A stretch of DNA of 64,000 nt from a phage (GCA_027468165.1 GCA_027468165.1_3951.1), one strand, 5' to 3'; counted from the first letter of the stretch, positions 1 through 64,000 are shown. Numbers and translations: made by a program. The notes: a model not told the origin generated them from the letters alone.

Positions 1-17
1 AAAAAAAAAAAATTTTG

Positions 18-111
18 TTGACACTGGTTTTTAAATAGATTAAATTACTAATCAACGGGGAGGGGATGACCTTCCCCACTAAGTAAAACCCTTAAACTAG
101 GAGATTCAAAA
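18..111 (+). promoter_or_regulatory. Early promoter plus conserved leader cassette (copy 1): -35 TTGACA 18-23, 17-bp spacer, -10 TAAATT 41-46, 5' UTR hairpin ~57-77, SD GGAG, ATG at 112
   Basis: Sequence motifs read directly; the same ~75-bp cassette recurs upstream of three other ORFs. Confidence 0.55.
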
Positions 112-312
112 ATGGCTATTATTAACGGTTTAAACATTGAAACTACTCACATCAAAGATATCAAAGTAGGGGATATAGTCCTTTTTCACGGCGTAGAAAA
201 AACCGTCACGGCGAAAGACATCAAAGAGGATTCTTTCATGGGTCGGTCTCTCTTCGGTGATTCTTATTGCTTGGGCTATCGTGCAGTTTTAAAAGTTGTA
301 AAAAATAACTAA
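112..312 (+). CDS. Hypothetical early protein (66 aa)
   Basis: ORF track; strong SD (GGAG) 8 nt upstream within leader cassette. Confidence 0.6.
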   Translation: MAIINGLNIETTHIKDIKVGDIVLFHGVEKTVTAKDIKEDSFMGRSLFGDSYCLGYRAVLKVVKNN

Positions 313-402
313 TAAAGTACTTTACAAGGGGCTTATAGTTCGATAAAGTAAGCCCCAGATAAAGAGCTTTACCACTAAATCCTTAAACTAGGAGATTCAA
401 AA

Positions 403-945
403 ATGAAATGCTTTCACGGTACTACTCAAGAAAACTTCACCAACCTGATTAATAACGGTGATAAGCCATCAGGTGCATGGAATTGTTCGGATATGGACGG
501 CAATTTTTACGTGTATCCAGAAAATAAAATCTATGGCGACGATGAGGAAGAGATAATCTCTGAAGGTATCCAGCAAGCTCTGGGCAATGCCGCTATCACC
601 GCAGCTTTCCAGATGAAAACCCAAAACATTGTTATCTTGGAACTTGATATTCCAGAAGATGAATTAAATGATGATTATTCTTGTGATAATATGGCGAACG
701 TGGCAAGTTTTACAGAATATTTTGATTTAAACTGGATTAAAAAGGTTTACACCACTGAATTTAATGCTATGTTTTCACCATTTTGTCTGCCTTCACTGGA
801 TAACCCGAATTTAAACTATATTGACGAGTCTCTGGAACTTCTCGCTAAAAGCGTTCAACAGTCCGACAGTATTCAAGTTTTTTGTGACATCATGGACACA
901 CTGACGGGAAACATCGCAGAAGAGGATTTAAAGAGTTTTTTCTAA
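403..945 (+). CDS. Hypothetical acidic protein (180 aa)
   Basis: ORF track; preceded by the SD half of the leader cassette (CCTTAAACTAGGAGATTCAAAAATG). Confidence 0.6.
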   Translation: MKCFHGTTQENFTNLINNGDKPSGAWNCSDMDGNFYVYPENKIYGDDEEEIISEGIQQALGNAAITAAFQMKTQNIVILELDIPEDELNDDYSCDNMANVASFTEYFDLNWIKKVYTTEFNAMFSPFCLPSLDNPNLNYIDESLELLAKSVQQSDSIQVFCDIMDTLTGNIAEEDLKSFF

Positions 946-977
946 TAACCTATACAATCACCTTATAAACACTATTC

Positions 978-1000
978 AGCCCCTTGCAGGGGCTTTTAAA
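978..1000 (+). terminator. Intrinsic terminator-like hairpin (AGCCCCT-TGC-AGGGGCT followed by TTTTAAA)
   Basis: GC stem plus T-run immediately after ORF 403-945. Confidence 0.55.
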
Positions 1001-1011
1001 GGGCTTTAATC

Positions 1012-1245
1012 ATGCTTACAACCGTTTACCTTATCCTTTCCATCTGTAATGGTCATTCATGTGATTTTAAAGGTCTCGAGGAGTTTACAGGGAGTAAAGA
1101 AAATACTATTCAGGTTTGCCAGATAGCAAGGCAAGACTACCCCGCCAGTGATGATATACAATGTTATTTTAAGACAGAAGACAGCGACGGCGTTTATTTT
1201 GATAGCGTTGATGGTCAATATGAAATTATCATAGAAAAAGACTAG
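1012..1245 (+). CDS. Hypothetical protein (77 aa)
   Basis: ORF track; weak RBS. Confidence 0.4.
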   Translation: MLTTVYLILSICNGHSCDFKGLEEFTGSKENTIQVCQIARQDYPASDDIQCYFKTEDSDGVYFDSVDGQYEIIIEKD

Positions 1246-1334
1246 ACAAGCCTGATAGAAATCTGTAAATTACTAATCAACGGGGAGGGAATGACCTTCC
1301 CCACTAAGTAAAGCCCTAAACTGGAGTTTTCACA
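1243..1334 (+). promoter_or_regulatory. Early promoter plus leader cassette (copy 2): -35 TAGACA, -10 TAAATT 1266-1271, leader hairpin, SD
   Basis: Near-identical to the copies at 18-111, 2002-2093 and 2599-2689. Confidence 0.5.
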
Positions 1335-1481
1335 ATGTCAAATGCAGTTGAAACGGTTTTTAACAATCCGGTATTTTCAGAGATGATTTTCTCGTTTATC
1401 ATGATGTTACTTGTTAAAACCATGAAAAAGGCCGAAAAATTACACTCAAAGAAAAAAGCTATTGCAAACCGTTTTAAGTAA
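1335..1481 (+). CDS. Small hydrophobic protein (48 aa; below ORF-track size cutoff)
   Basis: ATG placed exactly where the leader cassette predicts; manual translation MSNAVETVFNNPVFSEMIFSFIMMLLVKTMKK... to TAA at 1479-1481. Confidence 0.45.
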   Translation: MSNAVETVFNNPVFSEMIFSFIMMLLVKTMKKAEKLHSKKKAIANRFK

Positions 1482-1529
1482 AGATATAGTATCAATCAAG
1501 CCCACTTCCTAAACTGGAGATTCAAAAAA

Positions 1530-1871
1530 ATGGCTTATGTAACCGTAGTAACCGATAAAGCGGATTCATCTTGGTCAACTCAAGTAAGTGATAAGATGAC
1601 ACCTATGCAGTGCCTAAAATACTTTGAGCAATGGAATAAAGGCGAGGATGTAAGCCCCTTCCAAGTAATGCAGATTATCCATACAGACGACGAAGGGATT
1701 AAAACGGTTTTAAATAGTGAGTACTATGCAACCAGATTTGAGACGAGATGTAAAACGATGAAACTATTACGTGAATCCGGTTACCCTCATATTGCCGCGC
1801 TAATCTGGGATGACTTGCTAAAAAATCAGCGTATCAGTTACGTAAAACCTGAAAAAATATTCATCAGCTAA
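1530..1871 (+). CDS. Hypothetical protein (113 aa)
   Basis: ORF track; preceded by SD half of the leader cassette. Confidence 0.55.
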   Translation: MAYVTVVTDKADSSWSTQVSDKMTPMQCLKYFEQWNKGEDVSPFQVMQIIHTDDEGIKTVLNSEYYATRFETRCKTMKLLRESGYPHIAALIWDDLLKNQRISYVKPEKIFIS

Positions 1872-1903
1872 TCAATAACTTACAAAAAACTTTTAAAAAA
1901 GTG

Positions 1904-1932
1904 TTGACAATACCCCTTGACATTGGTAATGT
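1904..1932 (+). promoter_or_regulatory. Putative sigma70-like promoter (A-tract, TTGACA, 17 bp, TAATGT)
   Basis: Motif AAAAAAGTGTTGACA shared with other promoters in the window. Confidence 0.4.
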
Positions 1933-2001
1933 TGTTCGAGGGGGTTTATCTTAAAGGGATTCACTTAAAAGATTTCTTTAAAGATAAGCTTAAAAAATTG
2001 C

Positions 2002-2093
2002 TTGCAATCAGATATCAAAGCAAGTAAATTACTAATCAACGGGAAGGGAATGACCTTCCCCACTAAACAAAGTCCTAAACTGGAGATTCTAAA
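2002..2093 (+). promoter_or_regulatory. Early promoter plus leader cassette (copy 3): -35 TTGCAA, -10 TAAATT 2025-2030, leader hairpin, SD
   Basis: Repeated cassette. Confidence 0.5.
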
Positions 2094-2624
2094 ATGAACA
2101 AATTTCAAGCTATCAACTATATTCGTTCCGTCAATGTCATGTCAAAGCCTGTAAAAGATACGTATGAATTTCGTTGTAATGGTGTACACTTCGCAACAAT
2201 CACCAAATCAGAAAACGGGGCTTATTACGTTCATCGCCGTAATGTTGCAACCGTTGTAGTCTCTCATTTTATGCAAGCTGTCGCGGAACTTCTCCCGATG
2301 TTTTTGGGTCTTTACTTGGATGAGTGTAAAAACGTTCATAATCACGTTAAAAGCCTTTTAAATAGTTATAAAATGGCTTATGAGCGTTCTATCAAGTCCT
2401 TAAACAAGTTTTACAACGCACCTGAAAATACTGTATCAATGGCCTACGATGTAAATGGTGAGGCGGTGAGTCTCTTTGAAGTGGAAAAAATCAAGCTGTA
2501 CAATTTACTCCCTAACGATTACGCTAAAACCATCGGTGAAGGTTTAACGTTCAATATCAAGAACTTAGAAAAAACTTTAAAAGATATTGAAAAAGACATT
2601 GACGAGACAATCAAAAATCTGTAA
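2094..2624 (+). CDS. Hypothetical protein (176 aa)
   Basis: ORF track; leader cassette upstream. Confidence 0.6.
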   Translation: MNKFQAINYIRSVNVMSKPVKDTYEFRCNGVHFATITKSENGAYYVHRRNVATVVVSHFMQAVAELLPMFLGLYLDECKNVHNHVKSLLNSYKMAYERSIKSLNKFYNAPENTVSMAYDVNGEAVSLFEVEKIKLYNLLPNDYAKTIGEGLTFNIKNLEKTLKDIEKDIDETIKNL

Positions 2625-2689
2625 ATTACTAATCAACGGGAGGGATAACCTCCCAACTAAATAAAACCCTTAAACTAGGAGATTCAAAA
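2599..2689 (+). promoter_or_regulatory. Early promoter plus leader cassette (copy 4): -35 TTGACG, -10 TAAATT 2622-2627, hairpin GGGAGG/CCTCCC, SD
   Basis: Repeated cassette; stem shows compensatory changes relative to the other copies. Confidence 0.55.
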
Positions 2690-2938
2690 ATGGCAACTAT
2701 CCGCGCAATTGTAAATTCTTATGGCTGCTACACTCTGGATGTTAAATTTGATATTGGTGGAACTGATGAATGCTTTTCCTTAGTGAAAACAGTTATCAAG
2801 CAAGTTATCCCAGATTATAACCCTACTGATGACTTCTGGAAAGATGCCGTGAAAGAGGCGTTAAACGATGAATACCATTACCATTACTGGGGTGATTTGA
2901 TTGTATCCCTGTACTACGATAAAAAAGGCACTAACTAA
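2690..2938 (+). CDS. Hypothetical protein (82 aa)
   Basis: ORF track; leader cassette upstream. Confidence 0.55.
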   Translation: MATIRAIVNSYGCYTLDVKFDIGGTDECFSLVKTVIKQVIPDYNPTDDFWKDAVKEALNDEYHYHYWGDLIVSLYYDKKGTN

Positions 2939-2976
2939 TCAACGCAGCGGGGCTAAAATAGCCCCAGATACCTTTA

Positions 2977-3027
2977 AAGCCCCTTTATACTGATTCGATA
3001 GAATCTATCTCATAGGGGCTTTTTTAC
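2977..3027 (+). terminator. Terminator-like hairpin (AAGCCCCT ... AGGGGCTT followed by TTTTTT)
   Basis: 8-bp GC-rich stem with a large loop then T6; downstream of the plus-strand early genes. Confidence 0.45.
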
Positions 3028-3097
3028 GTCCTATCAAATCCCTTCCCTTCCCCTTTCCAGAATCTATCCCACTGATTCGATAGAATCTATCTCATAC
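2990..3097. repeat. 25-bp direct repeat CTGATTCGATAGAATCTATCTCATA (2990-3014 and 3073-3097)
   Basis: Exact duplication read directly. Confidence 0.8.
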
Positions 3098-3396
3098 CTT
3101 AAAAGGCAATAACTTTACAGTTTACCCTATAGCCTTTTATTAAATCAACTTAAATATAAGCCCATAACCCGAAAGGGAAGGGCAACCATTTAAACGCCAT
3201 ATAAAGCCCTATAACGGCCTTATTAACATAACTTAAGGGATTGCATTACCTCACCCTTAAAAGCCCTTTATAAAGCTTTCTAGGGGCTTAAAAGAGCCTT
3301 AAAAGAATCTTATAAGGGTGTAAGCTTTATCATCTCGTTAGTATCTAGTGAATAACTAAAAAGGGCTTGTCAGTGTCTTAAAAGTATGTTATAGGG

Positions 3397-3429
3397 GCTT
3401 AAAAGTTGCTTAAAAGTAGCTTAAAAGTT
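3397..3429. repeat. Tandem 11-bp repeat GCTTAAAAGTW x3
   Basis: Three head-to-tail copies read directly. Confidence 0.8.
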
Positions 3430-3642
3430 ACGTAAATGCTAGCCCCCTTAACATTTTCTTAACAATTTCTTAACAAACCCTACATAGTTATGTTTGTTAG
3501 TAACTTGTTAGCCCCTTGTTAAATCTCTGTTAAAACCATGTAAAAGCCTTGTAAGAACCTTTGGCATAGCCTTTAAAGCCCCTGAAAAGCCCTGTAAGGA
3601 GGTGTCTGTATAGTTGGGGTGTAATTACTAGGGAGAGACTAA

Positions 3643-3683
3643 AAAGGGCTTATAAGGAGCTATAAAGGGCTTTTAAAAGGGCT
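3643..3683. repeat. AAAGGGCT x3 at 22- and 11-bp spacing
   Basis: Read directly. Confidence 0.7.
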
Positions 3684-3779
3684 ATTTAAAAGGTCACTAG
3701 GGATTGGTAACAATACCAATTAAGAGGGAAAGGGAACGATAAGACCAGAGATAGTGACCATGTTAATAGCTTGTTAAAA

Positions 3780-4040
3780 AGGTTAAACACTTGTTAGAAA
3801 CTTGTTAATTATCTTAACAAAATAACTCTTTAAAATTAACTTGTTAGCCCTTGTTAGTCATCTGTTAAGCCTCTGTAAAGACTATTCAGCACTTGTTAGG
3901 ATACTGTTACCCTCTTGTTAAAACTGTTAAGAATCTGTTAAGACCTCTGAAGAGATGTTAAAAGGTTGTAAGAACTGTTAAGAGATTGTTAATGATATTT
4001 TAAAATTCTGCAAAGGGGGTGTTAAGGAGCTGTTAAGGGC
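3780..4040. repeat. Cluster of more than 20 YTGTTAR(G) motifs, many at ~10-11 bp phasing
   Basis: e.g. ACTGTTAAGAATCTGTTAAGACC...ACTGTTAAGAGATTGTTAATG; a second looser cluster at ~4190-4460. Confidence 0.7.
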
Positions 4041-4487
4041 TACCAAGCAGATATACATCTTCTACAGATATTTTTGAGTTCCTTTAAAGACCCTAAAAAA
4101 TGACTTGATAGTTCTATTTTATAAAAAATTTAAAATTCTGAATAATTACCTAGACAGTCTTCTAAAAATACAGGCATAAACAGGCTTATAAGATACCTTG
4201 TTAATACCTTGTTAGACCTTGTGAGATAAGGTCTGTAAAGATATTCCTGTTAAGTTTGTTAAAACAGTCTATATAGAGGCTTAGTAATACCTAGTGAACA
4301 CCTATAGAGGTAACATAGCTAACCTAATGGGTTACTGTTAAGTAACACAGGTAACCTAGAGATTAAGAGGTGTATAGGAGCTTCTAAGAGGGTATAGAGT
4401 GATGGTTAAGGTGATTGTATAGGTTGTTAAGAAGGCTTGTTAGAGGGCTATTTAGAAGGACTATACAGAGGGGCTATTAAGACCACT

Positions 4488-4535
4488 AGATAGATACTAA
4501 GATACTATATAGTACTATATAACTATATATAGAGA
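4488..4535. repeat. AT-rich tract with TACTATATA-type repeats
   Basis: TAGATAGATACTAAGATACTATATAGTACTATATAACTATATATAGAGAG. Confidence 0.6.
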
Positions 4536-4665
4536 GTAAGCTTAAGAAGGTTGTTAAGAAGGGTAGATATTTTATTCACATATGATGGTGACCCAGAGGT
4601 TGGGACAACCGATAAAATTTTATAAAAATTGAAAAGCCCCCAATTAAGGAGGCTCTTAAGATATT

Positions 4666-5259
4666 TTAAACCAGTGTTTCCAGAACTGTCTTCAGTGATG
4701 ACTTGGTTGTCTGATAAAAATGAGTAAATCCATTGTTGTTATCAAATACCAGCATCATGATATCATCTCCATTAATTGGGTACACTCGGATATCATAGTG
4801 AAACCCATTAAAGACAGCAGAACCATTACAGAATGCACTAAAGTCATCCACTGAGATGTACTCTTCATGACCTGTGATTTTTATACAGATACCCTTACTC
4901 GGTCTCTTAGGGTTGATATCTTCCATCACAGACATACTCTGTCCACCAAGAGACACCATAGTGACTACTTTACGGTTCTTCTGTCTAAAGTACATCTTAA
5001 CTTTCTGTAAAGTGTCTTCATAGAACGGATAAGACTTCTCTACAAAGATTCCTTCAAGTGGCTCTTTACCGTTTACAATACCTCTGTTATGACGTACTGC
5101 AAAGATAATTTGTTGGAGCCAGTCAAGATTTTCTTCGGAGAGTGCTTCCCGAATATCATTCCAGTCAAGGACTAGGTAGTTGCCTTCAACCTCTTTTAAG
5201 TTATCTTTTTCCATATCTATCACACCATTATCGTAAAACTTGGTAATCTGGTACTGCAA
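4666..5259 (-). CDS. Hypothetical protein (197 aa)
   Basis: ORF track; first gene of a tightly packed minus-strand block. Confidence 0.5.
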   Translation of the reverse strand: MQYQITKFYDNGVIDMEKDNLKEVEGNYLVLDWNDIREALSEENLDWLQQIIFAVRHNRGIVNGKEPLEGIFVEKSYPFYEDTLQKVKMYFRQKNRKVVTMVSLGGQSMSVMEDINPKRPSKGICIKITGHEEYISVDDFSAFCNGSAVFNGFHYDIRVYPINGDDIMMLVFDNNNGFTHFYQTTKSSLKTVLETLV

Positions 5260-5692
5260 ACTTATTGTTGTTGTTCTTAATGAGGTCTTCTTCTGTTACT
5301 AAAAATGTAAGACCACACAAGTGTGTGTATCTGCTATCATACTCAAATATTTTAAGTAAGTATTTACCATCGTGATAAACAAATTCTACTACACCTTTTG
5401 CAACAATCTTTCCAGTCTTGAAATCTTTAAGAGGGTATACATTACCAACTTTAGGAACTGTTTTCATCTCAGGTTCTTTTAGCTTCTCACCAACTTCTAC
5501 ATCACCTAGTAAGTGAGAACTCTCAAACGCTACATATTGCATATAAGCTTCTGAGCATTCCCAGATAAAGCAACTTACAAGAACCTTAGCAGCATGTCTT
5601 GAACAATTCAACTTATCACAAATCTCTTTGTACATTTCATCTTTAGTTGAGTTATCAAGCATTGCTTTTTGAACAACTTCTTTAATTTTCAT
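5228..5692 (-). CDS. Hypothetical protein (154 aa)
   Basis: ORF track. Confidence 0.5.
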   Translation of the reverse strand: MKIKEVVQKAMLDNSTKDEMYKEICDKLNCSRHAAKVLVSCFIWECSEAYMQYVAFESSHLLGDVEVGEKLKEPEMKTVPKVGNVYPLKDFKTGKIVAKGVVEFVYHDGKYLLKIFEYDSRYTHLCGLTFLVTEEDLIKNNNNKFAVPDYQVLR

Positions 5693-5745
5693 CTTGCTAC
5701 CTTCTAAGTTCCTACAAAGGGGCTATCAAGTAACCCCTCAAGTTG

Positions 5746-5970
5746 TTACTCAGACTTTTCAGTTTTCTTATCGGATTTCTTACTAGCCTTCTTCTCAGCT
5801 TTCTGTTCAGGTTCCTTCTCAGAAGTTGCCTTAATAACCATATCAAGAAGCTCTGATAAGTCACTCTTCAGTAGAGTAACGGGCTGCTCATTGTAGAAGT
5901 TTTTGTCAAGATAATCTTTGAACTCTTCAATAGAAGGAAATCCAAAAATTGGTACAGGTGTCTTAATCAT
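5746..5970 (-). CDS. Hypothetical protein with lysine-rich C-terminal tail (74 aa)
   Basis: ORF track; C-terminus EPEQKAEKKASKKSDKKTEKSE. Confidence 0.45.
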   Translation of the reverse strand: MIKTPVPIFGFPSIEEFKDYLDKNFYNEQPVTLLKSDLSELLDMVIKATSEKEPEQKAEKKASKKSDKKTEKSE

Positions 5971-6046
5971 TACTTAGTTTCTCCATAGGCATCTTTCAAG
6001 ATTGCCTTGTTAATCATTTCAGCGATTGCAAAACGAACACATACAG

Positions 6047-6580
6047 CTATAATTGTAGGTTGCATTCTTTACTTACCTCTTCAAGTTTAACCTCAGAGTC
6101 CTTAAGTCGTTTCTTATGAACTCTGAATCTCATTAGTGCGATGATGATACCAACTAAAGGGACAGCATACAAGTACCAAACATCATATACCTTTGCAGTA
6201 ATCTGTGTAATGGTTAAGTCTTGAGCTATGGAACTGATTGCTGATACTGCCAGTAATGTTGCTAGGAAAAATGCCAGTACCATGACAATACTTAGACAAC
6301 CTCTGGCACGGTGTTCATGCTTAATGCACTTATTCTTTTCGTCAACAACCCTGTTGTAGTCATTTGTAAAGTCTCTGTAGAAGGCTTTCAAGTATTCTTG
6401 ACTGTAGCCTTCAAAGCAACCTGTACCGTACCAATAATCACCACCAAAGTGTGCTATGATACCGGTATCTCCATTTGGTTTGGTTACTCTTAAAGAGACG
6501 TGATGACCAGTCTTCTGGTAATCTATCTTATATCTTTCTTCGTAAATCATTTTCCAACCCCTCTCAATCGTTTGTTCCAC
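6047..6580 (-). CDS. Membrane protein, two predicted C-terminal TM helices (177 aa)
   Basis: Hydrophobic segments LSIVMVLAFFLATLLAVSAI and YLYAVPLVGIIIALM. Confidence 0.5.
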   Translation of the reverse strand: MEQTIERGWKMIYEERYKIDYQKTGHHVSLRVTKPNGDTGIIAHFGGDYWYGTGCFEGYSQEYLKAFYRDFTNDYNRVVDEKNKCIKHEHRARGCLSIVMVLAFFLATLLAVSAISSIAQDLTITQITAKVYDVWYLYAVPLVGIIIALMRFRVHKKRLKDSEVKLEEVSKECNLQL

Positions 6581-6780
6581 TCAAGGTCAACAAGTCTTTG
6601 CAGGACTTTCCCTCTAGGTGTTACACCTTTTAAATCTGCATCGTAGCAACGGTAAAAGTCACCTTCAGCATGTTTACCATAGCATTTTCTGATATTCTGA
6701 CTTCTACGGTATTGTTCTAATAGAGACAGTCTGTAGTAATCTTCAACTGTAGTTAGTTTTTTCATTCTTTCACCACGCAT
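6547..6780 (-). CDS. Hypothetical protein (77 aa)
   Basis: ORF track. Confidence 0.4.
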   Translation of the reverse strand: MRGERMKKLTTVEDYYRLSLLEQYRRSQNIRKCYGKHAEGDFYRCYDADLKGVTPRGKVLQRLVDLEWNKRLRGVGK

Positions 6781-6848
6781 CTTCTTAAGAAACTAAAAAG
6801 GGAACTACCTCTCGATAGCTCCCATCATAGTTAACATTGTATATTCGG

Positions 6849-7430
6849 TCAAGAGTATTTTTTAGGCAGTAATGCGCTACGTTTGTTACTCTCTTCACTC
6901 AACAGTGCGATGAAGTCATCACCTTTGCCTTTCCACGGGCTGAATGAAGGGATATGCTCACGGATGGCTTCAATCACCGTCTTAAGTGCTGTATTTTTCA
7001 TCCACCAATCAGAATCTGCTGATGCCACTACGTAGTATCCACCTTCATCAGTCAGAATTGGCTCTGAGATACATGGTGAAATCAGAGTGGTGATGATTGA
7101 GCCATTGTTCATATAGTATGTGCGCTTCATAACCTTTTCAAGAAGCTTGTGAAGGTCACCAAACAGTGTTACAAGCTCTTTATGGTCAATGTCTTTTTCA
7201 AGATTGGCTCGATACTTCAAAAGTGCAGCATCAACTTCTCTGTCATTAAACTTGAAGTACTGGACTTCCTCAACAAGACAAACACTGATGTTGTTAACAT
7301 TCATAGTCAACTTGCAAACTTTTGCAGGAGAATTGATATTTGGTTGAAAAAGTGCAATACACCCTTCAATGTTTCCAAAATGTTGTACTAATGTCACTTG
7401 TGGAGTGATACTCTGTTGCTCTTCGGACAT
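6849..7430 (-). CDS. Hypothetical protein (193 aa)
   Basis: ORF track. Confidence 0.5.
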   Translation of the reverse strand: MSEEQQSITPQVTLVQHFGNIEGCIALFQPNINSPAKVCKLTMNVNNISVCLVEEVQYFKFNDREVDAALLKYRANLEKDIDHKELVTLFGDLHKLLEKVMKRTYYMNNGSIITTLISPCISEPILTDEGGYYVVASADSDWWMKNTALKTVIEAIREHIPSFSPWKGKGDDFIALLSEESNKRSALLPKKYS

Positions 7431-7774
7431 TACAGTTTCCTCATTAAATACTTTTTAAGTTGTGTGTTAGGCTTCTCAAAAACTTCTATAGAAGATATCT
7501 TAACAGATTCACCACGCATACCTGTATGTTTGAATATATAGTACTCTAACATACCTATATACTTTGCTGGTAAGTCATGCTTGACATACACCGTTACAGA
7601 ATCTTCAAATTCAACAACCTTTGTACCATCTTTGTAGTTAAACTCTTTAGGATGGTCGTATTTGTCGATGTCGTACATTAAAAAGAGTCTTTTCCGTTGC
7701 ATATCAAGCTTATTGGTTAAAGACTCTTTGATATCTGAGAAGTTTTTGTACACTGTGACATGGAGCTTACTCAT
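7430..7774 (-). CDS. Hypothetical protein (114 aa)
   Basis: ORF track; start/stop overlap with neighbours. Confidence 0.5.
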   Translation of the reverse strand: MSKLHVTVYKNFSDIKESLTNKLDMQRKRLFLMYDIDKYDHPKEFNYKDGTKVVEFEDSVTVYVKHDLPAKYIGMLEYYIFKHTGMRGESVKISSIEVFEKPNTQLKKYLMRKL

Positions 7775-8060
7775 CGTTAAACTCTCTGACGAAGAAATAG
7801 TTGACTTTGTTATTCCCTACCATAAGGTCAAAGCAGGTGTTCTCAAAAGGTTTGTTGTAGGCATCATATGAGGTGTATGTATCAGCTACTTGTTTAGTGT
7901 TGAGCTTTTTACTTGATGGATTTAAGAGGCCACCATACAGTTTCTTGATAGCCTCTTCTACAACAGACCAGATAATTTCGTCAGTAATTTCTTCGTACAG
8001 GTCAAGTTCACGCTCTAGTGAGAAGTCACAAATTGGGAAAATAACCTGTACTTTACTCAT
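7767..8060 (-). CDS. Hypothetical protein (97 aa)
   Basis: ORF track. Confidence 0.5.
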   Translation of the reverse strand: MSKVQVIFPICDFSLERELDLYEEITDEIIWSVVEEAIKKLYGGLLNPSSKKLNTKQVADTYTSYDAYNKPFENTCFDLMVGNNKVNYFFVREFNDE

Positions 8061-8455
8061 TAACGAATGACCTGTGTTACCTGAATAGCTTCAGTTACTG
8101 ACAAATCACCAACCGTTTCTTCTTTGACGAAGGTGAAGGTCAGTTCAATAGGCTCTTGCTCTTCTTGCTCAACAGGAACACCATTAAGCTCATCAAAGAT
8201 TGATTGAGTTGTCCAGTCTTCTCCACCATCTGGGTAGTGGATTGCGTAAAGTGGAAACTCTAAATTATACCAAGCAAAAACAGGGCAACCATCTGCATCA
8301 TCTCGGCATCTGTGAAGGCATGTGTTTGTACCTTCAAAATGCAAATGGAGATTACCATTCTCCTCAAAGATGAGAGCATCTTGCAGGTCTAGTTCCTCAT
8401 TTTCGCTGTAACGGCTGACATCGACTTTAACGTGAATATGACTGTTATTATTCAT
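8060..8455 (-). CDS. Hypothetical acidic protein (131 aa)
   Basis: ORF track. Confidence 0.5.
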   Translation of the reverse strand: MNNNSHIHVKVDVSRYSENEELDLQDALIFEENGNLHLHFEGTNTCLHRCRDDADGCPVFAWYNLEFPLYAIHYPDGGEDWTTQSIFDELNGVPVEQEEQEPIELTFTFVKEETVGDLSVTEAIQVTQVIR

Positions 8456-8846
8456 AAAAACCTCTCTCTGCTTGTTTTATCTTTTCTTTGAGTGTTTCAC
8501 AACGCTCTATGTGATATTTTGCTTCACACTCGTGAGTTGCTAACTCTCTTTCAAGTAGAGTTTTATAATAACCTGACAATTGCTCTGTTGTCAATGGGTG
8601 TTCAGAAATAATATCTAATCCACTTTCTCCAAGAGGGTTGAACCGACCGTACTCATCTACTTTGTAAATCTCGAACCTGAAAAACCCATTCTTAGCACGG
8701 GTAATAGGTGATAGTTCAGCTAACTCTACAGTGAACTTTGTAGAAACCTCGTCACCCCTTACTACAATCTGACTGCCAATAATCCTCACCATTGAACCAT
8801 CACGAGTGTACTTAAAAGTCCCAAAGTCACTAGCCCAAAGCTTCAT
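8448..8846 (-). CDS. Hypothetical protein (132 aa)
   Basis: ORF track. Confidence 0.5.
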   Translation of the reverse strand: MKLWASDFGTFKYTRDGSMVRIIGSQIVVRGDEVSTKFTVELAELSPITRAKNGFFRFEIYKVDEYGRFNPLGESGLDIISEHPLTTEQLSGYYKTLLERELATHECEAKYHIERCETLKEKIKQAERGFYE

Positions 8847-8859
8847 AATTTTCTCCTTA

Positions 8860-8887
8860 GAAAATAAAAAAGGCTCCCGAAGGAGCC
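8860..8887 (-). terminator. Intrinsic terminator on minus strand (GGCTCC-TTCG-GGAGCC followed by T-run)
   Basis: Perfect 6-bp GC stem; plus-strand A8 tract is a T-run on the minus strand; lies just downstream of the lysozyme gene. Confidence 0.7.
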
Positions 8888-8897
8888 TATGAAGATA

Positions 8898-9362
8898 TTA
8901 CTTTGGGTATACACTGTCAAGATAAATGTCAGCTTCCATTCTGCGTCTGTTTTTCAGGCCGTTTGAAGTGACCTTCTTACCTTTGACCGTAACCTTGTTC
9001 CACCACTGCATAGCTTCTGCACAACCTACCTTGTTACCAGCGTTGTGGCGCTTGATAAATGTAGAATCCTGCATAGCTGTGATACCGATGTTGTATGTTT
9101 CACTTACAAGTGCATCGAACTCGTTCTGAGAGGTTGGAACCTTGATGGCTTTATTCACTGCTGCAACGAACTTCTCAACATCTGCAAGAAGATACTGTTC
9201 AGCTTGTTCAGCGGTAATTTTCATACCCATCTTAACAGGTTTTCCGTCAATACGGATTGTACCATACCCGATTGTTGGGATTCCGGCAGAGTCTTCGTAA
9301 GCCTCTAACTTCAGACCTTCAAAGAACTTAATAGCCTCCAAACCTTTTCTTGAGAGTTGCAT
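8898..9362 (-). CDS. T4-type lysozyme (GH24 endolysin)
   Basis: N-terminal LEAIKFFEGLKLEAYEDSAGIPTIGYGT matches the T4 lysozyme catalytic E/D/T region; SD GGGGAGG upstream. Confidence 0.8.
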   Translation of the reverse strand: MQLSRKGLEAIKFFEGLKLEAYEDSAGIPTIGYGTIRIDGKPVKMGMKITAEQAEQYLLADVEKFVAAVNKAIKVPTSQNEFDALVSETYNIGITAMQDSTFIKRHNAGNKVGCAEAMQWWNKVTVKGKKVTSNGLKNRRRMEADIYLDSVYPK

Positions 9363-10246
9363 TATGCCTCCCCTGCTGGGTTAACTGTAACTGTTGCCGC
9401 ATTAGATGTTACAGAGCCACCTGCACCAGTAACTACACAAGTGTAGCTTCCTGCATCAGCAGCAGTTGCACCTTCTTTGGTATAAGTTGCAGCAGTTGCA
9501 TTGAGGATATCTTCCTCACCTTTCTTCCACTGGTAACCTGTTGCACCAGTTGCCACAACATTCAGTGTTAAGGTCTCACCTTCAGTGATTTCTTGATTGG
9601 CTGGTTGTTGAGTGATAACTGGCAAAGCATTCACGGTTACTGTTGCTGCATCTGAGGTGACACTTGTCCCGCCCTCTCCAGATACAACGCAAGTGTATGA
9701 ACCAGCGTCAGAAGGTGCTACGGATTGTTTTGTGTAAGTTGCAGAAGTGGCACTAGGGATGTCCTCACCATCTTTCTTCCACTGATAACCAGTGGCATTA
9801 GATGCAACAACACTCAGAGTAAGCGTTCCACCTTCATTGACTGTTTGGTTTGTTGGTTGCTGAGTGATTGATGGTGGTGTGATGGCATCTTTCAACTTAG
9901 CATTCAGCATTGAGAACGGCTTAACTCTTGCCAACCATTCACAATACACTGTGTCAACGTCTTTACCATTAATGATTGCATACTGTAAATCCATGAAGAA
10001 ATCAGCAGTTCTCATCTGTGCACCAACACTGTAAAGGAGTTCATCACTAAAAGGAACTTTGTAGTCTGGTTTGTAGTCAAACTTCGCAACCTCTGCAATA
10101 TCAGCTTCAGGCCAATATGAGCTATAGGTGAGTGGTAAAATAGCTTCTTGATATGTTCTAAAATCATATCTCTTACCAGCCTTTACATTTGCAATGAAAC
10201 CCTTTACAAATTCTTTGAAGTCTGGGTAAGTCTTTGCTTTAATCAT
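9362..10246 (-). CDS. Protein with N-terminal domain of unknown function plus two tandem Ig-like domains
   Basis: Two ~85-aa repeats (ITQQPTNQTVNEGGTLTLSVVASNATGYQWKKDGEDI... and ITQQPANQEITEGETLTLNVVATGATGYQWKKGEEDI...); stop overlaps lysozyme start (TAATG). Confidence 0.6.
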   Translation of the reverse strand: MIKAKTYPDFKEFVKGFIANVKAGKRYDFRTYQEAILPLTYSSYWPEADIAEVAKFDYKPDYKVPFSDELLYSVGAQMRTADFFMDLQYAIINGKDVDTVYCEWLARVKPFSMLNAKLKDAITPPSITQQPTNQTVNEGGTLTLSVVASNATGYQWKKDGEDIPSATSATYTKQSVAPSDAGSYTCVVSGEGGTSVTSDAATVTVNALPVITQQPANQEITEGETLTLNVVATGATGYQWKKGEEDILNATAATYTKEGATAADAGSYTCVVTGAGGSVTSNAATVTVNPAGEA

Positions 10247-10614
10247 TTCTTTTTAGCCTCTAAACGTGCGTTTAATCTAAAATAGCCTTTATGTTGTGGA
10301 GACACATCACTAACAACAATACCTTCAACCTTATAACCCTTACCAATTACATACTGGATACCCATAAGAAACGTACCAAGCCCAACAATGTGGAACATTG
10401 GGTATAGTAACTTATCTGAATCTGGGAGCTTAATTTCTGGGTTATAGGTGGGTTGTTCGGCAGTTGGTGTAATATCCTCTTCAGGCCATTTACTCATTCT
10501 CCATGTTAAAGGTGATGCAATAACATCGTTAAGATTGTATCTTTCACCATTCTCCACGGAGTGGATATAGGATTGTAGGAAGCAATAAAAGTCTTTTGCA
10601 CTCTTAGCCTTCAT
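10243..10614 (-). CDS. Paralog of the N-terminal domain of the 9362-10246 product (123 aa)
   Basis: Shared pattern AK..DF...RY...WPE.DI...Y.P..K.P.SD.LLY...QY.I.GK between the two proteins. Confidence 0.55.
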   Translation of the reverse strand: MKAKSAKDFYCFLQSYIHSVENGERYNLNDVIASPLTWRMSKWPEEDITPTAEQPTYNPEIKLPDSDKLLYPMFHIVGLGTFLMGIQYVIGKGYKVEGIVVSDVSPQHKGYFRLNARLEAKKK

Positions 10615-10627
10615 TAAATATCCTTAT

Positions 10628-10658
10628 AAACAGATAAAGGGGCATCAGCCCCTGTTTA
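10628..10658 (-). terminator. Hairpin GGGGC-ATCA-GCCCC with T-rich flank on minus strand
   Basis: Read directly; intergenic between two minus-strand genes. Confidence 0.4.
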
Positions 10659-10661
10659 TAC

Positions 10662-11252
10662 TTAAGCTTTGGTCTTAAGTAGGTTCTTAAGTTTTTTGAG
10701 ATTCATGCTCTCGTCAAACTTAAAACCAAATCCATTGACATAATCAATGAACTCGGATTTCTTACTAAGTGATAGTGCGTAACTCATATCAAAGTTATTA
10801 CTTGTTTCTGCGTCTGGACTAGAGTTCACATCAAATGAAATTTCTGTAGGCTCTTGCTTGCTACTTCTCATATTATCAATCAATAGACAGGTGTAGTTCG
10901 CTGGATAGAAGTTAACACTCCCATCAACATACCCATACTTATTATTGTGAATAAGGCTTGAAAATACCTTAAGAAATGTTTCTGAGTCGTGGCATACAAG
11001 TTTGAATTGGCTGCATTCTCCAAGAGCCACTAAAGAGTAAGGACTTTCACTATCAATGTCATAGTTTGGGTTTGATGTTGTAACCGTCACACGCATCAGG
11101 TTATTGGCAATAGTCTTCTGCTTAAAAGAATTTGGAACATAGTGAAGACCTCTATCACACTGATTAACTAACTCTTTCAATAGGTCATTTGCATATGGTG
11201 AATTAATTGATACAGAGCCATCACTATTATAATTAAAACTTACTGTTAACAT
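10662..11252 (-). CDS. Hypothetical protein (196 aa)
   Basis: ORF track. Confidence 0.5.
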   Translation of the reverse strand: MLTVSFNYNSDGSVSINSPYANDLLKELVNQCDRGLHYVPNSFKQKTIANNLMRVTVTTSNPNYDIDSESPYSLVALGECSQFKLVCHDSETFLKVFSSLIHNNKYGYVDGSVNFYPANYTCLLIDNMRSSKQEPTEISFDVNSSPDAETSNNFDMSYALSLSKKSEFIDYVNGFGFKFDESMNLKKLKNLLKTKA

Positions 11253-11479
11253 TTTTCAGTTCTCCTGCGATTTATGATTTTGCTGCAATAGAGAAACGAA
11301 GTAAACTCACTGGAAGAAACCATTAAGTGTTGTTCACTAGATTGAGCCATTGCCCTGAAATACATTCCAGTCAAAGCATCGTAGTGACTATTCTTTCCAA
11401 TTGAGGTTATATAGCCATGACTCTTTGCAGTTTTATATAAATCTATAATATCTGCGATTTCTAATTGGGAACTACACAT
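11246..11479 (-). CDS. Hypothetical protein (77 aa)
   Basis: ORF track. Confidence 0.4.
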   Translation of the reverse strand: MCSSQLEIADIIDLYKTAKSHGYITSIGKNSHYDALTGMYFRAMAQSSEQHLMVSSSEFTSFLYCSKIINRRRTEKC

Positions 11480-11714
11480 AGATAATCCTCTTGTCTTCTG
11501 TAATTTTGAAAGAACAGGTACAGACCAATTTCAGAGGACGAATAGTAGAGTAACTCTACCCTTTTTGATTCCTTACAGTGATTGGTATTTTTACCTTTCT
11601 TCGGGTTGTTTGATTTTCTCATTAAGTCTCCTTTGTAGAACAAGGCAGACCTACAGCTTTAAGTAAGATGGTACAGTAATCCATACAACAAGTCAAGAAC
11701 TATTGCAAGTTAAA

Positions 11715-11765
11715 AAAGTTGTTGACAAAGGACTTGACAAGGTGTAGGCTTATAAATACTTAGAA
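11715..11765 (+). promoter_or_regulatory. Putative promoter region at the minus-to-plus strand switch (tandem TTGACA boxes, motif ACTTGACAAGGTG)
   Basis: AAAAAAGTTGTTGACAAAGGACTTGACAAGGTGTAGGCTTATAAAT; the -10 element is ambiguous. Confidence 0.35.
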
Positions 11766-11871
11766 GATTACTTAAAAGGTTCCTCTAAAAAGGCTATTTA
11801 AACAGATATCTTTCTGGATATCTATCTTTTATCTTAAAAGCCTTTTAAGAGGTCTTATAAGAGGCATACCA

Positions 11872-12243
11872 ATGAAAAACAGAACAAACAAAGGCCAGTT
11901 TAAAAAAGGCCAGTCTGGAAACCCATCTGGAAGACCAAAAGGCTCTCGTAACAAAAGCTCTCTCGTAAAAGCTCAACTGACCATTGATAATTCTGCTGAG
12001 TTTGCTGCAAAGCTGTTTGAGGCGATTGTTACAAGGGACGCTGCTAAGCTTGCAGAGTTCGGTTTGACGACTGACGATGTAAACCTGAAGTCAATGATGG
12101 AAGCTGGTAAAACTATCATGACCCACTCAGCAGGTGAGATGAAAGCAATTGCAGCAGACACTAAGAAGACTCCTGATAACGGTGGTCAACAACAGACAGA
12201 TAACAAACCAACGTTCTCTGCTGTAGCAACTCTCAAAAAATAA
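11872..12243 (+). CDS. Small basic protein with N-terminal GNPSGRPKG motif (123 aa)
   Basis: ORF track; motif recurs in many uncharacterised phage proteins, function not assigned here. Confidence 0.5.
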   Translation: MKNRTNKGQFKKGQSGNPSGRPKGSRNKSSLVKAQLTIDNSAEFAAKLFEAIVTRDAAKLAEFGLTTDDVNLKSMMEAGKTIMTHSAGEMKAIAADTKKTPDNGGQQQTDNKPTFSAVATLKK

Positions 12244-12250
12244 TTTTAAA

Positions 12251-12285
12251 AGGTGTTGACAGACTCTACAAAGTTGCTCTAAAGT
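12251..12285 (+). promoter_or_regulatory. Putative promoter: A-tract, TTGACA 12256-12261, 18 bp, TAAAGT 12280-12285, with inverted repeat GACAGACT/AGTCTGTC bridging -35 and -10
   Basis: Read directly. Confidence 0.5.
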
Positions 12286-12324
12286 CTGTCACATCAAACA
12301 ACAAATGAGAGAAGAGAGTAAAAT

Positions 12325-13740
12325 ATGAGCGAGTTATTTAAACATGCGCACCTTCATACAGGTCGAACTGAAAATGGTGCTGTAAACCATACTTCATCAA
12401 TGTCTGCTCTGGTAGACTTCTACAAAGCCGCTGGCTCAAGCCGTAGCAATGTAGAAATCTTACCAGACCTGTTCTACAAAGCTTTGCGTGAGGATGTTGA
12501 TGTTGCAGTTCGTATTTTACTGCATATGCGAGATGTACGAGAAGGTATGGGCGAGCGTAAAGCTTTCCGAACTGTTTTACTTCAAGCAATTGAAGATAAG
12601 GTTTTAGAGCCTACACAGGTTCTTCGCATCATGGATAAGATTGCAGAACTTGGTCGTTTTGATGACTTCAAAATCTTCGTAGGTACTCGTTTTGAGACAG
12701 ATTCCTTCAAACATTTAGAAGCAGCATTACTAGACCCTGCAACAGCAGGTTTAGCAGCTAAGTGGTTGCCACGAGTAAAACCACGCCACAAACAGTTTGT
12801 AAAACGTTTCTGTAAGTTTGCAAACTTGAGTGAGAAGGAGTATCGCACACTGTTATCTGCACTGTCTGATACGGTTGAGCAAAAAATCTCTGCTAATGAT
12901 TTTGGTAAGATTGACTACAGCAAGATTCCTTCACTCGCTGCTGCACGTTACCAAAAGCTCTTTAACCGTAAAGATGGGGAACGTTACAAAGCTTATATCG
13001 AGTCACTCTCAAAAGGTGAGGCTAAGATTAACGCTGGTGCTGTTTACCCATACGATGTGATTAAATCTATTAAGTATGGTAATGCAGATGTTGCTAATGA
13101 GCAGTGGAAAGCACTTCCAAACTGGATGGCAGAAGGTGAAAACATCTTGTGTATGACTGATGTCTCAAGCTCAATGTCTTGGGTGAATCTTGGTTCAATC
13201 ACTGCCCTTGATATTGGTGTATCCCTTGCCTTGTATGTAGCAGAACGCAATACAGGTTGCTTTAAAGATGAGTTAATGGTCTATTCAACAAACCCTCATT
13301 TCATTGAACTGAGTGGTGATTTACGAAACCGTCATCGTCAGGTGATGCGACATGTTGAATATGGTTCAACTAACTTACAAGCAGCTTTTGACCGCATTCT
13401 TGAGGTAGGTAAGCGAAACAAATTGACTCAGAAAGATATGCCAAGTAAGCTTATCATCTTCTCTGATATGGAGTTTAATCAGGTTGATGGTGCAAATGGT
13501 CGTACAAACTTTGAAGCAATTCAGAGTAAGTACAAAAAAGCTGGATATGAGATGCCACAACTAGTATTCTGGTACTTAGCAAACCGTAATGGTACTTGCG
13601 AAGTGTCTGTTAAGGATAATGGTGTAGCAATGGTATCAGGGTTCTCTCCAGCCACTTTAAAAGCTCTGCTTGGTGGTGAGAAGTTTGACCCAATCAGCGT
13701 AATGCTCAAAGCAGTAATGATTGACCGTTACATCTGGTAA
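12325..13740 (+). CDS. von Willebrand factor A (vWA) domain protein with MIDAS motif; N-terminal ~270 aa unassigned (possibly TROVE-like)
   Basis: DxSxS motif (CMTDVSSSMS) followed by a vWA-like beta strand (KLIIFSDMEF); strong SD; sits immediately upstream of the tRNA array. Confidence 0.65.
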   Translation: MSELFKHAHLHTGRTENGAVNHTSSMSALVDFYKAAGSSRSNVEILPDLFYKALREDVDVAVRILLHMRDVREGMGERKAFRTVLLQAIEDKVLEPTQVLRIMDKIAELGRFDDFKIFVGTRFETDSFKHLEAALLDPATAGLAAKWLPRVKPRHKQFVKRFCKFANLSEKEYRTLLSALSDTVEQKISANDFGKIDYSKIPSLAAARYQKLFNRKDGERYKAYIESLSKGEAKINAGAVYPYDVIKSIKYGNADVANEQWKALPNWMAEGENILCMTDVSSSMSWVNLGSITALDIGVSLALYVAERNTGCFKDELMVYSTNPHFIELSGDLRNRHRQVMRHVEYGSTNLQAAFDRILEVGKRNKLTQKDMPSKLIIFSDMEFNQVDGANGRTNFEAIQSKYKKAGYEMPQLVFWYLANRNGTCEVSVKDNGVAMVSGFSPATLKALLGGEKFDPISVMLKAVMIDRYIW

Positions 13741-13752
13741 AAAGTTTTAAAA

Positions 13753-13787
13753 AGGGTATTGACAATGTGTTTGATACCCTTTAATAT
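13753..13787 (+). promoter_or_regulatory. Putative promoter: A-tract, TTGACA 13759-13764, 17 bp, TAATAT 13782-13787
   Basis: Near-consensus sigma70 elements; likely drives the tRNA array. Confidence 0.55.
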
Positions 13788-13842
13788 GTTCTACATAGAA
13801 ACGAAATGAGAGCTTTTCTAAGATACTGAAAATATTTTAAAA

Positions 13843-13878
13843 AAGTTCTTGACAACCACTAAAAAATAATGTTAAAGT
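13843..13878 (+). promoter_or_regulatory. Putative promoter: A-tract, TTGACA 13849-13854, 18 bp, TAAAGT 13873-13878, inverted repeat AACCACT/AGTGGTT
   Basis: Read directly. Confidence 0.5.
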
Positions 13879-13904
13879 GGTTACATAGAGTTTGAAAAGT
13901 TTAT

Positions 13905-13981
13905 CTCTGTTTAGCTCAGCTTGGTAGAGCGTTCCGTTTGGGGCGGTAAGGCCGGAGGTTCAAGTCCTCCAACAGAGACCA
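13905..13981 (+). tRNA. tRNA-Pro (anticodon UGG)
   Basis: Manual fold: acceptor CTCTGTT/AACAGAG, D-arm GCTCAGCTTGGTAGAGC, anticodon loop TTTGGGG, T-arm GGAGG-TTCAAGT-CCTCC, CCA encoded. Confidence 0.7.
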
Positions 13982-13988
13982 AATTAAT

Positions 13989-14066
13989 GTTCCAGTAGAC
14001 AAAATGGTATAGTCACCACTCTTTCAAAGTGGATATTTGAGGGTTCAAATCCCTTCTGGAACGCCA
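13989..14066 (+). tRNA. tRNA-Glu (anticodon UUC)
   Basis: Acceptor GTTCCAG/CTGGAAC, anticodon stem-loop CCACT-CTTTCAA-AGTGG, T-loop TTCAAAT, CCA encoded. Confidence 0.75.
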
Positions 14067-14073
14067 GTTTTGA

Positions 14074-14146
14074 CAGAAGACCAATTGCAGCAAACTTAAT
14101 CTTATTCATCTGACACGAAATCGGACAAAGAAGAGATTTGGTCTGG
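14074..14146 (+). repeat. tRNA-spacer element E1 (5' CAGAAGACC ... 3' GGTCTGG)
   Basis: Conserved termini able to pair (AGACC/GGTCT); starts 8 nt after tRNA-Glu and ends 12 nt before the next tRNA. Confidence 0.5.
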
Positions 14147-14157
14147 TCATTAAGAAT

Positions 14158-14234
14158 TGCGGGTATAGAGAAAGGGCGTCTCACATGTCTCATTAGCATG
14201 GTATCGGCAGGTTCGACTCCTGCACCCGCCTCCA
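14158..14234 (+). tRNA. tRNA-Met (anticodon CAU), initiator-like
   Basis: Anticodon stem-loop CATGT-CTCATTA-GCATG, T-arm GCAGG-TTCGACT-CCTGC, acceptor with unpaired 1:72 position; D-arm atypical. Confidence 0.55.
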
Positions 14235-14240
14235 ATTTTG

Positions 14241-14300
14241 CAGAAGACCGTATGCAGCAATAAACTACTTTTTGCGGATAAAAGAAAAAACACGGTCTGG
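14241..14300 (+). repeat. tRNA-spacer element E2 (CAGAAGACC ... GGTCTGG)
   Basis: Same terminal motifs and same placement relative to flanking tRNAs as E1. Confidence 0.5.
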
Positions 14301-14311
14301 CAATGTATTAA

Positions 14312-14385
14312 GGTTAGGAAGCACATAAGGTATGTGCGGTCGCCTGTTAAGCGAATGGCACAGGGTTCGAATCCCTGACTAACCG
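14312..14385 (+). tRNA. tRNA-Asn (anticodon GUU)
   Basis: Acceptor GGTTAGG/ACTAACC, D-stem GCAC/GTGC, anticodon loop CTGTTAA, T-arm CAGGG-TTCGAAT-CCCTG. Confidence 0.65.
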
Positions 14386-14396
14386 CAAATTTAAAT

Positions 14397-14484
14397 GTGT
14401 CGTTATCCCGTAGATGGTAGCGGTGGGGACTGTAAATCCCTTGTCATTGAGACTCGGTAGGTTCGACTCCTACACGGCACACCA
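14397..14484 (+). tRNA. tRNA-Tyr (anticodon GUA), long variable arm
   Basis: Acceptor GTGTCGT/ACGGCAC, anticodon loop CTGTAAA, ~14-nt variable arm, T-arm GTAGG-TTCGACT-CCTAC, CCA encoded. Confidence 0.7.
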
Positions 14485-14545
14485 ATTTTGAGAGGGCTAT
14501 TTAGCCCCTCCCTTAAAGGGTTCTTACGAGTATCCTTTAAAGGAG

Positions 14546-14619
14546 CAGAAGACCAAATACAGCAAGTTACTTAAAATTTCAAGCTAATTTAATTTTGAAA
14601 AATTTAAAACTTGGTCTGG
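14546..14619 (+). repeat. tRNA-spacer element E3 (CAGAAGACC ... GGTCTGG)
   Basis: Same terminal motifs. Confidence 0.5.
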
Positions 14620-14632
14620 CTCAACAAATTTA

Positions 14633-14763
14633 CAGAAGACCGTTTACAGCAAAACTTAAACAATCTATTTCTCGGTAAAGAAAAGGCGAAGGTTCGATTC
14701 CTTCACTCGGCAGATGTCGAGTTGGTGTAATGGTAGCACTTAAGATGATAAACAACGGTCTGG
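14633..14763 (+). repeat. tRNA-spacer element E4 (CAGAAGACC ... GGTCTGG) enclosing a tRNA-like fragment
   Basis: Same terminal motifs; interior contains T-arm and acceptor-like hairpins. Confidence 0.5.
14688..14739 (+). other. tRNA-like fragment in permuted order (T-arm + 3' acceptor strand, then complementary 5' acceptor strand + D-arm); no anticodon arm
   Basis: GAAGG-TTCGATT-CCTTC then ACTCGGC, 4-nt gap, then GTCGAGT + TGGTGTAATGGTAGCAC; the two acceptor strands are complementary. Confidence 0.3.
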
Positions 14764-14866
14764 TAATTATCTTTGCAGTAGCTTATGTGGCTAATTATGT
14801 CGTCCCATGAGTGCCGATGAATTTCCTTAGCATGATTCTAGATTAGCTTAATAGGAAATGACTCTA

Positions 14867-14887
14867 CAGACCCTTTAGCAAGGTCTG
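14867..14887 (+). repeat. Minimal spacer element E5 (CAGACC-CTTTAGCAA-GGTCTG)
   Basis: Shares the AGACC/GGTCT closing stem and GCAA motif with E1-E4. Confidence 0.4.
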
Positions 14888-14914
14888 CGTAGGTTACTGC
14901 AAAGATAATTTAAT

Positions 14915-14990
14915 GGAAGTGTAGCAGAATGGTGATGCGGCAGACTTTTAATCTGACAGGCGACGGGTTCGAATCCCTCCACTTCTACCA
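14915..14990 (+). tRNA. tRNA-Lys (anticodon UUU)
   Basis: Acceptor GGAAGTG/CACTTCT, anticodon loop CTTTTAA, T-loop TTCGAAT, CCA encoded; T-stem weak. Confidence 0.6.
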
Positions 14991-14994
14991 ATAT

Positions 14995-15071
14995 GGTTCA
15001 GTCGCAGATAAGGTAATGCAAGGGTCTCATAAGCCCTATGAATGTGGGTTCGATTCCCATCTGAACCTCCA
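14995..15071 (+). tRNA. tRNA with anticodon CAU (elongator Met or Ile-lysidine)
   Basis: Acceptor GGTTCAG/CTGAACC, anticodon stem-loop AGGGT-CTCATAA-GCCCT, T-loop TTCGATT, CCA encoded. Confidence 0.65.
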
Positions 15072-15072
15072 A

Positions 15073-15148
15073 GCTGGTATAGTTAAGAAGGTTATAACAC
15101 TCCCCTGATAAGGGAACATCGGTGGTTCGATTCCACCTACCAGTACCA
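15073..15148 (+). tRNA. tRNA-Ile (anticodon GAU)
   Basis: Acceptor GCTGGTA/TACCAGT, anticodon loop CTGATAA, T-arm GGTGG-TTCGATT-CCACC, CCA encoded. Confidence 0.7.
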
Positions 15149-15157
15149 ATTTCAATA

Positions 15158-15192
15158 AAGTTGTTGACATTGATATGTGACCACTTTATAGT
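15158..15192 (+). promoter_or_regulatory. Putative internal promoter: A-tract, TTGACA 15164-15169, 17 bp, TATAGT 15187-15192
   Basis: Near-consensus sigma70 elements. Confidence 0.5.
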
Positions 15193-15484
15193 AACTAAAA
15201 TACTTCATAATATGTATAATTCAAACACCAATACATGAGCGTTAGACGTAACACAATGTGGGGAAATTTGTTGTACATATTCTGAATAGTTTTCGTTGCG
15301 TAGCGTCTATTTTGCAAATTTAAAATAAATGCAAACGACAATGTTTTTCTGGCAGTAGCTTGATAGGCTAAACACCAGTGAGGTCTTCCAATCCCTCATC
15401 AAAGAATTTGGCGTACTCGCCCACGGTATGATTAATAAGGTGGGCATCTTTAAGGGTTTTTTAAGAGAGTCTTTAAAGATTAAT

Positions 15485-15561
15485 GCACCCTTAGTTCAAC
15501 TGGACAGAACAAATGACTTCTAATCATTAGGTTACAGGTTCGAATCCTGTAGGGTGTGCCA
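15485..15561 (+). tRNA. tRNA-Arg (anticodon UCU)
   Basis: Acceptor GCACCCT/AGGGTGT, D-stem GTTC/GAAC, anticodon stem-loop AATGA-CTTCTAA-TCATT, T-arm ACAGG-TTCGAAT-CCTGT, CCA encoded. Confidence 0.75.
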
Positions 15562-15576
15562 GTTTAAGAGGTATAT

Positions 15577-15918
15577 ATGAAGAACGGCTCTATAGGAGAA
15601 ATTGCAACTCAACTTGAGTTTATGAAGATGGGATATGAAATCTACTCACCAGCAACTGACAATGCTAGGTATGATTTTATAGCTCACAAAGACGGTAAAC
15701 TTTATAAAGTTGAAGTTAAATCCACCTCAAGGAAAGTTAGAGATGTATGGAAAGTGCAACTAAAGAGAGTTCATTCAAATAGAAGTTCAAACAGAATAGC
15801 TAACTTTGATAACACGTTAGTTGATTTCTTATCAGTTTATATTGAACCTCTTGAAAAGGTTATAATCCTTAAAGCTAAAGACGTTACTTCAAAAACTGAG
15901 TTAAGCTTAAGGGTTTAG
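15577..15918 (+). CDS. Small PD-(D/E)xK nuclease-like protein (113 aa) embedded in the tRNA array
   Basis: Motif D(FIA)...KVEVKS resembling the PD...(D/E)xK catalytic core; strong SD. Confidence 0.5.
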   Translation: MKNGSIGEIATQLEFMKMGYEIYSPATDNARYDFIAHKDGKLYKVEVKSTSRKVRDVWKVQLKRVHSNRSSNRIANFDNTLVDFLSVYIEPLEKVIILKAKDVTSKTELSLRV

Positions 15919-16027
15919 ATTATCTTCTGTAAGGAGGTGGTCTGTATCTCATGTTTCCAGAACATGTAAATAATCTGAGAAGGGGCTTTACAGTGTTGCG
16001 AAAATACGGTAAGCTTCGAATTATAGT

Positions 16028-16110
16028 ATGGGACGATGTTAAGACTCTAAGGCATGAGCAACGGCTTCCAACACCGTTTCAAAGGGGTTCAACTCCTCCG
16101 TCCCATGCCA
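16028..16110 (+). tRNA. Atypical tRNA-like gene, possibly tRNA-Trp (anticodon CCA) with enlarged D-region
   Basis: Perfect acceptor ATGGGAC/GTCCCAT, anticodon stem-loop ACGGC-TTCCAAC-ACCGT, T-loop TTCAACT, CCA encoded; D-region ~7 nt too long. Confidence 0.4.
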
Positions 16111-16122
16111 AGTCTTATTAGG

Positions 16123-16210
16123 GGTAGGTAGCGGCTAATGGTAGCCAAACTGTCTTGAAAACAGTTGCCACTGTAGAGATACGGTGAGGGTTCGACTCCT
16201 TTACTTACCG
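16123..16210 (+). tRNA. tRNA-Ser (anticodon UGA), long variable arm
   Basis: Anticodon stem-loop ACTGT-CTTGAAA-ACAGT, ~20-nt variable arm, T-loop TTCGACT. Confidence 0.6.
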
Positions 16211-16465
16211 CCTAATAAGATTTAAAGCCAAGCTTCATTCGGATGTTGCTTTGGTATCCCTCGTGTATTGTCGTACACAAGTAAAGCACCTAGTAGGTGT
16301 CACGGAGAAGAGATAATATCAAGCTCTCCAAAGGTTCTAGTCACCGGATTAAACAAGACTATGCAAAGGCCTATTTAGGTCTTTTTAGAGGGCTTCTAAG
16401 GTTATTACAGCTTGTTGTGGAACCTTGTTGCTTAGGTTCTTAGAAGTTCTCTAAAAAGATTTAAT

Positions 16466-16543
16466 GGGAGATTGACGGTAATTGGTAAACCTATCTCGCT
16501 TAGAACGAGATGTTTGAGGGTTCGAATCCCTTGTCTCCTACCA
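16466..16543 (+). tRNA. tRNA with anticodon UAG (Leu), short variable region
   Basis: Acceptor GGGAGAT/GTCTCCT, anticodon stem-loop TCTCG-CTTAGAA-CGAGA, 5-nt variable region, T-arm GAGGG-TTCGAAT-CCCTT, A73, CCA encoded. Confidence 0.6.
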
Positions 16544-16550
16544 AATTAAT

Positions 16551-16626
16551 GCAGGTGTAGCAAAATGGTTATGCGGCTGACTCTTAATCAGTAAGACGAT
16601 GGGTTCAATTCCCTCCACCTGTACCA
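16551..16626 (+). tRNA. tRNA-Lys (anticodon CUU)
   Basis: Acceptor GCAGGTG/CACCTGT, anticodon stem-loop GCTGA-CTCTTAA-TCAGT, T-loop TTCAATT, CCA encoded. Confidence 0.65.
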
Positions 16627-16632
16627 GACATT

Positions 16633-16708
16633 GGGGATGTAGTTTACATGGTTAAAACATAAGTTTTGCAAACTTAAGTACAGGGTTCAATTCCCTGCTT
16701 CTCCACCA
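16633..16708 (+). tRNA. tRNA-Ala (anticodon UGC)
   Basis: G3:U70 wobble pair in acceptor stem, D-stem GTTT/AAAC, anticodon stem-loop TAAGT-TTTGCAA-ACTTA, T-arm CAGGG-TTCAATT-CCCTG, CCA encoded. Confidence 0.75.
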
Positions 16709-16714
16709 ATTAGT

Positions 16715-16789
16715 GCATCCATAGTTTAAACGGGAAAATTACAGTCTTCCAAACTGAGGTTGAGGGTTCGATTCCCTCTGGATGCTCCA
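16715..16789 (+). tRNA. tRNA-Gly (anticodon UCC)
   Basis: Acceptor GCATCCA/TGGATGC, anticodon loop CTTCCAA, T-arm GAGGG-TTCGATT-CCCTC, CCA encoded. Confidence 0.7.
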
Positions 16790-16796
16790 AATTAAT

Positions 16797-16873
16797 GCTG
16801 CTTTCGTATAATTGGCTATTACACATCCCTTGTAAGGATGGAAATGCAGGTTCGAGTCCTGTGAGCAGCACCA
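16797..16873 (+). tRNA. tRNA-Thr (anticodon UGU)
   Basis: Acceptor GCTGCTT/GAGCAGC, anticodon stem-loop CATCC-CTTGTAA-GGATG, T-arm GCAGG-TTCGAGT-CCTGT, CCA encoded. Confidence 0.75.
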
Positions 16874-16968
16874 ATTCAGAGGTCAAGTGAAAGACCGCTG
16901 GTGTCAACTGAAGACCGTAACAAATTCCACGGAGTTGAGTTAGCGGCACAACTTCAGACCTCTTTCAT

Positions 16969-17043
16969 ACTCGCTTAGTTTATATGGTAAAACACCACCC
17001 TTACAAGATGAAGAAAAAGGTTCAAGTCCTTTAGTGAGTACCA
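16969..17043 (+). tRNA. tRNA-Val (anticodon UAC)
   Basis: Acceptor ACTCGCT/AGTGAGT, D-stem GTTT/AAAC, anticodon loop CTTACAA, T-arm AAAGG-TTCAAGT-CCTTT, CCA encoded; anticodon stem weak. Confidence 0.6.
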
Positions 17044-17044
17044 T

Positions 17045-17122
17045 GTTCCAGTATCCCAATTGGTAGAGGATGCAAGCTCAAACCTTGTACTAGTGACGGT
17101 TCGAATCCGTCTTGGAACACCA
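17045..17122 (+). tRNA. tRNA with anticodon CAA (Leu), short variable region
   Basis: Acceptor GTTCCAG/TTGGAAC, anticodon stem-loop GCAAG-CTCAAAC-CTTGT, 6-nt variable region, T-arm GACGG-TTCGAAT-CCGTC, A73, CCA encoded. Confidence 0.6.
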
Positions 17123-17236
17123 ACTTTAGGAGAGCACTGTGAGTGATAAGTCAATAGCAAAAAAGTTTAGAGCGTCATACCTAAACAGACGTAAAAACAG
17201 AGATTGTGAAAAACTGTATGGTGTTCTTGTAGGTAA

Positions 17237-17312
17237 GCAGGATTAGTTCAAATGGATAGAGCAACAGTCTACGAAGCTGTTAATAGGGGTTCGAATCCCT
17301 TATCCTGCGCCA
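17237..17312 (+). tRNA. tRNA-Arg (anticodon ACG)
   Basis: Perfect acceptor GCAGGAT/ATCCTGC, anticodon stem-loop ACAGT-CTACGAA-GCTGT, T-loop TTCGAAT, CCA encoded. Confidence 0.75.
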
Positions 17313-17331
17313 ATTTAAAGAGGCTATTTAG

Positions 17332-17889
17332 ATGAGATATTTGAAGTATGCTTCATGGATTTTCTTAGCTTTGTTAGAGCCATTTGCAGCAATCTTAGCA
17401 GTTATCTTAGCACCTTTCGTAGTTCCATTTTACAGTGAGAAGAAAGGACACTTACCTTTCGGCTTCAGATGGATGGAAACATACGACAACCCAATTGATG
17501 GTGATAAAGGTCATGTCGAACGGTGGGCTAAGATTAGAAAGATTGGTAAGCTCGGTGTCTACATGCAGAGAGTTGGATGGCTCTGGAGAAACAAAGCTTA
17601 TAACTTCTCTTACCATGTGTTAGGAAGAGATGTAAAAGATGTTACTAAGTGGAAAGGTAATATCAATGTAAGTTCTAACCCTGAAGATAATCAGACAGGT
17701 TATCTCCTAATGTGGAACAGTAATGCTTGGGGGTTATTCGCTTTTATCCCATCAATTAAAGTCTTTGGTAAACAATTCTACTGGAGAATTTATGTTGGGT
17801 GGAAACTTAAAAGTGTTGTCCCAGAAGAAAGAGCATTCTCAAGGGAAAGAGTTATGTTGGCATTCTTTATTCATCCACTGAGAAAGTAA
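17332..17889 (+). CDS. Membrane protein with hydrophobic N-terminus (185 aa) embedded in the tRNA array
   Basis: ORF track; N-terminal segment WIFLALLEPFAAILAVILAPFVVPF; ATG 20 nt after tRNA-Arg. Confidence 0.5.
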   Translation: MRYLKYASWIFLALLEPFAAILAVILAPFVVPFYSEKKGHLPFGFRWMETYDNPIDGDKGHVERWAKIRKIGKLGVYMQRVGWLWRNKAYNFSYHVLGRDVKDVTKWKGNINVSSNPEDNQTGYLLMWNSNAWGLFAFIPSIKVFGKQFYWRIYVGWKLKSVVPEERAFSRERVMLAFFIHPLRK

Positions 17890-17897
17890 AGATTTAA

Positions 17898-17973
17898 AGG
17901 GGATTAGTTTACAAGGTTAAAACCTCGGTCTTTGAAATCGAAGAAGTTGGTTCAATTCCAACATCCCCCGCCA
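17898..17973 (+). tRNA. tRNA-Gln (anticodon UUG)
   Basis: D-stem GTTT/AAAC, anticodon stem-loop TCGGT-CTTTGAA-ATCGA, T-arm GTTGG-TTCAATT-CCAAC, CCA encoded; position 1:72 unpaired. Confidence 0.65.
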
Positions 17974-17975
17974 AT

Positions 17976-18054
17976 GCTCCATTACTCCAATTGGCAGAGA
18001 GGCCAGACTTAAAATCTGTGTTATGTATCGGTTCGAATCCGATATGGAGTACCA
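17976..18054 (+). tRNA. tRNA with anticodon UAA (Leu), short variable region
   Basis: Acceptor GCTCCAT/ATGGAGT, anticodon loop CTTAAAA, 7-nt variable region, T-arm ATCGG-TTCGAAT-CCGAT, A73, CCA encoded. Confidence 0.6.
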
Positions 18055-18059
18055 AATTT

Positions 18060-18135
18060 AGCGGTATAGCATAACTGGCAATGCAACAGTCTCTGAAGCT
18101 GTCTTATTAAGGTTCAAATCCTTATGCCGCTGCCA
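18060..18135 (+). tRNA. tRNA-Gln (anticodon CUG)
   Basis: Acceptor AGCGGTA/TGCCGCT, D-stem GCAT/ATGC, anticodon stem-loop ACAGT-CTCTGAA-GCTGT, T-arm TAAGG-TTCAAAT-CCTTA, CCA encoded. Confidence 0.7.
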
Positions 18136-18166
18136 CTTCTAAGGGTTCTTACGAGAGTCCTTAAAT

Positions 18167-18242
18167 GTGGCCTTATCATAAATGGTAATGACCCATGCTG
18201 TGAACATGGTCTATACGGGTTCAAATCCCGTAGGTCACCCCA
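18167..18242 (+). tRNA. tRNA-His (anticodon GUG)
   Basis: Acceptor GTGGCCT/AGGTCAC, D-stem TCAT/ATGA, anticodon stem-loop CCATG-CTGTGAA-CATGG, T-arm ACGGG-TTCAAAT-CCCGT, C73, CCA encoded. Confidence 0.75.
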
Positions 18243-18247
18243 ATTTA

Positions 18248-18324
18248 TAGTCCAAGTAGCTTATATGGTTAAAGCGCGTGTCTGAAAAACATGAGAAGAG
18301 GGTTCAAATCCCACTGGACTACCA
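18248..18324 (+). tRNA. tRNA-Phe (anticodon GAA); ends uncertain
   Basis: D-stem GCTT/AAGC, anticodon stem-loop CGTGT-CTGAAAA-ACATG, T-loop TTCAAAT; acceptor pairing admits two registers. Confidence 0.55.
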
Positions 18325-18340
18325 ATTTCAAAGGTGCTTA

Positions 18341-19075
18341 ATGAAAGAGATGACAGAACAAGGTAAGGAGATTTTTAATCTCTTAAAAACTGGTAGAGGG
18401 TTTTCTAATCCCCTTATTACTGGTGCAGCAGTTCTCGGTGGAACCGTAGCTGCCTCTACATCACTTGTAAGCTCTATTAGCTCTGTAACAGACCCTACAA
18501 TAAAGGATAAACTTGTTGCGGCTGGACTTACAACAGTTCTGCTTAACAGCTTTACAACGAGTCTGACAAGCACTACATCAACCACTAAGACACTGACAGA
18601 TTACGGTCAAAAGTCCATTGATGAGTTTTCATCACGTATGCAGGTAGCAAAAGGATATTCCAATGTTATGGGTGCAGCAGGAGAACAAGTCGGTTGTACA
18701 CCATTTAGTGGTATTATGGGTGTTGCTACAGAGTACGGTCAAAAAGCTATTGACACAATTAACAGTACACTAGATGGTGTTAATGATGTATTAAGTGACT
18801 TACAAGATGCTATTGATAAAGGTCTTGATACTGTTTCTGATTTAGCTAATCAGGCTGTTAGTAAGATTAATGAAGGTATTTCGAAGATTACAGCTTATGC
18901 AAATGAAGTTGTGCAGATGATTGAAGAAGAAGCTGCCCTTATTGCAGAGTACCTTAAAACGAATATCAATGGGTTCTTAGCAGGTATCTTACCAGACTGG
19001 TTTGATGATGCTTGTAAAACTGGTGTGATTGACACTATTGCAACACCAGAAATGAAGAGCGCATTACAGAAATAA
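18341..19075 (+). CDS. Hypothetical Ser/Thr-rich protein (245 aa from the ATG at 18341)
   Basis: ORF-track frame trimmed to the first ATG downstream of tRNA-Phe (MKEMTEQ...). Confidence 0.5.
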   Translation: MKEMTEQGKEIFNLLKTGRGFSNPLITGAAVLGGTVAASTSLVSSISSVTDPTIKDKLVAAGLTTVLLNSFTTSLTSTTSTTKTLTDYGQKSIDEFSSRMQVAKGYSNVMGAAGEQVGCTPFSGIMGVATEYGQKAIDTINSTLDGVNDVLSDLQDAIDKGLDTVSDLANQAVSKINEGISKITAYANEVVQMIEEEAALIAEYLKTNINGFLAGILPDWFDDACKTGVIDTIATPEMKSALQK

Positions 19076-19076
19076 T

Positions 19077-19169
19077 GGAAGATTAACCCTAAAAGGTAAG
19101 GGAGCAGTTTGCTAAACTGCCAGTAGCTGAGAAATCGGTGTACCAGTTCAAGTCTGGTATCTTCCTCCA
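19077..19169 (+). tRNA. tRNA-Ser (anticodon GCU), long variable arm
   Basis: Acceptor GGAAGAT/ATCTTCC, anticodon stem-loop GCAGT-TTGCTAA-ACTGC, ~21-nt variable arm, T-arm ACCAG-TTCAAGT-CTGGT, CCA encoded. Confidence 0.6.
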
Positions 19170-19173
19170 ATTT

Positions 19174-19249
19174 GAATCCGTGACAGAAATGGCTATGTGC
19201 CTGTCTGCAAAACAGGTTTATAAGGGTTCGAGTCCCTTCGGATTCTCCA
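19174..19249 (+). tRNA. tRNA-Cys (anticodon GCA)
   Basis: Perfect acceptor GAATCCG/CGGATTC, anticodon stem-loop CCTGT-CTGCAAA-ACAGG, T-arm AAGGG-TTCGAGT-CCCTT, U73, CCA encoded. Confidence 0.7.
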
Positions 19250-19286
19250 AATTATTTTACTCTCTCTCAATTAAAATAATAATAAT

Positions 19287-19346
19287 GCCCTGCTATAAGT
19301 ATTCTTCCTTTCGCTACCGAAGAGTATTTTTAGACAGGGCTTTTTT
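19287..19346 (+). terminator. Terminator-like structure (GCCCTG ... CAGGGC followed by TTTTTT)
   Basis: Closing GC stem plus T6 after the tRNA array. Confidence 0.5.
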
Positions 19347-19411
19347 ACAGAGTTATACTTTATAAGAAGCCTTATACAGTATGTCTCTGACGTACATTGT
19401 GGTTTCTCCTT

Positions 19412-19436
19412 GACGGTCTCTGTACCGTCTTTTTTA
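19412..19436 (+). terminator. Intrinsic terminator (GACGGT-CTCTGT-ACCGTC followed by TTTTTT)
   Basis: Perfect 6-bp stem plus T-run. Confidence 0.7.
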
Positions 19437-19471
19437 AGGGGAAACATAATTAATTATTTGGAGAAAACATA

Positions 19472-19672
19472 ATGAGTGAGAACGTTTATAAAGAACTTTA
19501 TGAAGCCAATAAAAAGCTGGAATTTATGCAGACTACTATTATGGCAATTGCAGACAGATTGTCTGTAGCAACAGGTATTGATATTAAAGAAGCATCTATG
19601 GATGCACTTCTTGATGCTGTTGATGCAAAGTTCGAAGTTAAGAAAGAAGAGACTGCTACAGACTCTGAATAA
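19472..19672 (+). CDS. Hypothetical small protein (66 aa) upstream of terminase
   Basis: ORF track; SD GGAG. Confidence 0.45.
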   Translation: MSENVYKELYEANKKLEFMQTTIMAIADRLSVATGIDIKEASMDALLDAVDAKFEVKKEETATDSE

Positions 19673-19693
19673 TTCTATTTGCGGAGGTGCTTA

Positions 19694-21295
19694 ATGGACT
19701 TAAATGCTGTTAAGCAGAAGCGAGTGGAAGATGTTAGGAAAGTCCTAGCTGGAGAGTTGGGGCTTTCTGATGAAGTAAAAGAAATTATCAAATCATTCGG
19801 TAAAGACCCCTCTAAATTCCTTCCAACTCAAATTCTGACTTTATTAAGATACACACCAGACCAAGTTAGACTTATCTTCAAATTGATGACTGATAAGAAC
19901 TATGTAGCCCCTCAGCCGGGTTCTCAAGAGGTGTTTTTAAATACTAATGCTGACTTGGTTTTATATGGTGGTGCTGCTGGTGCTGGTAAAACTGCTGCAT
20001 TGTTAATGGACTCTTTAAGGTTTATTGAAGACCCTAACTATAATGCTGTATATTTCCGTCGAAATACAACACAGTTACAAGGTGGTTTATGGCCTGCTGC
20101 AAAGAAACTATTTGGTAAGTTTGGTGGGGTTCCTCACGAGCAGAAGATGACTATCACATTCCCTTCTGGGGCAACTATCAAGTTCACCTACCTAGAACTT
20201 GAAAAGCACGCTGAAGGTCATCAGGGTATTGAATACTCGGCTATTTACTTTGACGAAGGTACACACTTCTCTGCTTCACAGATTTCATACCTACAGACTC
20301 GTCTACGTTCTGGGGCTGAAGGTGATTCATACATGAAGATTTCTATGAACCCAGACAGAGACCATTTTATTTATGATTGGGTAGAACCCTTCTTAGATGA
20401 AGAAGGTTACCCAGACCCTGAGAAGTGCGGTCGTATTCGTTGGTATGTTATGAATGATGGTGTGATGGTTTCTGATTGGGAGAGAGACAAGATTCTTGAA
20501 ATGTTCCCTCTTGAGATTCCTCAGACATACACCTTCATCTCTGGTACGATTGATGATAACCCAATTCTTGACTTCTTAGAGCCTAAATATCGTGGTAAGT
20601 TGGAAAACAACACACCTGTAAACGTTGCAAGACTTCGTTTCGGTAACTGGAAGGCTCGTGCAGAAGGTTCAAACTATTGGCAAAGACAATGGTGTGAGAT
20701 TGTTGATTCACTCCCAGAAGATGTATTTGATGTCAGAGCATGGGACTTAGCAGCGACTTTACCATCTGAGATTAACCCTAACCCAGACTGGACAGCGGGT
20801 GTTAAGATGGGTAAATCTAAAAAAGACGGTTGCTATTATATCATTGATGTAGTAAGATTTAGAGATAGACCCTCTGGAGTCGAAACACAAATTAATTTGA
20901 CTGCTGAAAGTGACGGTAAGCGAACTGGTATTTTTATCCCTCAAGACCCAGGCGCTGCTGGTAAATCCTATGCAACATCCCTCATCAGGAAACTTGCCGA
21001 GAAAGGTTATCGCGCAAGAGCTAAACCAACAAATAAAGATAAAGTTACCCGCTTTGCGGGATTTTCTGCTGCTTCTGAAGCTGGACTTGTAAAAGTCTTG
21101 AGAGGTAGTTGGAACGAAGCTTATTTCCAAGAACTTGAAGGTTTTTGTGGTGATGGCAAAACTAAAGATGACCAAGTGGATGCTACCAGTGATGCTTTCA
21201 ACAGTCTTAACGAAGTTAAATTATTCAAGCCACCATCAATGGGTGCTCATACAGACTTAGTGAGAGGAAACCCATATGAGGGGCTTAGACGTTGA
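19694..21295 (+). CDS. Terminase large subunit
   Basis: Walker A (VLYGGAAGAGKT), size, position upstream of portal; start trimmed to ATG 19694. Confidence 0.8.
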   Translation: MDLNAVKQKRVEDVRKVLAGELGLSDEVKEIIKSFGKDPSKFLPTQILTLLRYTPDQVRLIFKLMTDKNYVAPQPGSQEVFLNTNADLVLYGGAAGAGKTAALLMDSLRFIEDPNYNAVYFRRNTTQLQGGLWPAAKKLFGKFGGVPHEQKMTITFPSGATIKFTYLELEKHAEGHQGIEYSAIYFDEGTHFSASQISYLQTRLRSGAEGDSYMKISMNPDRDHFIYDWVEPFLDEEGYPDPEKCGRIRWYVMNDGVMVSDWERDKILEMFPLEIPQTYTFISGTIDDNPILDFLEPKYRGKLENNTPVNVARLRFGNWKARAEGSNYWQRQWCEIVDSLPEDVFDVRAWDLAATLPSEINPNPDWTAGVKMGKSKKDGCYYIIDVVRFRDRPSGVETQINLTAESDGKRTGIFIPQDPGAAGKSYATSLIRKLAEKGYRARAKPTNKDKVTRFAGFSAASEAGLVKVLRGSWNEAYFQELEGFCGDGKTKDDQVDATSDAFNSLNEVKLFKPPSMGAHTDLVRGNPYEGLRR

Positions 21296-21311
21296 TAGCT
21301 AGGTGAGAAGA

Positions 21312-22778
21312 ATGGCAGATATTACAGAAACACAAGAAAGCTTACCACCATTTAGAATTGGTGAAGTAGGTTCTTTGGGTCTGAAGGTTAAGAATGGTAG
21401 AATCTATGAAGAACCTCGTCAGGCACTAAGGTTCCCTGAAAGTATTAAAACTTTCCAATTAATGATGCGTGACCCTGCTGTAGCAGCATCTGTAAATATT
21501 ATTAAGATGTTTGTCAGAAAAGTCAACTGGAGATTCGTACCTCCAAAGGGAAAAGAGCAAGACCCTAAAATGCTTGAAAGAGCAGACTTCTTTAATTCTT
21601 TAATGGATGACATGGAGCATGATTGGGCAGATTTTATTAACTCTGTAATGTCATTCTGCACTTATGGGTTCTGTGTTAACGAAAAGGTTTATAAGAAACG
21701 TCAGGGTAAAAAAGGAAAGTACCAATCGAAATTTGACGATGGTCTAATTGGGTGGGCTAAATTACCAATCAGAAACCAGTCAACGCTTGATAAGTGGTAT
21801 TTTGACGAAGACTTTAGAAAAGTTACTGGTGTCAGACAAAATCTAAGAAATGTTTCACATATTGCTGGAGCAATTAATCTTGGAGAAAGACCACTAACAA
21901 GAAAACTCCCACGAGCTAAATTCATGCTGTTTAAGTATGATGATGAGTATGGTAACCCAGAAGGTCGTTCACCATTACTTAATGCTTATGTACCGTGGAA
22001 GTATAAAGTACAGATTGAAGAGTATGAAGCCGTTGGTGTTTCAAGAGACTTGGTAGGTATGCCAAAGATTGGTTTACCACCAGATTATCTGGATGAAAAT
22101 GCAGAACCTGAAAAGAAAGCTTTCGTACAATACTGCAAAACTGTTGTTAACGATATGATTGCTAACGACAGAGCAGGTTTAATCTGGCCTAGATATATCG
22201 ACCCAGATACTAAAGAGGATATTTTTGAGTTCTCATTAGTTTCTAGACAGGGTGCTAAAGCATATGACACAGGCTCTATCATTGACAGATATTCCAAGCA
22301 GATTATGATGGCATTTATGTCAGATATTCTTGCTATGGGTCAGTCAAAATATGGTTCATTCTCTCTTGCAGATTCTAAGACAAGCCTATTGGCTATGTCA
22401 GTAGATATTCTGCTGAAGCAAATTAAGAACGTAATCAACCGTGACTTAGTTGCACAGACTTATGCTCTTAATATGTGGGATGATGAAGAACATGTGCAAA
22501 TCACATATGATGATATCGAAACTCCAGACCTTGAAGTAATTGGTTCTTACATTCAGAAGACTGTTGCAGTAGGTGCTTTGGAAGTTGACAAAGAGCTATC
22601 TAACAAACTTAGAGAGCATATTGGTCTTCCTCCTGCTGATGAGTCTCAGCCAGTATCTGAAAAGCTTTCTCCAAATAGCCAAAGCCGTTCAGGAGATGGT
22701 TATAAGACCGCTGGAGAAGGTACTGCAAAGACACCTTCAGCGAAAGACCCAAGCACAGCAAATAAGGCAAATAAATAA
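21312..22778 (+). CDS. Portal protein (putative)
   Basis: ~490 aa ORF directly after terminase; start trimmed to ATG 21312. Confidence 0.6.
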   Translation: MADITETQESLPPFRIGEVGSLGLKVKNGRIYEEPRQALRFPESIKTFQLMMRDPAVAASVNIIKMFVRKVNWRFVPPKGKEQDPKMLERADFFNSLMDDMEHDWADFINSVMSFCTYGFCVNEKVYKKRQGKKGKYQSKFDDGLIGWAKLPIRNQSTLDKWYFDEDFRKVTGVRQNLRNVSHIAGAINLGERPLTRKLPRAKFMLFKYDDEYGNPEGRSPLLNAYVPWKYKVQIEEYEAVGVSRDLVGMPKIGLPPDYLDENAEPEKKAFVQYCKTVVNDMIANDRAGLIWPRYIDPDTKEDIFEFSLVSRQGAKAYDTGSIIDRYSKQIMMAFMSDILAMGQSKYGSFSLADSKTSLLAMSVDILLKQIKNVINRDLVAQTYALNMWDDEEHVQITYDDIETPDLEVIGSYIQKTVAVGALEVDKELSNKLREHIGLPPADESQPVSEKLSPNSQSRSGDGYKTAGEGTAKTPSAKDPSTANKANK

Positions 22779-23278
22779 TGGCTGAAGTTATCTCTATTTC
22801 AAATGCTACACGAGTGCATTCGTATAGAGGTGTCCTTATCATCACTGATAAGCTATCTGTAGAGGCTGGCTCAAGGGTCAGCCTTTCAGGTTATGTTAGT
22901 GATGGTGGAGCCTCTGACGTTTTCACTATTTGCAGGTTACTTGATGCACCAATGAGTGGAAAACCGTTTATTTCAGGAAATTGTAGTGAAATTGTTAAAA
23001 TTCCATTTGACAGTTCATGCCTTTTGGGTGTAAAGTTATATAACTGCGAGAATAAACGTATCAATGTTAATAGCATTGAAGCCGCTTTCATTACCCTCGA
23101 CACTGCATTTCAATCTCCAATGACAGTTAATAAAGAAACAAACAGACTTGAATACATTTTTTCACAAAATGATTACAAAGTACTTGTCAAAGGTAAAGTA
23201 TATGATATGATTGTAAATGTGGTAGATGAATCTGGTAACCATTCAACAGTCCTTAAACAAAAAGTAAGGTTTAATTAA
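22778..23278 (+). CDS. Hypothetical head-module protein (166 aa)
   Basis: ORF track; translationally coupled to portal. Confidence 0.5.
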   Translation: MAEVISISNATRVHSYRGVLIITDKLSVEAGSRVSLSGYVSDGGASDVFTICRLLDAPMSGKPFISGNCSEIVKIPFDSSCLLGVKLYNCENKRINVNSIEAAFITLDTAFQSPMTVNKETNRLEYIFSQNDYKVLVKGKVYDMIVNVVDESGNHSTVLKQKVRFN

Positions 23279-23610
23279 TGGGAACATTAACTATTGATGG
23301 TAAGAATAAAATCCTCGCCACGCTAACCCCAACGACTATTATTTTACACAATGTAGACCCAACGGCAGACCCTACAGCAAATAAGGTTACTCAGCCAGTG
23401 GCTATTTATTTTTCTGAACCGGATAATGGCTTAATTGCCTCAGAAGACACAGTTAATATTACTGTCCCAGCTTCTGCAACGGTCTCACACTATAGCTTGT
23501 GGGATGCTAACGATAAATGCGTGGCAACTGGTGCTCTTAGCAAACCTCAATTCTTTGCTGAAGAAGGTATCTATGTTATCTCTTCAGTCTCTGTAGATTT
23601 AAACAAATAG
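23278..23610 (+). CDS. Hypothetical head-module protein (110 aa)
   Basis: ORF track. Confidence 0.5.
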   Translation: MGTLTIDGKNKILATLTPTTIILHNVDPTADPTANKVTQPVAIYFSEPDNGLIASEDTVNITVPASATVSHYSLWDANDKCVATGALSKPQFFAEEGIYVISSVSVDLNK

Positions 23611-23621
23611 GGTGAGTAAAA

Positions 23622-24968
23622 ATGAGTTCGAATATCTTCAGACTTGCTGATAGATTATTCAACCAACCTTTACTAGCCACTGAATCATTAGCTCACTCAG
23701 CAGCAACTTATGTGAATAACAGATTGCTGGGTGATGTCCAAGCAGCAGTAAACTTTGATAAACCTAAAGGTGAAGCAAGAAGTCTTTTAAAAGTAAAAGA
23801 TGACATTGCTATTATTCCTATTATGGGTGGTTTAACTCATCGTATGACATTCATTGATGCAATGTGTACAGGTGGTCTAAGCTCTTATGAAGGTTTACGT
23901 AGAGGCTTTGACGAAGCTTTAGCAGATGAGTCAATTAAGACTATTGTTCTGCATATTGATTCTGGTGGTGGTGAAGCTTCAGGTTGCTTTGAATTAGCAC
24001 GTCACATTATGGCTTCAAGAGGCCAAAAGAAAATTATTGCTTATGTAGATGAGTTCGCTTGTTCCGCTGCATATGCTCTTGCATCTTCTGCTGAAGAAAT
24101 TATTGCATCACCAGATGCAGATGTTGGTTCTATTGGTGTAATCATGGTTCATCAGGAATTAACTAAGGCATTTGAAAAGAATGGCGTAACAATTAACGTC
24201 ATTAAAGCTGGTGAGTTTAAAGGTATGGGTTCACCATTCCAAGCACTTTCAGAAGAAAGCAAAGAAAGACTTCAAAAGAGAATTAATGATACCTACGCAA
24301 CCTTTACAGGTTTTGTAGCTGAATCTCGTAATCTCTCTGAAGAAGCTGTAAAGAATACTGAGGCGAATGTTTATTCTGCTCAGGAAGCTCTTGAACTTGG
24401 TTTAATTAACTCAATCATGTCTCAAGATGATTTCTTAAATTACTTACAAGGTTCTGAAGAGGCTCCTGTAAGTTTAAACGTTAACAATTCAGGTGAAGAA
24501 ATGACTGAACAAGAAAAGCAAGAACTAGAAGCTTTGCGTCTTCAGGTTGCTCAAATGAAAGCTAAAGAACAGGAAGCTGCTTTGTCAGATTTGACTAATA
24601 AGATTTCTGCTTCTGCTGAAGCTTTTGGATTTGATGCAAAAGAAGCTGCAACGACTATTTTAGGTGCTGGTCTTGATAACCCTCTGAGTGTTCTGTTTAT
24701 GAATGCTATGGAAGGTGCTAACCAGAAACTTAATGAAACTATCGCATCCCATGCTTCTGCAATGGAAGAAAAAGAATCAGAGATTACCAAGCTGAAAGAA
24801 ACTGCTGGTGCTGTTCTTGAACATTCCAACGCTATGGAAGAAGTGGGTAATGACGGCGAAGCTGATTTGGTTGAAGAAGAAAAAGAACCAGCTAAGAATG
24901 CTTCCGAAGACACCGCTGAACAACGCAAACTGGCTCTCCAGAATGCTCTAAAATCTCTTATCAAATAA
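23622..24968 (+). CDS. Prohead protease (S49/ClpP-like) fused to coiled-coil scaffold-like C-terminus
   Basis: IIPIMGGL...VLHIDSGGGEASG...AYVDEFACSAAYALA matches the SppA/ClpP-type fold; C-terminal half is E/K/A-rich. Confidence 0.65.
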   Translation: MSSNIFRLADRLFNQPLLATESLAHSAATYVNNRLLGDVQAAVNFDKPKGEARSLLKVKDDIAIIPIMGGLTHRMTFIDAMCTGGLSSYEGLRRGFDEALADESIKTIVLHIDSGGGEASGCFELARHIMASRGQKKIIAYVDEFACSAAYALASSAEEIIASPDADVGSIGVIMVHQELTKAFEKNGVTINVIKAGEFKGMGSPFQALSEESKERLQKRINDTYATFTGFVAESRNLSEEAVKNTEANVYSAQEALELGLINSIMSQDDFLNYLQGSEEAPVSLNVNNSGEEMTEQEKQELEALRLQVAQMKAKEQEAALSDLTNKISASAEAFGFDAKEAATTILGAGLDNPLSVLFMNAMEGANQKLNETIASHASAMEEKESEITKLKETAGAVLEHSNAMEEVGNDGEADLVEEEKEPAKNASEDTAEQRKLALQNALKSLIK

Positions 24969-24979
24969 GGAACACAACA

Positions 24980-25357
24980 ATGGCATATCAAGGTTTTACT
25001 AAGTTAGGTAAAAGAGAACCTCTGAATGATATCATTCTTTGGGAACAGGTTACCCCAACAGGCCACTCTCGTAAAGAGTACACTCCGGTTGCTTCAACAG
25101 AATACCGTGTAGGTGAAGTTCTGAAAGCAGATGGTACTAAGGTTACAGCAGGGCAAGAAGCTCAGGCTGACTCTGTATGTATCGTTAACTTTTATGCAGA
25201 CTCACAACTGTCTTATCACGGTCAGTTGAAAGTGGTAGGTATCTACCGCGATGCAGAACTGAAAGACATGCTTACTCTTGAGTCTGGTGTTAATGCTGAG
25301 AACGTCAAGAAAGCTCTGGCTGCTAAAGGTATTGATTTCTTACCAACTGGCCTGTAA
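24980..25357 (+). CDS. Hypothetical head protein (125 aa; possible decoration protein)
   Basis: Position between protease and capsid genes. Confidence 0.45.
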   Translation: MAYQGFTKLGKREPLNDIILWEQVTPTGHSRKEYTPVASTEYRVGEVLKADGTKVTAGQEAQADSVCIVNFYADSQLSYHGQLKVVGIYRDAELKDMLTLESGVNAENVKKALAAKGIDFLPTGL

Positions 25358-25390
25358 TAACAATAATAAGACATTCTGGAGAATTTTACA

Positions 25391-26503
25391 ATGTTGACTA
25401 ATTCTGAAAAAAGCAGATTTTTCCTTGCTGACCTGACTGGTGAAGTCCAGTCTATCCCAAATACTTATGGGTATATTTCCAACTTAGGTCTGTTCCGTTC
25501 AGCACCAATTACCCAAACTACTTTCCTGATGGACTTAACTGATTGGGATGTTAGCTTGCTTGATGCGGTAGACCGTGATAGCCGTAAAGCAGAGACTAGC
25601 GCACCTGAGCGTGTTCGTCAAATCAGCTTCCCAATGATGTACTTCAAAGAAGTTGAAAGCATCACTCCTGATGAAATTCAGGGTGTACGTCAGCCAGGCA
25701 CTGCAAACGAACTGACTACTGAAGCTGTAGTACGTGCTAAGAAGCTGATGAAGATTCGTACCAAGTTCGATATTACTCGTGAGTTCCTGTTTATGCAAGC
25801 TCTGAAGGGTAAAGTTGTTGATGCTCGTGGTACTCTGTATGCTGACCTGTACAAGCAGTTCGACGTTGAGAAGAAGACTATTCACTTCGACCTTGACAAC
25901 CCTAATGCTGACATCGACGCTTCTATTGAAGAACTGCGTATGCACATGGAAGACGAAGCTAAGACTGGCACTGTAATCAACGGTGAAGAAATTCACGTAG
26001 TTGTTGACCGTGTATTCTTCAGCAAACTGACTAAGCATCCTAAGATTCGTGACGCTTATCTTGCACAGCAGACTCCACTGGCTTGGCAACAGATTACTGG
26101 CTCTCTGAGAACTGGTGGTACTGACGGCGTTCAGGCTCATATGAACACCTTCTACTACGGTGGTGTTAAGTTTGTCCAGTACAATGGTAAGTTCAAAGAC
26201 AAGCGTGGTAAGGTTCACACTCTGGTGAGCATTGATGGTGTTACTCAGGACGGAACTGTAGGTGTAGGTCACGCTTTCCCTAACGTTTCTATGCTGGGTG
26301 AAGCAAACAACATCTTCGAAGTGGCATATGGCCCATGTCCTAAGATGGGTTATGCAAATACACTTGGTCAGGAACTGTACGTATTCGAATACGAAAAAGA
26401 CCGTGACGAAGGTATTGACTTTGAAGCTCACTCTTACATGCTGCCATACTGTACTCGTCCTCAGTTGCTGGTAGACGTTCGTTCTGACGCTAAAGGCGAA
26501 TAA
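25391..26503 (+). CDS. Major capsid protein (putative)
   Basis: 370-aa ORF with strong SD after protease/scaffold; call is positional. Confidence 0.6.
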   Translation: MLTNSEKSRFFLADLTGEVQSIPNTYGYISNLGLFRSAPITQTTFLMDLTDWDVSLLDAVDRDSRKAETSAPERVRQISFPMMYFKEVESITPDEIQGVRQPGTANELTTEAVVRAKKLMKIRTKFDITREFLFMQALKGKVVDARGTLYADLYKQFDVEKKTIHFDLDNPNADIDASIEELRMHMEDEAKTGTVINGEEIHVVVDRVFFSKLTKHPKIRDAYLAQQTPLAWQQITGSLRTGGTDGVQAHMNTFYYGGVKFVQYNGKFKDKRGKVHTLVSIDGVTQDGTVGVGHAFPNVSMLGEANNIFEVAYGPCPKMGYANTLGQELYVFEYEKDRDEGIDFEAHSYMLPYCTRPQLLVDVRSDAKGE

Positions 26504-26524
26504 TATTCTTAAGGAGGGTTATGA

Positions 26525-26974
26525 ATGTGTTATACAGGCGACCCAGCCAATAACCCTCTTGATAGAGTAAGAATCCTCTGCACAGACACCAATAATGATG
26601 AAATTCTTATTGAGCAGTCTGTGCTAGAGTGGTTCTATCTAGAATCTGGAAAGGATGAAAAGAAAGCAGCCATCAAAGCTCTTAAATATTTACTCTTTCA
26701 AGTAGCCAAGATGGGAGATGAGAAGGTTGGTGGTGTTTACTTACGTAACTCTTCCAGATTCAAGTCTCTGAAGGCTGTTTATGACGACCTTGTTAAAAGC
26801 TCTGTTTCAGGACTACCCTATGCAGGTGGTATTAGTCAGTGTGATATTGACATGCGTCGTCATAATCCTTGCTCTGTCAAGAAATACACAGAATATGGTG
26901 ATGCTGCTAGATACGAAGGCAGAGATTACTGCAACCGTGTTAATGGCGTATTTATTATCGAGCGAGATGAATAA
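26525..26974 (+). CDS. Hypothetical head-tail joining protein (149 aa)
   Basis: ORF track; position. Confidence 0.45.
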   Translation: MCYTGDPANNPLDRVRILCTDTNNDEILIEQSVLEWFYLESGKDEKKAAIKALKYLLFQVAKMGDEKVGGVYLRNSSRFKSLKAVYDDLVKSSVSGLPYAGGISQCDIDMRRHNPCSVKKYTEYGDAARYEGRDYCNRVNGVFIIERDE

Positions 26975-27456
26975 TGGTTAAAAGGGTTATTCACCCCGCT
27001 AGAGCAAAATTAGTCGGGGCTATGAAGAACTTGCACACGGCTAATGCTCAAGTTGGGTATTTTCAAGAACAAGGTCAACATAGCTCTGGTTTTTCTTATC
27101 CTGCTTTAATGTACTTACAAGAAGTTATTGGGGTTCCTTCAGCTTCTGGTAAAGTATATCGTAGGTTGTTTGAAATCACTATGATGCTAAACAGACAGAC
27201 CTTGTTAGAGCAGACTAAGAAGAATCTATATAAGCAACTTAGCAGTCTCAACACAGACCCTTCAAACACCTTAGAAGCATTTGCAAAGAATGCTCAGAAG
27301 GCAATTAAAAGAGGTTTTGGTAATTCTGCTATCCTCCCTCCTAACGCACCTTCCACAGTCAAGAAAAAAGGCTTTAACGCACCTCTTGTTGAGACAGGTG
27401 ACTTAAGGGATAACCTTGCTTATAAAATTTCTACTAAGAAGGGTATTAAAAAATGA
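26974..27456 (+). CDS. Hypothetical head-tail joining protein (160 aa)
   Basis: ORF track; coupled starts. Confidence 0.45.
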   Translation: MVKRVIHPARAKLVGAMKNLHTANAQVGYFQEQGQHSSGFSYPALMYLQEVIGVPSASGKVYRRLFEITMMLNRQTLLEQTKKNLYKQLSSLNTDPSNTLEAFAKNAQKAIKRGFGNSAILPPNAPSTVKKKGFNAPLVETGDLRDNLAYKISTKKGIKK

Positions 27457-27854
27457 GACTCTTAAACAGACACAGCTTTATAGTAAAGCGTAAAGTCTCT
27501 GAAGACGGTTATTATAATGATGATGGTGATTGGGTAGCTTCACAAGATATTGTAGAGGTTAACTGTAAAGGTAATATCCAGCCATACATCAAAGGTTCTG
27601 TAAAGAATGGTACACAGATTGCTTTACCGGAAGGTATTAGGCTTACCGATACAAGAATCCTGTATACTACATATAAACTTAGAACTTCAGATGATGTAGA
27701 GTGGAATGAGTCTGATATTGTTATGATTGATGGTCATGAGTATGAAGTATTTATGACTATGGATTGGTCACAGCAATTAGCCCATACGTCCCATTATGAA
27801 TATATCATTATTAGAAGGGATAAAATGAATGCAGTTAGAAACAGCAGAACTTGA
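27453..27854 (+). CDS. Hypothetical protein (133 aa)
   Basis: ORF track. Confidence 0.45.
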   Translation: MRLLNRHSFIVKRKVSEDGYYNDDGDWVASQDIVEVNCKGNIQPYIKGSVKNGTQIALPEGIRLTDTRILYTTYKLRTSDDVEWNESDIVMIDGHEYEVFMTMDWSQQLAHTSHYEYIIIRRDKMNAVRNSRT

Positions 27855-28428
27855 AAAAGGTCTAGTTAGAACCTTAGTGGATGTTATTGGTCACAGACTA
27901 GCTCGTGATAAAAATAATAGACCAAATGTAATTAGAGCTTACCCTTCTGATAACTCAAATGACAAAGGTTTAAAACCTGACCAGCCATTCATTACCGTAT
28001 ATTGTCAAGATGCTGCAACACCTTATGGTTGGGTTCTTGATAAGTTTGTTGAGGATGATGTAGTTTGCTACAGAATTGCTTTTCAGATTCCAGTATTGAT
28101 TACGGTAAATGGTAAAGGTGCTCACAGTATTATGCTTGAGCTTAAACAACGATTAGAGATGAGTTCAGTCAGAGATTTAATTCTTGAAGAGACAGGAGCT
28201 ACAGTTCTAGATACTGGAGCTATCCCAAATGACTATACTTATCTTAATACAGATTTCGAAAATTCTGCACCTCTTGTTGTAACTCTTGTAAAAAATTCAG
28301 TCCTGAAAGATGAACGTGGAGGTATTATTGAACGTGTCATCGTTGATGGTGAATTAGTTTACGAAGAAGGACAAGAGCCACCAGAATATACTATCCATCT
28401 AGATGTAGACTCCAAAGGGGTAAAATAA
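27829..28428 (+). CDS. Hypothetical protein (199 aa)
   Basis: ORF track. Confidence 0.45.
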   Translation: MQLETAELEKGLVRTLVDVIGHRLARDKNNRPNVIRAYPSDNSNDKGLKPDQPFITVYCQDAATPYGWVLDKFVEDDVVCYRIAFQIPVLITVNGKGAHSIMLELKQRLEMSSVRDLILEETGATVLDTGAIPNDYTYLNTDFENSAPLVVTLVKNSVLKDERGGIIERVIVDGELVYEEGQEPPEYTIHLDVDSKGVK

Positions 28429-29781
28429 ATGTGGAATCCAATTGTTAATGTAGATATTACATTGAACACCGCAGGAACTACAAGAGAAGGTTTTGGGCTA
28501 CCACTATTTTTAGCTTCAACAGATAACTTTGAAGAAAGAGTGCGTGGTTACACTTCCTTAACTGAAGTTGCTGAAGATTTCGATGAGAAGTCTGCTGCAT
28601 ATAAGGCTGCTAAACAACTTTGGAGTCAAACTCCTAAAGTAACTCAGCTTTATATTGGTAGACGTGCTATGCAGTACACTGTATCAATTCCTGATGCCGT
28701 TACCGAAAGTACAGACTATTCTTTAACTGTAGCTGCTGGCGGTGGAATTTCTCAACCATATCAGTATACAGCAAAAAGCTCAGACACTGCTGAAGTAGTG
28801 TTGCAACAGTTTAAAACACAGATTGAAGCTGACCCAACAATCAAAGATAAGGTTTCTGTGAACGTAACTGGTAGTGGTTCTTCTACCACAATGGTTATTA
28901 CCAAAGCTGGTGATAATGATTTTGTGAAAGTAACAACTACAGCACAAACAGTGTCAATTGCAAGTACAACTGCTGATACAGCGTCAACTGCTCTGGCAGC
29001 CATTGAAGCTTATTCTACTGACTGGTATTTCATTGCAGCAGAAGACAGAACTCAACAGTTTGTCTTAGCAATGGCTTCTGAGATTCAGGCTCGCAAGAAA
29101 ATCTTCTTCACTGCTAACTCTGATGTAGCAGCACTGCAAGGCACAGAATTAAACAGTGCAAATGATGTTCCAGCACAGCTTGCTAAGAACATGTACACCC
29201 GTACAGTTTGCTTGTGGCATCACACAGCAGCAGAAGACTATCCAGAGATGGCATACATTGCTTATGGTGCTCCATATGATGCAGGTTCAATTGCTTGGGG
29301 TAACGCACAGTTAACTGGCGTAGCTGCTTCTCTACAACCATCTAATCAGAGACCTCTGACAAGTATTCAGAAGTCAGCTTTAGATGCACGTCACTGTAAC
29401 TTTATTGACCTTGATGGTGGTGTTCCAGTGGTTCGTAGAGGGATTACTTCTGGTGGGGAATGGATTGATATCATCCGTGGTGTTGACTGGTTAGAATCAG
29501 ACCTGAAAACTTCTCTGAGAGACTTGCTAATTAACCAGAAGGGTGGTAAGATTACTTATGATGATACTGGTATTACCCGTATTCGTCAAGTCATTGAAAC
29601 CTCTCTACAAAGAGCAGTCAACAGAAACTTCCTGTCATCTTACACAGTTAATGTTCCTAAAGCCTCTCAAGTTGCTTTAGCAGACAAGAAAGCTCGTATC
29701 CTGAAAGATGTTACCTTCGCAGGTATCTTAGCAGGGGCTATCTTGGATGTTGACTTGAAAGGTACAGTGGCTTACGAATAA
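28429..29781 (+). CDS. Tail sheath protein (putative)
   Basis: 450-aa ORF followed by a 148-aa ORF, chaperone pair and tape measure, the conserved contractile-tail gene order. Confidence 0.55.
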   Translation: MWNPIVNVDITLNTAGTTREGFGLPLFLASTDNFEERVRGYTSLTEVAEDFDEKSAAYKAAKQLWSQTPKVTQLYIGRRAMQYTVSIPDAVTESTDYSLTVAAGGGISQPYQYTAKSSDTAEVVLQQFKTQIEADPTIKDKVSVNVTGSGSSTTMVITKAGDNDFVKVTTTAQTVSIASTTADTASTALAAIEAYSTDWYFIAAEDRTQQFVLAMASEIQARKKIFFTANSDVAALQGTELNSANDVPAQLAKNMYTRTVCLWHHTAAEDYPEMAYIAYGAPYDAGSIAWGNAQLTGVAASLQPSNQRPLTSIQKSALDARHCNFIDLDGGVPVVRRGITSGGEWIDIIRGVDWLESDLKTSLRDLLINQKGGKITYDDTGITRIRQVIETSLQRAVNRNFLSSYTVNVPKASQVALADKKARILKDVTFAGILAGAILDVDLKGTVAYE

Positions 29782-29796
29782 TAGAGGTAAATTGGA

Positions 29797-30243
29797 ATGG
29801 CTATGTATCAGCAATATTCCCCTAAAGACGTTGTATGTAGCTGGAACGGCATTGCTATTGAAGGCTTTGCTCCAGATTCATTCTTACGTCTACAGAGAAC
29901 ATCACCACTTATTACACCAGTTGTAGGTGCAGGTGGTCAGGTTGCTCTGACAAGAAATGCAGACAAGACAGGTACTATTGAGATTGAGCTAATGCAGACT
30001 TCTCTCTCTAATCAGATGCTTTCTGCAATTCAAGCTAAACAAGACAATATGGAACTTGAAGAAGATATCTCTTCTAACTTCGTAATCTACGACCCATCAG
30101 GCTCTGTTCTGGCAACTGGTATTAATGCTTGGTTGCAGGAACTACCACAGATTGAACTTGGTCGTGACCAGAACTCTAAGACTTGGATTTTTGGTTGTGA
30201 GAAGCTAGACTACACTTCTACAATTCCAGCGTCAAGTGTTTAA
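29797..30243 (+). CDS. Tail tube protein (putative)
   Basis: Position and size; followed by a strong terminator. Confidence 0.5.
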   Translation: MAMYQQYSPKDVVCSWNGIAIEGFAPDSFLRLQRTSPLITPVVGAGGQVALTRNADKTGTIEIELMQTSLSNQMLSAIQAKQDNMELEEDISSNFVIYDPSGSVLATGINAWLQELPQIELGRDQNSKTWIFGCEKLDYTSTIPASSV

Positions 30244-30255
30244 TAAATCCTATAA

Positions 30256-30288
30256 GGGGGAGACTTTAAAAGGTCTTCCCCTTTTTTG
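30256..30288 (+). terminator. Intrinsic terminator (GGGGGAGAC ... GTCTTCCCC followed by TTTTTT)
   Basis: Long GC stem plus T6 after sheath/tube genes. Confidence 0.8.
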
Positions 30289-30316
30289 TTTCTTTTAAAA
30301 GTATTAAGGAATCACA

Positions 30317-30715
30317 ATGAAAACAGAAGCTAGAGTAATTAATGGTAAGAAAGTAAATATCGTTCTGCTTGGGGCAAGAGATGGTATTAAGATGTCTATG
30401 AAGTTGGGTAAAATTGTTGTTCCGACTTTTGCACAGATGCTATCAAGTCTGACTGATAAAGATAAGAAAGAAGTCCCAATGGTTCCATTTAAAGAACTTG
30501 TTGAGGCTTGTTTTGACAGAATTGAAGAAATTAACCTTGAAGAAATGGCTACCATGTTATTTCAAGGGGCAACTGTTGATGACTTCCCACTTAATATTGA
30601 TACATACTTCCAAGCAAACTATGGTGAATTTATTGATTACTTAGCATTTGCGCTGGAGGCAAACTTCGGAAGTTTTTTCGAAGCAAGCATTTTCAAAAGC
30701 CTAACTTCTCAGTAA
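30317..30715 (+). CDS. Tail assembly chaperone (G-like)
   Basis: Position immediately upstream of tape measure; slippery heptamer near 3' end. Confidence 0.6.
   Translation: MKTEARVINGKKVNIVLLGARDGIKMSMKLGKIVVPTFAQMLSSLTDKDKKEVPMVPFKELVEACFDRIEEINLEEMATMLFQGATVDDFPLNIDTYFQANYGEFIDYLAFALEANFGSFFEASIFKSLTSQ
30673..30679 (+). promoter_or_regulatory. Candidate -1 programmed frameshift site T_TTT_TTC
   Basis: X_XXY_YYZ heptamer in frame of ORF 30317-30715; the -1 frame is open from here through ORF 30718-30957. Confidence 0.5.
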
Positions 30716-30717
30716 AC

Positions 30718-30956
30718 ATGGGTAACACTCTACAGACACCACTAACTGATGCTGCTGTAGAGGCAACCTATGAAGAAGCAGACGAGATGAAATTTGTGCT
30801 TGCTATTTATGGTATGGAAGGGTGTAAAGAAACACTTGACCAACTCTTTGCTATGACATTCTCTGATTTATTATCATTGAGACAATTTCTTGAAATTCAG
30901 AGGTCGTATAAAGAGGAAATTGCTTACAACGAACTTAGAAGAGCAGGAAAAATGTA

Positions 30957-30957
<1 letters not shown>
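30718..30957 (+). CDS. Tail assembly chaperone extension ORF (GT-like; probably expressed by -1 frameshift from 30317)
   Basis: ORF in -1 frame relative to upstream chaperone; abuts tape measure start. Confidence 0.5.
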
Positions 30958-36359
<5,402 letters not shown>

Positions 36360-36360
<1 letters not shown>

Positions 36361-37829
36361 TGGCAGGATTAACTACAACAGGATTACAAACTCTAAGATA
36401 TCAGGAAATTTTTGATAATATCAAATCAAGACTTCTTAGAGATATTTCACCAAACCTTGACGTTTCTGAAGATAGTCAATTAGGCCTCTTCCTAGCTTCA
36501 ATTGCAAGGTCTTTAGCAGATACTCACGAGATTCTATCAGAAGTCTATGATGGTGGAACAATTGACAAGGCCGAAGGCTTTAACCTTGATGATATTACCG
36601 CTTTAAACGCTGTATATAGGTATGTTGCACAGGCAACAAGAGGTCAGGTGGAGTTTACTGGAACAACTGGTGCTACCATTCCTTCAACAACAAGATTAAG
36701 AAGTACTGCCGGAAACATCTTTTATCCAGTTAACAACATTACCCTTACCCCATCATATTGTGTTGAAGCTGTCCTTGAAGTTAACTCTTTACGAACTGAT
36801 GCAGATTATGTTATTATTATTGATAACGTCATTTTCTCATATAAACCAACCTCATCAGATACAATCACCACACTTCTAACAAAATTAGCAGAAGCTATTA
36901 ATGGTGGTATTGTAGCAAAGGCAGAAGTCATTAATGATGGAGCAGCATTAAAAATCTATAAAGATGAGGGTGATATCATTGCAAGAACAAACCCTATGGT
37001 TGTCACTGCAACAACGTTTCTGACCTTTACAAAAATTACAACTATTTCAGATGTAGTAGCTGAAGAGGTTGGTGCTACCCCTGCTTTAGCTGGTACACTT
37101 ATTGAGATTGAGACAACTGTTGATGGTCTTGACAGTATTTATAACAGATATGACTTAACAACTGGTAGAAACGAAGAAACTGACACAGAACTTAGACAGA
37201 GATATTTAGAGTCCTTAGCAGTTACTGGTGTAGGAACTTTGGATGCAATTGTAGCTGCTGTTAAAAGAGTTCAAGGTGTCTCAGATGCTTCAGGTGTTGA
37301 AAATGATACTGAAGAAACAAACTCAGAAGGTCTCCCACCAAAATCTTTTAAGATTGTTGTAGTTGGCGGTCAAAATGATAATGTTGCTCAAGCAATCTGG
37401 GATACAAAACCTGCTGGTATTAGAGCTTATGGCTCAATTTTTGGTACAGCCCATGATTTAGGTGGTTTAGCACACAATATCTATTTTAGCAGACCAACAC
37501 CAAAATACGCATTTGTTAAGGTCTCTTACTCTCTATATGATGAAGAAAGCTTGACAATCCCTGAAGAGGATATCAGAGACAGTATTGTACAAGGTATTAA
37601 TGCCTACGGAAGAACTCTTAAGGTTGGTAATGATGTTATCCCTAACAGAATCTATGGACATATCTATGACGTAATTAAAGGTATTGAGATTAATGAAGTT
37701 AAAGTAGCATTATCAAATAACCAATCAGTTCCACCTAGTGACGGACAATATACTACAGCAAGAATTACTGTTGACGGTGACCAATATACTGTTTGGGAAA
37801 GCAGCCAGTATACCATCACTAAGGAGTAA
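36360..37829 (+). CDS. Baseplate wedge protein (gpJ-like, 489 aa)
   Basis: Position and size. Confidence 0.5.
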
Positions 37830-37831
37830 TA

Positions 37832-38686
37832 ATGTTTGAAAAGATTGATAGTGTTTATTACAAAACACTTGATGAACGAACTGTAACACAGTTTAAAGAT
37901 AAGTTTATCTACACAAGCATCTTGAAAGCAGTCACTGATGAGTTACAAACGCTAGAGGATGTTTGCTGGCAGATGCACACAGAGAGAAATATCAGGACGT
38001 CAGTAGGCCAACAACTTGATAATATTGGCTCACTGATTAAAGTTCCTAGACCTTTAGGTGCTGATGATGAAACATATAGAGCTATGCTTTATATCCAAAT
38101 CTTCCTAAGACGCTCTGACACTACTCCTACATTCTTGCAAAAAGCAATTATGACACTGTATGGTGCAACTTTCTCTCAGATTTTTGAGCATATTACTCCT
38201 AAGACTGGTGGTATCGTTATCCGTATTAACACCAGAAAAAACGTTCTTGATGCTGCATATACGCTATCAAAGATTTCTGCAACAACCACTGGTTCTGCTG
38301 TTATCTTAAGAGATGTTACTTTAAAGGGGACTGCTTGGACACCTGTAGAGGTTGCTGATTCAGCACTTGCCATTGTTGATGATAAAGAGAACTGGTTTGT
38401 AACTGATGCTAACAGAGGTCTGGTAACAAATAACACTGGTGGCTCTCTGGAGTCTAACCTAGTAGGGAGTCTTGCAGATGCTGGTGTTATTGATGGTTAC
38501 TTTAAGGTTGACAGAACAGCAAACTCACAGAGTGATGATTACATGACTGTAGATAGGTCTAATAAAAGTGGATATTTCATCATTGGTAAAGAAGCTGTTG
38601 CAGGTGGTGCATACGGAATCATGGCTGAGGTTGCACAAATTGTCAAAGGCAGAAAAGATAAATCACAACAAGAAGGAAATTCTTAA
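37832..38686 (+). CDS. Baseplate/tail-fibre attachment protein (284 aa)
   Basis: Position. Confidence 0.45.
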
Positions 38687-38988
38687 TGGCAGTTTTAAAT
38701 TGGTCTACAAATGAAGTGGATACCGATGGTAATCAGTTAAAAGTTTTACCACCACCGGAAATTCAAGAGACAGGTCTTTTAAAGGGTGAGCCTATGGGTA
38801 GGCAGTGGTTCAACTATATTATCAACTACCTGCTGAATAAAGTAAACGGCACTGTTGGTGAAGTTCGCTCATATGCAACTGAGCAACCAGATTTAGTGGC
38901 TAATGGCTGGAATCTGATTAAGTCTGAGACAGGGACTGCATCAACAAGTACAAGAAACCTTTACACATATGAATATGTAGGAGCTTAA
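38686..38988 (+). CDS. Hypothetical tail protein (100 aa)
   Basis: ORF track. Confidence 0.45.
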
Positions 38989-38990
38989 TA

Positions 38991-40166
38991 ATGGCAGTAG
39001 GTGAAATTCAAATTAGTGCCTTGCCACAAGCGGCCTTACCAATTGATTTGAGTGATATCTTCCATCTTAAGCAAGGTGTTGAGGATAAAAGATGTACGCT
39101 TGAACAATTGTTAGCACCTCACGCATCTTTGAGGAATAACCCTCATGGTGTAACTAAATCACAAGTTGGTCTTGATAATGTTATTAACTCTCTACAATTA
39201 GTTGCAGCTAATAACTTGTCAGACATTGTGAATGTTGCTGAGGCAAGAGCGAATCTGCAAATTATGTCTTCAGATGAAGTGAACAGTTTAATTAAGAGAC
39301 ATATCGACGACAAAAGCAACCCACACAATACAACTAAAGCACAGGTTGGGTTAAGTAATGTTCAGAACTGGACAACATCAAACCTGTACAATGAAGATGC
39401 TGATAAGTATGCTACCGCGAGAGCAGTGAATAATTTATACAAAGCTATCCAAGCATCATATCCAGTAGGGACTATTCATCTATCTGTTAACTCTACTAAT
39501 CCATCTACTTACTTGCTTTGTGGGGGTACTTGGGAGTTAGTATCTAAAGGTAAGGCACTAGTTGGTTATGATACAGATTCTAGACCTGTTGGTTCAACGT
39601 TTGGTTCTCAGACTGTAGCATTAACAAATAATAATTTACCGGCGCACACCCACTCTATCTATTTAACAGGTGGTGGCCATACACACTCTGCAAGTGTATC
39701 TATCTCCAGTTTTGATTATGGTTCAAGAAGTACATCAACTTTCGATTATGGTACGAAGGCAACCGATGGTGCTGGTGCTCACACTCACACTTTTAGTGGC
39801 ACGACAAGTAATGCTGGTAACCACAACCATAGAGTACCACTGAGAGGTAATGATAGGAGTGGGTGGAATGCTATTACCGCGTCTGCTGATGCTGGGGTTG
39901 GTAACGCTTCGTATACTGATTTAGCAGGTGCTCACACCCATAGCTTCTCAGGCACAACTGCATCATCTGGTGCTCATAGCCATACTGTTGCAATTGGTGC
40001 TCATAGCCACACTGTTAGTATCGGTTCACACAGTCATACTGGCACTGTTACTGTTTCTAGCTCAGAGCATACGCACTCAGGCACATCTGGCTCTGTTGGT
40101 GGTGGTCAGGCTTTCAGTGTTGAGCAGCCATCTTTTGTAGTATATGTATGGCAGAGAACAGCTTAG
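38991..40166 (+). CDS. Tail fibre protein with His-rich (HxH) C-terminal module
   Basis: Repeated GAHTHS/HSHTV motifs; C-terminus ...AFSVEQPSFVVYVWQRTA paralogous to the end of the next gene. Confidence 0.65.
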   Translation: MAVGEIQISALPQAALPIDLSDIFHLKQGVEDKRCTLEQLLAPHASLRNNPHGVTKSQVGLDNVINSLQLVAANNLSDIVNVAEARANLQIMSSDEVNSLIKRHIDDKSNPHNTTKAQVGLSNVQNWTTSNLYNEDADKYATARAVNNLYKAIQASYPVGTIHLSVNSTNPSTYLLCGGTWELVSKGKALVGYDTDSRPVGSTFGSQTVALTNNNLPAHTHSIYLTGGGHTHSASVSISSFDYGSRSTSTFDYGTKATDGAGAHTHTFSGTTSNAGNHNHRVPLRGNDRSGWNAITASADAGVGNASYTDLAGAHTHSFSGTTASSGAHSHTVAIGAHSHTVSIGSHSHTGTVTVSSSEHTHSGTSGSVGGGQAFSVEQPSFVVYVWQRTA

Positions 40167-40176
40167 TTTCTTTACA

Positions 40177-40199
40177 GGGGCTTTATAGCCCCTTTTAAG
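40177..40199 (+). terminator. Intrinsic terminator (GGGGCT-TTATA-GCCCC followed by TTTTAAG)
   Basis: Read directly. Confidence 0.7.
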
Positions 40200-40212
40200 A
40201 GGAAAATTTATA

Positions 40213-42744
40213 ATGGCAGATTACAAATTGAGTCAATTAAACTCAATCGACACAATCCGTTCAGATGACCTTCTTCATGTCAGAGTTAAAAAGAGACCTG
40301 AAATGCTGGGTGATGAAGACCGTCGAATGACCTATCAAGACTTTTTAGCATCTTTTAAGCTTGAAAGATTTGTTCAGATTGCTGGTAGTAATATGACAGG
40401 TGACTTAGGGATTGTTAAGTTACTTTATGGTGGTAAGGCAGTCTTTGACCCAACAGGCTCTTCTGAGATTACTATTGGGGATGTTTTAAAGACTTTTAAA
40501 ATCAACGCAAGCGGCCTTAAACTAACTATTGCAGATGCTTCAAGGTCGGCAACTGTTTATCATACTCTGAATAAGCCAAGTCCTAATGAACTTGGGATGA
40601 GAACTAATGAAGAGAATGATGCAAGATATGCAAGGCTTGCTATTACAAACACATTCTCTGGAACTCAGAACATTCAAGGTGATGCTAACTTACTTCGCCT
40701 TAGAAACCAAAATGCAAACAAAGCACAATATATTGAAGGTGTAAACCTAGATGGTTCGGCTAGATGGTGGGTTGGTATTGGTAGTAATGGCTCTGACGAA
40801 GTAAAGCTGTACAATAACAAATACAACACAGCAGTGATTGTTGCAAACAATATCTCTGTGAGTAGGTCTTTAGCAATCACTGGTCAAGTTCAACCATCAG
40901 ATTTCTCTAACTTAGATGCTAGATACTTTACTCAGACAGTTGCTAATCAGAGATTTGCACAGTTAGCTGCTAATAACAATTTCACTGGTACTAACACTTT
41001 TAGCAGAAATCTAACTATCATTAGTGACAGTGCTGCTTTAAGGTTGAAAAATGCAACATCTAGTTCCCTATTTATTCAGGGAGTTAACTCTCAGAATGCC
41101 AACAGATGGTATGTAGGGAACGGTGATAACACCGCCTCTGTGTTACTACACAACTATGTATACAATTCAAATATTAGGCTCGATAATGGATATATCTCAG
41201 TCAACCAGAATTTCAGAATCACTGGTCAAGTTCAACCTTCTGATTGGACTAACATCGACTCTAGATACATTCCGGTAGGAACTTTGAGTAATCTTGCTAA
41301 ACTAAGTGATGCAAACACTTTCAGGTCTTCACAAGTAATTCTCAAAGATGAACTATCGTTACAGCTAAGAAACACTGTTCAGGATAAGCCACTATACCTT
41401 GCTGGTTATAACGCTGATAATGTGAGAAGGTGGTTCATCGGGAATGGGGAGCCAGCAGACCCAACTAAACTCATTATTTACAATGATAGGACTGGTACTG
41501 CTATTTTCATGCAAGATGACTTCTTGCTGAACAAAACAGTCAGAATTGCTGGTCAAGTACAACCTTCTGATTGGACTAACATTGATGGTCGATACTATAA
41601 CAAGTCATCAGCAGATAATAGGTATCTAAGAGTAAGAAGCACTGGATTTAACACCAGCGGTGTGGATAAATGGGCTAAGATTGCAACTGTCACCATGCCA
41701 CAAACAACATCAACAGCAGTAATCGAGTTGTTTGGTGGGGCTGGGTTCAACTTTGGTGCATATGACCAAGCCTGTAAAACAGAAATTGTTCTTAGAACAG
41801 GTAATAACAACCCAAAAGGATTAAATGTTGTTGCATGGAAAAACTCACCAAATGGTGTTGTGACGGAAATTGGGTATGTTAACACATCTGGCGATAATTA
41901 TGACATCTATTGCAAAGCTACTCGTTATCAAAATGCTACGACAGCTAGGGTTCAGTCATCAGATAATGCAACAGTACAACTGTTTGCAACCCCAGAGACA
42001 TACGATAATGCTCCAGATGACTATGTTGCTGGGACAATTGCTTATTATTATACTAGTCTCTTGAAACCAACCCCTTCAGATATTGGTGCATACACTAAAG
42101 GAGAAACTGACCAGAAGATTGCACAGGCAATTAGTGACTCTACAGACCTGAATAAAATCTACCCAGTTGGTATTGTAACGTGGTTTAACAGTAATGTTGA
42201 CCCTAACACAGCGTTGCCTGGGTTAACTTGGACGTATCTGAACAATGGTGTTGGTAGAACTATCAGAATCGCAGCAGCAAATGGTTCAGATGTTGCTACA
42301 ACTGGTGGTTCAGATTCTGTAACGTTATCTGTTGGTAACTTACCTTCACACACGCATAGTTTCTCTGCTACCACGTCGTCGTTTGATTACGGCACTAAAA
42401 CCACGAATAACACCGGGGCGCATACGCACAGTGTGAGCGGTACAGCCGCAAGTGCCGGAAACCATACTCATAGTGTCAAAGGCGCATCAGCAGAAAGACG
42501 GTACACATCAAGTGGGTCAACAAATGAGGTAGTGGCTGCGGTCAATATGAATACAAGTGCTGCAGGAGCGCACACTCATAGTGTCAGCGGCACAGCTGCA
42601 TCTGCAGGTGCTCACGCACATACTGTCGGTATTGGTGCTCACACCCATACAGTTAGTGGTAACACTGGTGGTACAGGTTCTGGTTCAGCATTTAGTGTTA
42701 CTAACCAGTTCTACAAGTTGATGGCTTGGGTAAGAACTGCTTAA
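40213..42744 (+). CDS. Long tail fibre protein (843 aa) with three internal repeats and His-rich C-terminal module
   Basis: Repeats ITGQVQPSD(F/W)(S/T)N(L/I)D(A/S/G)RY; C-terminal HxH module shared with 38991-40166. Confidence 0.7.
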   Translation: MADYKLSQLNSIDTIRSDDLLHVRVKKRPEMLGDEDRRMTYQDFLASFKLERFVQIAGSNMTGDLGIVKLLYGGKAVFDPTGSSEITIGDVLKTFKINASGLKLTIADASRSATVYHTLNKPSPNELGMRTNEENDARYARLAITNTFSGTQNIQGDANLLRLRNQNANKAQYIEGVNLDGSARWWVGIGSNGSDEVKLYNNKYNTAVIVANNISVSRSLAITGQVQPSDFSNLDARYFTQTVANQRFAQLAANNNFTGTNTFSRNLTIISDSAALRLKNATSSSLFIQGVNSQNANRWYVGNGDNTASVLLHNYVYNSNIRLDNGYISVNQNFRITGQVQPSDWTNIDSRYIPVGTLSNLAKLSDANTFRSSQVILKDELSLQLRNTVQDKPLYLAGYNADNVRRWFIGNGEPADPTKLIIYNDRTGTAIFMQDDFLLNKTVRIAGQVQPSDWTNIDGRYYNKSSADNRYLRVRSTGFNTSGVDKWAKIATVTMPQTTSTAVIELFGGAGFNFGAYDQACKTEIVLRTGNNNPKGLNVVAWKNSPNGVVTEIGYVNTSGDNYDIYCKATRYQNATTARVQSSDNATVQLFATPETYDNAPDDYVAGTIAYYYTSLLKPTPSDIGAYTKGETDQKIAQAISDSTDLNKIYPVGIVTWFNSNVDPNTALPGLTWTYLNNGVGRTIRIAAANGSDVATTGGSDSVTLSVGNLPSHTHSFSATTSSFDYGTKTTNNTGAHTHSVSGTAASAGNHTHSVKGASAERRYTSSGSTNEVVAAVNMNTSAAGAHTHSVSGTAASAGAHAHTVGIGAHTHTVSGNTGGTGSGSAFSVTNQFYKLMAWVRTA

Positions 42745-42822
42745 TCCCTTATTGACTGATTGTTAAGATGGTGTTAATATTCTTTAGGGTATTCTCACCA
42801 TCTTGGCTGATGAGGTGATTAA

Positions 42823-43020
42823 ATGCCTACAATCCTAGCAATTCTTCTAAAAAATCTAGGTAGCTTCTTCTGGAAACTTATTTTATCCCTTCTAAGTGAA
42901 TACATGATTGAGAAAGTGTTCTTTAGGCTTGCAAGATACCTTGCGAGTAAAACAGACACACCTATTGATGATGAGTTCGTAGATAACTTAGAAAAAGCTT
43001 TTAAGGGGGAGAATAAATGA
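42823..43020 (+). CDS. Small membrane protein, holin-like (65 aa)
   Basis: N-terminal hydrophobic helix, charged C-terminus; call is tentative. Confidence 0.4.
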   Translation: MPTILAILLKNLGSFFWKLILSLLSEYMIEKVFFRLARYLASKTDTPIDDEFVDNLEKAFKGENK

Positions 43021-43388
43021 AGTGGCTAGAGGAAGCTTTTAAAAATAATATTGGTGCAATTGTAGTTGGTATTTTTAGTGTTATCGGAATGTATACCACG
43101 ATGCAAGTTTCAAGTGGTAAACAAGAAGTGTCTGTCTCAACAAAGTTACAACAGTTGGATAATTACACAAGTAGTAACTATTCAGCTATTCGTGATTTAC
43201 AGTCTGACATGAGACTTATTCAGTTAGGGATGGAGAACCAGAAAGTTCAGTTAGAGAATGTTAAGGGTGAGAACGCAAAACTTACCAAAACTCTTGATAA
43301 ATTCTCTGACAGTGTGAATAATCTGGCCCAATCAGTATCAGCCCTCCAAGCTATTACTGAGAAGAACACAAAGAATACTGAAAAGTAA
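43017..43388 (+). CDS. Membrane-anchored coiled-coil protein (123 aa; spanin-like or lysis accessory)
   Basis: N-terminal TM (IGAIVVGIFSVIGMY) then heptad-like region. Confidence 0.4.
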   Translation: MKWLEEAFKNNIGAIVVGIFSVIGMYTTMQVSSGKQEVSVSTKLQQLDNYTSSNYSAIRDLQSDMRLIQLGMENQKVQLENVKGENAKLTKTLDKFSDSVNNLAQSVSALQAITEKNTKNTEK

Positions 43389-43393
43389 AGTTT

Positions 43394-43425
43394 AAGGCTC
43401 CTTTTTACGGGAGCCTTTTTTGTTT
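43394..43425. terminator. Bidirectional intrinsic terminator (AAGGCTCC-TTTTTAC-GGGAGCCTT plus T-run)
   Basis: Between convergent genes ending at 43388 (+) and 43425 (-). Confidence 0.8.
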
Positions 43426-44324
43426 TATTTACCTACTGACAAAGGTGCTTCAATCTTCCCTGCATGTTGGTAATTGTTAATACCACCAATAAAGTCACTT
43501 GCAGTGAGATGTTTCAGGTCACTTAAAGTATTAAGTGGAAGACCAATCTCAAAAGTTGGTGCATGGAACTCTTCATTGTTCATCAGTTCATAAACCTGCT
43601 TCATATGATTCTGATAAATCTGAGTATCTCCAAAGACACCTATCAAATATCGTGGAGTGTATCCAGTCATCTTACAAAGAACTTCCAGAATAAAACCGTA
43701 AGATGCAATATTAAACGGAAGTCCTAAAAAGGTATCTACTGAACGCTGATACCATTGTAAGTCAACTTCACCCTCGTTAGTAATATAAATCTGAAACAGA
43801 ACATGACAAGGTGCTAGAGCCATTGAGTTTGCTGCAATATCTGCTGCATTCCAAGCATTAACAAGCATGTAACGGTCTGTGATATCACCCTTCATCTTTG
43901 TTACTAAGGTCTCTAACTGGTCTACAACACAACCGTTATGACCTTCAAAGTTTCTCCACTGAACTCCATAGATTCTTCCACCTGCATCTTCTAACCAATC
44001 TTGTTCAGAAGAATAATTAGAGCTTAACCAGCGTTTAAAATCATCTGACCAGATTGTCCAACGTTCTCCGTCATTTTCACCCCAAGTGCGATAACGGAGT
44101 TCGCCAAGCTTATTCTCACCATTCAGGAACCATAAAGCTTCCCCAATAACTTGCCGTGTAAACACCTGTTTAGATGTTAAGAGCGGGAAACCAGTTCGCA
44201 TATCAAAACGAAACTGAGGTGGAGCAAATGCAGAGATAACATCTCCAGTTCGTGTAGTACGCAGTTCACCGACGGATAAAACATGGTTCAGGATATTTTT
44301 ATAACTTGAATCTGCTTGTGACAT
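43425..44324 (-). CDS. thyA: Thymidylate synthase
   Basis: Full-length ThyA hallmarks including the catalytic Cys region (ALAPCHVLFQ) and GDTQIYQNH. Confidence 0.9.
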   Translation of the reverse strand: MSQADSSYKNILNHVLSVGELRTTRTGDVISAFAPPQFRFDMRTGFPLLTSKQVFTRQVIGEALWFLNGENKLGELRYRTWGENDGERWTIWSDDFKRWLSSNYSSEQDWLEDAGGRIYGVQWRNFEGHNGCVVDQLETLVTKMKGDITDRYMLVNAWNAADIAANSMALAPCHVLFQIYITNEGEVDLQWYQRSVDTFLGLPFNIASYGFILEVLCKMTGYTPRYLIGVFGDTQIYQNHMKQVYELMNNEEFHAPTFEIGLPLNTLSDLKHLTASDFIGGINNYQHAGKIEAPLSVGK

Positions 44325-44325
44325 A

Positions 44326-44871
44326 TCAAAAGTGTCCTTTTACTTGTGGAACATAAATTTCAAAAGTTGCTTTACCATCCTCTGATGGTTTTGACTGTAC
44401 CTTTGTAAATACACGACCATCATACAACTTCTCGAAGAAGTTTTCAAAAGGTAAATGTACAGTGACCTCTTCAGTAACTTTATGGAAAACTGTATGGAAC
44501 ACTACATCAGCATACGGTAAAGCATTGACAAGGACACCTGCACCACCAATTACAAAGACATCTTCATCAATAGAGCTATCAAGATACTTCAAAAATGCTC
44601 CAAATGACTCTTTACTGGCTTTTGCATACATTACGTCATCTTTGCCAAAGTCTATACCTAAGTATGGTACAGAGTTTGTTAATATGAGGTTTGCACGTTC
44701 TGGTAAAGGTTTACTACCCAGAGTCTTGAAAGTCTCATTACCCATCACTACTAAGTTGTTTTTAGTGAGTCTCTTAAACTCTTGCATATCCTGTTTATGT
44801 CGAGGCCACGGCATACCAGTTGGAGTACCAAACTCACCATTTTCGCCACTTGCAAAGATTAATTTAATCAT
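44326..44871 (-). CDS. folA: Dihydrofolate reductase
   Basis: DHFR hallmarks (MPW..., LVVMGNETFKTLG...R.N.ILT, VIGGAGV); translationally coupled to thyA. Confidence 0.8.
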   Translation of the reverse strand: MIKLIFASGENGEFGTPTGMPWPRHKQDMQEFKRLTKNNLVVMGNETFKTLGSKPLPERANLILTNSVPYLGIDFGKDDVMYAKASKESFGAFLKYLDSSIDEDVFVIGGAGVLVNALPYADVVFHTVFHKVTEEVTVHLPFENFFEKLYDGRVFTKVQSKPSEDGKATFEIYVPQVKGHF

Positions 44872-45128
44872 TTTGTAAATCCTTTCTTAATGAACCAGTT
44901 GATAACATTCTTCACAGCTTTATTACTATGGTAGATTAAGTGTGGTGTAGGCTGGTATAAACCATAAGCCCAGAAAGCAATGATTTCATTACATCCTGTA
45001 CACCTTGTACTCTCTTCGGCAATATGACCGTGGACTATTTCACTTACCTCACCTTGTAAGTCTGTACACCCACAATGTGGGCATCGGATAGGTGTTCCAT
45101 CAGACTCATAGCAGTGTTCAATTTTCAT
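44868..45128 (-). CDS. Small zinc-ribbon protein (86 aa)
   Basis: CPHCGC ... CTGCNE cysteine pairs. Confidence 0.5.
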   Translation of the reverse strand: MKIEHCYESDGTPIRCPHCGCTDLQGEVSEIVHGHIAEESTRCTGCNEIIAFWAYGLYQPTPHLIYHSNKAVKNVINWFIKKGFTK

Positions 45129-45644
45129 TTATTTAACCTCAAAAACTGGCTCAAGAACCAATATAAAGTCTACACAGTCATCTTCTTCATCCAGAATACC
45201 ATCAAAGTTCTTAGGAACGAAGTCGAAGAGGCTCATAACAAAACAGTCAGAAGTAACCCTAATAGTGCCTCCCATATTCTCTACAGTCAACACTGTACGG
45301 CTTTCTTTTACCTCTCGAAGAAGATTGCTCACAAAGTCATCTAAGAAGTACTTCATCAGTGACTTAAAACCTTTAGGGTAATCTGTACCAGAGTATGTTT
45401 CAATCTGAGGTACAAGCTTAACATTTATACTAGTCTTTGTTAAGAACGTATTAGAGAACATGCTATCAGGTAACTTGCAAACAGTCTTTCCAGTACCTTC
45501 ATGTTCAATCTCAACAAAACCAGCTTCATCGCCACATGTAACTATTTTAAAAGATGCTTCATTCTCATACTGTGAAGCCATAAACTTTTTAAGCATCTCT
45601 TTAAGGAAATCTGCATGGGCATCTTGTAAGAAGATATCAATCAT
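45129..45644 (-). CDS. Hypothetical protein (171 aa)
   Basis: ORF track. Confidence 0.5.
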   Translation of the reverse strand: MIDIFLQDAHADFLKEMLKKFMASQYENEASFKIVTCGDEAGFVEIEHEGTGKTVCKLPDSMFSNTFLTKTSINVKLVPQIETYSGTDYPKGFKSLMKYFLDDFVSNLLREVKESRTVLTVENMGGTIRVTSDCFVMSLFDFVPKNFDGILDEEDDCVDFILVLEPVFEVK

Positions 45645-45657
45645 AGTTAATCACCTA

Positions 45658-46017
45658 TTATGGGAACAGACACTTAATGTCATCGTTTTTGAAAACGAAG
45701 CTTGTGTAATTGTGACCATCAACGTCCAGCCAAACAGCCTGAACATCTACACCATCAAGGTTGTGGTAAAGCTCTTTGATGAAGTGGTCTTTCACAATCT
45801 GACTGCTAGTTGTTTCCAGCTTAATGTTTGAGATTGCTGAACCTACAGCCATATAACCCATGACACGTTTCTTCTCAGTATGATTAATCTTACCATCTTT
45901 GTAAGTCATAATGAGATTGGAAAGAATCTTTGCACCGTAATGCTTCTCAAGGTGAGTAGGTACACCATAAAAACCTAGTGCGAAGTTTTCAGAGTGGATA
46001 ATGTTTTCACGTTTCAT
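45658..46017 (-). CDS. Hypothetical protein (119 aa)
   Basis: ORF track. Confidence 0.5.
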   Translation of the reverse strand: MKRENIIHSENFALGFYGVPTHLEKHYGAKILSNLIMTYKDGKINHTEKKRVMGYMAVGSAISNIKLETTSSQIVKDHFIKELYHNLDGVDVQAVWLDVDGHNYTSFVFKNDDIKCLFP

Positions 46018-46018
46018 A

Positions 46019-46348
46019 TTAATCTGCCAACCTTAAATTGAAGTTAACACCAAATTTTTCACATACTCCCAACATAAACTCAAGGGAGACATTGCCAGTG
46101 AGATTGATTATGTTGGATACACGAGCCTGAGAGATACCACAAATTTTAGCAACTTGCTCTTGAGAAAGACCTCTGGATTTAATCTCTCTCTTAAAACGAT
46201 GTGCAACGAAATCTCTCATTTCGTCTACATCCATTGGACAAATATAACTCCCCATTTCAGCCTCTCTGTCAGCCTCCCAATCATCTTGTGGAGCATAAGG
46301 GTCAAAAACCTCATTCATCTTTCTTCTTCCGTTTGCGTGAAGTGTCAA
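46019..46348 (-). CDS. Helix-turn-helix (XRE-like) DNA-binding protein
   Basis: LSQEQVAKICGISQARVSNI matches the classic HTH pattern. Confidence 0.6.
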   Translation of the reverse strand: MTLHANGRRKMNEVFDPYAPQDDWEADREAEMGSYICPMDVDEMRDFVAHRFKREIKSRGLSQEQVAKICGISQARVSNIINLTGNVSLEFMLGVCEKFGVNFNLRLAD

Positions 46349-46523
46349 TCAATGAATCTATGTTTGTAGCTCTAACCTTTTCACGTTCATCGTTAAGATA
46401 ATCGTCAAGAGCCTTTTCAATCTGTGAATCATCTTGACAGATAACTGTAAAGACTGTAAAGCCGTCTGTATCATCAATTATCTTACCATAACCGCTTCTG
46501 GGATGTAACTTTTTAAGAGCCAT
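46311..46523 (-). CDS. Hypothetical protein (70 aa)
   Basis: ORF track; overlaps neighbour by 38 nt, start uncertain. Confidence 0.4.
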   Translation of the reverse strand: MALKKLHPRSGYGKIIDDTDGFTVFTVICQDDSQIEKALDDYLNDEREKVRATNIDSLIDTSRKRKKKDE

Positions 46524-46524
46524 A

Positions 46525-46908
46525 TCAAATACCTGTGCAGCTTCTGTTTTCTAAGAAATACTCAACACCATACATAGCTTTTTGCATCAAATCTTCTTTA
46601 AACTGGATACGATGATTAAGCATAGCCTGTACATCAATATCATCATGGTGCTTCTCTTTAATATTTGCAGATTGCAGGAAATACTCTGCAAGAACACGAT
46701 ACTGATAGTCAGTTACCTTATCAGTCATCTCTGTTAAAGACTCTTCAGAGATTGGTTTAAGTAACTCACCATTAGCCAGAGCAACACCTTTAACAATCTG
46801 GCAAGTGTCTTCTGGAACACCTGATAAGTCCACATTTGGGAGTTCTGTTGCATTGACTGGTAAATTCATTGCCATAACCATTGCAGCAGCTAATAAAATC
46901 TTTTTCAT
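46525..46908 (-). CDS. Secreted/periplasmic protein with cleavable signal peptide (127 aa)
   Basis: N-terminus MKKILLAAAMVMAMNLPVNA then TELP. Confidence 0.55.
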   Translation of the reverse strand: MKKILLAAAMVMAMNLPVNATELPNVDLSGVPEDTCQIVKGVALANGELLKPISEESLTEMTDKVTDYQYRVLAEYFLQSANIKEKHHDDIDVQAMLNHRIQFKEDLMQKAMYGVEYFLENRSCTGI

Positions 46909-47173
46909 AATGACCTCAAAGTTATATTAAATTTTGTATTACATCGAGTATAAAAATAAGCTATAACACCTGACTTGTCAACAGATTTTATAGCTTATTT
47001 GGCAGATTTTTATAAGGCTACTACCATCCTTCCATACCAAACCCTACCTTACCAAACCATACAATACTGAACCTCACTTAAAACCCTCTTAGAAGACTCT
47101 TAAGTGATGCTGGTGAGTACCCGTTGGTTTATGCTGCTCAGTATACTCACCAAATTTTCTATGTCAACAACTT

Positions 47174-48277
47174 TTATTCATAATCTCGTATAACGAGACC
47201 AACAGGGAACTGTAAAGAACCCTTACGAGTCATCTTCTGGAACTGAACCGTTAAAGGCTTCCCGATAAACTCTTCAGGATGTTCAGCAAGATACTGTTTT
47301 TTCTCATGAGTAGTCTTCCATGAGACATCTACAAAGACGTTAGGGAGAGTCTCTACAACAAACTTGCCATGACCACGCTTATCAGTCTTTACACCAGTTA
47401 CTTTAAACTCTTCAGTGTGCATCTTCTTGTGCTTAATCAAGAAGTATGAACGGTGACAACACTCATAGAAGGAGTATTCAGAAATTGAACGGTACATTGC
47501 ACCTTCAAACTTAGCTTCAACCCATTTATCATGAGCTTCATCAAACTCTTCCCAAGAATTTACACGACGAGATTTAACAGGAACAACTTTACAGCCATCT
47601 CTAAAGTCATTCAATGGTGAAGTCTCAATAATATCTCTACGCTCAGGCCACGTCTTAGTGCTGTCACAGATATCATACCAGTAAAACTTGAGCAGGTGTC
47701 TGTCAGGATTGTCTTCATTTTTAATCATAGAGACAATATCTTCTAAGTCCCACCCATGAGCATAAATCTCTCCATCAAATTCATCAACATCTTTGTGGAG
47801 CCTTAGCATTGCCATAATGTCAGGTATTAGTTCAGTAGGGATTTTGTAAACAGTATTCTCACGAGAGTATGCTGTAAATACACTGCCAATACTCAAGTGC
47901 CTTGAAATCCTACAACGTACACCATCCAGTTTTGGTTGAGCATCAGCAGGGAATTTCAAATACTTTGCATGACTAACCTTTGCAGCATCATGAGCAAGCT
48001 GAACACCTACCTTTTCAGTATTCTGTGCAGACTCTTTTGTGTAAGCATAACCTTTGCGGTCAACTTGCTTTTTATACTTAGCAGAAACTTCAAAGAGAGC
48101 TTGCTGTTCAGCGTTACGCTCATTCTTTTTACCGATGTTTTTAGGTTCTGCTGTATACTCTTCAAACATCATCTTGCCATTTTCTTTACCGTAGGTTGTA
48201 ATAACTTTGTCACCTACAGCAACGCATGACCAGACATTGAAAGAGCCATCTTTATTTTGTTTGTACAGAATTGTCAT
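47174..48277 (-). CDS. ATP-dependent DNA ligase (T7-type, putative)
   Basis: Nucleotidyltransferase motif I KxDGxR (PKLDGVRC), motif III-like FDGEIY; start trimmed to ATG with SD GAGG at 48275-48277. Confidence 0.7.
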   Translation of the reverse strand: MTILYKQNKDGSFNVWSCVAVGDKVITTYGKENGKMMFEEYTAEPKNIGKKNERNAEQQALFEVSAKYKKQVDRKGYAYTKESAQNTEKVGVQLAHDAAKVSHAKYLKFPADAQPKLDGVRCRISRHLSIGSVFTAYSRENTVYKIPTELIPDIMAMLRLHKDVDEFDGEIYAHGWDLEDIVSMIKNEDNPDRHLLKFYWYDICDSTKTWPERRDIIETSPLNDFRDGCKVVPVKSRRVNSWEEFDEAHDKWVEAKFEGAMYRSISEYSFYECCHRSYFLIKHKKMHTEEFKVTGVKTDKRGHGKFVVETLPNVFVDVSWKTTHEKKQYLAEHPEEFIGKPLTVQFQKMTRKGSLQFPVGLVIRDYE

Positions 48278-48470
48278 TTTTAACCTCTGAGTGATACCAA
48301 GTGTAACAAGCATTACATGCGTAAAGCTCTAAGTCATTTTTATCTGGTTTATGGAAACAGTTTGACCCACAACGACACCGGAATAGCTTACCATCAACAC
48401 GAAGAATGAATGTTTCAAGCTCACCATCTTCTGTAAGAACTGCGTTCTTAAATTTATCTTCTACAGTCAT
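48252..48470 (-). CDS. Small Cys-rich (zinc-binding) protein (72 aa)
   Basis: CRCGSNC ... CNAC. Confidence 0.45.
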   Translation of the reverse strand: MTVEDKFKNAVLTEDGELETFILRVDGKLFRCRCGSNCFHKPDKNDLELYACNACYTWYHSEVKNDNSVQTK

Positions 48471-48521
48471 TTTCTCTTACCACCAATTTCTACGTCAATA
48501 ACTTGAACATCACCAGCAACA

Positions 48522-48782
48522 TCACTCAATAACCGTAGTATGTGATTGACCGTTTTTACCATAGCTGTAAGATGTTGTTGTTTGAGAGTTTGGACATCTG
48601 ACAACAACAATGTCTCTGCTTATGGTATCACCATGTAACTTATAGACTTTGCAATCTTGCATCTCTGGTGGGAGGCTGTAAGAAGCATTTTTATCTTCAT
48701 AAGAAGGGTTGCAGCCAGATAGAAAAATAACACCAAGTGCAATTACTGCTTTCCACATAATACCTCCCCTATTACTGTTCAC
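48522..48782 (-). CDS. Small lipoprotein (lipobox LSGC)
   Basis: N-terminus ...MWKAVIALGVIFLSGC: basic n-region, hydrophobic core, lipobox cysteine. Confidence 0.55.
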   Translation of the reverse strand: MNSNRGGIMWKAVIALGVIFLSGCNPSYEDKNASYSLPPEMQDCKVYKLHGDTISRDIVVVRCPNSQTTTSYSYGKNGQSHTTVIE

Positions 48783-48944
48783 GATGTTCTACTTCTCTGT
48801 ACGTTCGTCGATAGATTATAATAAGCTGTGCTAACTCGTTGCTTTTCACATCTGAACGTAGCAGTTGCCAATCAAAACCTTTACCGACTCTTCCATACAA
48901 ACTAAATAATTTTACTTTGTGTTTCATTTTGGTGTCCCTAATAC

Positions 48945-49172
48945 TCAGAGGCCAATACTAATACGTTCACCCTTAAGGACTCCTGTACGGTCTCTTGCAA
49001 TCTTACCGTCAACAATAAGAATGTGCGCAGACTTTAAAGATTCACTATTAAAACCTTTTACGAACTTACTAGGCATCACCACAATAAGCATCTCTTGAAT
49101 CAACTCTGGAGTATAGCAGTTGTTGTGAAGTTGCTGAATAACGTCTGCAAGTGTCATTTTTGATGTCTCCAA
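48945..49172 (-). CDS. Hypothetical protein (75 aa)
   Basis: ORF track. Confidence 0.4.
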   Translation of the reverse strand: METSKMTLADVIQQLHNNCYTPELIQEMLIVVMPSKFVKGFNSESLKSAHILIVDGKIARDRTGVLKGERISIGL

Positions 49173-49363
49173 TACTCAATGTCAATAAGTTCTTGTGCAA
49201 TGCTTTTCAGATTACCTTTCAAGAAAACCTTCTCAGAACCTGAAAGAGATGAATTATCAATTAGCCTGTTCATCCTCTCAAACAACTTCTGCTTACGATT
49301 CTTGATAGTCTCCTTTGAAGCACCTTTCATCATTGCTGCATGGGTTCTTCCACGGTGGCTCAT
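49154..49363 (-). CDS. Hypothetical protein (69 aa)
   Basis: ORF track. Confidence 0.4.
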   Translation of the reverse strand: MSHRGRTHAAMMKGASKETIKNRKQKLFERMNRLIDNSSLSGSEKVFLKGNLKSIAQELIDIEYWRHQK

Positions 49364-49424
49364 AAGCCCTCCTATATAAGATATTGTATAAGGTACTCTT
49401 CCATGAGCACCTTGTCAATACTAA

Positions 49425-49979
49425 TCAGTGTACTTCAAGCCAATTTTTACCAACTTTACCAGTACCAGTTACAAGCGTTTCCTCCTTAAGCCCTAAATTT
49501 CTTGACGCTTGACCATACATCCAGTCAATTACTGCTTTAACATCCTGCGTCATGTCTTCTGGGCACTCCCAACTATTCTCATCGTGATATGCTAAAAGCA
49601 ATCTAGCGCCAATAGCTGGTTTTCGACCATTCAACTTTGTAAGACCCTCTTCACAAGTTCTTCTACAAGCAAGGTTGATGGCTTCATTCTGAACCTGACT
49701 TTCAGAACCCATAAGCAAATAATTCAATAACTTATGTGGAGATTTACACCACAACCAAGCTCCAGCAACCTTTACAAACCCTCCTTTAGAGATTGCGGCA
49801 GTCTTACCAAATACCTCTTCAAGAGCCTTCTTAGTAGCTTTGAAGTCTGCTTCTAAATTATCCAGCAGCTTCTTAATTTTAGGGAGACGTACAAAGTATG
49901 TTTGCTTAGTTAAAGCACCCTCCTCAGTTGTAGATGCTTTAATCGTCTTAGCAAATTTCTCATCGCCAGCCCCGAACAA
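49425..49979 (-). CDS. DNA polymerase (family A), C-terminal segment / exon 2 (motif B second half and motif C)
   Basis: Begins FGAGDEKFAK (second half of the T7 gene 5 / Klenow O-helix motif) and contains LLAYHDE (motif C); no ATG or SD at its 5' end. Confidence 0.7.
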   Translation of the reverse strand: MFGAGDEKFAKTIKASTTEEGALTKQTYFVRLPKIKKLLDNLEADFKATKKALEEVFGKTAAISKGGFVKVAGAWLWCKSPHKLLNYLLMGSESQVQNEAINLACRRTCEEGLTKLNGRKPAIGARLLLAYHDENSWECPEDMTQDVKAVIDWMYGQASRNLGLKEETLVTGTGKVGKNWLEVH

Positions 49980-50778
49980 TACATCTGGTCAATACACTCG
50001 CAAGGTGTACCAGTTCTCTTATGAACTTCTCCGCATTTCTACGGAGTGTCGGACTATATCACGTAGCAGTGATGCTACCGTTGCACTTGGGAATGGTCAT
50101 TAGCTTACCACCCTACTCTACTCAGTTCATACGTTAAGTATGCCTTTCGATAGTCTCTGAACGTTTCTCTGTTAGGAATCTCTATAGTTATGTTATTTAC
50201 TTAGGTAGTCAATTGCTCTTTGCATATTATCAACGCTATCTGCAAGCAACCCCAAAGCTCTGTTGCAATTGTGGCATAACATACCTCTTACCTTTCCGGT
50301 TTTATGGTCATGGTCAACAACAAGTTTAGCCTTGTGTCGTGAACCATTCATGATAAAACCTTCACCGCCACAAATTTGACATTTGTAATCACAGTCACGG
50401 AGTAGAGCTTCAACCTCTTCTCTTTCCAATCCATATGTTCTTAGGTAGTAATTCTTAACTCTACCTTTCTCACCGCAATGTGACGAACAATAAACTTGCC
50501 TTGCTGTTCTCGGCATGAACACCTTCTCACAACTAGGACATTTCTTAGTAAGAACCCTGTGTTCTGCCCTTCTGTCAAACTTTAATACACAACTTCTGCA
50601 CCGTTTCTGATTGTATTGGTATGGTTTAAACTCCGTACCACACTCAGTGCATAATCTCTCTTCGTAACCTGCCATTGTCTCTCTCCTTGTTTTAGGAGTC
50701 CTAACAGAGACTTCGCTGCTGATTACCATATCTTTACAGACTTAGGCTTCCAGCAATTCACAACGTTTTACATGCGCC
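49980..50778 (-). mobile_element. Intervening sequence (~0.8 kb) splitting the DNA polymerase inside motif B; carries an HNH endonuclease ORF (candidate group I intron)
   Basis: Polymerase motifs A and first half of B lie upstream, second half of B and motif C downstream; boundaries approximate. Confidence 0.55.
50193..50729 (-). CDS. HNH homing endonuclease
   Basis: HNH core DHDHKTGKVRGMLCHNCNRALG plus two N-terminal Cys4 zinc-finger-like clusters. Confidence 0.8.
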   Translation of the reverse strand: MVISSEVSVRTPKTRRETMAGYEERLCTECGTEFKPYQYNQKRCRSCVLKFDRRAEHRVLTKKCPSCEKVFMPRTARQVYCSSHCGEKGRVKNYYLRTYGLEREEVEALLRDCDYKCQICGGEGFIMNGSRHKAKLVVDHDHKTGKVRGMLCHNCNRALGLLADSVDNMQRAIDYLSK

Positions 50779-52955
50779 ACTGACGCATAAATGCCATTTT
50801 TGGCTTTCTTACGACCTTTACTAATTTCTTGAAGAAGACTTGCATCCTGTGTAGCTCGACATGTCAAGATGTCTTCCTCTTTATTAAGACTGAAGTAGAT
50901 ACTATTTAAAGTATGTGCATCAGTTCCTGAGTACACCACGTACAAGTCATTTTCCGAATCATAATGCAAATACTTGTCAATCTCTGGGTTTAGATACTGG
51001 TCAAAATGTTTGCAATAATATCTACCATCCTCTTGTTTGACAAACTCAACCTCTTCTTTACCCTCTGTCACTGCTTTGGTGAACTCTTTATCACCCATAA
51101 AGTTACACAGCAGTACAAGTTGCGCGCTATTCATATCTGCTGAAACAATATTAGTTCCTTCTTCACAAGTCCAAACTTCCCTCATAGGTGCTCCATAGAC
51201 AGCAGCACCAGACGGTACGTTTACAATACCATATTGTGTCATACGTCCAGTTGAAGTACCAAATACCATTGCACCAGCACTAAGGCGACCATCTGGACGA
51301 ATCTGGTTCAACCAACCTTTTTCATCATCCTTTGAGTTCTCAATAGTTCTGCGTCGGTGCATCAAAGTATAGTACTTAGCAATCTTCTGTCCAAGCTCAC
51401 CTTCAATCGTATCATAAGATGATTCAGTAAGTTTTGGTGAAGTCCTAATCAGACAAGGTTCAAGCAAATCTGTGTACTTCTTCACAGACCAGTTATGCTC
51501 AATGTACTGGACACCTTCGTGTTCAACATAGCTCAAACCACACCGTTCCACCATCTCATCCCACTTAGGATGCTTTGTAATCATCTTTTTGTTGTCTTTG
51601 AAGCGACAAACCTTAACAGGACGACCATCAGAGTCTTTCTTATAGTTCCAGTCATCTGGAATCCAACCAACTGATTTCAAGTAGTCTTTAACAACTGCTA
51701 CCTGAGTCATACGAGAAACTTCGAACTCAATTGGTGTATATGGTGCATCAATCAAACCTGTGTAGCGACTTGACTCAAGTTCAAAGTGGTTAACAACATG
51801 GCTGTTATAGTACTTCACAGTTTTAACTGTTTTTACTGGCTTCCAGTCTTTGCACTTCTTACCAATCTTTGCATTCAACTCATTGCAAATTGCACGAGCA
51901 TCCTTCATTGCTACAAAACCTTCCTTGTACTCTTCACCAGTTACGGAGTTGGTTGGTGTATAGCAATTCCGCTTTTCAATGTTAAAAATCTTTGTAGTTG
52001 GCTTACCAAATGGCTTGATTTCATATGTCTGCATCTCACCGTTACGTACCTGCTGACGATACTTTGTCTTAGGGTACTTGGTAATTCTCTTCAGTCCATC
52101 TGCATGGCCGAATGCTTCAACATACTCATTCCAAGCTTTTGCAAACTCTTCTCCAGTGACTTTGCCTTTGGTCTTAATAGTTGGAGGAAGATGTGGTTCA
52201 ACTTCTGAAGCAAGCTCATTAGTCAACTTGTCAAGTTCCTTTACATGGAACTCCATAAGCTCTTTATCAGCTTTCCAACCATTGATAGCTTGTTGACTCA
52301 TCCAGAAAGATGTTTCTTTAGCTCGCATGTAGGTTTCATAGGTGTCTACGCCACACTTCTTCAGCTTGAGATATTCATTATCCAGTGCACGTTTAGTTTT
52401 GGCGTTAATACGGATATCTTCTACAACACGAGTGAAGATTTCTGCATTCCACACACCCCAATGTTCAATCTCTGGTTTACGTACACCAACACGAGCACCC
52501 CATGCTGCCAAGCCATGAGCACCTTTATAGCCCTTTGGAGTTGGTCTATCCATCCACTGAACACGAGACTGGATAAGAGAATCCTGAAAGAAATTACTCC
52601 ACGGCTTACACTTTGGATTATCAAAGTTCCACAAATCAGGTGCAATGTGATTGAAAACCCACCAGTCATACCCTAAACCATTATGGATGCAAAGTCGTTT
52701 TGCCTTTAACGCAAACTCAATACCTTCACGCAAACCACCCTTAATGTACTTGGTATACTTGTGACCGAGGATAGGCTCATCTGTAAAGACCCATACAGGT
52801 GGCTCTTCATCGTCAGATTTATAGTCTGCGAAAGCCATTACGTGCACTTTAGTGAACTCAAGGAGTAAACCATCAGTTTCTGTATCACCAACTAAATGTA
52901 AGTTTTTAAAATCTACGTTTTCCATTTTTACTCCCTCTAAAATCATTAACCACAT
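50742..52955 (-). CDS. DNA polymerase (family A), N-terminal segment / exon 1 (exonuclease domain, motif A, first half of motif B)
   Basis: Motif A IVSADMNSAQL (Klenow LIVSADYSQIELR), then RKKAKNGIYASV (T7 RDNAKTFIYGFL); the frame runs on 11 codons to a stop. Confidence 0.85.
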   Translation of the reverse strand: MWLMILEGVKMENVDFKNLHLVGDTETDGLLLEFTKVHVMAFADYKSDDEEPPVWVFTDEPILGHKYTKYIKGGLREGIEFALKAKRLCIHNGLGYDWWVFNHIAPDLWNFDNPKCKPWSNFFQDSLIQSRVQWMDRPTPKGYKGAHGLAAWGARVGVRKPEIEHWGVWNAEIFTRVVEDIRINAKTKRALDNEYLKLKKCGVDTYETYMRAKETSFWMSQQAINGWKADKELMEFHVKELDKLTNELASEVEPHLPPTIKTKGKVTGEEFAKAWNEYVEAFGHADGLKRITKYPKTKYRQQVRNGEMQTYEIKPFGKPTTKIFNIEKRNCYTPTNSVTGEEYKEGFVAMKDARAICNELNAKIGKKCKDWKPVKTVKTVKYYNSHVVNHFELESSRYTGLIDAPYTPIEFEVSRMTQVAVVKDYLKSVGWIPDDWNYKKDSDGRPVKVCRFKDNKKMITKHPKWDEMVERCGLSYVEHEGVQYIEHNWSVKKYTDLLEPCLIRTSPKLTESSYDTIEGELGQKIAKYYTLMHRRRTIENSKDDEKGWLNQIRPDGRLSAGAMVFGTSTGRMTQYGIVNVPSGAAVYGAPMREVWTCEEGTNIVSADMNSAQLVLLCNFMGDKEFTKAVTEGKEEVEFVKQEDGRYYCKHFDQYLNPEIDKYLHYDSENDLYVVYSGTDAHTLNSIYFSLNKEEDILTCRATQDASLLQEISKGRKKAKNGIYASVAHVKRCELLEA

Positions 52956-52974
52956 ACATTACTGCAAAAAATTA

Positions 52975-53020
52975 TAAAAAGCAAGTTGACAATGTACTTG
53001 ACAAGGTGTTAATCTTTGCG
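52975..53020 (+). promoter_or_regulatory. Putative promoter region at the minus-to-plus strand switch (tandem TTGACA boxes, motif ACTTGACAAGGTG)
   Basis: AAAAAGCAAGTTGACAATGTACTTGACAAGGTGTTAATC; same arrangement as 11715-11765. Confidence 0.35.
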
Positions 53021-53182
53021 AAGTGGGTTTTTACTTAAAAGGTTACTTAACAGTTTAACTATACAGATACTTTAAAACTCTTAAAAGATTATTTAATAGC
53101 TTTTAAAAAGCTTTAAAGTATAACGTATAGAATACGTTAAGATAAAAGATTAAAACTTAATAGTTACTTAAAAGAGGCTTAC

Positions 53183-53605
53183 ATGCAGAAAATGTTTGTT
53201 CACCCAGACATAGCTGACTTTGTTAGAGCTTTGCAGAAGTTGGAAGAACTTGACATTGCTGCTCAACGGGAATATGCTCACCATCACAGGAGAATGGTTG
53301 ATATACAACATGAAATAGAGTTGTCTGAAAACTATGAAGATGACTTAAAATGCTCTGTATTTGAGCATATGAAAGATGTTGCTACAGCGAGACGTAAAGC
53401 TAAAGACACAGTTGCTTTACTAGATTCTCTTAAAAAGAAGTTGCAAAGTGGTACAGACCTGTGTAATCTAGCGTCACTGATTAATGATGTTGAAACTTCT
53501 TGGGATAGGCATTACTATCCACGTTCTGAAAAGACACTTGACTTTTCTTCATCCGAAAACTTAAAATGCTCTAGAAAGAAACTTAACCAACTGAGAGAGA
53601 AATAA
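53183..53605 (+). CDS. Hypothetical protein (140 aa)
   Basis: ORF track. Confidence 0.5.
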   Translation: MQKMFVHPDIADFVRALQKLEELDIAAQREYAHHHRRMVDIQHEIELSENYEDDLKCSVFEHMKDVATARRKAKDTVALLDSLKKKLQSGTDLCNLASLINDVETSWDRHYYPRSEKTLDFSSSENLKCSRKKLNQLREK

Positions 53606-53606
53606 T

Positions 53607-54419
53607 ATGAACACTACTGTAGACCAGATGCTTAAAGAAAAAGGTGTTGACGAAGCATTCTTAATCAATGCCGTAGAAAGCATGGCTATGATTCTTCGTG
53701 GAAACAACTACACAGAACAGTTTATGCCTGCAAGCTATAACTTGCCTAAAGACAAGTCTGATAACGGTGCTTTTGCAGAACAGGTTAACATGATGCTGTG
53801 CGACAAGAAACTTGCTTTAGCATCCATCGTTGTAGGTGTTGATGCTCTTGCAGAGTTCATCTTTTATGAGATGCAGAAAAATGACTATATTGCCATGACC
53901 TCTGAAGAAAAAGACTCGCTACTACTCTTAGATAATAATGAGCTAGTTGACCTGTTAATTTCGTCAACGAGTGCTGTTATGGCTGCTCTTGAGAAGCGCA
54001 TGGAAGAGAAGCTGTCACGATATGAAAAACTTGATTGGGGTGTAGAAGAGTTAAACCCACGAATCAAAGAGATTATCCAGCAAACCAAAGATTCTTTGGA
54101 AGAAGCTGTGAAAGATGATTCCGTAGCTGATGTAGAACCACTACAGGTGAAGGTCGCTCTGATGATTCCAGCTATTTCTACAATGATGAATATCGTTGCA
54201 CTAATCCAACTTTCACAGATGTTGGGTGTAACCATTGAGTTCGTTGAGGAGATGACTGGTGGTGTCAGTATGCAAGCAATCAATGATGTTTTGGTAAACA
54301 TTGGTGCTTCAATCATTGAAGAGAAGCTGCGTATTAACTTTGGTGATGATTTTGTGAAGCAAGTATCAGCTATGGCTGAAAAAGAGTATTCACAGATTAA
54401 TACCGACCAACTGCACTAA
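53607..54419 (+). CDS. Hypothetical acidic protein (270 aa)
   Basis: ORF track. Confidence 0.5.
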   Translation: MNTTVDQMLKEKGVDEAFLINAVESMAMILRGNNYTEQFMPASYNLPKDKSDNGAFAEQVNMMLCDKKLALASIVVGVDALAEFIFYEMQKNDYIAMTSEEKDSLLLLDNNELVDLLISSTSAVMAALEKRMEEKLSRYEKLDWGVEELNPRIKEIIQQTKDSLEEAVKDDSVADVEPLQVKVALMIPAISTMMNIVALIQLSQMLGVTIEFVEEMTGGVSMQAINDVLVNIGASIIEEKLRINFGDDFVKQVSAMAEKEYSQINTDQLH

Positions 54420-54436
54420 GTCTTTATAAACCCTAC

Positions 54437-54462
54437 AAGCCTCCTTAGTTGGGGGCTTTTTT
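54437..54462 (+). terminator. Intrinsic terminator (AAGCCTCC ... GGGGGCTT followed by TTTTTT)
   Basis: Read directly. Confidence 0.6.
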
Positions 54463-54481
54463 AGTAATGAAGGGAGGTAGA

Positions 54482-55225
54482 ATGAGTAGTATTATTGCAT
54501 TTACTGGAAAGGCACGTTCTGGAAAAGACACCTCATGCTCTATTGTCAAGAATATCTTAGAAGATGAGTATGGCTACAATGTTGCAGTAATGGCCTATGC
54601 AGACAATCTTAAGCTATCTGCGTCAAAGATATTTGACCTGACTTGGAATGACCTTTACGGAGAAACTAAAGAGACTCCACAGGTTTTTGATTTATCATAC
54701 CCTGAACTTATGAGTAAAGTTACGGAAGCTATGGAGTTCACCTTCAGAGATGAACGTTACCATATGGACTTTAAGCTTATGTCTGAGTTAACCGGACGAT
54801 TAATCATGGAACTTAAGAGGGTTGCTAAACCAACTCTATTGACACGTCTGGGTTTTAGCAAGAAGTATAAATTCTCATCAAGACAAATTCAACAGATTTG
54901 GGGTACTGAAGTTATCCGTAAAGTTATGGGTGACAAGTTCTGGGCTAAAGACCTTGAAAAAAGAATGGTAAACTTCTTTGATGTTTGCTCACTTAGGAAT
55001 CAAGAAGGTGTTGTTTTAATCAGTGACTTAAGGTTTGACTCTGAAGCTGAGTGGTTGAGCAGATTTGCACACCAAACTATTGAAGTAAAAAGAGACAATG
55101 TGGACAAGGTTTCATCACATGTTTCAGAAAATGGAATTTCTACTAAATATGCGCGTGACATTATCCATAATAATGGTACTCTTGAAGACCTTGAAAACAA
55201 GCTAAGAGCTATCCTGAAAATTTAA
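54482..55225 (+). CDS. Deoxynucleoside monophosphate kinase (T4 gp1-like)
   Basis: P-loop GKARSGKDT matches T4 dNMP kinase (GVKRSGKDT); start trimmed to ATG with SD AAGGGAGG. Confidence 0.65.
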   Translation: MSSIIAFTGKARSGKDTSCSIVKNILEDEYGYNVAVMAYADNLKLSASKIFDLTWNDLYGETKETPQVFDLSYPELMSKVTEAMEFTFRDERYHMDFKLMSELTGRLIMELKRVAKPTLLTRLGFSKKYKFSSRQIQQIWGTEVIRKVMGDKFWAKDLEKRMVNFFDVCSLRNQEGVVLISDLRFDSEAEWLSRFAHQTIEVKRDNVDKVSSHVSENGISTKYARDIIHNNGTLEDLENKLRAILKI

Positions 55226-55233
55226 AAGAGAGA

Positions 55234-55434
55234 ATGAAGATGAGAGTAAAAGATAATTTCAAAGTTATTGACCATCGTTTAGTGGAACTCTCATCTCTTT
55301 CCAATGAGGTAATGATTGAACGTCTTAAGAGAGTTGAATCACGAAGGAAAGAGATTGCAGATGAAATTCATGAACTGGACAAGATTGAAAATGGATTGAA
55401 GGCAGAACTACAACGAAGAGGTGCTAATGTCTAA
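55234..55434 (+). CDS. Small coiled-coil protein (66 aa)
   Basis: ORF track. Confidence 0.4.
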   Translation: MKMRVKDNFKVIDHRLVELSSLSNEVMIERLKRVESRRKEIADEIHELDKIENGLKAELQRRGANV

Positions 55435-57412
55435 AGGTCGTAAATTGAAAGAGGCTGGTCAGTTTATTGGTCATTGTGCATGTCCACGTTGTGGTTCATC
55501 AGATGCTGGTTCAATCTACCATCATGACGATGATTCTTATTCGATGACTTGCTTTAGCTGTAACAAAGGTTTCCCAGAGTGGGATTTTGATAAAGGACAA
55601 ATCGTGAGCACTTATTCTACTGGTTCAGATAATAAAAACCGTACTTTCCGTGGAATGGATTTAGACGATGTAAAAGAAAACCTAGAAGCAATGGACTTGA
55701 AAGATAGGAAGATTCCTGCAAAAGTCCTTGAACGTTTAGGTATCAAGGTTGACATTGATAGTGACGGTGAAATTGATGCACATTTCTATCCGACTTACAA
55801 ACGTAATGAAGATGGCAAGCTAGAACATGTTGGTTATCGTGTTCGTCACCGTTACCCAGAAGACCATCCAAAAGAACACCTACGTGGTAAGTTAAAAGAC
55901 TTTTCAGGTGGTGTTGGAGATATTAAAGGCGAACTGGCAATGTTTGGTTCATGGATTGCTCCAGAAGGTGGTAACCGTTTATTCATCTGGGAAGGTGAGA
56001 TGGAATGTGCGACAGCTATCTACATGACTTCTTTGGCAATTAAAGATAAGTCTCGTCGTAAGAATTACTGTCACGTATCTGTTCCATCAGGTGCAAACAT
56101 TAAGTCTATCAAAGACAACTATCAGTACATCACATCATTTGATGAGATTTACTTGTGCTTTGATAACGATGAAGCAGGTGCTAAAGCCACTAAAGAGGCT
56201 GCTGGTATCCTCCCTATTGAGAAGGTTCGTTTATTCCAGTATCCAGAAGGTGTAAAAGACCTTAACGAATGGTGGACAAAGTTCTATAAAGAGAAAGATA
56301 CAGTTCTGGAAGGATTTAAGCAGCGTATCTACAACGCACCTCGTTACTGCCCTGCTGGTATCAAGAACTTCGCAGATGGTTTTGAGGCAATGAAGAATCG
56401 TGGTCAGATTCCATTGATTCCTTTCCCAGAGTCTTTCGGAGATTTGAACAGGCTGACTTATGGTGGTTATGGTTTAGGTGAGATTACAACTATTGCAGCA
56501 CCATCTTCAGTAGGTAAGTCAGCTTACACTCGTGAGATGATTTATTCAGCTTGGAAAGAAACTGATTATAATATCGGTGTAATTCCTGTAGAAGATACCT
56601 ATGAAGAGTTGATGGAGATGCTCTGTGCAATTCACCTGAGCAAACAGATTTCTGAGATTCCTTATGACGAACGTGATTGGGATGAATTAAGGGGGGCACA
56701 CGCAGAGCTTTCTAAAGGTCGTCGAATCCATATCGTTGACCATCAAGGGGCAATTGACCAAGATAACCTGCTAGAGTTTGTTGACTATCTTGTTAATAGT
56801 TTAGACTGTAAGATTATCATCCTTGACCCTATTACGTTGGCTCTGTCACGTTCAGATACGGATGAAGAGGAAGTTTTGTCTGAGCTATTGCGTCGTTGTA
56901 AACGCTACCAGTATGCGCAGGTAAACGTGTGTCACGTTCGTAAGAGTGCAGGTGGTCAGAAAGCCAACTCTGAAGGTGGAGATATCTCTGAAGAGGATAT
57001 TAAGGGTTCTGGTGCATACTTCCAGATTTCCATGAACAACATTCTGTTAATGCGTAACAAGGTTGACCCAGACCCTGTTAAGAAAAACTTGACAAAAATC
57101 AAGTTAACTAAGTGCCGTCGTCATGGTAAGTCAACAGGTATTGCTGGACACACTTGGTACAATCCAGACACAGGACGTCTTATCAAAGCTTCTGGATGTG
57201 GTGTTGATATTGATGGTGCAGCAGAAAATATTCGGCAACAGTTTGGTATTGGTGAAGCCGAAGACCATTACGATGACTCTTTGCCACATTATGAGGATGA
57301 AGTGTTTGACCGTGAGACTGGTGAAGTCTATACTGAAGAGCAGCGTCAAAGCTCAACGATTCCACCTGTATTAAGTGAGGATGCAGATGACTGCCCATTC
57401 GAAACTGAGTGA
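55421..57412 (+). CDS. Primase-helicase (T7 gp4-like)
   Basis: N-terminal Cys4 zinc ribbon (CPRCGSSD...CFSCN), central TOPRIM-like region, C-terminal Walker A (AAPSSVGKSAYT). Confidence 0.85.
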   Translation: MLMSKGRKLKEAGQFIGHCACPRCGSSDAGSIYHHDDDSYSMTCFSCNKGFPEWDFDKGQIVSTYSTGSDNKNRTFRGMDLDDVKENLEAMDLKDRKIPAKVLERLGIKVDIDSDGEIDAHFYPTYKRNEDGKLEHVGYRVRHRYPEDHPKEHLRGKLKDFSGGVGDIKGELAMFGSWIAPEGGNRLFIWEGEMECATAIYMTSLAIKDKSRRKNYCHVSVPSGANIKSIKDNYQYITSFDEIYLCFDNDEAGAKATKEAAGILPIEKVRLFQYPEGVKDLNEWWTKFYKEKDTVLEGFKQRIYNAPRYCPAGIKNFADGFEAMKNRGQIPLIPFPESFGDLNRLTYGGYGLGEITTIAAPSSVGKSAYTREMIYSAWKETDYNIGVIPVEDTYEELMEMLCAIHLSKQISEIPYDERDWDELRGAHAELSKGRRIHIVDHQGAIDQDNLLEFVDYLVNSLDCKIIILDPITLALSRSDTDEEEVLSELLRRCKRYQYAQVNVCHVRKSAGGQKANSEGGDISEEDIKGSGAYFQISMNNILLMRNKVDPDPVKKNLTKIKLTKCRRHGKSTGIAGHTWYNPDTGRLIKASGCGVDIDGAAENIRQQFGIGEAEDHYDDSLPHYEDEVFDRETGEVYTEEQRQSSTIPPVLSEDADDCPFETE

Positions 57413-57482
57413 TAGTTATAAAAGAGAGGGGTTCACACCCTTCTTTGAAGAAAAAAGTTTAAATAAATTTCAGGAAGAGTGT

Positions 57483-57511
57483 TTGACAAAGATTGATAGG
57501 TTCTATAGAAT
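57483..57511 (+). promoter_or_regulatory. Putative promoter (TTGACA 57483-57488, 17 bp, TAGAAT 57506-57511)
   Basis: Near-consensus sigma70 elements upstream of the small ORF at 57665. Confidence 0.5.
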
Positions 57512-57664
57512 GCTCCACATGAAATGCAATGGGGGAGTTGAGATAAAACAAGATTTCCACCAGAGCATGATTACGGTCATCATTGCGCTACCTCAGCATA
57601 ATATTAGTTGGCTGTTTATAATTAAAGAAAATGTGTTTGAATATCAAGTATATCGGAGAATATC

Positions 57665-57814
57665 ATGAAACACTCTAAAGCATTTGAAAAAGTTTTTGGG
57701 GATTCCTTAAAAGCCACTGCTGGCAAACCAGCAAAATACTATGAAGAGAAGCGTGTAAGAACTGGAAAAACTGCACGTAAAGCAGCTTCTAAAGATAAGC
57801 ACAATTTCCAGTAA
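57665..57814 (+). CDS. Small basic protein (49 aa; below ORF-track size cutoff)
   Basis: SD GGAGAA 5 nt upstream of ATG; manual translation MKHSKAFEKVFGDSLKATAGKPAKYYEEKRVRTGKTARKAASKDKHNFQ. Confidence 0.4.
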   Translation: MKHSKAFEKVFGDSLKATAGKPAKYYEEKRVRTGKTARKAASKDKHNFQ

Positions 57815-57821
57815 TTAATGT

Positions 57822-57850
57822 TTGACAATAGAGTATCAACAAATTAGAAT
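57822..57850 (+). promoter_or_regulatory. Putative promoter (TTGACA 57822-57827, 17 bp, TAGAAT 57845-57850)
   Basis: Near-consensus sigma70 elements upstream of the SSB gene. Confidence 0.55.
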
Positions 57851-57886
57851 TGGTACTCTTCATAAATTGAGATAGAGGTTTAAATA

Positions 57887-58744
57887 ATGTCTAAAGTTGT
57901 TAAAATGAAAGCTCCGGTAGAGAAGTACAATGGTACTGAACGTCAAACTCTGCGTTACCTGCTGAAAGATGTTTGGTTTTATTACCTGAACACTTCACCA
58001 CGTCCGGCAAAAGGTAAATCCATTGATAAGAAATTCCCAGGAAAAGATTGTAACTACAGTGTTTCAATTCTGGCAGAGGATGGTAACAAGCTGTTTAAAG
58101 AGTTTACTAAGTCTAAGAAAAACCCAGAAGGTTGGGATAAAGTTACTACTGAAGCAGTTGATGCAGATGACTTCGAAGAGAAGTTTGGTTGCAAACCACC
58201 ATTTGAAGCAGACACTTACCATATCTTGAAAGTAAGTCGTGCAGCAGCTTATAAAGATGGTGCTGTGTGGACAGCTAAACAGTCATTCCCTGTAATGCTG
58301 ATTGAAGAAGTAAATGGTAAGCGTGTAGCTGTTAAACAGCCGATGAAGAAAATCAAAGCTCAAGCATCTGACAAACATGAAGATGACAAGAACTATGATG
58401 TAATTCATCCAGATATTGCAGTCGGTAACGGTTCTTTTGGTAGTGTGATTCTTTCTACTCACTTCTACACTTTTGAGAACAATGTTCTGACAAAACCTAT
58501 TCAGGAACAGTTTATCATTGATACCCTTGTACCTTACACTGGTGGTAACGGTGCTAACGGTGAACCTGAACTGGATGAAGACGAACTGGCTATGCTTGGT
58601 CTTGATGGTGTTGAAGATAACGGTGAAATCACTGAAGAAGACGCAAAAGACCACAAACCTTCGAATGATTCTGATGATGGTGACGATGAAGACTTGCCAG
58701 ACCCAGATGACGAAGAAGATGAAGACTTCGATACAGAAGACTAA
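57887..58744 (+). CDS. Single-stranded DNA-binding protein (T7 gp2.5-like) with acidic C-terminal tail
   Basis: Position between helicase and exonuclease; C-terminus DGDDEDLPDPDDEEDEDFDTED. Confidence 0.55.
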   Translation: MSKVVKMKAPVEKYNGTERQTLRYLLKDVWFYYLNTSPRPAKGKSIDKKFPGKDCNYSVSILAEDGNKLFKEFTKSKKNPEGWDKVTTEAVDADDFEEKFGCKPPFEADTYHILKVSRAAAYKDGAVWTAKQSFPVMLIEEVNGKRVAVKQPMKKIKAQASDKHEDDKNYDVIHPDIAVGNGSFGSVILSTHFYTFENNVLTKPIQEQFIIDTLVPYTGGNGANGEPELDEDELAMLGLDGVEDNGEITEEDAKDHKPSNDSDDGDDEDLPDPDDEEDEDFDTED

Positions 58745-58762
58745 TCTCTAAAAGTTACTTTA

Positions 58763-58790
58763 AAGCCCTGTACTTGGTATGGGGCTTTTT
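58763..58790 (+). terminator. Intrinsic terminator (AAAGCCC ... GGGGCTTT followed by TT)
   Basis: Read directly. Confidence 0.55.
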
Positions 58791-58806
58791 CATATGGAGA
58801 GTCACA

Positions 58807-59847
58807 ATGGAGAAGTATACGCTAACAAAACTTCCCGATTCAGTTACACATGTCTTTATTGACTCTGACAGTATTGCCTATAAAGGTGCTTGTGTAGTTG
58901 AGAAAGCAAAATATAAATATGTCAATAAACTCACAGCAGAAGAATCTGAACCATTTGATAATGCAAAAGATGCTGCAAGATGGTTAGCAGACCAGAGAAT
59001 CTTTGTAGAAGAGCTTGGCCTAACATTTGATGAAGATGAATGGGAAAGACAGACTTGGAAAGAAGCTAAGAGTGAAAAAGAAGCTATCATGGCTACTCAG
59101 CAGGTTCTTCAGGAATGGCTTAAGGTTGTTGGTAAAGAAAGAACTTGGGTAGGTTATTTAACAGAGAAGGGTGTGCATAAACATAAAGACGTTAAAGGTC
59201 TTGAGCACCAATATCAAGGTAACCGTAAAGATGCTGTCACACCAACACACTTAGTTGCTTGTCGTGAATATCTTTTATCCAGACCAGAGTTCAAACTCTT
59301 AAAGGGTGGATTCGAAGCTGATTCCATCGTAATTGCTAAAGCTGAAAAGATGGGTAAGAAAGCTGCTCTTATGAGTATTGACAAAGACCTTCGACAAGCT
59401 GAAGGAACCTATTGTATTGATATGACTTATGAAAAATCACCACTAATTTTTATCGCTGATAATAACGTTGGTGATATCTGGGATTGTCCTATCAAATCAA
59501 AACCAAAAGCTGCAAAAACAGTTGGTGTAGGTTTTAAATTTTTGTGTTATCAGGCTGTTGCTGGTGATAATGCAGATAACTACTTCGGTCTTAAAGGTGC
59601 TGGAAAAGTAGCTGTGATGAATGCTTTAGATGGTAAAGAGACCTATAAAGAGTGTCTTGACGCTATCTATGAACTCTATGCTAAAAAAGAGTCTTATACC
59701 TATGTATCATGGGATGGACAGACTGTTACAAAAACACCATTAGAGTTAATGGAGCAGCATTTCTGGGTAGCATATCAAGAGAGAAATCCAAAAGATAATT
59801 TCTCTTTTAAGAAATATAATTGGGAGCCGTGTATGAATGAAGATTAA
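58807..59847 (+). CDS. 5'-3' exonuclease (T7 gp6 / FEN-like)
   Basis: Pattern HVFIDSDSIAY...YQGNRK...MSIDKDL...AVAGDNADNYFG parallels T7 gp6; start trimmed to ATG with SD GGAGAG. Confidence 0.65.
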   Translation: MEKYTLTKLPDSVTHVFIDSDSIAYKGACVVEKAKYKYVNKLTAEESEPFDNAKDAARWLADQRIFVEELGLTFDEDEWERQTWKEAKSEKEAIMATQQVLQEWLKVVGKERTWVGYLTEKGVHKHKDVKGLEHQYQGNRKDAVTPTHLVACREYLLSRPEFKLLKGGFEADSIVIAKAEKMGKKAALMSIDKDLRQAEGTYCIDMTYEKSPLIFIADNNVGDIWDCPIKSKPKAAKTVGVGFKFLCYQAVAGDNADNYFGLKGAGKVAVMNALDGKETYKECLDAIYELYAKKESYTYVSWDGQTVTKTPLELMEQHFWVAYQERNPKDNFSFKKYNWEPCMNED

Positions 59848-60334
59848 AGGATTTGGCAATTGTCCTACCTATGGTCATTGGGTATCTTTATGTGGGGAAG
59901 TTGACCCCACTAAACATTTTGGTTTTGTCTACCTAGTGTACTGCAAAAAGACTGGACAGTATTATTTGGGTAAAAAACAGCTTAATAGTGTGACCAAAAG
60001 AAAAGTTGCTGGCAAGACTCGGAAGAAGGTAGTCACTAAGGAGAGTGATTGGATGACTTATGAGACTTCTTCTGAGTATATTAAGAAAGATATCGAGAGC
60101 TTTGGAAAAGAATTTTTTGACTTTTACATTATCCAAACCTACTACACGAAAGGTGGCCTAGTTTATGGTGAAGCAAACCTCCAACATAAATTCGATGTAA
60201 TGACAAAAAGGATTGACTCTAAGCTCAGACTCTTCTACAATGCCAATATTGCAGCAATTAAGTTTATTACTAAAGAAACTTATGAAGATGCTGAAAAAAG
60301 AATCCATAAGATAATGAAAGCAAACTGTGCTTGA
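59837..60334 (+). CDS. GIY-YIG domain protein (possible free-standing homing endonuclease)
   Basis: GFVYLVYCKKTGQYYLGKK aligns with the I-TevI GIY...YIG core. Confidence 0.5.
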   Translation: MKIKGFGNCPTYGHWVSLCGEVDPTKHFGFVYLVYCKKTGQYYLGKKQLNSVTKRKVAGKTRKKVVTKESDWMTYETSSEYIKKDIESFGKEFFDFYIIQTYYTKGGLVYGEANLQHKFDVMTKRIDSKLRLFYNANIAAIKFITKETYEDAEKRIHKIMKANCA

Positions 60335-60340
60335 TAACTA

Positions 60341-60586
60341 TTGAGAGAGAATAAAATGTTTAACAAAAGTAAAGCTGTGAGTCATGTAGCAAAGGTTGAC
60401 AGCAAGATTGAAGAACTTGAGCGCATTCTTGCAAATGCCAGAGAGTCAATAATTAAAGAAGTTGAAGCTGTTGAATCTCAAATGCAGCACCTAATGCTTA
60501 AACGTCAAGAGTTACGTGAGCATCTGGAATATATTGAAACACGAGAGCTAAAAGTTAACAGATTTTTAAGGAGTCCGAATGTTTAA
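60341..60586 (+). CDS. Hypothetical coiled-coil protein (81 aa)
   Basis: ORF track. Confidence 0.45.
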   Translation: MRENKMFNKSKAVSHVAKVDSKIEELERILANARESIIKEVEAVESQMQHLMLKRQELREHLEYIETRELKVNRFLRSPNV

Positions 60587-61334
60587 CTCAAGAGAATCAG
60601 TAAAAAACTGGAATCTTCGTTGCGGAAACACCCAAAAGCAACCTTACAGTGATGAGTATTGGGAATCTTTGAAATCCCAGTCTCTGTGTATGCTTGAAGA
60701 AGCAAAAGAGCTTGTAAAAGCAATTGAAGAGAAAGACCCCATTGAGACACTGGATGCTCAGGCAGATTTGCAATATGTTCTTGACGGTTTGATTTACCTG
60801 TCACAACATGACCATAACGGTGCTATGAAAGCTGTTTGCCATAATAATGACCTGAAGTATACAGACGACTATGAAGAAGCTTTAAAGCGTCTTGCAGATG
60901 TTGAGAAGCGTACTGGTCAAGAGTGTATCATTAGAATGTCAGTGGTTGATGGTAAAGAGTGGTATGCGATTGTCCGTGCAGCCGATGGGAAGATTATGAA
61001 GCAATCAAATCTCCCTAAAGTACAGCTTGGTGAATACATTGTAGAGCTTGAAAGCCAAGAACTTTTTGTGGTAGTATCTGAGACATGCGTTATCTGCAAA
61101 GGTATTGTAGGTAGCTTAAAGGATTTGGGTGTAGATGGTTTTGTAGAAGTTAATCCAATTACCTCTAAAGCAGATAAAGATTTCTGTAAAGAGAATGGAC
61201 TATGGATTGCAGATATTGTCTACTACGATGGTGAGCAGTTCCATGTAACCTCATACCCGAAACTGAACTATGATGCTAATAACCTGAAGTGCTGGTTAAA
61301 AGGGGTTGGTTATAATGGATTCACAGAACATTAA
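60579..61334 (+). CDS. Protein with MazG-like NTP-pyrophosphohydrolase-like N-terminus and CxxC-containing C-terminus
   Basis: N-terminus EEAKELVKAIEEKD...LDAQADLQYVLDGLIYL (EExxE...D pattern); C-terminal ETCVICKG; both assignments tentative. Confidence 0.4.
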   Translation: MFNSRESVKNWNLRCGNTQKQPYSDEYWESLKSQSLCMLEEAKELVKAIEEKDPIETLDAQADLQYVLDGLIYLSQHDHNGAMKAVCHNNDLKYTDDYEEALKRLADVEKRTGQECIIRMSVVDGKEWYAIVRAADGKIMKQSNLPKVQLGEYIVELESQELFVVVSETCVICKGIVGSLKDLGVDGFVEVNPITSKADKDFCKENGLWIADIVYYDGEQFHVTSYPKLNYDANNLKCWLKGVGYNGFTEH

Positions 61335-61638
61335 TAAAGAAGGTGTGGCTCAGAAGAGCCACTTCTCAAACTACAATATCTCTATGACGGTGTTTATGTA
61401 TGACCCGTTACTTGAGAAGTATGGTGAGACTCCAGATACACTTCTGGATAATGAACAAGTTTTAAAAGCAGTTCTGTACAAATACGGGATTGATATTGAG
61501 AAAGAGTATTCTTTTGAAATCTGTCAACACAGGAATACTTTTGGCAAAGTTGTAATGGCTCCACTCTTCATGGGTGTAGAAAGAACTGACTATGGTTGGT
61601 TATATCTAAAAAGAAACTTGGAGAAATACCGTGTCTAA
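61306..61638 (+). CDS. Hypothetical protein (110 aa)
   Basis: ORF track. Confidence 0.45.
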   Translation: MVIMDSQNINKEGVAQKSHFSNYNISMTVFMYDPLLEKYGETPDTLLDNEQVLKAVLYKYGIDIEKEYSFEICQHRNTFGKVVMAPLFMGVERTDYGWLYLKRNLEKYRV

Positions 61639-61966
61639 AGCAAAAAAGCTATCTTATGATGACATTATCTCAGGTGCTAAATTAGGTGTTGATAGTATCG
61701 GACAAGATGTTAAGCACGAGGACACAGTTATGTACTGTGACGACCGAAGAGGTAGAAGTGCAATCTTGTTTGGAAGAATTGTTTGCAAAATGCGAGGCAA
61801 TTACGTTGTTGCAGACATGGATGTGAATGTCACACAAAAACTTGAAACAATTATGGATGCTAGTGCACCGTCATGGTTCCTGAATTGTATGCACACTTCT
61901 TCAGTCACAAAAGTAAGTGATAAGTTTTACGATATGTGGCAGAATGAGCAAATTTTCAAGATTTAA
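61631..61966 (+). CDS. Hypothetical protein (111 aa)
   Basis: ORF track. Confidence 0.45.
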   Translation: MSKAKKLSYDDIISGAKLGVDSIGQDVKHEDTVMYCDDRRGRSAILFGRIVCKMRGNYVVADMDVNVTQKLETIMDASAPSWFLNCMHTSSVTKVSDKFYDMWQNEQIFKI

Positions 61967-61972
61967 ACTAGG

Positions 61973-61994
61973 GAGCCTCTTCGGAGGCTCTTTT
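61973..61994 (+). terminator. Intrinsic terminator (GAGCCTC-TTCG-GAGGCTC followed by TTTT)
   Basis: Perfect 7-bp stem plus T-run. Confidence 0.75.
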
Positions 61995-62012
61995 CATCTG
62001 TAGGATTTAAAA

Positions 62013-64000
62013 ATGATTAAGACAATTAAAAAATCAAACGGTACAGTAGTAAACTTTGACCCAGAAAGACTGAATAAGTGGGCATCATGGGCAGATAAGC
62101 GTGGTATTATCTGGTCAGAAGTCACTATGGAAGCCATGAAACGTGTCTATGAAGGTTGCACTACAAAAGAGATGCACCAAGCCATGATTGATGTTTGTGT
62201 TGATAAACAAACTCAAGAGTACTCAGATATGGCTGGACGGCTACTTCTGGGGATTATCTACAAAGAAGCCTTTGGAGGCTTTACTAAGGTTCCTACGCTG
62301 ATTACCTTCGTTAAAAATATGGAGAGAGCAGGACTTTGGGAGAAGATGGACTATTCTCAGGAAGAGCTTGAATATCTGCAAGGGTACATTGTGCACTCAA
62401 AAGATATCTCTTACGGTTATGCAGTCCTGAAACAGTTCAGAGACAAGTATGGTATCCGTGATATTAAAACGGGAAGACTTTTTGAGTCACCACAATTTAT
62501 GTTTATGGGTATGGCTATGAAAGCCTTCGAGAAGCAACCAAAGCACCGTAGACTGCAAGATGTTATCAAGCTGTACACTTACCTATCTGACCTGAAGATT
62601 AATGCTCCTACGCCTTATCTGAATGGTTTAAGAGCTACTAAATCAGGTTATGCGTCATGCTGTTTGATTAAGGCAAACGATACTGCTGAGTCACTTGGTA
62701 TTGCTGCAAAGGTTGCTTATGATATGACTACGAAGCAAGCTGGTATTGGTATGCTGATGGAGACTCGTACTATTGGTGATGGTATCCGTCAAAATACTAT
62801 CGAACACATGGGTAAACTACCTTATTACAAGCTTGTACGTTCATCTGTAGAGGCAAACAAACAAAAGAGCCGTGGTGGTTCAGCTAACAACTTCTACACC
62901 GCTCTAGACCCGCAGATTGAAGATTTACTGCGTTTGAAGCACCCTACAACGGTTCCTTCGAAACGTATTAACGAGATGGACTACTCATTTGGTACAAATG
63001 ATTATTTCTGGCAGTGTGTTCAATATGATACAGACTGGTTGCTATTCTCTTACAAGGATGCACCAAAGCTCTATGACATGTTCTACACAGCATCTGCTGA
63101 TGAGTTTGCTATGGCAGTTGGTCACGCAGTACATTCAGGTGTTAAGCACAGACGGGTGAAGGCTCGTGAAATTGCTAAACTGTTTATCCAGCAGCGTTAT
63201 GCAACAGGCCGTGTGTACCCATTCTTCACGAATAATGCAAACACACATACACCATTTAAAGAGCCTTTGAAGATGTCAAATCTTTGTATGGAAATTGTGT
63301 TGCCAGTGTACGGCTTTGAGAAAGAGACAGACCTTTACAGAGATGATGCTGTGAAAGAGGATGGTGAGGTAGCTCTTTGCTTCCTAGCTAGTTTGGTTGC
63401 AGGGAGAATTTCAGAAGATGAATACGCTGACGTTGCTTATTATGCTCTTGCAATGGTTGACTCCGTTATCGACCTTATGGATTATCCGTATCCGTCGATG
63501 CGCAACCATGTTCAGAAGCGTCGTTCTGTTGGGATTGGCCTTACAAATGTGGCTCATTACCTTGCGAAAAACTACGTGAACTACTCTTCAAGAGCAGGTA
63601 AGACAAAGCTTCATGAGCTTGCTGAAATGCACTCTTACTATTTACACGAAGCTTCTTTAAGACTTGCTAAAGAACGTGGTGTACCTGAGTATATGCAGTT
63701 CACTAAGTATCCTGAAGGTTGGGTTCCTCCGAAAACAGCTAACAGGAAGATTGATGAGAAGCATGATGCAAAACTTCGTTATGATTGGGATGACTTAGCA
63801 CAACGTATTAAAGAAAATGGTGGAATCCGTAACTCTGTATTAGAAGCTTACATGCCTAATGAGAGTTCTTCACTGGCAACTAATACGACAAATGGCCTGT
63901 ATCCAATTCGTGACTTTATTTTAACTAAAAAGTCTGCAACTGGTAACGTACTGTTTATTGTTCCAGACTACGAAGAGTTGAAGTATGTCTATGAAATTGC
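62013..64000 (+). CDS. nrdA: Ribonucleotide reductase class I large subunit, 5' partial (runs off window end)
   Basis: ATP-cone-like N-terminus (MIKTIKKSNGTVVNFDPERLNKW) and active-site motif SNLCMEIVLP; no stop before 64000. Confidence 0.75.
   Translation, partial: MIKTIKKSNGTVVNFDPERLNKWASWADKRGIIWSEVTMEAMKRVYEGCTTKEMHQAMIDVCVDKQTQEYSDMAGRLLLGIIYKEAFGGFTKVPTLITFVKNMERAGLWEKMDYSQEELEYLQGYIVHSKDISYGYAVLKQFRDKYGIRDIKTGRLFESPQFMFMGMAMKAFEKQPKHRRLQDVIKLYTYLSDLKINAPTPYLNGLRATKSGYASCCLIKANDTAESLGIAAKVAYDMTTKQAGIGMLMETRTIGDGIRQNTIEHMGKLPYYKLVRSSVEANKQKSRGGSANNFYTALDPQIEDLLRLKHPTTVPSKRINEMDYSFGTNDYFWQCVQYDTDWLLFSYKDAPKLYDMFYTASADEFAMAVGHAVHSGVKHRRVKAREIAKLFIQQRYATGRVYPFFTNNANTHTPFKEPLKMSNLCMEIVLPVYGFEKETDLYRDDAVKEDGEVALCFLASLVAGRISEDEYADVAYYALAMVDSVIDLMDYPYPSMRNHVQKRRSVGIGLTNVAHYLAKNYVNYSSRAGKTKLHELAEMHSYYLHEASLRLAKERGVPEYMQFTKYPEGWVPPKTANRKIDEKHDAKLRYDWDDLAQRIKENGGIRNSVLEAYMPNESSSLATNTTNGLYPIRDFILTKKSATGNVLFIVPDYEELKYVYEI

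Follow-up and report, generated by a model that had tools for sequence, protein, structure and literature searches.

A probable mobile group I intron carrying an Endonuclease VII-type gene in motif B of a Felixounavirus DNA polymerase gene

The stretch of phage DNA analyzed here (64,000 nt, hereafter the window) comes from a Felixounavirus (Felix O1-like), and its family A DNA polymerase gene, on the minus strand, is broken within motif B by an insertion of 801 nt. Based on sequence comparison and in silico splicing, we conclude with a probability of about 0.92 that this insertion is a mobile group I intron that carries an endonuclease gene.

Three minus-strand ORFs cover the region, as a preliminary description of this DNA had laid out. 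The upstream ORF (50742..52955, 737 aa) contains motif A (IVSADMNSAQL) and the first half of motif B (RKKAKNGIYASV) and then continues for 11 codons to a stop, the middle ORF (50193..50729) is 178 aa long, and the downstream ORF (49425..49979, 184 aa) begins with FGAGDEKFAK, contains AYHDE and has a TTG as its sole start. Inspection of the ORF and the sequence gave neither an ATG nor a Shine-Dalgarno sequence for this downstream part, again as first described, and at the position of the TTG uninterrupted alleles encode the second Leu of a conserved A-L-L-F-G. Further, the upstream and downstream ORFs each match Pfam DNA_pol_A weakly (18.6 and 26.7 bits, both below the cut-off of 34.3), whereas the spliced polymerase scores 57.5 bits. 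Exon 1 (50783..52955, minus strand) holds the exonuclease domain, motif A and the first half of motif B and ends with ...GGC AUU UAU GCG U, a boundary set via alignment to intron-less and ORF-less alleles together with the U.G pair of P1. Exon 2 (49425..49981, minus strand) opens with UA UUG UUC GGG (..L L F G A G D E K), contains motif C (AYHDE) and reaches its stop at 49425. Left unspliced, the exon 1 frame meets a stop after 13 codons of inserted sequence, so that the protein would end in ...CELLEA. Splicing in silico gives a CDS of 2730 nt (910 aa), equal in length to the uninterrupted UAB_Phi87 polymerase, and its product aligns to the T7 DNA polymerase without a gap across the junction.

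The predicted junction is GCG U|UA UUG, giving GIYA-LLFGAGDEK. Around it the ligated message would read ...AUUUAUGCGU|UAUUGUUCGGG... and encode ...RKKAKNGIYALLFGAGDEK..., and the protein segment obtained after in silico splicing, GIYALLFGAGDEK, is identical at the junction to 7/7 intron-less alleles, the allele of Felix O1 and UAB_Phi87 being ...TATGCACTGCTGTTCGG.... A tryptic peptide across this junction is predicted to be NGIYALLFGAGDEK. Intron-less relatives read GIYALLFG, which a splice after the exonic U and the intronic G matches exactly and a shift of one base in either direction does not; U50783|U49981 is the sole junction that yields their A-L-L. Neighboring junctions were rejected: they give A-V-L or A-S-L products, or, with the 3' splice at G49985, one extra residue. 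The preliminary description had joined the halves as ...GIYASV|FGAGDEK, which is off by two residues: the intron begins two codons earlier and itself encodes the S and V, and the start of exon 2 lies two bases before the TTG. Its match in length to the T7 polymerase nonetheless held, because the corrected junction gives the same total length. The exon flanks are GCGU|UAUUG in 9/9 intron-plus alleles and GC(A/G)CU(G/A)CUG in 7/7 intron-less alleles. The two kinds of flank are synonymous, but only those of intron-plus alleles supply the U.G pair and a partner for P10, and an exact-pattern scan of IMG/VR found no intron-less allele with intron-type flanks (TATGCGTTATTGTTCGG). Alignment to intron-less homologs thus fixes the insertion site, and splicing there restores their exact junction protein. 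The insertion point falls within the O-helix (motif B), between the first and second bases of the Leu codon that aligns with T7 gp5 F528. Taking T7 Y526 to be the equivalent of E. coli F762, this presumably corresponds to about position 764 of E. coli Pol I.

The putative intron occupies 49982..50782 on the minus strand, from C50782 to a terminal G (G49982) directly before exon 2. A group I intron had been favored over two polypeptides before a ribozyme core had been found; such a core is detectable. Phages Tf and garuso carry ORF-less copies at this site, which match Rfam RF00028 over the full model (1-253) with 62.9 and 63.3 bits (E about 6e-15), above the gathering score of 50 bits, and the window core with the ORF excised is identical to these copies at 302/311 positions. 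The window's own intron matches RF00028 partially, over P3-P6 only, and below the gathering score (24.8 bits, E=0.0011), and a direct Rfam scan of the intron region returned sub-threshold matches only (24.8 and 14.5 bits). These low scores arise because a 490-nt ORF occupies the P6 loop, so the family assignment rests on the near-identical ORF-less copies together with helix checks. Rfam scans of the full window found tRNAs only and no further intron.

A covariance-model search and a fold of the insertion were among the checks proposed at the outset. By complementarity P1, P3, P4, P5, P6, P7, P8, P9, P9.1 and P10 all pair in the window, and an independent minimum free energy (MFE) fold recovers P3-P6, P7.1, P7.2, P8, P9 and P9.1 (z=-2.64). 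All elements given here lie on the minus strand. P1 (50771..50789), placed by Rfam alignment and complementarity, consists of exon UAUGCGU plus the intron C (UAUGCGUC, 50789..50782) and the internal guide GGCGCAUG (50778..50771), which pair at 8/8 positions with the wobble U50783.G50777 at the splice site. The 5' core (50699..50765) comprises the P3 5' strand (50765..50761), P4 (50755..50750 / 50722..50717), P5 with a GUAA tetraloop, and the P6 5' strand (50710..50699). This last strand forms a perfect 12-bp helix with the P6 3' strand UUCCUAACAGAGA (50166..50178) that encloses the ORF, as found by both complementarity and the MFE fold. The catalytic 3' core (50052..50155), delimited by Rfam consensus and helix checks, starts with J6/7 (GUUCAGAGACUA) and the P7 5' strand GACUA (50155..50151) and continues through P7.1 and P7.2 (about 50143..50090), the P3 3' strand (50083..50079) and P8 (50078..50063) to J8/7 GAUAUAGUC and the P7 3' strand UAGUC (50056..50052). 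P3 (CGUUG/CAACG) and P7 (GACUA/UAGUC) thereby make up the pseudoknot core, and in the alignment of the ORF-less copies the Rfam consensus was matched at GUUCAgAGACUA and GAUAUAGUC. The extension between P7 and P3', a stretch of ~66 nt (50150..50084) with P7.1 as CAUAC/GUAUG and P7.2 as GGG-UGGU/ACCA-UU-CCC, fits subgroup IA2 and suggests an IA2-like architecture. In the 3' domain (49982..50046) we find a 7-bp P9 with a GAAA tetraloop (50046..50029), P9.1 (50027..50012) and a possible P9.2. A putative P10 pairs CAGUG (50782..50778) with exon 2 UAUUG (49981..49977) through 3 Watson-Crick and 2 G.U pairs. Covariation within Felixounavirus amounts to one compensatory P8 pair (C-G to U-A via a U.G intermediate) in a nearly invariant core. 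In a related Yersinia phage intron, P3, P4, P8 and P9 remain paired despite different sequences, in a hand-made alignment that carries no statistical score.

The preliminary description had identified the middle ORF as a complete HNH endonuclease gene. An endonuclease ORF of the His-Me finger superfamily is indeed present, and at that level the label HNH is right, but by Pfam it belongs to the Endonuclease VII/DHHRN type rather than to canonical HNH: PF02945 (Endonuclease_7) matches residues 97-177 of the 178-aa ORF with 71 bits (cut-off 23.6, E=7.6e-20), while none of the canonical HNH families in Pfam reached E<=0.01. PHROG 307, endonuclease VII, matched at 1e-41, and the single PHROG labeled HNH matched weakly and ranked under three Endo VII PHROGs. 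The catalytic domain of the protein lies at the C-terminus, behind two zinc-ribbon-like Cys4 motifs in the N-terminal part, and the active-site residues are intact: CQIC, VVDHDH, VRG and CHNCN align to Hpy99I (3fc3) and T4 Endo VII (1e7d), with DHDH, R and CxxC-N conserved. Its start is probably the ATG at 50675, preceded by a Shine-Dalgarno sequence (AAGGAG, 50688..50683), and not the ATG at 50729 as first proposed; the equivalent start is annotated for the CDS of phage JLBYU32. Read this way, the gene in the P6 loop covers 50193..50675 on the minus strand and encodes 160 aa. Comparison with the JLBYU32 copy gave a pN/pS of 0.15, which indicates purifying selection on the ORF; raw pN and pS were used, as synonymous sites are saturated and a Jukes-Cantor dN/dS is not computable.

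About 97 phage records share the intron core and well over 100 relatives have an uninterrupted polymerase gene, so the insertion is not a chance pattern. The window region is 97.7% identical to its best database match. ORF-less forms of the intron also occur at the same site, with lengths of 311 nt and 268 nt; the 12-bp P6 helix is kept in the former and reduced to a 4-bp hairpin in the latter. GenBank records of relatives list two separate "DNA polymerase" CDSs plus an endonuclease, and in most the intron is unannotated and the exons are unjoined. Our literature searches found no dedicated study of the Felixounavirus group I intron, the VpaE1 paper makes no mention of a split polymerase, and no assay of splicing or cleavage and no RNA data turned up in the literature searched. 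Since nrdD has been reported as interrupted in phage Meda, ten window ORFs were also scanned with Pfam for other interrupted genes; only a free-standing GIY-YIG gene was seen.

The annotation of relatives as two polymerase CDSs and an endonuclease would suit a different reading, in which the two ORFs are translated separately into a two-subunit enzyme, a free-standing endonuclease gene lies between them, and no RNA splicing takes place. A TTG is formally available as start of the downstream ORF. However, this TTG is a conserved internal Leu codon that lacks a Shine-Dalgarno sequence, which speaks against the functional downstream start that such an enzyme would need, and no promoter-like or terminator-like site was found on the coding strand within the intron or upstream of exon 2. 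The break would also fall inside the O-helix, and exon 1 would lose a Leu and acquire 13 unrelated residues. A complete group I core flanks the endonuclease ORF, and the 311-nt and 268-nt ORF-less forms make no sense as scars of a gene insertion. We therefore regard a split polymerase as very improbable. Even less probable, to a degree that we consider negligible, is another kind of intervening element, namely an intein, a group II intron or translational bypassing. The interruption of an essential gene at a conserved motif is typical of inteins, but this insertion is not an in-frame ORF, runs into a stop after 13 codons, and has its endonuclease in a frame of its own with its own start. Rfam gave no group II match, and there is no reverse transcriptase. 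The reading-frame structure and the Rfam result refute all three candidates, and the group I core is positively identified.

The remaining alternative grants that the intron splices but takes its ORF to be something other than a homing endonuclease: a Holliday-junction resolvase of the phage Endo VII kind, a maturase or an inactive remnant. The T4 resolvase gave the Pfam family its name, Endo VII serves as a resolvase in many phages, and the common ORF-less introns imply that neither splicing nor the phage requires the ORF. That same dispensability for the phage speaks against an essential resolvase role, and the pN/pS of 0.15 with saturated synonymous sites against a remnant. Instead, F-CphI and the "endonuclease clade" (PMC6083498) share with this protein a C-terminal catalytic motif behind N-terminal zinc-ribbon modules, and homing genes classically sit, as this one does, in an intron loop and have a Shine-Dalgarno sequence of their own. 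We consider a non-homing ORF unlikely, if less so than the other two alternatives.

For the favored reading, a group I intron with a homing endonuclease, we propose the following course. The polymerase gene would be transcribed as a single pre-mRNA in which the intron folds and exon UAUGCGU pairs with the guide GGCGCAUG in P1. Guanosine would then attack after U50783, and exon 1 would in turn attack after the terminal G49982 with exon 2 aligned by P10, so that the ligated message could be translated into a continuous 910-aa polymerase. The 160-aa Endonuclease VII-type protein would be translated separately from the P6 loop ORF. As judged from its family and context, its presumed target is the intron-less polymerase allele of a co-infecting relative, which it would cleave close to the insertion site, and recombinational repair would copy the intron into the cut allele.

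The element is real but ordinary in kind, was already noted in near-identical phages, and reveals no new mechanism. Its value lies partly in annotation, as entries for two pieces of "DNA polymerase" and for an "endonuclease VII" can be replaced by a single spliced polymerase of 910 aa, an intron and the homing endonuclease. Exact splice coordinates permit the correction of GenBank records, and many such phages are candidates for biocontrol or therapy. The O-helix also joins the catalog of sites in family A polymerases that are occupied by mobile introns. Further, these phages, of which ~100 genomes carry the intron in one of three structural forms and >100 lack it, offer a well-sampled natural system for homing, loss of the endonuclease gene and co-conversion.

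Among other Felixounaviruses the intron is found with the ORF in JH2, EC6 and FSL SP-010 and in the ORF-less form in Meda, Mushroom, Tf and garuso. It lies at the same insertion site, with 90-100% identity in the ribozyme core and 79-100% amino acid identity in the P6 Endo VII-type ORF; there is no essential difference, and the window represents another isolate. The Endo VII-like proteins of JH2, EC6 and FSL SP-010 have been listed as intron-encoded, and these orthologs were placed in the "endonuclease clade", with a C-terminal catalytic motif, and not in the resolvase clade (PMC6083498). The ORF-less intron in the polymerase gene of Meda has likewise been noted (PMC6486253).

The nearest relative of the window's element, as judged from the 3' domain of the ribozyme and a 51% identical endonuclease, occurs in T7-like Yersinia podophages. 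Their intron also interrupts a family A polymerase in motif B. Its architecture is likewise IA2-like and includes P7.1, a P9 of 7 bp capped by a GNRA loop and a P9.1 hairpin whose 15 nt are identical, and its endonuclease, too, is encoded upstream of P7. It differs in the sequences of P1, P3, P4 and P8, in its host, a podovirus rather than a myovirus, and in its site: ACG UU|U AUC, at the codon of T7 F524, lies 11 nt upstream of the insertion point in the window, which falls in the F528-equivalent codon. We tentatively suggest, at somewhat less than even odds, that the Felixounavirus O-helix site preserves a full homing cycle (empty, intron with ORF, and 311-nt/268-nt ORF-less states) and that the intron-endonuclease pair crossed phage families and was re-targeted within one helix. 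If so, the synonymous flanks (GCGU|UAUUG versus GCACUGCUG) would mark either adaptation of P1/P10 or empty alleles that resist cleavage.

Group I introns in phage family A polymerase genes are also known from SPO1, SP82 and Bastille (I-HmuI, I-HmuII, I-BasI), Pf-WMP3 (I-PfoP3I), PhiI and W31 (I-TslI) and phiL7. The characterized examples are self-splicing, of IA2 type and located in conserved motifs, and a peripheral loop, P6a in PhiI, W31 and Pf-WMP3, carries the ORF of a His-Me finger endonuclease (PMC3428280). They occupy E. coli Pol I positions 674, 676 and 881 (PMC3428280), in contrast to the O-helix site at about 764 in the window, and their endonucleases are canonical HNH nickases whereas that of the window is of the Endo VII/DHHRN type. 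The latter matches F-CphI of cyanophage S-PM2, the founding DHHRN homing endonuclease, over its full length with 33% identity, and both have the C-terminal Endo VII motif DHDH, R, CxxC-N (PMC6083498). F-CphI is free-standing beside an ORF-less psbA intron ("collaborative homing"), whereas the gene in the window lies inside its intron.

The polymerase region of the window matches Felix O1-like myophages of the genus Felixounavirus (259 matching phage records), with Salmonella phage OPT-SAL01 the best match to the region (97.7% identity over 3.8 kb) and JH2 97% identical across it. We recovered its three minus-strand ORFs exactly as the preliminary description gave them in coordinates, strand and motifs: an upstream polymerase ORF (50742..52955, 737 aa) with the exonuclease domain and motif A, in which RKKAKNGIYASV leads into 11 further codons and then a stop; a middle ORF (50193..50729, 178 aa); and a downstream polymerase ORF (49425..49979, 184 aa) that begins FGAGDEKFAK, contains AYHDE and has TTG as its sole start. 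The two outer ORFs match Pfam DNA_pol_A weakly, scoring 18.6 and 26.7 bits against a cut-off of 34.3. The polymerase of Felix O1 is reported to be uninterrupted (906 aa; PMC3185647), that of UAB_Phi87 is too (910 aa), and our search for intron-less alleles, with both window exons fused as the query, matched more than 100 Felixounavirus records as one ungapped 800-nt piece. The intron-less UAB_Phi87 site reads GGT ATC TAT GCA C^TG CTG TTC GGT (G-I-Y-A-L-L-F-G; caret, insertion site) and the window reads GGC ATT TAT GCG T, then 801 nt, then TA TTG TTC GGG. This alignment therefore places the insertion at 50782..49982, with U50783 the last base of exon 1, G49982 the last base of the intron and 49981 the first base of exon 2. 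Moving the junction by one base in either direction gives A-V-L or A-S-L instead of A-L-L. The join had previously been read as ASV^FG, which is wrong by two residues, as S and V are encoded by the intron; the TTG that looks like a start for the downstream ORF encodes the second Leu of A-L-L. Spliced in silico, the CDS is 2730 nt long and encodes 910 aa that align to T7 DNA polymerase with no gap across the junction (GRKKAKNGIYALLFGAGDEK versus TRDNAKTFIYGFLYGAGDEK, T7 residues 517-536). In this alignment the intron site is the codon matched to T7 F528, between O-helix residues Y526 and Y530. On DNA_pol_A the spliced protein reaches 57.5 bits, above the cut-off missed by each fragment. We found no promoter-like or terminator-like sites on the coding strand of the intron.

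When the polymerase region of the window was scanned against Rfam at high sensitivity, the group I intron model RF00028 matched only in part (24.8 bits, E = 0.0011), over model positions 60-139 (P3-P6), at 50755..50666, a short way downstream of where exon 1 ends. In the Felixounavirus phages Tf and garuso the insertion at this site is 311 nt long, the endonuclease ORF being cleanly missing, and these copies match RF00028 along its whole length (62.9 and 63.3 bits; E ~6e-15; gathering score 50). With its ORF segment excised, the window intron is identical to the Tf copy at 302 of 311 positions, and all core helices pair in the window's own sequence. These comprise an 8-bp P1 with a U50783.G50777 wobble at the splice site, P3 (CGUUG/CAACG), P4 (UGCUGG/UCAGCA), P5 with a GUAA tetraloop, a perfect 12-bp P6 enclosing the ORF, P7 (GACUA/UAGUC) with consensus J6/7 and J8/7, P7.1 and P7.2, a feature typical of subgroup IA, a 6-bp P8, a 7-bp P9 with a GAAA tetraloop, P9.1, and P10 with exon 2 (CAGUG/UAUUG); the 5' side of P7 and the exon side of P10 were assigned by hand. 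An unconstrained minimum free energy fold of the core recovered P3-P6, P7.1, P7.2, P8, P9 and P9.1 (-86.2 kcal/mol, z = -2.64). The covariance-model search that the preliminary description proposed finds a group I core, by way of the ORF-less orthologues and the window helices. Its group I interpretation is supported, with corrections to the junction and to both the family and the start codon of the endonuclease. Compared with the diverged ORF-containing copy in JLBYU32, the core is 90-92% identical even though the flanking exon is synonymously saturated (pS 0.80), which argues for strong constraint on the intron RNA.

The endonuclease ORF sits in the P6 terminal loop. It had been labelled HNH, but no canonical HNH family in Pfam matches it and it is instead of the Endo VII type (Endonuclease_7, PF02945, 71 bits, E = 7.6e-20), with 'endonuclease VII' as its top PHROG match (1e-41). 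Two N-terminal Cys4 zinc-ribbon-like motifs precede a C-terminal Endo VII catalytic domain, and in alignments with Hpy99I (3fc3, E = 1.4e-5) and T4 Endo VII (1e7d) the residues CQIC, DHDH, VRG and CHNCN fall on the active sites. Rather than at 50729, translation likely starts at ATG 50675, giving 160 aa, with AAGGAG upstream at 50688..50683; the corresponding start is the one annotated for the JLBYU32 orthologue. Between these two copies (~79% amino acid identity) pN is 0.12 and pS 0.82, and the ratio of 0.15 therefore indicates that the gene is maintained by selection. Saturation of both gene and flanking exon (pS ~0.8) beside the conserved core in these two ORF-containing lineages (window and L017) points either to long co-residence under strong RNA constraint or to core and ORF having had separate histories. 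In a local hairpin at 50677..50711 (-14.6 kcal/mol, z = -2.4), GUCUCU of the P6 5' strand pairs with AGAGAC, and GGAG of the endonuclease Shine-Dalgarno pairs with CUCC. The hairpin competes with long-range P6; its stems are kept in JLBYU32 while the loop differs. Through this hairpin, translation of the endonuclease may be linked to how the intron folds.

About 97 phage records have at least 80% of the intron core. Three forms occupy the one polymerase site, 801-805 nt with the Endo VII ORF, 311 nt without it, and 268 nt with P6 cut to a 4-bp hairpin (CCUC-UUAA-GAGG), and the site is empty in many relatives. Together these look like stages of a homing cycle, namely gain, endonuclease-gene loss and trimming (loci L002-L009, L017). 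In the window, the segment absent from the 311-nt form is bounded by similar short sequences, GACTCCTAAA... (50691..50700) and GACTACCTAAG... (50200..50210), a layout that would fit removal, or acquisition, of the ORF through recombination at short direct repeats.

Allele comparison gives independent evidence for the junction: all 9 intron-plus alleles compared, spanning the three forms and diverged exon backgrounds, read GCG U^UA UUG, and the 7 intron-less alleles all have GC(A/G) CU(G/A) CUG. Both versions encode A-L-L, and only the former supplies the U of the U.G pair, a full P1 partner and a P10 partner. Synonymous codon choice here correlates perfectly with intron presence (window 50783..50789 and 49977..49981; L001, L011-L016); beyond ~7 nt, exon sequence and intron form assort independently. 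Possible reasons for the pattern are the pairing that P1 and P10 require, co-conversion over a very short tract, or empty sites that resist cleavage.

In Tf, garuso, Si3, GEC_vB_B1 and others, a free-standing HNH gene overlaps the end of polymerase exon 2 and adds ~500 nt (from 1555 in L002 and L003); it accompanies ORF-less and ORF-containing introns alike and is absent from the window (49364..49424). The window has a free-standing SegE-like GIY-YIG ORF at 59837..60334 on the plus strand (PF19835, E = 9.5e-27), probably another homing endonuclease gene. A plus-strand cluster of 23 tRNA genes (13905..19246) has a DUF7338 ORF embedded at 17332..17889 and includes a tRNA at 16123..16210 with a long variable arm and also a weak tRNA-Sec score.

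The polymerase insertion is a mobile group I intron of standard type, already noted in near-identical phages. Fang et al. 2018 (PMC6083498) defined the DHHRN (Endo VII-motif) homing endonuclease family. In that paper the proteins of the Escherichia phages JH2 and EC6 and of FSL SP-010, a Salmonella phage, are described as intron-encoded, and the proteins of LUZ24 and the Yersinia phages Berlin and YpP-G are assigned to group I introns within the polymerase gene; the SPJ41 paper lists "two introns" among ncRNAs. We found no study mapping the Felixounavirus splice site, drawing the structure, or demonstrating splicing or homing. The element remains useful for annotation and as a well-sampled natural system in which the homing cycle can be studied. 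Classical group I introns with His-Me finger endonucleases are known from the phage family A polymerases of SPO1, SP82, Bastille, PhiI/W31, phiL7 and Pf-WMP3, and catalogued sites fall at E. coli positions 674, 676 and 881 (PMC3428280). F-CphI of cyanophage S-PM2 matches the window endonuclease over its full length at 33% identity, and the closest endonucleases outside the genus, at 51% identity, are from T7-like Yersinia phages. The Yersinia group I intron (680 nt; 2317..2996 in L010, the podophage AKS2022HT54F_phi) interrupts the polymerase O-helix AKTF^IYGFLYG at ACG UU^U AUC (T-F^I-Y), 11 nt upstream of the window's site in the same motif. It shares the window intron's architecture and an identical 15-nt P9.1 hairpin (AGTTCATAAGAGAAC), whereas P3, P4, P8 and P9 differ in sequence yet pair completely, which in a hand-made alignment lends tentative between-lineage covariation support. 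This comparison suggests that the intron was transferred between phage families with a small shift in target site.
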